33,485 nucleotides of DNA from a virus (lineage: Duplodnaviria > Caudoviricetes). The position numbers and the translations under genes were made by a program. The stretch is taken from positions 1-33,485 of the IMG/VR virus record IMGVR_UViG_3300037483_001022; one strand, written 5' to 3'. The notes below the pieces were generated by a model. That model searched no databases, was not told the origin of the DNA, and saw only the letters and a program-made list of their open reading frames with translations. Shown one piece after another: positions 1 to 33,485 of the stretch; within the stretch, counting starts at the first letter, position 1; every line of letters begins with the position of its first letter.

Positions 1-2
1 AG

Positions 3-1178
3 TGGCCCGCCCTGATCGGCCGCTGGACATGGCCGGTCCGCGAGCGGCTGGGATTCCTCACGCAGATCCTCCAGAGCCACGACCGGACGGAGCAGCGGAT
101 CTCGCACCGGTGTGACGGATCGGGCAACGCGGTCCCGACTCAGAGTCTCGCCGTGCGGATAGCCGTCTGGGGCGAGGCCGATTGCGCCAGGATGGAGGCC
201 GTCCTGCACGGCTGGCTGAAGGACCCGTGGCACGTGCCCATCTGGCCGATGGCCCGGGTCCACACGGCGAATCTGCCGGCGGGCAGCGGCTCGATTACCG
301 TCGATACCCGCTACGCCGATTACCGGGCCGATGGCCTCGCGATGATCTGGCAGAGTTCCGGCTCCTATGAGGTCGTGACCGTGGCGAGCGTTGCCGACAA
401 TGCCCTGACCCTGGACGGGACCACGGTGAACGCCTACAGCGGGCACAAGTGGATCCTGCCCTGCCGCATCGGCCGGATTCTGAGCGCGGGCCAATGGCAG
501 CGGTACCACGGTGGGGCTTTGGTCGATCTGGAATGGCAGATCGAGGACGTCGCGGCCGTGACGGGCTACACGGCCGGGATGACCTACGACGGTATGACGG
601 TCCTGACCGATCCGGCGGACTGGCCCGGCGATCACGGTGAAGCGGTGCACGATCCCGATATTGCGGTCCTCGGCGGCGATACGGGCCCCTTCGAGATCAT
701 CTCGAACAGCGACTACAACGAAACCGCACAGTCGCACGTCTGGCACCCGCGGACGTTTCAGGCGTGTTGGGAACTGCGGCAATTCCTGCACGCCGTGCGG
801 GGCCGCCAGCGGGCGTTCCTGGTCCCGACGTTCCGCAGGGACATCACGCTATCCCGCCCGGCCGGTGCGGGCGATACGAGCCTCTACGTGGTCAATCGCG
901 GCTACACGAGCAATATGGGCACGAACGCGATGCGGACCTATCTCGCCTTCCGGCCGGCGGGCTCCGCAATCATCGTCAGAAAAGTCACTGCGGTCAGTGT
1001 GGTCAGCGGCTCCGAGGAGAAGATCGGCCTGAACGCCGCACCCGGCGCAGCCTTCGCGGCGGGCCGGCATCTCTGCTGGGTGGACCGATGCCGGCTGGCC
1101 GAGGACGTGATCGAGTGGACCTGGCACAAGCGGGGCATGGCGACGTGTGGAACGAATCTAATCAGAGTATCCGGCTGA
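3..1178 (+). CDS. Phage tail/virion structural protein, 5'-truncated by the window
   Basis: Frame +3 is open from base 3 (WPVRERLGFLTQILQSHDRTEQRISHR); C-terminal FLHAVRGRQRAFLVPT and CRLAEDVIEW motifs typical of the gene upstream of BR0599/Gp84-type tail genes. Confidence 0.75.
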   Translation, partial: WPALIGRWTWPVRERLGFLTQILQSHDRTEQRISHRCDGSGNAVPTQSLAVRIAVWGEADCARMEAVLHGWLKDPWHVPIWPMARVHTANLPAGSGSITVDTRYADYRADGLAMIWQSSGSYEVVTVASVADNALTLDGTTVNAYSGHKWILPCRIGRILSAGQWQRYHGGALVDLEWQIEDVAAVTGYTAGMTYDGMTVLTDPADWPGDHGEAVHDPDIAVLGGDTGPFEIISNSDYNETAQSHVWHPRTFQACWELRQFLHAVRGRQRAFLVPTFRRDITLSRPAGAGDTSLYVVNRGYTSNMGTNAMRTYLAFRPAGSAIIVRKVTAVSVVSGSEEKIGLNAAPGAAFAAGRHLCWVDRCRLAEDVIEWTWHKRGMATCGTNLIRVSG

Positions 1179-1200
1179 ATTGGACAGCCCAAGGTGATCT

Positions 1201-2733
1201 ATGGCGCTCGACGCGAACACGGTTTGGGAAATCAGGACGGACGGCAACGCGAACTATGGCGGCGGTTTTGCCTGGCTATCTTTGGTGAGCGCCACGTACA
1301 GATGGACCGCCTCCGGCAGCGGCACGAACGAATACTATTGCGAGGCGGCGGCGGGCGGCGATCCCTCGCTCACCGAGGCCAAATGCTGCTCGCTGAACGG
1401 GGCATTTACGCTCGCGACGAACGGGACGCTCGGCAGTTTGAACGCCAGCGAATGGGACTGGGGCGACAACGATTCCCTCGGGTACAACACGGTCTACGTG
1501 CGCTTGGCCGACGGCGCGGACCCGGACTCGAAAGAGCCCGGCTTCGTCCAGATGGGCAAGGGCGGCGGCTACGACTACTCCCAGCAGGCGGCGGCGCAAC
1601 TGACCCTGACCGATTTGGCCTGCGCAGCGGCCTCGACGACGCTGACCAGCGCCACGGGCGGATTCACAGCCCTGATGGTCTATAATGTGATCCATATCGT
1701 CTCGGGTACGAACGATATCCCTGGCTGGTATCAGATCACGGCCTATTCCGATACGAACACAGTGACTATCGACCGGACCTGCGCGACGGGCGGGGACATG
1801 TCGGCGGCGACGGGCAGCGTGGGTGGTGTGTGGGAGTTCGGTACGGCGGTGGATGATGATTTTTTCGAGGCGAAGGTCGCGGGGAACATCGTCTTCATCA
1901 AGAGCGGGACGCACGCAACGCTAGGTGAAACCATCGCTGCAAGTCCTGCCGGTACGGGGGCGTTGCTGATCCGGGTCATTGGCTACGACACAAGCCGTGC
2001 CGTTCGTCCCACGGGCGACAACCGGCCGCTAATCCAGTGCGGGGCGTATTATTTTCAGGCCAGTAGCGGCGGTTGGTGGACATTCGAGAATCTCCGGGGA
2101 ACAGGGACCTCCTCTTTTGTGTTTTATTTTGTGGGTGGTAACTGTCTTGCCTATAACTGCAAAGTGACCAATTCGAGCGGAGTGGCGAGCCGGGTTGCCT
2201 TCCAGGGCGGTAGCGGGACGACAAATTATTTCATCTGTTGTGAGGGCATTTCCACAAATGGCACGGCGTTCACTACCGGCGTCTTCGTACACTGCTACGC
2301 CCACGACAGCGTTACCACCTTCACGGGCGGAACGCTCATGCTCTTCTGTGTCTCAGACACCGGCTCGACCTATGGTGTCAGTCAGGCGAGCGGCCTGACG
2401 ATGAACAACACGTTCTACGGCAACGGGACCGGACTTTACATCAGCGCCACGACAACAATGTCCATCGTCATCAACAACATCTTCGACGGCAACACGACGG
2501 GGATCGATGCATCGGGGGCGAAGGGTTCGACCCTGCTGCTGTTCAACTCTTTCGACAACACGACGGATCTGGCGGCGAACGTGGCCGGGGCTATCCAGGA
2601 CGGCAATCAGACGGGCGATCCGGGCCTCAATAATCCGGCGGCCGGGGACTTCTCGATTACCAGTGGTGATGCCGAGGTCTATCAGACCGCCCTGGATGTC
2701 CAGGTCTACACGGGGGCCATCGTTCGATCATGA
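1201..2733 (+). CDS. Virion protein with right-handed parallel beta-helix (tail spike/depolymerase-like)
   Basis: G/T/N-rich; C-terminal repeats such as NNTFYGNGTGLYI, INNIFDGNTTGI and GDPGLNNPAAGDFS; position in tail module. Confidence 0.65.
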   Translation: MALDANTVWEIRTDGNANYGGGFAWLSLVSATYRWTASGSGTNEYYCEAAAGGDPSLTEAKCCSLNGAFTLATNGTLGSLNASEWDWGDNDSLGYNTVYVRLADGADPDSKEPGFVQMGKGGGYDYSQQAAAQLTLTDLACAAASTTLTSATGGFTALMVYNVIHIVSGTNDIPGWYQITAYSDTNTVTIDRTCATGGDMSAATGSVGGVWEFGTAVDDDFFEAKVAGNIVFIKSGTHATLGETIAASPAGTGALLIRVIGYDTSRAVRPTGDNRPLIQCGAYYFQASSGGWWTFENLRGTGTSSFVFYFVGGNCLAYNCKVTNSSGVASRVAFQGGSGTTNYFICCEGISTNGTAFTTGVFVHCYAHDSVTTFTGGTLMLFCVSDTGSTYGVSQASGLTMNNTFYGNGTGLYISATTTMSIVINNIFDGNTTGIDASGAKGSTLLLFNSFDNTTDLAANVAGAIQDGNQTGDPGLNNPAAGDFSITSGDAEVYQTALDVQVYTGAIVRS

Positions 2734-4079
2734 GACTGTGCATCGGCGTATCGCAGACCGGCAGATTGAGCATCGGCGTATCCCAGGCCGCCGCGGCGGG
2801 CGGTTCGACCCCGTCATCGTCCCCTTCGGTGAGTCCATCCCAATCGATTTCCGCGAGTCCCTCGGAAGGGACGCCATCGACCAGCCCGAGCCAGTCGCAG
2901 AGCAGTTCGATCTCGGCGTCCCCATCGGTTAGCCCATCCCAGTCGGCTTCTGCAAGCCCCTCGGAGGGCACGCCGTCAACGAGTCCGAGCCAGTCCGAGA
3001 GTACGAGTATTTCGGCCTCGCCGAGCACATCCCAATCATCATCGCCGTCGGTCTCGCCGAGCAGTTCGATCTCAGCATCGCCTTCGACGAGCCCATCCCA
3101 GTCGGTCTCCGCCAGCCCCTCGGAGGGCACGCCGTCGGCGAGTGAGAGCGGGTCCCCATCGGCCTCCGCCTCCGAGGGTACGCCGTCGGTGAGCGCCAGC
3201 GAAACGCCGTCGACCTCGGTCTCGGCTTCCCCATCCGAGGGCACCCCTTCGGCCTCGGCCTCCGGCTATGACGAGAGCGAGGAGAGCCTGGACAATGCAG
3301 CACCCTACGAGCTGCACGAGTTCCGATTGGGAGCGACGAGCACGTACTGGCGGTACGCCGATGCCCCGGTGGACATCACCTACGATGGTCACACCTTCTT
3401 CGCGGCGTACGTGCAGGGCGGGCGGATCGAGCAGGGGACCACGGCCCTGAAGTCCAGGACGATAGTCCAGTGCGACTGGTCGAACCCCTTCGCGTGGCAG
3501 TACACGAGCTACGGTGTGGAGGAGCCGATCCATTACACCCGCTACAAGGGCCACGGGGCCGATGTGCAGGCGATCTTCATGGGCGATGTCGTGGACGTCG
3601 TCTTCAAACAGTCGGACCGCAAGGGCAAGCGCTGGGCGGAGATAGCGATTGACCCGCTGACGGCGGTGATGCGGCGGTCCGGCCTGGTCCGGCGGTACAG
3701 CCGCCAGTGTGACGCAGTGGTCTACGATGAGGTCTGCGGCGTGGCCCGCGAGACGTTCAAGGTCCAGGGCACGCTCGACAGCGTGACGGGCAACCTCTTG
3801 ACGAGCACCACGTTCGCGACTCAGGCCGACGGCTGGTGGGCCGGGGGGGATATCGTGGTCAACGGCCAGCGCCGGGTGATCCTGGCTCACAGTACGGACA
3901 CGATCCGGATATGGCCTGCGGCCTCCGGCCTGGCGGCGGGGCAGACGTTCGACGTGTACCCCGGCTGCGACCATCTGACGGCGACGTGCGACGGGAAGTT
4001 CTCGAACCTCGCGAACTATCCCGGCCAGCCGAACATTCCGGACACCAACCCGATGGACTATGGCGTAGTGACATCCTGA
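2730..4079 (+). CDS. BR0599/phiJL001 Gp84-like tail-tip protein with N-terminal Ser/Pro-rich extension
   Basis: C-terminal PGCDHLTATCDGKFSNLANYPGQPNIP and central CDAVVYDEVCGV Cys motifs; ATGA overlap with the upstream stop. Confidence 0.85.
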   Translation: MRLCIGVSQTGRLSIGVSQAAAAGGSTPSSSPSVSPSQSISASPSEGTPSTSPSQSQSSSISASPSVSPSQSASASPSEGTPSTSPSQSESTSISASPSTSQSSSPSVSPSSSISASPSTSPSQSVSASPSEGTPSASESGSPSASASEGTPSVSASETPSTSVSASPSEGTPSASASGYDESEESLDNAAPYELHEFRLGATSTYWRYADAPVDITYDGHTFFAAYVQGGRIEQGTTALKSRTIVQCDWSNPFAWQYTSYGVEEPIHYTRYKGHGADVQAIFMGDVVDVVFKQSDRKGKRWAEIAIDPLTAVMRRSGLVRRYSRQCDAVVYDEVCGVARETFKVQGTLDSVTGNLLTSTTFATQADGWWAGGDIVVNGQRRVILAHSTDTIRIWPAASGLAAGQTFDVYPGCDHLTATCDGKFSNLANYPGQPNIPDTNPMDYGVVTS

Positions 4080-4089
4080 ACGGGGAATC

Positions 4090-5874
4090 ATGGGCATTGC
4101 GGAACTGATTTGGTTCATTGTCAAGATGGTGATCACCATGGCGATCTCCGCGGGGATCGCCTATGCCATCGCCCACAACAAAAAAGGCCCCAAGCAAAGG
4201 CCGGTCGGGACGGATGAATTCCAGTTCCCCACGGCGCAGGAGGTTCGCGTCCCGCCCCTGGTAAGCGGCACCCGGGAGGTGTTCGGTCCCAACGCCCTGT
4301 CCGGGATCTTCGATCGCGTGACGTTCGTTCGGAGGCGGTATGACGAGAAGGTGAAGTTCTATTGGTACGCGATGGGCCTGCACTGGGGGATCTGCAACGC
4401 CGATGTGGATGGGATCGTCCGGATCGATTTCAACAGGCTGACCGCATGGCCGACGGCGAAGGACCCAACGGATTTCGCCGCCGACGGTGTCACGTCGATC
4501 TCGATCACGAGCAATGCGGCGGGGAGCCTGTTCGGTGGCTACTACAAGGAGGGCGGCATTCGGGGCGCGATCCGCGTCCAGTACGGGGGGGCGGCCCAGA
4601 CCTTGGACAGCTACCTGTCCGCGAACCTCGGCGCCACGCAGCCGGCGTACAAGCAGTTCACCGGCGTGATCTGGGAGCGGCTGTTCGTCACGAGCACGTC
4701 CCAGATCCCGGCCATGAGCTGCATGGTCCGGCGGCGGAACAAGCACCCGGACGGCACCGCGATGTGGTACGCCGCGAAAGCCCAGATCACGCTCGACGGC
4801 GACTCCGACCTGGTCCACCTCAACGCCATACACTTTCTCTACGAGCGGCTGGTCTGCCCGCTCTACGGCCTGGGCAAGTCATCGACCGACCTGGGGTCAA
4901 GCTGGTCCGGTGCCGCGGACACCTGCTATACGGACGGCTATGGGATCTCGAACGTCTGGGACTCCGCCCCGGACGATATCGAGAGCATCGTACAGCGGGT
5001 CGAGGGGATCATCGAGGGCAAGGTCTACCAGGACCCGACGACGGGCAAGTTCGAGATCGGCCTGATCCGCAATGACTACGACGCCGGGACGCTGGAGCAG
5101 TTCGATGAGGGCGACTTTTGGGTCGAGGCGATGGCCTCGGGCTCGCCCGGCGGGTTGCCGACGCAGACGATGGTGGAATGGTTCGACCGGGCGACGCGGC
5201 AGGCCCGCCCGGCGTACAGTGACGACTTGGCGATCCAGACCCGCCAGGGCGGCGCCAGGATCATCAACGAGATCGATTACTCCGCGTTCGTCTGTTCCCC
5301 CGCGCTGGCGGCCCTGATCGCCAATCGCGAGCAGCAGCAGATCGTCGCGATGCCCAAGCGGCTGACGCTGCGGGCCTTGCGGACGATGGCGCACCTGCAC
5401 GAGACGAGCGTGGTCAAGATCAGTTACGCAGCCCTGGGGATCGTCTCGATGATCGTGCGGGTCATCACGATCGACCGGGGCAGTCTGACCGAGGGCGAGT
5501 GCGTGATCGAGGTGATGGAGGATGTCTACGGCCAGGTGTACACGATGTACGGGTCCCCGCCGGCGACCGGAATGGGGACCGAGACCGAGACGCCCTCCGA
5601 TTGGCCGGTGGATGAAGGCGTCTTGGAGGCCGCTGGGAGTGTGACCTCCATCGAGACCGGGCCCTACGGCTCATCGAGTCCGTCGGCGTCGATTTCAGTA
5701 TCGCCTTCCGCCTCCGCGTCGGAGGGCACGCCCTCGGCGTCGGTTTCGCAGTCGCCGAGTCAAAGTCCGTCCCAATCCATCAGTTCGAGTCCCTCGGCCT
5801 CGCCGAGTTCGAGTCCGTCCCAATCCGGCAGTTCGAGTCCATCAACCTCGCCGAGCGCGAGTGCCTCGGCATAG
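4090..5874 (+). CDS. Phage central tail/tip attachment protein (Phage-tail_3-like) with C-terminal Ser/Pro tail
   Basis: Hydrophobic N-terminus, FQFPTAQE...VPPLVSGT, HLNAIHFLYE, YQDPTTGKFEIGLIRNDYD; follows the Gp84-like gene. Confidence 0.8.
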   Translation: MGIAELIWFIVKMVITMAISAGIAYAIAHNKKGPKQRPVGTDEFQFPTAQEVRVPPLVSGTREVFGPNALSGIFDRVTFVRRRYDEKVKFYWYAMGLHWGICNADVDGIVRIDFNRLTAWPTAKDPTDFAADGVTSISITSNAAGSLFGGYYKEGGIRGAIRVQYGGAAQTLDSYLSANLGATQPAYKQFTGVIWERLFVTSTSQIPAMSCMVRRRNKHPDGTAMWYAAKAQITLDGDSDLVHLNAIHFLYERLVCPLYGLGKSSTDLGSSWSGAADTCYTDGYGISNVWDSAPDDIESIVQRVEGIIEGKVYQDPTTGKFEIGLIRNDYDAGTLEQFDEGDFWVEAMASGSPGGLPTQTMVEWFDRATRQARPAYSDDLAIQTRQGGARIINEIDYSAFVCSPALAALIANREQQQIVAMPKRLTLRALRTMAHLHETSVVKISYAALGIVSMIVRVITIDRGSLTEGECVIEVMEDVYGQVYTMYGSPPATGMGTETETPSDWPVDEGVLEAAGSVTSIETGPYGSSSPSASISVSPSASASEGTPSASVSQSPSQSPSQSISSSPSASPSSSPSQSGSSSPSTSPSASASA

Positions 5875-5883
5875 GAGATCGCC

Positions 5884-6729
5884 ATGCCCATTCTGCACAC
5901 CGAAGGCCGCCAGTTCATCCTGGACGTTGCGATCCGGCAGGCGCAGGCCGTCCCGGCGGCGTACTACCTCGGCTGGTGTACGGATACCGATCTCGATGAG
6001 AACGCATCGCTAACCGATCTGACGGAGCTGTCGGGCAATGGCTACGGCCGCATCGCGATCAACTCGGACAACGTGGATTGGACTAGTGCGGCCGTGGGCA
6101 CGAACGCATGGAAGGTCACCTCGAAGACCTGCACATTCACCGCCAGCGGCGGCAACTGGTCGGCATCGCCCCGGTGGTTCCTGGCGACGACGGCAGACGA
6201 TAGCGGCAAGCTGATCGCCTCGGGACCGCTGAATTCCGGATCGCCCGTAACGCTTCTGGACCATACGGATTACGATGTCGCCGTGGTGATCACGCTGACG
6301 GTGACGAGCGGCTGGGTGCAGGAGGGTCTTCAGTACATGCTCGAGGTTGCGTTCACGGAGACGCAGAGCGTCCCGGCCAATTTCTACCGCGGCTTGGCGG
6401 CGGATACGAGCCTGGCGTCCGACGCCACGCTGGCATCGATTGCCGGGGAGCTATCGGGCAACGGCTACGCCCGGGGTGCCCTGGTCAGCGGCGCCGCCGA
6501 TTGGACGGGCGAGGGGGCGGGCGACGGCGATTACCAGCTCGTCAGCGAGCCGAGCGAGTTCCTCGCCGATGGTGCCGCGTGGGCCAAGGCGATGATCGAG
6601 TTTCTCACGACCTCGGCCGATGGCAGCGGTGTGCTGCTCGGCTGGCGGGCCATCAATAGCGGCAGCGGCTACGCCCTGCCGGATACCGAGCGGTACGACG
6701 TCGAGACGTCTTTGCTCTTGACGGGATAG
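5884..6729 (+). CDS. Tail-associated protein made of two tandem ~140-aa domains
   Basis: GGAG RBS; duplicated ELSGNGYGRIA / ELSGNGYARGA and FLATTADDSGKLI / FLTTSADGSGVLL. Confidence 0.7.
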   Translation: MPILHTEGRQFILDVAIRQAQAVPAAYYLGWCTDTDLDENASLTDLTELSGNGYGRIAINSDNVDWTSAAVGTNAWKVTSKTCTFTASGGNWSASPRWFLATTADDSGKLIASGPLNSGSPVTLLDHTDYDVAVVITLTVTSGWVQEGLQYMLEVAFTETQSVPANFYRGLAADTSLASDATLASIAGELSGNGYARGALVSGAADWTGEGAGDGDYQLVSEPSEFLADGAAWAKAMIEFLTTSADGSGVLLGWRAINSGSGYALPDTERYDVETSLLLTG

Positions 6730-6749
6730 CAGTCGCGTCCTCCGTTCCT

Positions 6750-6777
6750 GGGGCGGCGGGGCCTTCCCCGCCGCCCC
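6750..6777. terminator. 12-bp GC hairpin at the end of the tail operon
   Basis: GGGGCGGCGGGG-CCTT-CCCCGCCGCCCC; no clear U-tract. Confidence 0.45.
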
Positions 6778-6800
6778 CTCTGCGAAGAAAGAAGGTCAAT

Positions 6801-7769
6801 ATGGAATTGAAGATCACGCCGGACATCCTCGAACAGCGGCAGCGGATGCCGCTGGACCTCAAGATCGATTTCACACTGTCCCGAGTCAAGCACTGGATGG
6901 ACAAGTATCTTGGCAACGTGTACGTGGCGTTCAGCGGGGGCAAGGACTCGACGGTCTTGCTACACCTGGTTCGCAGCCTTTATCCGGAGGTCCCGGCCGT
7001 CTTCGTGGACACCGGATTAGAGTATCCCGAGATCCGGGAGTTCATCAAGGCGACGCCGAACGTCACCTGGCTGAAGCCCGCGCAGACCTTCCGGCAGGTG
7101 ATCGACCATTTGGGGTATCCCGTAGTCAGCAAAGTGGTCAGCCGTGCGGCTTCGCGAATCCGTTCGCCGGGCAGTTCCGAGCAGTCCCGGCACAAGGCGA
7201 TGTATGGGGATGAGCGGGGTTCCTACGGGAAATTGCCGGTCCGTTGGCGGTGTCTGCTCGACGCCCCGTTCAAAGTCTCCGACCGCTGCTGTGAGGTGAT
7301 GAAAATCCGCCCGAGCCGGAAGTACCACAGGGACACCGGCCGGGCGGGGATCGTGGGCACGATGGCTGCCGACAGCAACTCTCGCTGCATGCAATACCTG
7401 GCGCACGGCTGTTACATGGATCACCTGAGCGTTCCGCGGTGCACGCCGATGGCGTTCTGGACGGATGCGGATATCTGGGAGTACCTGCGGAGCCATGGTG
7501 TGCCGTACTGCTCGATCTACGACACGGGGGTTCGTCACACGGGATGCATGTTCTGCATGTTCGGGGCCGCCCAGGAGCCGTCGCCGAATCGGTTCGAGTT
7601 GATGGCAAAAACACACCCCAGCCTGCACGCGTATTGCATGGACAAGCTGGGGTTGCGGGATGTGCTCAATTACCTATCGATCCCAACGGGATGCGAGCCG
7701 CCCACTGGGCCGCGGTCAGTCGCATCCGCCGAGCCAGATATGCCTCTCCTCGCGTCGGTTTCTTCGTGA
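6801..7769 (+). CDS. Phosphoadenosine phosphosulfate (PAPS) reductase-family protein, phage type
   Basis: PP-loop VAFSGGKDST, FVDTGLEYPE, CC motif RCCEVMK, TGCMFC. Confidence 0.9.
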   Translation: MELKITPDILEQRQRMPLDLKIDFTLSRVKHWMDKYLGNVYVAFSGGKDSTVLLHLVRSLYPEVPAVFVDTGLEYPEIREFIKATPNVTWLKPAQTFRQVIDHLGYPVVSKVVSRAASRIRSPGSSEQSRHKAMYGDERGSYGKLPVRWRCLLDAPFKVSDRCCEVMKIRPSRKYHRDTGRAGIVGTMAADSNSRCMQYLAHGCYMDHLSVPRCTPMAFWTDADIWEYLRSHGVPYCSIYDTGVRHTGCMFCMFGAAQEPSPNRFELMAKTHPSLHAYCMDKLGLRDVLNYLSIPTGCEPPTGPRSVASAEPDMPLLASVSS

Positions 7770-8013
7770 CATCCTTGGCATCGATCTCCACCACGACGCG
7801 GCCGGCGGACCGGCGGGTCCGATGCTTCCACGCCGAGACCGACTCGATCGACGGGTAGGCGTGGAACGCAGTCCAGTAGTACGGATTCGATCCTTCCTTG
7901 GCCCACACGACCTCAGCACAGATCCAGACGTCCATCAGCACGTTACGGGAACCGCCGAGGCGGTGGTAGAGGAATTGGGGTTGTCCCTCGACCTCTTCGA
8001 AGACTTTCCACAT
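7666..8013 (-). CDS. Hypothetical protein
   Basis: ATG at 8013 with GGGAG RBS, 2 nt after the upstream stop; protein-like composition. Confidence 0.55.
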   Translation of the reverse strand: MWKVFEEVEGQPQFLYHRLGGSRNVLMDVWICAEVVWAKEGSNPYYWTAFHAYPSIESVSAWKHRTRRSAGRVVVEIDAKDVTKKPTRGEAYLARRMRLTAAQWAARIPLGSIGN

Positions 8014-8015
8014 TG

Positions 8016-8351
8016 TCACGTCTCCCTGACCAATTCGCCGGTATCGACTGGCGGCAGCCCCAGGGCCGCCACGCACACTTCGGGATCATCCGTCTCGATC
8101 CATGCTCCTGCGCGGCCGTGGAGGAACCGCAGCATGTATCCATCGACAACCTCACCGGATGAGTCCAGCAGGACGCCGATGCCGTAATGGCTGGCGGGAT
8201 GGTGCGTCACGTAGCGCAGCCGCAGCCGGTAGACCGAGCGGCTGTGAACGATGCTGTTGGGTTGCGGCAAGGAACACTCATCGAGCGGTTTGGGCTGATA
8301 GTCGGCGTCCACCGCGATGGCGGGTCGTGGTATACAGAGAGCGGCTTTCAT
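8016..8351 (-). CDS. Hypothetical protein
   Basis: GAGGAG RBS; in leftward operon. Confidence 0.6.
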   Translation of the reverse strand: MKAALCIPRPAIAVDADYQPKPLDECSLPQPNSIVHSRSVYRLRLRYVTHHPASHYGIGVLLDSSGEVVDGYMLRFLHGRAGAWIETDDPEVCVAALGLPPVDTGELVRET

Positions 8352-8364
8352 GTTTTTTTTCTCC

Positions 8365-8658
8365 TCAATCCCTCACCCGGGACCATCCGCGAGTGACCGG
8401 GGTGAATTGTTGCTGGTGAATCACGCGGTAGTCGCCCGGCTCCAGGACCATCTCATGATGCTCCTCGTGAGTGATCGTTCCGCCGACGGGCAGACTGAGC
8501 CGGTCCTCCCGGAATCGGCCGGGTGCGGTGATGACGTGGGCATGTCCCGTAACCTCACCCTCCGCCAGGACCATCCGCCGGACTCGTTTCGGTGTGTTTT
8601 CAGGGCAGTCGCCCACCCGCACCAACAACACATCACCGTGTCTGTACATCGCACTCAT
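8365..8658 (-). CDS. Conserved His-rich small protein (usual partner of DUF6745 genes)
   Basis: YRHGDV, LAEGEVTGHAH, HEEH, EPGDYRV motifs; GGAG RBS. Confidence 0.8.
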   Translation of the reverse strand: MSAMYRHGDVLLVRVGDCPENTPKRVRRMVLAEGEVTGHAHVITAPGRFREDRLSLPVGGTITHEEHHEMVLEPGDYRVIHQQQFTPVTRGWSRVRD

Positions 8659-8758
8659 CGCAATCTCCAATCTGGCGTTTTTACGGCCCTGCCACCGGGC
8701 CTGTCGGCACAATCGCCGGGATGCCGGCCATCGCATGGCCGGTCACCCGGATATGGTG

Positions 8759-9775
8759 TCACGTCTGGCGGGCGGGATCATACTCCGTTGGGGTCAGGCC
8801 GAACGTTGCCGCGACAGCCTCGCGGGCGGTCCGGCAGGCGGGAGGCACCTGGAGCCAGTACACCCGTCCGGTAGATGGGCAGACCACCCGGACAAACACG
8901 CCAAGGGTTTCGCGTCGCGGCTGGCTATGAGGCGGATTGGGGATCTCGGTGTACAGACGGCACAGCCGGCCGAAATCATCCCGTTGGAGCTCCTGGTCAT
9001 CGAATAGGTTGGTCAGATCCTCGCCGCAGGCAGTGATGATCGCGCTGCGCCGCTCGGCGTTGCGCTCGGCGGCGAACAGTGCCCGATCCGCCTCCGCGCC
9101 CTGGGGGTGATAGATCACGGAGAGCGAGTGGCCGCGCCTCCGCCGGTAGGTCCACGGGCCGACGCGGATCTCTCTGCGATCAGCGGATATAGCAGGCACA
9201 GTATGCCGCAGGAGGGTGATCGTGAGCACATCGTATTTGCGGCTCGGCCAGGTTGGCCCTCGCCTCCGCTGCTCTACTGGCCACTCCACCTCCCGATGGT
9301 ACGTCGCGCCGATCTCGGTGGGAGCATCCGTCCAGCGGATAGCCACGGTCTGACACCACGCCGTGGGGATCATCGCCCGGACGATGTGGGCATGGCGGCG
9401 ATCCAGGTTCCTGCGGCGGTTCAGGCGCCGGCTCTCCACATTGGCCAGCTCATCGCGGCCGTGCAGACTGGGGGTGGCGTGCCGTGTGGGCACCAATAGT
9501 TTATCCGCGATACCAGAGAGGATTGCCCGCCCGGCATCGGCCGACAGGCCGAGGCGGCGGTAATCAGCGATGGCCCGGACATCAGCAGCAGGCATCCTAT
9601 CAAGGAGCCGCGACCATACTATCGAGCCGCATTGCTCGCGGTACTGTTTGGCTGGGAGCGAGTCGGCCGTGAGAGTTTTGTTGATCAGCCGGGCCATGCG
9701 GGCGAGGAACTGGCTGACGGTGAGGCCCATTGGGGCAAGTTGTACGTGGATCGGGGTGATCGGTGTTGATTGCAT
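8759..9775 (-). CDS. Protein with C-terminal DUF6745-like domain
   Basis: VRVVCPSTGRVYWLQVPP...AREAVAATFGL...EYDP; AGGAAGGA RBS before ATG 9775. Confidence 0.75.
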   Translation of the reverse strand: MQSTPITPIHVQLAPMGLTVSQFLARMARLINKTLTADSLPAKQYREQCGSIVWSRLLDRMPAADVRAIADYRRLGLSADAGRAILSGIADKLLVPTRHATPSLHGRDELANVESRRLNRRRNLDRRHAHIVRAMIPTAWCQTVAIRWTDAPTEIGATYHREVEWPVEQRRRGPTWPSRKYDVLTITLLRHTVPAISADRREIRVGPWTYRRRRGHSLSVIYHPQGAEADRALFAAERNAERRSAIITACGEDLTNLFDDQELQRDDFGRLCRLYTEIPNPPHSQPRRETLGVFVRVVCPSTGRVYWLQVPPACRTAREAVAATFGLTPTEYDPARQT

Positions 9776-9834
9776 GTTTGGTCCTTCCTGGCGACTTTTT
9801 GGCCCTGCCACCGGGCACTGGTTAATCATCTGAT

Positions 9835-9918
9835 CTACTATTATGATAGACTCCCCAGCCGGATATTCCTTCAAAAAAATCTGCGAAAATTCAGAAAATC
9901 TGCGGACAAAAAAGCGGG
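9835..9918 (-). promoter_or_regulatory. Leftward promoter-like element, copy 1
   Basis: ~85-bp near-identical match to 11361-11441; minus strand TTGAAG...TATCAT/CATAAT upstream of the 9775 gene. Confidence 0.6.
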
Positions 9919-9965
9919 GTTGCACCCCGGGAGGCTGTAGGCTGTAGGGGTTTTTGCATCGGGCG

Positions 9966-10397
9966 CTATAGTAGACCGCGTAGCCAGGGAATCCGAGGCA
10001 CGCGGCGCCAATGGCAGGGCCGCTCGACCGCCTTGTGCGGCCGGCCTTTTTTCTGGTCCCAGACGCTGAGTATCCATTCCTGCCCGGCGGACGGCTCCGC
10101 CGGGAGGACATCGAAGGACTCGGGTCCCAGATGGATCGCGAAGGGACTGTCGCTCAGGTCGTCGAAGAGCAGCTCGACGGCCTCGGGCAGACCCATGGCC
10201 GGCCAGGGTCCACGAGACAAGATCACCTGCCTCGCCGCTCGCATGTCCTCGATGGCTGCCCGGTGCACATCGGGGACCAGCAGGCGGATCGCCCCGGCGT
10301 TGACGGAGCAGAAGAATTTACCGTATAGCGAGTGTTCGGTCTGCCAATAGTTCGTCGCGAGGATCAGGGGTCCGTGACTCTTGATTTCGAGGATCAT
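9966..10397 (-). CDS. Conserved phage hypothetical protein
   Basis: GGAG RBS; TNYW...SVNAGAIRLLVP...ILSRGPW...ELLFDD.SDSPF motifs. Confidence 0.7.
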   Translation of the reverse strand: MILEIKSHGPLILATNYWQTEHSLYGKFFCSVNAGAIRLLVPDVHRAAIEDMRAARQVILSRGPWPAMGLPEAVELLFDDLSDSPFAIHLGPESFDVLPAEPSAGQEWILSVWDQKKGRPHKAVERPCHWRRVPRIPWLRGLL

Positions 10398-10678
10398 TCG
10401 TGCTTTCTCCTGAGCCGCTGCGCCATGTCGTGTATCCACACGCGACGGGAGATAGCCCATACGGGCGCAACGAGTTGGATCAGCCAGAGCCAAATCGGGC
10501 AGTCGGGATGGCCCCATTCCCGGTTCGGATTTTCACGAGATGCGCAGAACGTGCATTCGATTAGCCCATATCGGCCGGATCGTAGGTAGAGGATCGGTGT
10601 GCCGATGGGCAGTCCGTCGCCGCAACTCTCACACAGGAGCGGCTCGATGGCGCGGAGTCGGTGCCGATGGATCATCAT
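10394..10678 (-). CDS. Small putative Zn-binding protein
   Basis: CESC and CTFC pairs; overlaps neighbouring start/stop codons. Confidence 0.5.
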   Translation of the reverse strand: MMIHRHRLRAIEPLLCESCGDGLPIGTPILYLRSGRYGLIECTFCASRENPNREWGHPDCPIWLWLIQLVAPVWAISRRVWIHDMAQRLRRKHE

Positions 10679-11268
10679 TAGGCACCCCATATATTCGGGG
10701 AGCCGACGGCCGTAGCGTCGATGTCCATCCGCTCGGGCGACAGATCGAGGGTGATCTGCCGAACTCCCTGAGCGGTGTGCCACTCATCCATGTCGTCCGC
10801 AGTGATTCGCACGCGGACCACCTGGATACCTCCCGCGCCGGGCCATTCACGGGCGGCCAGCAGACGGACCCAGCGGGGGGAGCGTCCCTCTGCACCGTCG
10901 ATGGTATGTATGACGTGGGGAGTGTGAATTTCCCAGACGACGCGGCCGATGGTCATCTCGGGGCTTTGGCGAGAGAACCCGGCGGATTCCTCTCGGTCGT
11001 GCTGCTCGTTGGCCTGACGGATCTCCATCGCATAGCGCCGTTGGCGGTCGGCGTACTCGGGGGTCACGACCTGCCCGTTGCGATCTTGCGGGTACTTTTC
11101 CGCCGCCTTTTTGAAAGTTTCCCAATCGCAGCGGGACATCCTGCCGACGGCGTCATGGCGGGCTGTGTGGTGGGCGATTATGCAGAGGTCGGCACAGCCG
11201 TTTCCGCTGGCGAGGGCCGCCTCGATTGCCTGACGGGCCTCAGTGATGGTGATCGGTGGATTCGTCAT
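10678..11268 (-). CDS. Hypothetical protein
   Basis: GAAGGAG RBS; first gene after promoter copy 2. Confidence 0.65.
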   Translation of the reverse strand: MTNPPITITEARQAIEAALASGNGCADLCIIAHHTARHDAVGRMSRCDWETFKKAAEKYPQDRNGQVVTPEYADRQRRYAMEIRQANEQHDREESAGFSRQSPEMTIGRVVWEIHTPHVIHTIDGAEGRSPRWVRLLAAREWPGAGGIQVVRVRITADDMDEWHTAQGVRQITLDLSPERMDIDATAVGSPNIWGA

Positions 11269-11343
11269 GATCGTGCTCCTTCGTGCCCCGGAATCGCCGG
11301 GGTTGCGCCGCCGCGTACCCCGCGGCGGGAGGGTTGGCAGCTC

Positions 11344-11739
11344 TCATCGGCTGCCCACTACTACTATTATAGACTCCCCGCCCGGATATTCCTTCAAAAA
11401 AATCTGCGAAAATCTGCGAAATCTGTGGATAAAAAACCGGGTCAGCGGGCCGAGTTGATCCGGCTCCACAGCCGCCGCCGCTCCTGCCGCCGACGGAGCC
11501 ACAGGCCGGTGGCGATTGCGGTGGGCAGGGCGATCAGGGCGGTCCGTGTTGCCCGCGATGATCATGATACGGGTCATTCGCGGTAGGGCGGCAAAAGCGC
11601 GGATCATCGCCTCCAGAATCTCGTACTTGTTGCCGGGCAGCTCCTCAGCGGCCCGGTCGAAGAGATCCTTTACGTCCCCATCGATGTCGTGGCTGAATGG
11701 GATTTTTTCTGCCATTTCGTGCACCTGTGACTCGATCAT
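11344..11739 (-). CDS. Putative ribbon-helix-helix DNA-binding protein (candidate repressor)
   Basis: GGAG RBS; strand-helix-helix pattern KIPFSHDID-GDVKDLFDRAAEEL-PGNKYEILEAMIRAF; divergent from the rightward promoter. Confidence 0.5.
   Translation of the reverse strand: MIESQVHEMAEKIPFSHDIDGDVKDLFDRAAEELPGNKYEILEAMIRAFAALPRMTRIMIIAGNTDRPDRPAHRNRHRPVAPSAAGAAAAVEPDQLGPLTRFFIHRFRRFSQIFLKEYPGGESIIVVVGSR
11361..11441 (-). promoter_or_regulatory. Leftward promoter-like element, copy 2
   Basis: Minus strand TTGAAG-N20-TATAAT; repeat of 9835-9918. Confidence 0.6.
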
Positions 11740-11842
11740 TTCATTTCTCCACAAGCCTTGAAATACATTGGGTTTGCGCACGGAGCAACCAAGCAAAACA
11801 AAGGACTTGGTACATTTTCCCAAGATTTTTCTAAGAAAACCC

Positions 11843-11871
11843 TTGACGTTTGCCGATACACCCTGTAGCTT
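11843..11871 (+). promoter_or_regulatory. Rightward sigma70-like promoter
   Basis: TTGACG-N17-TAGCTT with AT-rich upstream tract at the divergence point. Confidence 0.6.
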
Positions 11872-12051
11872 CTCCACAGGATCACGGATGGCTTTTCGGT
11901 CGAGGATAGACCGGGTTTGAATTCGGGGAAGGACTCGAATGGTTGGCTGGCTCAAAACAAGTTTTCGGGGCGCATAGGGCGGCAACCCGTGTGCGCCTGT
12001 GGAGTCCGTTCCCAGGAATGACGGCTCGACGGTTCGGGCCGCGTGGTGAAT

Positions 12052-12397
12052 CCTGCCTCCCCCCTCCGTGGGGCAGTTGAGGCAGGTCTATGATAACGGA
12101 TGGGCCGGATGGGATCAAGGAAAATCCAGCAGGGGTGCAATCGTCAGCACGGTCAATGGGGTCATAAATGTCCCGGCCGCTCCATGCGTCACGCTTCCAA
12201 CGAGCCCTCCTTCGGGCGGCGTGGGATCCTACCGGCTGCGGGCCTCGGCCCGTGTCGGGCCGCGTCCGCCCGCCTTTTTTGCTGTCTCGGGGTCCTCGGG
12301 ATCAAACCCTCTCCCTCCGTCCCGGGGACCCTTCTTTTGTTCAACACGCCGCCGGGTCACCTCCGAATTCTCCTACCCTCAGACCCGGCGGTTTTTT
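12052..12397 (+). ncRNA. Putative structured leader/sRNA with C-rich loop hairpins and U-tracts
   Basis: Five hand-folded hairpins; three followed by T-runs; no convincing ORF. Confidence 0.4.
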
Positions 12398-12530
12398 CGA
12401 AATGTCGCTCGCTTCACGGGATCCCGGCCCCGACGCGGAGCGTCACGTCGGACAGGGGGGCACGGACGCCCCCGGGCCGGGTCCCTGGGGGCGGTAGCCG
12501 GTAGTCAGTAGTCGGTGAAAGGGCGTCGAG

Positions 12531-12893
12531 ATGGCGTTCAGGATCACGGAGCAAGAGATCGAGGCCGTCGCCAAGGCGATGTGGGATGTCGATTGTCCCA
12601 ACGACGGCACGCCGGCGTGGGACGCTCTCGGGCCCGGCGATAGTGAGGTCAAGGCTGCTTTTCGCCGGATGGCCTTGGCGGGTATCCGGGCCTGGCTGGC
12701 CCGGCCTCCCCGACGCGAAGCGGCGCTTCGGAGGGGCACGCCGATCGACGAAGCGGTGGAAAACTTCAAGCCGGGCGAGTCGGATTACGTGCGGGATGTT
12801 CTCCGCACGGCGGGCGAGGCGTTCGGCGGCGACGACAAGCCGGACCCACCGAAAAGCGGTGATCCCGAACGCAAGGCAGCGGAAGATGATTGA
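12531..12893 (+). CDS. Hypothetical protein
   Basis: GAAAGGG RBS; IEAVAKAMWD...W...FRRMALAGI pattern common in phage early genes. Confidence 0.6.
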   Translation: MAFRITEQEIEAVAKAMWDVDCPNDGTPAWDALGPGDSEVKAAFRRMALAGIRAWLARPPRREAALRRGTPIDEAVENFKPGESDYVRDVLRTAGEAFGGDDKPDPPKSGDPERKAAEDD

Positions 12894-13071
12894 ACAGCCA
12901 CAGAGGGCACAGAGCATGGACGAAGAGAATCGGGTGGAGCCACAGCCGGCGGATCGTAGCGACAAGGACCGCGTCAAGGACTTGCTCACGGAGGCCCTGA
13001 CGGGCACGAGTGCCAAATCGAAAACGACGCTGATCCGCGAGGCGTTGCAGATCGTCGAGCGGATGCACTGA
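12886..13071 (+). CDS. Small hypothetical protein
   Basis: Overlapping start; helical composition. Confidence 0.45.
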   Translation: MIEQPQRAQSMDEENRVEPQPADRSDKDRVKDLLTEALTGTSAKSKTTLIREALQIVERMH

Positions 13072-13115
13072 TTTTATCAGCACCCAGTTTTCAGATGAAC
13101 GGAAAGGAACGGAAG

Positions 13116-13850
13116 ATGAGCTTGAAGTTGAATCAGGTCATCGCCCTGGTCGGCGGTCGAAAGACGGCGATCCAGAAGCTGTTGACCACGGTGCATCACG
13201 GGTGGAAGGCGGACCGCGTGACGGGTATGACCCGGACGTACACGCCGAAGAATGAGGACGGAGAGCGGTTCCCCTCCGAGAACAAGGTCCTGCAACTGCG
13301 GGTTCTGGATGAACTCGCCAGGGTCAGGGCGGAGTTGGCGGACTTTTGGGACCTCGTGGCGCTCCAGGAATATTCCAACACGGCGGCTCGGTCGGACATC
13401 GTCGTGGAGGGCACGACATTGGCGGTTGATGTTCCGGTCAGTGCGTTGTTGTTTCTGGAGAAGCAGCTTACCGATCTGGCCACGCTGATCGGGACCCTCC
13501 CGACTCTGCCCATCGACAAGGCATGGAAAGAGGACGCGGGCAATCGGTGTTACGTCAGTGAGGCCGAGCAGACGACCAAGACCCGCAAGGAGCAGAAGCC
13601 GCTGGTCTTGTACCCTGCGACACCGGAGCATCCGGCGCAGACGCAGCTCATCACGGTCGATGAGACGATCGGCACCTGGAACACGGTCTACACGTCCGGC
13701 GCCATCCCCGCTTCGGGGCAGTTTGAAGCGTTGCAGCGTGTCGAGAAGCTGCGGAACGCGGTGAAGATCGCGCGGGAGCAGGCGAACAGTATTGAAGCCG
13801 GGGGCAACAATGTGGGCGCCGCACTGCTCGGTTACGTCTTTCAAAAGTAA
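13116..13850 (+). CDS. Conserved hypothetical protein (recalled as DUF7873-like), immediately upstream of a structured RNA
   Basis: KLNQVIA, RTYTPKNEDGE, DVPVSALLFLEKQLTDL, ATPEHPAQ, SGAIP, AVKIAREQAN motifs; family name from memory, unverified. Confidence 0.8.
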   Translation: MSLKLNQVIALVGGRKTAIQKLLTTVHHGWKADRVTGMTRTYTPKNEDGERFPSENKVLQLRVLDELARVRAELADFWDLVALQEYSNTAARSDIVVEGTTLAVDVPVSALLFLEKQLTDLATLIGTLPTLPIDKAWKEDAGNRCYVSEAEQTTKTRKEQKPLVLYPATPEHPAQTQLITVDETIGTWNTVYTSGAIPASGQFEALQRVEKLRNAVKIAREQANSIEAGGNNVGAALLGYVFQK

Positions 13851-13859
13851 ATAGAGCGC

Positions 13860-14237
13860 AGAGTAAGGCTTAGATTGAGTCTTAGATCCTGCCTTGTAGG
13901 TTCGAATCCTACCCCGCCTATTTTCTCTGGGGGCGGGTGGCGCAACGGCAGACGCGGCGAAAGCCGGCGGGGATCAGTACCAGACTATCGCTCTAAGCTA
14001 AACGCGTGAGGCCCATCTGGTCGAGGTCCGTCTTTTGGATCGATTGATGCGAGTTCGATTCTCGCCCCCAGCTTTTGAAAAAACTCCGCCGGGGTAGCTT
14101 AACGGTAGAGCGGATCGATGTCAGCTTGATCGACGGATTAAACGAACAGTACGGGTGGGGTCGGCAAGTCCCCTCACAAACGCACTTGTAATGCGCATAG
14201 CTCCGGTCGGTCGGATAGTGCCGGCCGGGGCCTTTAT
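13860..14237 (+). ncRNA. Structured RNA with two circularly permuted tRNA-like modules and a free anticodon-like hairpin
   Basis: Twice T-arm, then loop-closed acceptor stem, then D-arm (13896-13956; 14049-14112), each closed by long stems; terminal hairpin 14200-14231. Confidence 0.8.
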
Positions 14238-14311
14238 TGCGGCGTAGAGCAGCAGGTCAGCTCGCTGGGCCCATAACCCGGAGGTCGCTGGTTCGAATCC
14301 GGCCGCCGCTA
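14238..14311 (+). tRNA. tRNA-Met(CAT), initiator type
   Basis: Full cloverleaf; 1:72 mismatch, GGG/CCC in anticodon stem, loop CCCATAA, GGTTCGAATCC T-arm; no encoded CCA. Confidence 0.92.
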
Positions 14312-14539
14312 CTGTTTCGAAGCCTGGTGCCGACAGGCGGTAAAATTTCGAGCCCCGTGGGGAACAGGCAGCCTACGGGGTGGTGGCAGGGGATCAGACT
14401 CGGTTGAAACGTCGTGAGCCATAACCCCTGCAGCGGTTCGCCGGCCCCGGCTGGCAGAACTCGCGGGCGTGACGGCCGCCAGAGGCGGCGTTCTTTGACA
14501 ACTTCATAGGGTTCGTCGCTCGGCGATGGGCAGCGGATG

Positions 14540-14548
14540 TGGTATACT
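14540..14548 (+). promoter_or_regulatory. Extended -10 element for the integrase
   Basis: TGGTATACT about 40 nt upstream of the ATG. Confidence 0.35.
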
Positions 14549-14588
14549 CGCTGCGGGTGTGATGCCTGCGGCCGATAGGAGGTGTCAC

Positions 14589-15623
14589 ATGCCTGAGCTA
14601 TTGCTGAGTGAGCTGTTTGACAAGTTTTGGAGTTCTTCCGTCACGCAGGGCACCACGCGGGCCAAGTGCCGGTCCGCCTGGCGGGTGTTGGTGAAGCTGC
14701 TGGGCTCTTCGTTCCCGGCGGCCGACGTTGGCGCCCCGCAGATCGACGCCTATCAGCGTCATCTTCGCGATGAGGCCGCCAGCCGGTACGGCCGGGGATT
14801 CAGTGAGCACAGCGTCTTTTCCTATACCGCGGCGGTCGGTCAGGTCTTTTCCTGGTCCCTCGACGCCGGACTGGTTTCGGCCAACCCGGTGAGCCGGTGT
14901 CATCGGATCAAGGCGACGAAACGGAAGGTCCACGTCTACACCCGCGATGAGGTCGGCTCGATGCTGGACTGCGTGCGGGGCAATCCGGATCGGCAGATCG
15001 CGGCCCTGATGTGGCCGGACGCCGCCGGGGTGTTGCGGTGGACGGGGTTCTTTCTGGCTGCGTTGACTGGTCCGAGGGTCGGGGAGGTCTGGAATCTCCG
15101 ATGGGACGATATCGACCTGGAGTCCGGCGTCCTGCAGATCCGGTCCCGTGCGGACAAGCTCGGGGAGTATTGGCGGTGGACGGCCAAGGGTAAGTCGGAC
15201 CGCAGCGTGCCGATGAGCGATGATCTCTGGGCGGTCCTGTGCCGATTGCGGTCGGTTGCGCCGTGGCGGTATCCGTTTCTCAAGGAGCGGACCTGCAAGG
15301 CCAGGCAGACACAGGTGGGCCGATTGTCCGAGAGCCAGCGAAAGTATCCGTACAACAACTTCCACCGGGAGCTCCGCCGGATCGTGGCGGCCGCGAACGG
15401 CCATCGTTCGGCGGCCGGGTTGGAGCGCATCTCGGACGGGACATTTCACACGTTGCGGAAGAACGCGGCCACGCAGTTGGCCGAGCAGGGCGTGCCGAGC
15501 CACTACTGCCAAGCGGTGCTCGGACACGCCACTGATCGGCTTACCAAAGAGGTCTACACCTATGTAGACCAGCGTAAATGCCTGGAGGCGTCCCGCCAGG
15601 CGTTCAACGCAGCGCCCTGGTGA
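14589..15623 (+). CDS. int: Tyrosine recombinase/integrase
   Basis: AGGAGGT RBS; TGPRVGE (R), AKGK (K), FHTLRK (HxxR), LGH, VYTY (Y). Confidence 0.95.
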   Translation: MPELLLSELFDKFWSSSVTQGTTRAKCRSAWRVLVKLLGSSFPAADVGAPQIDAYQRHLRDEAASRYGRGFSEHSVFSYTAAVGQVFSWSLDAGLVSANPVSRCHRIKATKRKVHVYTRDEVGSMLDCVRGNPDRQIAALMWPDAAGVLRWTGFFLAALTGPRVGEVWNLRWDDIDLESGVLQIRSRADKLGEYWRWTAKGKSDRSVPMSDDLWAVLCRLRSVAPWRYPFLKERTCKARQTQVGRLSESQRKYPYNNFHRELRRIVAAANGHRSAAGLERISDGTFHTLRKNAATQLAEQGVPSHYCQAVLGHATDRLTKEVYTYVDQRKCLEASRQAFNAAPW

Positions 15624-15652
15624 AGCCCCTAATGAGCAGGGGATTTCAGCCA

Positions 15653-15694
15653 TGGGCCCGCAAGGATTCGAACCTTGGACCAAGGGATTATGAG
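15653..15694 (-). other. attP core: 3' half of a CAT-anticodon tRNA (Ile2/Met-like)
   Basis: Minus strand CTCATAATCCCTTGGTCCAAGGTTCGAATCCTTGCGGGCCCA; begins at the anticodon loop, no D-arm upstream; 30 nt from the integrase stop. Confidence 0.85.
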
Positions 15695-15766
15695 AGAAAT
15701 GGTAAAATCCTTTGGTGTTTTTGATCTATCCAACGGTATCATGCTCAGGCATCACACCTGATGTCC

Positions 15767-15799
15767 GGGGGCCGGGTCGCAACCGGCCCCCTCTTTCTT
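15767..15799 (+). terminator. Intrinsic terminator
   Basis: GGGGGCCGG-N7-CCGGCCCCC followed by TCTTTCTT. Confidence 0.5.
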
Positions 15800-16714
15800 C
15801 CCACCAATAGTCCCGGCCGGCGGTACGCCCTTTCAGGCACTGGCCGCCGGCCGGGTTTCCAAGAAATAACGCGCATCGCGTAAAGAGACCGCTGCGGATA
15901 TCCTCCAAGAAGGGCATGATCCACAGTCCCCGCCGAGTGAAAGTTCGACCGGTAGCCGGTCCAATCGCGGTCTCGCCCCCAGCCGCTGGGCGATCCGTCC
16001 GGCGGCCGGGGGATTGAATCCTCATCCCCGATGGCGACGTGGAGTGCCTTCAATCTTGCTGATTGTTGGGCCGGATGGCTGATGGGGAGATTGCGGCAAG
16101 AGAAGCAGAAGCCCCTCCCGTTGCAGCCGCGAGCAGAATCGGGCACCCCATCCGGCCCAATGCTTTGCTCTGAGCTGGCGGTGGCATGGCATGTTGTAGG
16201 CTTGCCAAATCCGCACGGTGCAGCCGCCGGGTCAACCGTGCCCGCCAGCATCCTGGCTTTTCATCATTCCCTTCGCTATATCTCCCATCACGACGGCAGG
16301 CGGCATGCGGGAAGTGATAAGCCGGGCGGTCGGGTTTACAGCCGTCCAACTGGCTAAGTTCGACGCGGCGTCACCTTCGGTGGGTGTGCCGGGTCGCGCA
16401 AGGAAGTACCGCGGACACCGAGCCGCCTGCCATTTTGACCTCGTTTCGGATTTCGGATTTCGAAATTCGGATTTACTCCGCCGCGGCCTCGGACGCGGTG
16501 GAGTCTGATCGTCGCCCACGGGAATCACGGAATTGTGCGTGCAGTTCTGTCCCTATCAGTCCCCGTGGGCAGAGTGTAAACCGCCCCAGACCAACGGCCA
16601 GGATCCGGGGTGTTACCAGGCCGGGCAGGAGGCCCGGACAACCCGGCCTCTGCGGCGGTCACGGACGGCCGCTGCGGGGCCGTCGTGAATTGAAGAGTGG
16701 CAGGAAGGAGAATT

Positions 16715-17518
16715 ATGCGTATGACACTTGCGTCGATCATTCTGTTCGTGGGCATCGGGTTTGCCATCGGGGTTGCGGTCTGCGCGATCCGCGCCGAGGC
16801 GGCGGGGATCGCCCGGTGTGAATCATGCGAGATGCTGAACGCCGACGCCGACCGGATGCTGGCCGAGTGCGAGGGCGTGGAGGATGCCGGGGCCGAGTCC
16901 ACGCTGCCGCCCCGCGTGACGCGGGCGATTCGCCCCGACGCGAAGCGGCGCTTCGGGGAGGCCGCCGATGCGATCCCGCAAACCGGCAACTGCCAACCGT
17001 CAACCGACAACTTGCTCGCTGGTACCTGTGTCTGGATCGATCTCGACATCATCGAGCATTTGGAGACCGGCGGCCTGCCGTCCGAGAAGGATCGGGACGA
17101 AGCGGTCGGCCGAGCCGGGGAGCGGGGCCGCTACCAGATCACGGCAGCGGCGTGGCGTGATGCGATGGATTGGCTCAAGTCCCGCCGCGGCTACAAGGTT
17201 TCCTGGCTGTTCGAGGCCCGGGCCCACGACGGCGGCTACGCGCGGGTGATCGCGGGGACGTACCTCAACGAGGTCCTGCCGCGTCAACTGACGTGCGCGA
17301 GGTTGGACGCCCACGATCGAACCGGCCCGGTTCCCGACAGTTGGTACGCCCGCGTGGCGGCCTACAACGCGGGCGCCCGGCGGGTGCGTGAGGCGTACGC
17401 GGCGTGGAAGGCCGAGGAGGGTACGGCGCTGCCCTGGACGGCGTTCCTGCCGGAGCCCACGATTGCGTACCTCGCCCGCTACGCGGCGGCGGCGGACAAG
17501 GTCGCGGGTATTCGGTAG
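16715..17518 (+). CDS. SLT/lysozyme-like transglycosylase with N-terminal membrane anchor (candidate endolysin)
   Basis: AGGAAGGAG RBS; TM helix; LETGG catalytic Glu, GERGRYQI, AAYNAG. Confidence 0.7.
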   Translation: MRMTLASIILFVGIGFAIGVAVCAIRAEAAGIARCESCEMLNADADRMLAECEGVEDAGAESTLPPRVTRAIRPDAKRRFGEAADAIPQTGNCQPSTDNLLAGTCVWIDLDIIEHLETGGLPSEKDRDEAVGRAGERGRYQITAAAWRDAMDWLKSRRGYKVSWLFEARAHDGGYARVIAGTYLNEVLPRQLTCARLDAHDRTGPVPDSWYARVAAYNAGARRVREAYAAWKAEEGTALPWTAFLPEPTIAYLARYAAAADKVAGIR

Positions 17519-17573
17519 CCGGTAGCCGGCAACTGGGAACTAACAACTGACTACTGTTTTTGAAAGGAGTCGC

Positions 17574-18572
17574 ATGGGACGCAGGAGATCGACGGAGGCG
17601 AAACAGCCGAAGCGCAAAGCTGTGAAGGTCCGGCTCTGCCAGCGGCTGAACGCCGGGCAGGTGACGGAGCCGTATCGGATCATGGAGTCGGTCATCGACC
17701 AGAAGCGGTCCGACTTGAAAGACGTCAAGGTTGGGATCGCCTGGCACAAAGGCTGGCGTCCGGATTCCGATGGGGTCCGCACGCACGGCAAGTGCGTGAA
17801 GCGGTCCGAGCTCGACCGGGCAATGGACAGCTTTGATTTTATGATTGTCCTCTCGGAGACCTCATGGCAGGCGTTTGATGACGCGGGCAAGGAGCGGCTC
17901 ATCTATCACGAGCTCGAGCACGCCCAGGTCTGTGTGGACAAGAGCGGCGAGCCGATGTTCGACGACAAAGACCGGATCGTGACGCGGATCAAGCGGCACG
18001 ATGTGGCCGATTTCTCGTGCGTGATCGAGCGGTACGGCCTGCCGCCGGCACTGAGGGACATGGCCGAAATGAACGATGCGGAACGGCCCCTGCTGGCCCT
18101 GGCGGAGAAAAAAACTTCCGCCACACCCGACGCGCAGCGGCGCTGCGGGGGGGCCACAGAGGGCACAGAGGAGAAATCAGGGATAGAAGCGATCGTGGTG
18201 AGGTTCACCGGGCTCAAACTCGTTTCCTGTACGATTGATCTGAGGCAGGATTCAAAGGGCTGGTGGTTGGGGTACAGCGTGCGGCTCGGCAATTACACGC
18301 AGGAGTCGCCATTGGCCGAGTGCACCGATCCCTTGCCGACGCAGGCCAAATGTCTCTTGGCGACCAGGGGCTGTATCATCGATTGGCTCGCCTCGCTGCC
18401 GAATAACGGCAAGGCGGATCAGAAGCGGGCATTCGCCGCGAGAGTGGAGAGTATGCGGGAGCAAGTGACGGCTGCCCTCGATGAGAAGATTCGCGGTGGG
18501 GTTGTTTTGGATGATGACGAAGAAGACGCCGATGAAGTGCTGTTCGAAGAGGACGCGGGCCCGGCCGTCTGA
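17574..18572 (+). CDS. Putative phage metallopeptidase with acidic C-terminal extension
   Basis: AAAGGAG RBS; DFMIVLS...LIYHELEH...KRHDVADF. Confidence 0.8.
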   Translation: MGRRRSTEAKQPKRKAVKVRLCQRLNAGQVTEPYRIMESVIDQKRSDLKDVKVGIAWHKGWRPDSDGVRTHGKCVKRSELDRAMDSFDFMIVLSETSWQAFDDAGKERLIYHELEHAQVCVDKSGEPMFDDKDRIVTRIKRHDVADFSCVIERYGLPPALRDMAEMNDAERPLLALAEKKTSATPDAQRRCGGATEGTEEKSGIEAIVVRFTGLKLVSCTIDLRQDSKGWWLGYSVRLGNYTQESPLAECTDPLPTQAKCLLATRGCIIDWLASLPNNGKADQKRAFAARVESMREQVTAALDEKIRGGVVLDDDEEDADEVLFEEDAGPAV

Positions 18573-19074
18573 TATTGCATCGGCCGCTGTCTGTCCCGTG
18601 GTCTACGACACGGACCTCGACCTCGGGTGGACGCTTCGGCGGGTCGATCCGAGCCGATTGCCGTGGGACACGCCGGGCGCATGGTGGGCCGATGTGCTCG
18701 TGACGTTCGAGAGCCAGCTCGGTCCCCGCGAGGACTGGTACGAGATGGGGTTCGTCTTGCCGCCGGGCGATTCGACCCTGTTCGGCCGGCTCAAGAAGAT
18801 CGGGGAGTTGTGCTCGCGGATCGGCGGCGAGCGGGCGGTGGTCTCGCGGATCATGCCGCCGATGGACATCGCGACGATTCGATGGCTCCAGGTCTTCAAC
18901 GCGGCGTTGGTCCGAAACCGTGCCGAGGACCGCAGGGCGATCTTCGGGTCCGACGCGGAGCGGCGCTTCGAAGAGGATCAGCGGTTCGATCCGCAGACAC
19001 ACTTGCCCCTGCGAAGGCAGGGGGCGGCGCAGATGGACGCAGATAACCAACAAGCAACAACGAGAAACGAATGA
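18481..19074 (+). CDS. Hypothetical protein (start uncertain)
   Basis: Fills the gap on the coding strand; GC3-biased. Confidence 0.4.
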   Translation: MRRFAVGLFWMMTKKTPMKCCSKRTRARPSDIASAAVCPVVYDTDLDLGWTLRRVDPSRLPWDTPGAWWADVLVTFESQLGPREDWYEMGFVLPPGDSTLFGRLKKIGELCSRIGGERAVVSRIMPPMDIATIRWLQVFNAALVRNRAEDRRAIFGSDAERRFEEDQRFDPQTHLPLRRQGAAQMDADNQQATTRNE

Positions 19075-19277
19075 CAACCGACAACCGACTACCGGCTACC
19101 GACAACCTGCCTTGCGACAACAGCGGTCAGTATCTGGATATCTGGGGCGACGGCCGGGCGACGAAGACCAAAGAGCGTAAGAGCTTTTTCCGCAGGCTGG
19201 CGGAGAAGAAGGGCTCGCCGCGGATCGACTGGGAGGAAGTGTTGTTCGTTCATAAATCGGAAATCGCAAATTTCTGA
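19071..19277 (+). CDS. Small hypothetical protein
   Basis: ATGA overlap; N-terminus encoded by heptamer repeats. Confidence 0.35.
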   Translation: MTTDNRLPATDNLPCDNSGQYLDIWGDGRATKTKERKSFFRRLAEKKGSPRIDWEEVLFVHKSEIANF

Positions 19278-19289
19278 AAGGAGTTGTCG

Positions 19290-19751
19290 ATGAAGGCACG
19301 GATGCTGTGGTGGTTGGTGGTTGGTTGTGGGTTGATGGTTTCGGTCTGCGGCTGCGTCACGGCGGTGGACCCGGTGACAGGGGAAAAGACCGTGGCGGTG
19401 GACCCGAACTCGCCCATCGTGGCCGGGGGCGAGATGGTGGCCCAGGGGGTTGCGGCGGTGGGCCCTTTCTTCGGGGCGGTGGGGGTCCTGATTGCGGGGA
19501 TCGCGACGGGCGTGCTGGCCGCCTGGCGGAAGATCAAGCCCTCGCTGACCGAAGCGAAGGCCGTGGCGGTGCAGTACCACGCGGCGGCGTCGGCGACGGT
19601 GACCGCTCTGGAATCGTTCAAGGCGACGAACCCGGTGGAGTGGGGCCGGCTCGGGGAGCTGATCTCGGAGCAATTGACGAAGCAGAAGATCCCGCCCCTG
19701 GTGGTCGAGAATGTGATCCGGGCGATCCGCGGCCTGCCGCCGAAGGCGTGA
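19290..19751 (+). CDS. Putative membrane lipoprotein (lysis-accessory candidate)
   Basis: AAAGGAG RBS; signal ending VCGC; second TM segment FFGAVGVLIAGIATGVLAAW. Confidence 0.6.
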   Translation: MKARMLWWLVVGCGLMVSVCGCVTAVDPVTGEKTVAVDPNSPIVAGGEMVAQGVAAVGPFFGAVGVLIAGIATGVLAAWRKIKPSLTEAKAVAVQYHAAASATVTALESFKATNPVEWGRLGELISEQLTKQKIPPLVVENVIRAIRGLPPKA

Positions 19752-19903
19752 CGCGCATGGGGCTCGCGGGCCGGATCGGGCGGGTTCTGGCGTTGCCGCT
19801 GGTGGGGGTTGTCATCCTCGCCGGCTGGGTCTACCGCTGGTGGCGGCCGGGGAACCGCAACGGCTTGCCGTGAAGAATCGCATTTTTCGCTTTGGGCCAA
19901 GGC

Positions 19904-20620
19904 ATGGCAATCATTAGAAAAGCTGTGGGACTAAATCGCCCGGGTCGCAGCGAGGTCGATATCGCCGGTGCCGTCGTGGCGTGGCTTCGGGATCGCGGCT
20001 GGACCGTATACCAGGAAGTGCGGATCGGCTACGCAGGCCGCCGGATCGACATCGTCGCCGAGTTGGATCGACGGCTGTGGGCCGTGGAATGTAAACGGGT
20101 GCACGGGTGGGACGTCGTCGAGCAGGCGATGTATTGGCTCGGCTCCGCGCATTGGGTGAGCGTCGCGACTGCCGGACGGTTGCGGCGGACCGTGCCGCGG
20201 CAACGGTTCCACGAGATGCTCGGTGTCGGCTGGCTTCATGTCGGGCTCGATATCGAGGAGATCGTCGGCCCACGACTAACCCGCACTCTGCGGCACTCAT
20301 TCGGTTTGCGCGATTACCTGACCGAGGCCCAACAGACCGTGGGAACCGCAGGCAGCCAAACCGACTACTATTCGGACTTTCGCGACACGAAGCGTCGCAT
20401 CGTCGAACTGATCCAGCAGCGGCCCGGGATATCGATGAGGGAAATCGTGGACCACGGGGGCGGTTATCATTACGGCTCATCGAGCACGGCAAGGGCATCG
20501 CTGGCGAAATGGATCGGCAAAGGCGTGATCCCCGGCATCGAATCGCGGCGTGACGGTCGGATCACGCGGTACTACCCCATGGCCCAGGCGGACCGGGCCG
20601 GGAGTCTCGAACGAATTTAG
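19904..20620 (+). CDS. PD-(D/E)xK nuclease-fold protein with C-terminal winged-helix-like part
   Basis: SEVDI...VYQEV...IDIVA...AVECK. Confidence 0.7.
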   Translation: MAIIRKAVGLNRPGRSEVDIAGAVVAWLRDRGWTVYQEVRIGYAGRRIDIVAELDRRLWAVECKRVHGWDVVEQAMYWLGSAHWVSVATAGRLRRTVPRQRFHEMLGVGWLHVGLDIEEIVGPRLTRTLRHSFGLRDYLTEAQQTVGTAGSQTDYYSDFRDTKRRIVELIQQRPGISMREIVDHGGGYHYGSSSTARASLAKWIGKGVIPGIESRRDGRITRYYPMAQADRAGSLERI

Positions 20621-20649
20621 CCACAGAGAACCACAGAGGGCACAGAGAA

Positions 20650-20877
20650 ATGATCGCAAAAAAGACGGTGGATTTGGAGAAGCTCGCGGCCCGGATCGCG
20701 AGGCGGCTGTGCACGGACAGCGACGGCCGCCGGGCTGTGCGGCTGGCGATGATGCACAAGGTCCAGGGGGAGCCGGGCGAGAGGGAAGGCGGCGGCCGGT
20801 GTGGGGGCGTCATCCGGGACATCATCATCGAGGAGCTGCTGGCCCAGGCCGAGCGGGTGGGGTTGAAGGTCGAATGA
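20650..20877 (+). CDS. Hypothetical protein
   Basis: Codon bias; ATGA coupling to next gene. Confidence 0.55.
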   Translation: MIAKKTVDLEKLAARIARRLCTDSDGRRAVRLAMMHKVQGEPGEREGGGRCGGVIRDIIIEELLAQAERVGLKVE

Positions 20878-21512
20878 TCAGGAATAGGCGAGGCGGTTGC
20901 ATCTATTTTCGGAGTCGCTTGCGAAAGCGGCCCGAAGGTCCCCAACTGGTCCCGGAATCCTTTTGGACTCGGTTCGGGGCCGATACCGCGATCGTCGATA
21001 CGAACTGGGACCCGCCGCGGGTATCGACCTGGTCGGACGTCGGCGTCGAGAAGCGCCGCCGGCAGGCGGAGCGGGTCGATCGGAAGCGCGGATGTTGGGA
21101 TCAGACCACGATTCGCCCGGTCTGTCTGTGGGTCTTCCATTGTCCCGGCCTCGGCGGCTGTTATGAAGGCTGGTGGACGTACCTCTATTGGCGTGGCGGG
21201 GACAGCGGTAAATATCTGGACCGCGATGAGCAGAGAATCCGGCAGTTGATGGACTTGTTCCCGATGGCCGATGGCACACTGTTCGGGCCGGCGCTCACAC
21301 ACGAGCAGTGGCAGATCCGGTTCGCCAAGGCGTTCTGCTGCCGCAATGCAGACGGCACGCCGCGAAAGCACGCCGGCCGAATCCAGGGCAAGGCGCTGCT
21401 GTGGGCCGAGTTCCACGGCGGCTACCCGTACCGCATTCTCGGCCGGGCGTACACCAACAACCCAAAAACGGGGATGATGGGATCCACAGATTCCGCAGAT
21501 TTTCGCAGATGA
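20874..21512 (+). CDS. Hypothetical protein
   Basis: ATGA overlap; aromatic-rich globular composition. Confidence 0.55.
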   Translation: MIRNRRGGCIYFRSRLRKRPEGPQLVPESFWTRFGADTAIVDTNWDPPRVSTWSDVGVEKRRRQAERVDRKRGCWDQTTIRPVCLWVFHCPGLGGCYEGWWTYLYWRGGDSGKYLDRDEQRIRQLMDLFPMADGTLFGPALTHEQWQIRFAKAFCCRNADGTPRKHAGRIQGKALLWAEFHGGYPYRILGRAYTNNPKTGMMGSTDSADFRR

Positions 21513-21701
21513 GGTACGACGGATGACGGCGGAAAAGAATTTGAGAGTATGTGCCGGCTGTTCTGACTTTTGCCGTGATCTCGGGTTGCCGCGGCATGGG
21601 ACGTGTTTGAACCGGAAATCCGAGCACTATTGCCACGTGATTAGTGACATGCACCAGGCATGTGAACAGTGTTCGAGAAAAGAAGAATAAGGGTGTGTTT
21701 T

Positions 21702-21998
21702 ATGAAATCTGCGAAAATCGGCATAATCTGCGGATTGGCCCTCTTTCTGCTGGCTCCGTTGCTGGTCGGCCAGCCCGCGAGGGTGAACCATCCGCCGGTC
21801 GTGTTCGCGGCCCCGGATGCGTTGCTGCCGTACCTGCCGGCGATCCGGCGTGAGCCGGTGTTCCGTGAGTGGCTGCTGCGGCATCCGACGACGAAACGTC
21901 CGCTGTCGGACTTCATCGAAGACACAAACGAGCCGATGACGGACCGGCAGCGGGCTTGGCAGTTCCGGGAGAAGATCAGGGATCGTCGCGAAAGATAA
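21702..21998 (+). CDS. Hypothetical protein with N-terminal hydrophobic segment
   Basis: MKSAKIGIICGLALFLLAPLLV. Confidence 0.45.
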   Translation: MKSAKIGIICGLALFLLAPLLVGQPARVNHPPVVFAAPDALLPYLPAIRREPVFREWLLRHPTTKRPLSDFIEDTNEPMTDRQRAWQFREKIRDRRER

Positions 21999-22003
21999 GA
22001 AGT

Positions 22004-22471
22004 ATGGACAGAGAAATCAAGTTCCGGGCGTGGGATAGAAATCGCAAAATCATGCTCTACCCGCCGCCTCCAATAGACAGCATGATCATGGCGCGTGAGG
22101 GTTCACCTGGAGGTAAGCACGCCAGAATCCCGAATGGCACGGAGACAAGATCGTTCCCGGCGTACATGACGTGGGATGGCCGGTGCTATATCGACGGCAT
22201 CTACCAGGATCTCAAATGGCTGCAATTCACCGGCCTATGGGATGCGAACGGCAAAGAGATTTGGGAAGGCGACATTGTAATAGCACCCGGCGCCCGGCAG
22301 GCGATGGCTGTGCAGTATCAAGCCCCCAGCTTCATCATGCGAGCCAAGACGGCATCGGGGGGTTGGTCCAAAGCGTGGTCCGAATTCGTTCTATCGCCGA
22401 ACCAAAAACAGTTCCAAGAGGTCATCGGGAATGTCTGCGAGCATCCCGAACTTCTTGGGCATGATACCTGA
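22004..22471 (+). CDS. YopX family protein
   Basis: REIKFRAWD, LQFTGLWDANGKEIWEGDIV, EVIGNVCEHPELL. Confidence 0.92.
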   Translation: MDREIKFRAWDRNRKIMLYPPPPIDSMIMAREGSPGGKHARIPNGTETRSFPAYMTWDGRCYIDGIYQDLKWLQFTGLWDANGKEIWEGDIVIAPGARQAMAVQYQAPSFIMRAKTASGGWSKAWSEFVLSPNQKQFQEVIGNVCEHPELLGHDT

Positions 22472-22499
22472 TATATTTGGAAAGTGAAAGGAGTCACAC

Positions 22500-22967
22500 A
22501 TGAAACGAGCATTTCTGGTTCTGGGCATCGTGGCGGTCGTGGGGCCGCTGGTCATCAAGGGGATCGCGTACGAGCAGGTGTACGTGCCGGCAACGGGCCT
22601 GGACATGAGCAGGATCGCCATCGACCCGGTGACGAACGAGCCGGCCCTGCTGCTAAAGCTCCAGCGCTACGCGGGTCAGCCGGTCACGATTGTCGGCGTG
22701 CTGCGGGATGAGGACAACGAGCCGAACGCGGCGGAGCCGAACTATCCGCCGCAATCGCTGAGCATCTGGCGGGACACGCCTTCCGGCCGGATCGATCTGC
22801 CCTTCGACGCGGCGGGGGCCTACCAGTTCACGGTCACCTACACCGACGGCGGCTGGCACTACGAGCAAGTGGCCTGGACAGATGGGATCGCGACGATGCA
22901 CGGCACAGTGGCGATCCACACCCGCGTGAACCATCGGCCGGTCAACGTCTGCGGCGGCCAGCCGTGA
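22500..22967 (+). CDS. Putative exported beta-rich protein
   Basis: AAAGGAG RBS; signal peptide. Confidence 0.6.
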   Translation: MKRAFLVLGIVAVVGPLVIKGIAYEQVYVPATGLDMSRIAIDPVTNEPALLLKLQRYAGQPVTIVGVLRDEDNEPNAAEPNYPPQSLSIWRDTPSGRIDLPFDAAGAYQFTVTYTDGGWHYEQVAWTDGIATMHGTVAIHTRVNHRPVNVCGGQP

Positions 22968-23350
22968 GTCAGGGCCGTACCGGAAGCCGGGTCATGGAGC
23001 GCGTCGATCATCGAACCGAGGAGATTGTTGCACACCATACGAGCAAGGTCCAAACGAAGATGCGATTGGCCTATGCGGCCCTGTTTACGAGCGGTACGAA
23101 GCGGACCATCCAGGACGACTTCAACCTGACGAAACGCGAGGTGGACGTGGCGTGGCTCGTGATGAAAGGCATGAGCAACACGGAGGTTGCCGATCTGCTA
23201 CGTATCCGCCTGGGCACGGTCCAAGCCTATCTCTGGCACGCCTGCGCCAAGATGGGCGTCCACAACCGGCAGTTGCTCACACTCAAGATGGCTCTCGCCA
23301 GTGGAACGATCCGCGGAATCGAGGTCGAGGAGAAGTTCCACGAGCCGTGA
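22964..23350 (+). CDS. LuxR-type helix-turn-helix regulator
   Basis: LTKREVDVAWLVMKGMSNTEVADLL...TVQAYL...KMGVHNR. Confidence 0.9.
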   Translation: MSQGRTGSRVMERVDHRTEEIVAHHTSKVQTKMRLAYAALFTSGTKRTIQDDFNLTKREVDVAWLVMKGMSNTEVADLLRIRLGTVQAYLWHACAKMGVHNRQLLTLKMALASGTIRGIEVEEKFHEP

Positions 23351-23547
23351 AGATTAAGGGCAACGATCCCGATTGTTACGGCCTGTTCGACGCGGCCCAT
23401 CCGGGCGAGGAGCGTAGGCTCTACATCGCCCTGGCCCGTCAGCCCGCCGGCTGGCGTAAGGCCAGGGCCCGGCGGATCAGGAAGTACCGCCGCCGGGCGG
23501 CCCGGCAAGTGGCGTTGTTTCAGGAATCAGACCGAGGAGCGGCATAA
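23347..23547 (+). CDS. Small basic hypothetical protein
   Basis: GTGA and TAATG coupling on both sides. Confidence 0.45.
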   Translation: MKIKGNDPDCYGLFDAAHPGEERRLYIALARQPAGWRKARARRIRKYRRRAARQVALFQESDRGAA

Positions 23548-24470
23548 TGGCTAAGACGAAGATCCCATGGTGTGACGTGACGATCAATCCGTTCCCCGGC
23601 TGCCGCAAGGTGAGTCCCGGCTGTGAGAACTGCTACGCGGAGGCGATGGCGAAACGGCTAAAAGCGATGGGGCAATCGAAGTACGAAAACGTGGTCAACC
23701 TTGACGGCTGGACGGGCCGCAGCAGTTGTGCCGGCATCAATGTGATGCGAGTGCCGGGCAAGGGCAAGCGGGTGTTCGTCGAGAGCATGGGGGACCTGTT
23801 CTACGAGCGCAACCCGTTCGTCGGAGGCATCGACAGGGTCTACAGTATGATGCTGGATCAGCCCCAGCACACATTCCTGGTCCTCACCAAGCGGCCGGAG
23901 CGGGCCTTGGAATACTACCAGGGCGTAGATCGGGATCAGGAGGAGTGCTATGAGCCGAACCCAATAGCCTATGCCCCGCATATTTGGCTTGGCACTACCT
24001 GCGAGAATCAGGAGTGGGCCGACAAGCGGATTCCGATTCTGATGCAGATCCCGGCGGCGGTGAGATTTGTGAGTCTGGAGCCGCTGCTCGGGCCGGTGAA
24101 CCTGCGAAGGCATATCTGTGGCTGGATGAGGTGTCGCGCCTGCGGGGCATATTTGAAGATGCCAAAGGTGGGATTGCCGCGGTGTGATTGTCCCCGATTC
24201 ATGGGCGGCCGTTTAGGGACCAGATCGTTCTCCGCTCTGGAGGTGCTCGATTGGGTCATCGTGGGCTGCGAGAGCGGCCCGAAGCGGAGAGAGTGTCAGC
24301 AGTACTGGGTTGTGGATGTCGTCAAACAGTGCCACCAGGCGAACGTTCCCGTGTTCGTCAAGCAGATCAGCGATTTCGGCGAGGTGGTCCACGACCCCTC
24401 GCGGATCGGGGCATATCTCGGCGAGCGGGTCGAGGACATTCAGCAATGGCCCAAAGGATTGGAGGTTTGA
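23547..24470 (+). CDS. Gp37/Gp68 (DUF5131) family protein
   Basis: TKIPWCD.T.NP..GC.KVSPGCENCYA, SMGDLF, LTKRPER, FVSLEPLLG, WVIVGCESG, VFVKQ. Confidence 0.93.
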   Translation: MAKTKIPWCDVTINPFPGCRKVSPGCENCYAEAMAKRLKAMGQSKYENVVNLDGWTGRSSCAGINVMRVPGKGKRVFVESMGDLFYERNPFVGGIDRVYSMMLDQPQHTFLVLTKRPERALEYYQGVDRDQEECYEPNPIAYAPHIWLGTTCENQEWADKRIPILMQIPAAVRFVSLEPLLGPVNLRRHICGWMRCRACGAYLKMPKVGLPRCDCPRFMGGRLGTRSFSALEVLDWVIVGCESGPKRRECQQYWVVDVVKQCHQANVPVFVKQISDFGEVVHDPSRIGAYLGERVEDIQQWPKGLEV

Positions 24471-24471
24471 C

Positions 24472-25362
24472 GTGCGGGAGCTGTATCCAAACGGTGGCAA
24501 GGGCGGCCGGTCCGTGGGCGGCCGGTACGTCACGGTGACCAGCGTGGGCAACCTGTCGATCAGCGATGGTCTGCTGAAGGACTGGCCCACCAAGATGGAG
24601 TACGCCAGGATCGAGCGGGACGCCGAGGCCCGGCTGATCTTCCTGGCGCCCGCGGCCGGTGCGGTTCCGGGCTCGCTCAAGATCATGCTGCCGGGCAACG
24701 GCAAGCGGCGGGGCGTTCAGGGCCGGATCGGCACGCAGGCGGGGTTACGGGCATGGGGCTGGGTTCCGCCTACGACGACGATGTACGAGGCGCGATGGGA
24801 GGCGGGTGAGATCGTAGTGGACCTGAATCGGCAGTGGGGCGGTTCGCGGGCTGTGACAGAGGAAACCACGAAGGACGCGAAGAGTACGAAGGAAGCGGAC
24901 CCTGAATCACCAACAACCAACCACCAGCAACCACCTGCTATGCCCAAGCGGACCTGCGAGACCTGCGTACACCGTAACGGCGTGCGGGTCTGCCGCAGTG
25001 AGCGGTCGGCGAAGTTCGGGTTCTACGTCGGTGCCGCGAACGGCTGCGACCAGCACGCGCATCGCCATCCTCCGGCAGAGGCTGTAGCCGGAGAGGCTGT
25101 AGGCTGCAGGGGTAATGGTCAAACGCCAGCAACCAACAACGAACAACCAACCACCGACAACCGGCTACCGACTACCGAAAAAAGCTCCCGCCCGCGAGCG
25201 GACTGTCCCGAGTGCGGTCACAATCTGCCGGTCACCGGCAAGGGGCTGCTCCCACATGATGTCGATGGAGTGGTCTACGCTGGCGGCCGTGGAGACGACA
25301 CCCGCCGATGCCCCGGCAGCAACGCGCAGGTACGCCACAAAGGCGGGGAGGATCGGGATTGA
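24472..25362 (+). CDS. Hypothetical protein with Cys-rich (Zn-binding) segments
   Basis: GGAGGT RBS; CETC and CPECG; heptamer-repeat linkers. Confidence 0.55.
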   Translation: MRELYPNGGKGGRSVGGRYVTVTSVGNLSISDGLLKDWPTKMEYARIERDAEARLIFLAPAAGAVPGSLKIMLPGNGKRRGVQGRIGTQAGLRAWGWVPPTTTMYEARWEAGEIVVDLNRQWGGSRAVTEETTKDAKSTKEADPESPTTNHQQPPAMPKRTCETCVHRNGVRVCRSERSAKFGFYVGAANGCDQHAHRHPPAEAVAGEAVGCRGNGQTPATNNEQPTTDNRLPTTEKSSRPRADCPECGHNLPVTGKGLLPHDVDGVVYAGGRGDDTRRCPGSNAQVRHKGGEDRD

Positions 25363-26249
25363 ATGTGGATCATCCCCCGGCACTCACGGTTCTCAGCCTT
25401 TGCAGCGGGTACGGCGGACTTGAGCTCGGATTGGCCCGAGCACTGGCGAACCCTCTGCGAGTCATTGCAGTGGAGGTCGAAGCCTACGCCCTGGCGAACC
25501 TGGAAGCAAAGGCTGCGGAAGGTCGCTTGGCTGTCGAGGCTCTGTGGCCGGACGTGCGAACCTTCCCGGCGGACCGATTTCGAGGATGCTTTGATTTCAT
25601 CCTTGCAGGCTACCCGTGCCAACCGTTTTCCCTGTCGGGCCGGCGGAAAGGGACACAGGATGTCCGATTCATCTGGCCGGCCATCGCGGGGATTGTTGAT
25701 GCGGTCCGTCCCGAATTTATTTTCCTCGAAAACGTGCCATCTCATCTCAATAAGGGATTTGACGTCGTCGCCGCAAGCCTGGAGGCGATGGACTTCGTCT
25801 TTGCGGTTGGAGTCCTTGGCGCGTATGAAGTGGGCTCTGGCATCGAGCACGGTCACAGGATGTTCGTACTGGGCCAGGCCGCGGGCCGAGGGGGACGCAA
25901 AGTCCTCCGCCTATCAGAGGGATCGCGGCGACCCGGCCCGTCCTCGCCTGACACTGGTGGGACCAGTGAAATTCTGGGCGAGGCCGACGGTGAGCGATTT
26001 CAGGGTGTCGGGGGGCAATCAGTGCCGCCGGTTGGTGAGCGAGGTCTTAGAGTGGCCCCGCAAGGAGTCTTCCAAAATGGGTGGGAGGCGAAGCGTTATG
26101 TTGAACCCGGATTGGGTCGAGCAGTTGATGGGTCTTCCTGCCGGGTGGACCGCCTTCGCCTGCTCGGAAACGGGGTCGTGCCCGCCCAAGCGGAAGAGGC
26201 GTTCCGGATGCTGATGCAAGAGTTTTCACCCACAGAGGGCAGTGAATGA
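25359..26249 (+). CDS. C5-cytosine DNA methyltransferase, large (alpha) chain
   Basis: Motif I LCSGYGG, IV GYPCQPFS, VI FLENV, VIII HGHRMF (degenerate), X RLRLLGNGVVP; motif IX absent. Confidence 0.9.
   Translation: MNVDHPPALTVLSLCSGYGGLELGLARALANPLRVIAVEVEAYALANLEAKAAEGRLAVEALWPDVRTFPADRFRGCFDFILAGYPCQPFSLSGRRKGTQDVRFIWPAIAGIVDAVRPEFIFLENVPSHLNKGFDVVAASLEAMDFVFAVGVLGAYEVGSGIEHGHRMFVLGQAAGRGGRKVLRLSEGSRRPGPSSPDTGGTSEILGEADGERFQGVGGQSVPPVGERGLRVAPQGVFQNGWEAKRYVEPGLGRAVDGSSCRVDRLRLLGNGVVPAQAEEAFRMLMQEFSPTEGSE
25363..26214 (+). CDS. Nested alternative-frame ORF, putative methyltransferase small (beta) chain
   Basis: WARP repeats and motif IX-like LNPDWVEQLMGLPAGWT; true start may lie further downstream. 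Confidence 0.7.
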   Translation: MWIIPRHSRFSAFAAGTADLSSDWPEHWRTLCESLQWRSKPTPWRTWKQRLRKVAWLSRLCGRTCEPSRRTDFEDALISSLQATRANRFPCRAGGKGHRMSDSSGRPSRGLLMRSVPNLFSSKTCHLISIRDLTSSPQAWRRWTSSLRLESLARMKWALASSTVTGCSYWARPRAEGDAKSSAYQRDRGDPARPRLTLVGPVKFWARPTVSDFRVSGGNQCRRLVSEVLEWPRKESSKMGGRRSVMLNPDWVEQLMGLPAGWTAFACSETGSCPPKRKRRSGC

Positions 26250-27052
26250 CTCGGGCGGATCCTCGAATCATGGCCGATGCGGACCGGATCGTGGAGCGGC
26301 TGCGGACCACGCAGGTCACGCAGGCGGCCCTGATGCGGGAATACCGCTGCGGCCACGCGGCGTTGATGGCCGCAGTCCTGAGCCGGATCACGCGGGGGCC
26401 ATGGCGGCGGATCGCCCGGCAGAAGCTCGCCGCCGGCGGCCATGCGGGCCGGTTTCGCAAGGGCCACGCGACGTGGAACAAAGGCCGCAAAGGGCGCAGC
26501 TACCCCGGCTGCCGGGCCACCCAGTTTCGGCCCGGGGTTCTGCGGGGCCAGGCGGCCCGCAACTATCGTCCGGTCGGTACGATCCTGGTGTGCCCCGGCG
26601 ACCCGAAATGGTCGCGGCGTAAGCGCCAGCCGATGCGGCTGATCAAGGTGCGGGACGAGGGGAAAAAGTCCCGGCAGTGGATTCCATACGCCCGCCACCT
26701 GTGGCAGCAGGCGCATGGCCCGGTCCCGCCAGGCCGGTTCGTGGTGCACGCCAACGGCGATTCGATGGATGACCGGCTGGAGAACCTCATCCTGCTGGAC
26801 CGCCGCGAGCATATGCTCCGGCTGTATAGCCGGCCGCAGGTCATCGCCCGCTGCCGTGCTGCGGCGGCGAAGGCGACGAGGGGGCGCCATAGGATGTGCC
26901 GGATGAAGAAACAGGCCGGTCTGGTGGTCAAGGCTCGAAAGCCCCGCCGGACCATCTGGGAATGTGTGGGCTGCGGCGGGGAGTTCGCCGAGGCTGTGGC
27001 TCCGTGCCCCAAGTGCGGTGGTCTCGCGATGGAACGGAGGCAGATCGCATGA
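26246..27052 (+). CDS. HNH endonuclease with NUMOD3-like N-terminal motifs and C-terminal Zn ribbon
   Basis: RFRKGHATWNKG, TQFRPG, VVHANGDSMDDRLENL...EH, CVGC...CPKCG. Confidence 0.8.
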   Translation: MTRADPRIMADADRIVERLRTTQVTQAALMREYRCGHAALMAAVLSRITRGPWRRIARQKLAAGGHAGRFRKGHATWNKGRKGRSYPGCRATQFRPGVLRGQAARNYRPVGTILVCPGDPKWSRRKRQPMRLIKVRDEGKKSRQWIPYARHLWQQAHGPVPPGRFVVHANGDSMDDRLENLILLDRREHMLRLYSRPQVIARCRAAAAKATRGRHRMCRMKKQAGLVVKARKPRRTIWECVGCGGEFAEAVAPCPKCGGLAMERRQIA

Positions 27053-27116
27053 TTCGAGTTTTCGCGTATCTCTCGAAAACACCTTCAGCCACAGAGTTCG
27101 CAGAGGGCGAAGAGAA

Positions 27117-27362
27117 ATGAGATTCTGGACTGGCGTAATCATCGGTCTGTCGCTCGGGCTGTTGTGGCTTGAGTCGGTGTCCTCCTTGCTGGCTCTTCTC
27201 TGTGCTCTCTGTGCCCTCTGTAGCATATTGATTGTTCTCGGCGTAGTCGTGTACATTATTGAGTCGGCGCCCTCCTTGCGGGCTCTTCTCTGTGCTCTCT
27301 GTGCACTCTGTGGCTGCTTGATGGTTCTGCGCCCGTGGAAACCGGGGGGCGACGATGGATAG
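27117..27362 (+). CDS. Small membrane protein with internal duplication
   Basis: Hydrophobic; ALLCALCALC twice from a 40-bp direct repeat (27182-27221 / 27272-27311). Confidence 0.35.
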   Translation: MRFWTGVIIGLSLGLLWLESVSSLLALLCALCALCSILIVLGVVVYIIESAPSLRALLCALCALCGCLMVLRPWKPGGDDG

Positions 27363-28800
27363 GCTCTGTGGCTCGCTGCGATCGAGGGTTGGGGGTTGGA
27401 ATCGTGTGCGGCGGCGGCCCGCCTATGCGGGCCGTGCGCGCCAGTGGATGGATCGGTGGATGGCTAAGGAATCGAAGGCCAAACGGACAAGATCGGCGCC
27501 GTCCCCGGCGGCGGCGGTGACGGACAAGGCGAGGCATCGCTTCCCCTGGCCGGCGAACCCGGTCCAGCGGTACAGTGGGGACTCGCCCTGGCTGGCGGTG
27601 GTCAACGCGAGGGGTCCGTGGGGCGTTTGGCAGCACCGCAGGATCGCCCCCCCCTGGCTGCCGTGGTGCCGGTCGCTGTGGGCCAAGGCATTCTGGGAGC
27701 AGGCGGACGATGGGCTCAGGGTCTTCTGCTGGCGGATATGGCAGGCGGCGGCCGATGAGAGCGTATGGGGGATCATCTGGGGCGACCCGGTCCGGCTGTG
27801 CCGGTTATGGAGGTTCGAGCCGGCAGTGTTCAACGCCCGGCTGGAGGCGATGCTGGCCGCCGGGTTTTTGGCCTACCTGACCGATGCCGAGCGGGACGCC
27901 GCGATGACCTGGCGGCCGGGCAAGGCCGGATCGAACGGCGCACAGCACCCGGCGCACGGCGACAGTGGGGAAGGGGATTCTTATGTAGGGGGGGGTAGGG
28001 GGGGGTCTAATTCTGGGGTTGGGGCACAGATTACAGGGACAGAGACAGGAGACAGGGACAGAGAGAGAGACAGCGACAGCGACAGTGCACAGCAGGTTCC
28101 AGGTCTTCTTAGCGCGCGCAAGTCTTTGCAGGTTCCAGGTTCAGAGCCGACAGCGACAGAGACAGGTACAGGCACAGGGATAGACACAGGCACAGCGATA
28201 GCCACAGACACAGCACAGCATAGTGAGCAGGCACAGGCACAAGCCACAGAGCCTGCGAGCCTGCCGAAATCTGACCGGGTTCAGGAAGGGGCTATCCCAT
28301 GCCCTCAGCAGGGCCGCCAAGCGGGGCATCCGCCGAAATCTGACCACGGGGCCGGGCACGGGCCTCCTCGCACTACAGAGGGCGTGAGAGGCCCTCAGCA
28401 CAAAGCCCGGCCCCCGTCAGTTTCCCGGCCATCCCGCAGGCGGGGTGAACGTCTCGATGCCAGCCGGATCGGGGACGTGCTGGGATGGTGCAACCCGATG
28501 GCGGTCGATTTCGGGCGGGGGATGTACGAGGCGATCACGGGCCACGCCCCGCCGGCGGACCTGACGGCGGCGCCGGAGTCGGTCCGTGGCGATGTGGGGG
28601 TGTGGGTACACTACTGGGTGACCGAGGTCGAGCGGCTGTGCCCCGCTGGGCGGCTTCGGGAGTTCGCCGAGCGGTGTTATCGGGACGTGGCGAAGAAACG
28701 CAAGGTGCGGGGGATCAGAAACCTGGGTCGGGTGGCGCGGGCACGGATCGTGCCGGGCATCCTGGCCGCGATGGTTCGTGAAGGGGCAGGTGTGACATGA
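27355..28800 (+). CDS. Putative replication initiator/replisome organiser
   Basis: Helical N-domain, purine-rich TETGDRDRERDSD linker with internal direct repeats, separate C-domain; function inferred from architecture only. Confidence 0.45.
   Translation: MDRLCGSLRSRVGGWNRVRRRPAYAGRARQWMDRWMAKESKAKRTRSAPSPAAAVTDKARHRFPWPANPVQRYSGDSPWLAVVNARGPWGVWQHRRIAPPWLPWCRSLWAKAFWEQADDGLRVFCWRIWQAAADESVWGIIWGDPVRLCRLWRFEPAVFNARLEAMLAAGFLAYLTDAERDAAMTWRPGKAGSNGAQHPAHGDSGEGDSYVGGGRGGSNSGVGAQITGTETGDRDRERDSDSDSAQQVPGLLSARKSLQVPGSEPTATETGTGTGIDTGTAIATDTAQHSEQAQAQATEPASLPKSDRVQEGAIPCPQQGRQAGHPPKSDHGAGHGPPRTTEGVRGPQHKARPPSVSRPSRRRGERLDASRIGDVLGWCNPMAVDFGRGMYEAITGHAPPADLTAAPESVRGDVGVWVHYWVTEVERLCPAGRLREFAERCYRDVAKKRKVRGIRNLGRVARARIVPGILAAMVREGAGVT
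28249..28774 (+). repeat. Duplicated segment A (second copy 30137-30686)
   Basis: Long identical runs with scattered substitutions and a net 24-nt insertion in copy 2. Confidence 0.95.
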
Positions 28801-29036
28801 CGGAGATCATCGGGGCGGTGGCGGGTGTGCTGGCGGTGGCGGGCGTGGTGCTGAACAACCGCCGGCTGATCTGGTGTTTCCCGGTGTGGTTCGTCTCGAA
28901 CGGGATCTGCTGCGGCCTGCACGCCCACGCGGGACTCTGGTCGCTGGCGGCTCGGGACGCTGTGTTTTTGGTCCTGAGCGGCGAGGGCTGGTTTCGGTGG
29001 GGCAGAACATCGCCACAGAGGCGGGCAGAACAATGA
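28797..29036 (+). CDS. Small PnuC-like membrane protein, copy 1
   Basis: LAVAGVVLN...WCFPVWFVSN...GWFRW; 215 bp duplicated at 31213-31427. Confidence 0.7.
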   Translation: MTEIIGAVAGVLAVAGVVLNNRRLIWCFPVWFVSNGICCGLHAHAGLWSLAARDAVFLVLSGEGWFRWGRTSPQRRAEQ

Positions 29037-30700
29037 GCGACGAGGTGGCTGTCATGGACGATCAGACGGGGATTCCAGAGGAGAGTGCGGCCAACGTCCG
29101 GGAGGGGACCTTCTCGCTGAATCCACCACAGCAATACCGGCATACGGTTCTCGACCGATTCCCTCACGATCCGGGCGCATACACCCAAGGGCTCGTCTTT
29201 GAGGACGGCTTCCTGTACGAGGGTACGGGGCTCTACGGACGCTCCAGCCTGCGCAAGGTCGATCTGACGACCGGGATGGTCCTGCAGCGCCGCGACCTGC
29301 CCGCCAGCCACTTCGGCGAGGGCATCACGATCTTTGGCAATCGGATCATCCAACTGACGTGGCGGTCGCACGTCGGCTTCGTGTACGACAAGGATACCTT
29401 CGCTCTCCTGTCGCAGTTCCAGTATCCGACGGAGGGCTGGGGCCTGACCCACGACGGCGAGCATCTGATCCTGAGCGACGGGACCGCAACGCTTCACTTC
29501 CTCGACCCCAATACATTCGAGGAGGTCCATCGTCTGAGCGTATTCGACGCCGCCGGTCCCGTGGTCTACATCAACGAGTTGGAGTACATCAAGGGCTACA
29601 TCTACGCGAACATCTATCTGACGGATCGGATCGCGATCATCCACCCACGGACCGGCGCTGTGACCGCATGGATCAACCTGGCCGGCCTGGGACCCCATGC
29701 GGCCCAGACCGGCTACGTGCTCAACGGGATCGCATACGATGCGCAAGGCGACCGGCTCTTCGTCACCGGAAAGATGTGGCCTGAGCTTTCCCAGATCGAG
29801 CTGGTCATCCCCGCGTCGGGCGATCTCGTCCGAGACGACCACGTCGATCTGGCGGACTTCGCGGTCCTGGCCGCCGCCTGGCGCAACAACGATGGGGACG
29901 CCCAGTGGAATCCGCTGTGCGATCTCTCGCGCCTGCCGGACGGCGTCGTCGATCCACTGGATTTGGCTGCACTCGTCGAGTACTGGCTAAGAGACCCGGG
30001 CCTGGCGAGCGCAATGCAGATTCCAGATTCAGGCGCGCGCGAGCAAGAGCAAGAGCAAGAGCAAGAGCAAGCAAGCCAAGCAGAGCAAGCCAAGCCCAAG
30101 TCAAGCAAGTCAACCGGAGCACAGCAAGTCCCAAGCGAGCCTGCGAGCCTGCCGAAATCTGACCGGGTTCAGGAAGGGGCTATCCCAGACCCGCCGCAGG
30201 GCGGCAAACCGGGGCATCCGCCGAAATCTGACCACGGGGCCGGGCACGGGCCTCCTCGCACTACAGAGGGCGTGAGAGGCCCTACGCACAACGCCCGGCC
30301 CCCGTCAGTTTCCCGCCCTCGTGCCAGGCGGGCAGAACGTCTCGATGCCAGCCGGATCGGGGACGTGCTGGGATGGTGCAACCCGATGGCGGTCGATTTC
30401 GGGCGGGGGATGTACGAGGCGATCACGGGCCACGCCCCGCCGGCGGACCTGACGGCGGCGCCGGAGTCGGTCCGTGGCGATGTGGGGGTGTGGGTACACT
30501 ACTGGGTGACCGAGGTCGAGCGGCTGTGCCCCGCCGGGCGGCTGCGGGAGTTCGCCGAGCGGTGCTATCGCGACGTGTGTAAGAAGCGCAAGGTGCGGGG
30601 GATCATTAGCCTGGGCCGCGTGGCGAGAGGCAAGTCAGACGACCCAGACAAGCCGGGCATCGTGCCGGGCATCCTGGCCGCGATGGGCAAGACGGATTGA
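29033..30700 (+). CDS. Chimeric ORF: phage N-terminal peptide + glutaminyl-peptide cyclotransferase + dockerin-like repeat + phage replication-protein C-domain
   Basis: PHDPGAYTQGL, FGEGIT, QLTW, EGWGLT, SDGT, NELE, VLNGIAYD, VTGKMWP; GDL..D..VDLADFAVLA..W; last ~185 aa match the 27355 protein. Confidence 0.88.
   Translation: MSDEVAVMDDQTGIPEESAANVREGTFSLNPPQQYRHTVLDRFPHDPGAYTQGLVFEDGFLYEGTGLYGRSSLRKVDLTTGMVLQRRDLPASHFGEGITIFGNRIIQLTWRSHVGFVYDKDTFALLSQFQYPTEGWGLTHDGEHLILSDGTATLHFLDPNTFEEVHRLSVFDAAGPVVYINELEYIKGYIYANIYLTDRIAIIHPRTGAVTAWINLAGLGPHAAQTGYVLNGIAYDAQGDRLFVTGKMWPELSQIELVIPASGDLVRDDHVDLADFAVLAAAWRNNDGDAQWNPLCDLSRLPDGVVDPLDLAALVEYWLRDPGLASAMQIPDSGAREQEQEQEQEQASQAEQAKPKSSKSTGAQQVPSEPASLPKSDRVQEGAIPDPPQGGKPGHPPKSDHGAGHGPPRTTEGVRGPTHNARPPSVSRPRARRAERLDASRIGDVLGWCNPMAVDFGRGMYEAITGHAPPADLTAAPESVRGDVGVWVHYWVTEVERLCPAGRLREFAERCYRDVCKKRKVRGIISLGRVARGKSDDPDKPGIVPGILAAMGKTD
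30041..30070 (+). repeat. (GAGCAA)5 microsatellite encoding EQEQEQEQEQ
   Basis: Direct reading. Confidence 0.95.
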
Positions 30701-30715
30701 GTAAAGGGATGAAGT

Positions 30716-30916
30716 ATGGGGTGCAAACATCGATGGAAGATACTGTCTGACGTGATCTTGAAATCGGGCTACGAAGATGGGTTTCTCAACGGGCAGATAG
30801 GGAAAGTCAAGGGTGACGTGCGACCGGTTTTACAGAAAGTCCACTCACTCACGATTGTCTGTGAGTTTTGTGGACGTGTGAGGCATTACCGGGAGGCGAG
30901 TTTCACGAATGAGTGA
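30716..30916 (+). CDS. Small Cys-containing hypothetical protein
   Basis: CKH.W and CEFCG; lower GC. Confidence 0.55.
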   Translation: MGCKHRWKILSDVILKSGYEDGFLNGQIGKVKGDVRPVLQKVHSLTIVCEFCGRVRHYREASFTNE

Positions 30917-30934
30917 CTCAAAAGGAGACATGAG

Positions 30935-31210
30935 ATGTCGATGACTGCGGGACAATTCGCGAAACAGATTGGGGTGGACGTACGGGCTCTGCCGAATCTC
31001 ACGAGGCTCGACGCCTGGGGCAATTCGGGGATCACGGACGCGGGACTGTCGCACGTGCCGAATCTCACGAGGCTCGACGCCTGGGGCAATTCGGGGATCA
31101 CGGACGCGGGACTGTCGCACGTGCCGAATCTCACGGCGCTCTACGCCTGGGGCAATTCGGGGATCACGGACGCGGGCCAACGGATGGTGGCCGCGAGAAG
31201 GGGAGTTTGA
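30935..31210 (+). CDS. Mini leucine-rich-repeat protein (3 x 22 aa)
   Basis: AAAGGAG RBS; PNLTRLDAWGNSGITDAGLSHV repeats from a 66-bp tandem repeat at 30990-31176. Confidence 0.8.
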   Translation: MSMTAGQFAKQIGVDVRALPNLTRLDAWGNSGITDAGLSHVPNLTRLDAWGNSGITDAGLSHVPNLTALYAWGNSGITDAGQRMVAARRGV

Positions 31211-31464
31211 GCATGACGGAGATCATCGGGGCGATGGCGGGTGTGCTGGCGGTGGCGGGCGTGGTGCTGAACAACCGCCGGCTGATCTGGTGTTTCCCGG
31301 TGTGGTTCGTCTCGAACGGGATCTGCTGCGGTCTGCACGCCCACGCGGGTCTATGGTCGCTGGCGGCTCGGGACGCCGTGTTCCTGGTCCTGAGCGTCGA
31401 GGGCTGGTTTCGGTGGGGCAGAACATCACCAAGTTCACGAAGAAGAAGTGAAAGGGCGAAATGA
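31207..31464 (+). CDS. Small PnuC-like membrane protein, copy 2
   Basis: Near-identical to 28797-29036. Confidence 0.7.
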   Translation: MSMTEIIGAMAGVLAVAGVVLNNRRLIWCFPVWFVSNGICCGLHAHAGLWSLAARDAVFLVLSVEGWFRWGRTSPSSRRRSERAK

Positions 31465-31775
31465 TGGCAACAATCGAGTGGATCTCTGTAGACGACGTTC
31501 GTAAGCCGGATATTGCCGAGGGGGAGGAGTTCAGCGAGGATGTCTTGCTTCTGATCTGCGGGGAGGACAAGTATTGGTACGAACTCGGTTGTTGGTCCCG
31601 CGGTGGCCTCTTTGTACGCCACGACGACCCTGTGTGGTGTAGGGTCCGCTATTGGTCGCCGTTGCTCATTCCCGCCTTCCCGCCACGAAAGCAGCACCGC
31701 AAAGACCTGGCGGCGGTCGAAGCGGCTTTCGAGGCGGACGCGAAGGAATGTCGGCGAAAAGCGCCGCGGGGTTGA
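31461..31775 (+). CDS. Hypothetical protein (WISV-type phage family)
   Basis: EWISVDD.RKP...VLL...VRYWSPL..P. Confidence 0.55.
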   Translation: MMATIEWISVDDVRKPDIAEGEEFSEDVLLLICGEDKYWYELGCWSRGGLFVRHDDPVWCRVRYWSPLLIPAFPPRKQHRKDLAAVEAAFEADAKECRRKAPRG

Positions 31776-31779
31776 TTTC

Positions 31780-31992
31780 ATGGACGATCAGGCGGGGATT
31801 CCACAGGAGAGTGTGGCCGGCGGGCCGGAGGGGACCTTCGCGCAGGAGTGGACCTTCGCGACGAAGAGCCGGTGTCACTTTGCGGATTGCGAAAGTCTGG
31901 ATACCGAGCAAACCTCGACGCAAGGGCAGATCCAATACCGCAAGTGCCGCCGCTGCGGCCGGACGTACAAGGTGCTGGGATGGAAGGTTTGA
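31780..31992 (+). CDS. Small zinc-ribbon protein
   Basis: C....C and YRKCRRCGRTYK; first 21 codons duplicated at 29054-29117. Confidence 0.6.
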   Translation: MDDQAGIPQESVAGGPEGTFAQEWTFATKSRCHFADCESLDTEQTSTQGQIQYRKCRRCGRTYKVLGWKV

Positions 31993-32006
31993 GGGGAATA
32001 CAAGAC

Positions 32007-32423
32007 GTGAAACGAGAAAGAAAAACTTTTCAGGATTGGTTGGTAGAGCAAACTGACCTTTGCAAGAGAGCGACAGACGGTCCCTGGGAATTCACATTTC
32101 TTAGTGGAACCAAGAGGGAGACGGAAACACTATTGAAATCAGCGAAGACGATAGCAGATATTCAAGCTGGCAGCACTGTGTTCGGGCTTGATTCGAAGGA
32201 TAGGTGTGTCCTGCGTCTCAAGCCTTGCGATACCCCCAATCCCCTTTTGTCCGAGGATGCTGAATTCATCATGGAGGCTCGGCAATCATTGCCCAAGGCC
32301 ATAGAGATCATTCGGGCCATCATGGAGGCCGCGTGTTATGGAACCTACCGGGAGGACTTCATCCCGATCGCCGAGCGGATCATCAATCGCAAAGACGATG
32401 TCAAACACCATTCTCAGTCTTGA
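32007..32423 (+). CDS. Hypothetical protein (Ead/Ea22-like motifs)
   Basis: GAGGGG RBS; ATDGPW and DAEFIMEAR..LP; lower GC. Confidence 0.6.
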   Translation: MKRERKTFQDWLVEQTDLCKRATDGPWEFTFLSGTKRETETLLKSAKTIADIQAGSTVFGLDSKDRCVLRLKPCDTPNPLLSEDAEFIMEARQSLPKAIEIIRAIMEAACYGTYREDFIPIAERIINRKDDVKHHSQS

Positions 32424-32907
32424 TCCTTCGAGCACGGTCTGCGGCTACGCCGTGCTGCGGCGGGACAAGCGGCTCATGATGCACGGTCTGATCACGCCGG
32501 CGTGCCGGTCGGACGGGAGCTACGACCGGGTGATGGGGATGGCGGATGACCTGGGCAGTCTGCTCGACGAGGTCCGGCCGGGCGTGGTGCTGGTGGAGTG
32601 GACCAAGGGCAAGGTGGGCCGGCGGCATGGCGGGCTGGGCGCCGGCTTGGCGGTCTATGGCTGCGGGGTGGGCGGGCTGGCCCGCGAGGCGTATCGATGG
32701 TGCCGCGGGCACGCGGGCAGCGAGCTGGTCCCGGTGTTGGAGAACGATTGGACGCGGGGACAATCGAAGGAGGCCCGCACGCTGGCGGTGGCGGGTCTGT
32801 ACCCCCAGTACCGGCCCGGCGACGATCCGGGCGGGGATGCAGCCGATGCGATCGGGCTGGCGGTGTGGTGGCTGCGGGAGCGGATGATGTTGTTTACGGA
32901 AACGTAA
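32398..32907 (+). CDS. RuvC-like Holliday junction resolvase
   Basis: ILSLDPSSTVCGYAV, VVLVE, SKE, DAADAIGLA. Confidence 0.85.
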   Translation: MSNTILSLDPSSTVCGYAVLRRDKRLMMHGLITPACRSDGSYDRVMGMADDLGSLLDEVRPGVVLVEWTKGKVGRRHGGLGAGLAVYGCGVGGLAREAYRWCRGHAGSELVPVLENDWTRGQSKEARTLAVAGLYPQYRPGDDPGGDAADAIGLAVWWLRERMMLFTET

Positions 32908-33015
32908 AGTGGGGGATTGCCTCATCGGGCCTGAGCCCGCATGATGGCGGCGACAACTGAATACGCGGGTTCACCCGAGGGCCGGCCAGCCGGAGGGTGA
33001 CGCAAGGCGGATATC

Positions 33016-33056
33016 AAGGCATTCGGGTGCCCGAACATCCGAGTGCCTTTTTGTTT
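33016..33056 (+). terminator. Intrinsic terminator in the presumed late-gene leader
   Basis: 14-bp stem AAGGCATTCGGGTG / CATCCGAGTGCCTT followed by TTTGTTT. Confidence 0.7.
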
Positions 33057-33089
33057 GCGCCCGCCAAGAGGGACACATTGGAGTACACA

Positions 33090-33485
33090 GTGCCGAACGC
33101 CGCTCCAGTCTACCGACCTCATATCCTCGTCGGGTCACCCCGATCCTATAGCCCTGTTGTGTCACAAAGGCCCAGCGCGGCGGCTCGCGGCTACTCGGGC
33201 AAGCGGTGGCGTGGCACGGCCAAACAGGGCTACAGCGGGGGCCTTCGCGGGCGGGTGTTCCGTCGGGATGGCTATGTCTGTCAATTGTGCCATACGATGA
33301 CGATCCCTGGCCACCCGGACAAGGGCTTGCATCCCCACTGTGACCATATCGTGCCCAAGTCGCGGGGCGGCAGCGACGACCTAAGCAACCTGCAGACGGT
33401 GCACTGGTCCTGCCACAGCGGCAAGACAGCGGCCGAATCGAGGGGTAGGGGGGGCAAAAACACACCAGGCCCGACCGCAGGAGAC
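33090..33485 (+). CDS. Packaging-associated HNH endonuclease (HK97 gp74-like), runs off the window
   Basis: Not in the ORF track; my translation from GTG 33090 (GGAG RBS): RPSAAARGY..W...RVFRRDGYVCQLC...DHIVPKSRGGSDDLSNLQTVHWSCHSGKT. Confidence 0.88.
   Translation, partial: MPNAAPVYRPHILVGSPRSYSPVVSQRPSAAARGYSGKRWRGTAKQGYSGGLRGRVFRRDGYVCQLCHTMTIPGHPDKGLHPHCDHIVPKSRGGSDDLSNLQTVHWSCHSGKTAAESRGRGGKNTPGPTAGD

Follow-up and report, generated by a model that had tools for sequence, protein, structure and literature searches.

A bare tRNA-Thr(UGU)-type anticodon stem-loop in a predicted self-clamped tRNA-mimic RNA beside a viral DUF7873 gene, interpreted as an optional and exchangeable anticodon display

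Introduction

YrlA RNAs (RF02553; PMC4201824) carry a permuted module in which a T arm is followed by a closed acceptor and a D arm; a GUCGA-type motif opens the supporting stem on its 5′ side (in our RNA, the stem of head 2), and tRNA genes lie nearby. All of this is shared by the RNA reported here. In Mycobacterium smegmatis, RNase P cleaves such an RNA, to which CCA is then added, and its 7-bp acceptor has the same length as the one at our locus (PMC4201824). Unlike YrlA, the present RNA measures ~385 nt and has two heads, six-base repeats, a predicted 3′ clamp hairpin and a slot for the display of an anticodon; and while YrlA is associated with Ro60, the constant neighbor here is a DUF7873 gene.

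A second point of comparison is provided by the replacement tRNAs of phages, since the anticodons under attack in those systems are shared with the RNAs described below. According to the respective reports, tRNA-Thr(UGU) is the target of P2-OLD (PMC12445682), the AriB nuclease of PARIS targets tRNA-Thr(UGU), Lys(UUU) and Asn(GUU) (10.1101/2025.02.04.636281), and a type I-A retron targets tRNA-Ser (PMC12475279). The phage counter-measure that these reports describe consists of whole, charged and cut-resistant replacement tRNAs and not of decoys (PMC12445682; 10.1101/2025.02.04.636281; PMC12475279). In contrast, our locus offers a bare arm with a canonical loop, which cannot decode as a charged tRNA.

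The T-box antiterminator uses the pairing UGGN:NCCA, and RNase P makes a GGU:RCCA contact. Common to these and to the pairing predicted here is that GG-N pairs with N73-C74-C75 and that N covaries with the discriminator. The present pairing differs in that the loop of a terminal hairpin provides it in cis, that it leaves position 76 unpaired and that it has no leader or catalytic RNA context; a search with the Rfam T-box model over positions 13700–14700 gave no match at E ≤ 10. Lastly, tmRNA likewise has a protein partner and is a larger RNA whose tRNA-like domain is devoid of an anticodon arm (PMC4201824). Unlike tmRNA, the RNA reported here has no alanine identity and no evident tag frame, its acceptor is closed by a loop and apparently clamped, and its protein partner is a putative one; the Rfam tmRNA match covers the T arm only.

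Results

The window, i.e., the whole stretch of 33,485 nucleotides that was analyzed, is a linear virus record (IMGVR_UViG_3300037483_001022; 36% complete) with phage tail, integrase, methylase and HNH genes. The DUF7873 gene, which is the constant partner upstream of the RNA, lies at 13116–13850 on the + strand (the strand of all features below unless indicated) and encodes 244 amino acids from the second ATG, the longest ORF beginning at 13095; the assignment is based on Pfam PF25283 (E 4e-79). Its stop codon is followed by ~385 non-coding bases, an initiator-like tRNA-Met(CAU) at 14238–14312, which was detected by both ARAGORN and Rfam and starts 6 nt past the terminal hairpin of the RNA, and an integrase gene (14526–15623). 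The stretch at 14313–14500 after the tRNA is non-coding and contains several hairpins, with a fold z of −0.58 that is no better than shuffles. Just past the integrase gene, positions 15653–15694 on the − strand match the 3′ half of a CAU tRNA from anticodon loop to CCA, which is likely an attachment-site core. PADLOC yielded no match for nine proteins of the window.

The AlphaFold model of the DUF7873 protein (pLDDT 92) consists of long helices and a long beta hairpin, and it has no clear structural match: Foldseek returned nothing at E ≤ 0.001, and the best VIA look-alike of residues 2–229, 3kdq_A (Z 9.3, rmsd 8.9, 148 aligned), is an uncharacterized Corynebacterium protein whose score falls within the range of helical look-alikes and is not significant. 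The latter is known as DIP1984, a name for which only unrelated papers were found. Within the mainly open-access literature covered, no paper named DUF7873, and neither anticodon decoys of this kind nor a permuted-tRNA phage RNA were described.

Among the cultured phages fetched, six of eight have tRNA genes within 1.5 kb of the DUF7873 gene. Phages of Gordonia, Arthrobacter, Rhodococcus, Rhizobium, Vibrio and Pseudanabaena (L263–L268 and L270) contain the gene together with an unannotated RNA, mostly amid tRNA genes; a strict anticodon arm was absent from the 45 nt upstream of the terminal hairpin in all members of this group that were scored. A blastn search of cultured phages with the window RNA gave no match, and none of the sequencing runs was listed as holding it.

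The RNA as a whole spans 13851–14235, its ends being inferred, and its layout is kept in related loci. The 5′ strand of a first helix (13852–13858) pairs with 13989–13995 and is followed at 13860–13887 by six-base repeats, as evidenced by invariant alignment columns spaced six bases apart (alignment A4). Head 1 (13896–13965) comprises a T arm, an acceptor with an 11-nt closing loop, and a D arm that we take to resemble that of tRNA-Leu; the position of its anticodon arm is occupied in the window by a GAAA-capped hairpin. A73, which a preliminary description of this DNA had placed in this module, was found at 13920, and 66 of 76 parsed head-1 units have it. Head 2 (14049–14111) is composed of a T arm (14049–14065), an acceptor (14066–14072 with 14088–14094) that is closed by a 15-nt loop, U73 at 14073 and a D arm (14095–14111). 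The acceptor includes the pairs G1-C72, C2-G71, G4-C69 and G5-C68 and a C.A mismatch at 3-70; no CCA is encoded, because positions 74–76 are UUU. The helix linking head 2 to the rest of the RNA fills the position of the anticodon stem, hence head 2 is without an anticodon loop. The features that had been read in this module, namely G1-C72, C2-G71, U73 and the missing loop, are thus all present. A 7-nt-loop hairpin can be drawn at 14113–14131, but we rejected it as an anticodon arm within head 2, as relatives use those bases for the connecting helix.

Our own parser recognized two permuted heads in 77 of 134 representative loci, and across the family the acceptor loops accept inserts of 4 to 100 nt. 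Variants of the layout were also seen. L163 and L006 are one-headed, with a short hairpin in place of head 1 and the remainder kept, and in L170 the anticodon-arm position of head 1 is filled by a genuine CAU anticodon loop, besides a CAU arm in the slot described below. In general appearance, head 1 is like a tRNA with a long variable arm that has been opened there.

The RNA ends in a terminator-like terminal hairpin (14200–14231) with a GG-N-UA loop. Its N and base 73 of head 2 share 1.0 bit of mutual information, the next best position reaching 0.25. The N:73 combinations, as listed for 106 RNAs, were A:U 35, C:G 34, G:U 26, U:A 6, U:G 1 and other 4, so that the two bases can pair in 102 of the 106. 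The two loop G residues are complementary to positions 74 (104/106) and 75 (99/106); position 76 pairs in 32/106 and is thus considered unpaired. Base 73 of head 1 does not follow N (12/76). We likewise asked whether the terminal loop might pair with the D arm or with further motifs and rejected this, since covariation did not exceed 0.25 bit. These data predict that the terminal hairpin clamps bases 73–75 of head 2, in the window by pairing of 14073–14075 with GGA at 14213–14215. Since U73 is explained by this pairing, the discriminator appears to serve in pairing and not as an identity element. The clamp would also place the anticodon arm in a tether between the body of the RNA and the clamp.

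That arm is a bare stem-loop at 14181–14195, with its loop at 14185–14191 and the anticodon UGU at 14187–14189. The preliminary description had put this hairpin just past the closing stem of head 2; it does lie downstream, but ~40 nt away, behind an additional hairpin at 14157–14173, and 4 nt separate it from the terminal hairpin. Its loop agrees with the 7-nt Y32-U33-NNN-A37 loop of a regular arm, whereas the stem has four pairs only instead of five, 27-43 being A.C (−3.1 kcal/mol); across the family, 26 of 31 bare arms have stems of at least 5 bp. It is the only YUNNNAA hairpin with four Watson-Crick pairs on either strand of the window. The loop had been described as that of tRNA-Thr(UGU), which proved to be real: the entire 15-mer is the anticodon arm of a tRNA-Thr(UGU) in 112 of the 120 viral matches listed (~810 estimated in the collection). 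The same stem with a UGA loop is the arm of a tRNA-Ser gene in 58 of 120 viral matches listed, and the stem is therefore not Thr-specific. The 15-mer occurred in none of 301 genomes of the phylum Planctomycetota, which may not be that of the host, and a degenerate search pattern of arm plus hairpin gave one unrelated match.

In an unconstrained fold, the 3′ strand of the hairpin pairs with 13856–13860 instead (P ~1.0), and with the helix 13852–13858/13989–13995 enforced the hairpin forms with P ~0.5. The alternative pairing, 13856–13860 with 14192–14196, overlaps the anticodon hairpin. An equivalent pairing between 5′ end and tail, comprising 5–7 pairs, was present in seven of 13 loci tested in the clade of the window (the window, L168, L002, L165, L003, L005 and L007), and L005 and L007 show compensating changes in it; a conformational switch is one possible interpretation of such a second partner. 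As a separate observation, working tRNAs past the RNA have altered anticodon loops, with C33 in the window tRNA and A32 and G38 in that of L168 (1002–1074), while the loop of the bare arm is canonical. This would fit evasion of a nuclease by the working tRNA.

To place the arm in the context of the family, 262 loci were collected by protein similarity (best 80 per search), of which 261 have a stop codon. A terminal GG-N-UA hairpin was found in 186 of these; the remaining 75 lack a detectable one, being short or divergent, and were dropped. After removal of L169, a false hairpin call, the 185 loci were clustered at 75% into 134 representatives, nine of which have a whole tRNA-like unit directly before the terminal hairpin, and the other 125 were scored for bare arms. 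In 20 of 125, the 45 nt before the terminal hairpin contained a YUNNNAA stem-loop, compared with 0.5 (maximum 3) in 300 dinucleotide shuffles. Other hairpins with 7-nt loops were at chance level in the same slot (36 vs. 38 expected), and flanking control stretches scored with a looser pattern gave one and four of 108. A second set of 141 loci contributed 60 new ones; 46 of these have the terminal hairpin, 39 are independent and six of the latter have a whole unit, and arms were present in the slot of six of the 33 that remained vs. 0.15 expected. When the sets were combined, the slot could be bounded by a conserved TTAAACG-type motif in 134 of 173 representatives. Arms were then found in the slot of 25 of 125 (0.67 expected) vs. 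three of 125 (4.4 expected) in the body, which is six times longer.

Altogether, 29 of 158 representatives have 31 bare arms. Ten of these show UGA and two UGU, and A36 or U36 is found in 29 of 31 (29 of 33 when the pattern is relaxed). The conservation called for in the preliminary description is therefore observed, in that homologs keep the 7-nt YUNNNAA pattern while the anticodon changes, and its second suggestion, a sacrificial anticodon loop for anticodon nucleases or modification enzymes, withstands this check. Two loci have a pair of arms in the slot (L014, UGA and UGU; L279, GAA and GUU). Our patterns for D- or T-arm remnants found none beside the 31 bare arms, and the 111 ORFs of 31 arm-bearing loci revealed no recurrent neighboring nuclease or repair gene. 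Either an arm or a whole unit is present in 22 of 67 viral and two of 27 genome representatives (p 0.01); when bare arms only are counted, the difference, 14 of 67 vs. one of 27, is not significant (p 0.06). This character was gained or lost at least 16 times on the protein tree.

Whole tRNA-like units occupy the slot in 15 of 173 representatives, and 26 of 173 have a tRNA located 3–31 nt downstream of the terminal hairpin. A full acceptor was found in three of 15 slot units vs. 41 of 45 tRNAs downstream of the hairpin, and NCCA in one of 15 vs. eight of 45. By our own pattern, nine of the 15 slot units keep a canonical stem-loop and the others have damaged loops. We considered whether short variable arms prove the slot units to be non-functional and rejected this because ordinary tRNAs at these loci share them. 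The slot unit of L246 has a UCA anticodon, and its variable arm takes the form of an anticodon stem-loop of the Ser(UGA) type.

In the protein tree (FastTree), the window falls within a group of 14 representatives with a support of 99 (16 loci including cluster members); outside this clade, arms are scattered. In an unguided alignment, 14 of the 16 loci have a 7-nt-loop hairpin in matching columns, one of them shifted by two columns, while L164 and L166 are without it. The anticodons are UGA in seven, UGU in two, and UGC, CAU, UAA, UAU and AUA in one each; 11 loci conform to YUNNNAA, and the loops of L003, L006 and L167 deviate. In the stem, 94.7% of cells pair, and 16 double changes are spread over all five pairs. 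None of 500 shuffles paired as highly, although related sequences can exceed shuffles, and slid controls reached at most 43%. Anticodons differ even between close pairs, namely L165 (UAU) and L004 (UGA), and L163 (UGA) and L006 (UGU); in the latter pair, L006 kept its loop size despite a 2-nt deletion relative to L163. A chance hairpin was ruled out by the excess over shuffles in two sets, the restriction to the slot and the covariation of the stem.

The preliminary description proposed that the RNA may present all parts of one tRNA-Thr; on this reading, head 2 and the UGU hairpin would jointly form a substrate of ThrRS. What speaks for this is that the window combines a true Thr(UGU) arm with all four acceptor pairs listed as bacterial Thr determinants, G1-C72, C2-G71, G4-C69 and G5-C68, in a published table, where U73 is not among them (PMC9976931). 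However, all four pairs are found in 13 of 106 head-2 units irrespective of the arm; of the other 12, eleven are without an anticodon arm and the twelfth displays GCU. UGU is displayed in the slot by the window, L014, L006, L066 and L400, and only the window among these five has C2-G71, contrary to the expectation that acceptor identity would be conserved together with UGU. C2-G71 occurred in three of the 20 RNAs with an arm vs. 31 of the 86 that have none, and one Thr-acceptor coincidence among five UGU carriers is expected about half the time. The arm with G35-U36 is not continuous with the D and T arms but lies 70 nt past the D arm, outside the head, and ARAGORN called no tRNA at head 2 and the hairpin. 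UGA is the commonest anticodon. Acceptor and anticodon do not covary but change independently, and a Thr-specific assembly was hence rejected.

At the gathering level, Rfam recognizes only the tRNA in the window. Relaxed searches with YrlA matched 14025–14142 (29.3 bits, E 5e-4) and 13890–13963 (19.3 bits), the gathering score being 69; these two matches correspond to the two modules of the preliminary description. The Ro60 motif GNCGAAN0-1G is absent near the 5′ end, and a variant of it that differs by one base precedes head 2 in the window. The strict motif was seen in eight of 106 RNAs, and the relaxed form RTCRAV in 66 of 106 before head 2 and five of 76 before head 1. A YrlA RNA would be expected within 4 kb of a TROVE (Ro60) gene on the same strand; no such gene was found in the 33.5-kb record, which is 36% complete. 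L168, the closest relative among the matches listed (69% protein identity), has tRNA-like and Y-RNA-like elements past its tRNA, followed by a Ro60 gene (1080–2971; TROVE E 3e-44, vWA). Ro60 adjoins the RNA in L168 only, and the Ro60 protein of L168 matched no other locus among 403. TROVE was present in 30 of 50 DUF7873 genomes vs. four of 61 random genomes of the phylum Planctomycetota and 32 of 61 of the Streptomyces order, a comparison that genome size confounds; the independence of the RNA from Ro60 should not be overstated. The heads are YrlA-like, but the RNA falls short of YrlA in score, size, strict Ro motif and Ro60 neighbor.

Discussion

As judged from sequence, the comparison of related loci establishes the layout of the RNA, its covariation, the specificity of the slot and the exchange of anticodons, and it supports the interpretation of the hairpin as an anticodon display. 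In our best reading, the hairpin would be an optional, phage-enriched and exchangeable display of an anticodon, carried by the tether of a tRNA-mimic RNA that clamps itself. About four-fifths of the family members are without an arm; therefore, the arm is not the core job of the RNA.

What such a display might do is a further question, and we assign a probability of roughly 0.4 to the hairpin being a bait that would draw host anticodon nucleases away from working tRNAs during infection. The bait is favored because the feature is optional, phage-leaning and anticodon-variable and displays tRNAs reported to be cut by such nucleases. Expression, protein binding, the function of the clamp and the target of the arm are what we infer in the following scheme. 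The RNA would be co-transcribed with the DUF7873 gene and bound by its protein, and its 3′ end would be set by the terminator-like hairpin or by an RNase P cut at the next tRNA. The clamp would mask the N73-Y74-Y75 end, so that head 2 would be neither matured nor charged, and the resulting stable particle would serve as the carrier of an anticodon arm, the anticodon of which could be swapped to suit the nucleases of each host. In favor of the bait, cleavage of isolated stem-loops has been described for Cas13b6 (PMC13692257). One objection is that a cleavable bait is useful against a catalytic enzyme only when it is abundant or slowly released. Other published details suit the window less well: P2-OLD requires a CNG motif in the stem (PMC12445682), which the window stem does not have, and the window context U36AAUG|C41 is that of Thr(CGU), a weak target of AriB (10.1101/2025.02.04.636281). 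Also against the bait, the window hairpin is marginal and competes with the pairing of the 5′ end, and the prevalence of A36 or U36 also fits A37-modifying enzymes.

The arm could also be a tripwire, a bolder reading that we regard as unlikely. Once host tRNA cutting begins, a cut in the arm would sever the tether, the 3-bp clamp, which should not hold in trans, would leave head 2, and the freed N73-C74-C75 would switch on the DUF7873 particle. Such a device would account for the presence of arms only between body and clamp (25/125 vs. 3/125) even though the acceptor loops tolerate inserts, and the alternative pairing between 5′ end and tail in seven of 13 clade loci is as expected of a switch. 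On the other hand, processing of the acceptor loops would equally explain the arm position, most members have no arm and would need another trigger, and the particle has no known output.

It is improbable, in our view, that the arm binds or sequesters anticodon readers that do not destroy it, such as MiaA and TsaD acting at A37, anticodon domains of synthetases, T-box leaders or the decoding site. tRNAs with A36 or U36 are the classes with i6A or t6A at position 37. The 29 of 31 bare arms with these bases (29 of 33 relaxed), together with the arms being exact copies of real tRNA arms, would agree with such readers; but our search pattern itself demands A37, UGA repeats in one clade inflate the count, which falls to 13 of 17 for distinct anticodons under the relaxed pattern, and the benefit to the phage is not evident.

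An equally improbable account is that of a neutral relic, in which tRNA genes of the cluster were caught in an insertion-tolerant linker and decayed, with the anticodon arm disappearing last. The locus lies within tRNA clusters, the distribution is patchy, and whole but partly broken units are found in the slot; with the damaged loops in some of them (L096, L053, L308 and L328), a relic origin still has room. Decay alone is difficult to reconcile with bare arms having no D- or T-arm remnants (0/31), with tandem arms, with the covariation of stems and with the loop size kept in L006 despite its deletion.

That head 2 and the UGU hairpin are a dismembered tRNA-Thr is most improbable, given C2-G71 in one of five UGU carriers, a head 2 with its base 73 apparently clamped, a C3.A70 mismatch and no encoded CCA.

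Returning to the display, we tentatively propose a phage RNA-protein particle that would sense or absorb an attack on host tRNAs, with exchangeable arms as bait or tripwire and with cleavage releasing the self-clamp from a hidden tRNA end. Cutting of tRNA is a common bacterial defense, and the phage answers known from the reports cited are resistant replacement tRNAs. The DUF7873-linked RNA is a variant among the Y-RNA-like tRNA mimics. If our reading is true, a bare arm that is kept in shape, swapped and sometimes doubled would be a different phage answer, serving as bait or sensor, and the catalog of displayed anticodons, with Ser(UGA) first, would map the tRNAs that uncultured hosts cut in defense. 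Such a bait or sensor would be directly testable in laboratory E. coli with the P2-OLD, PARIS and retron systems, and for the DUF7873 RNA this is a first functional lead.
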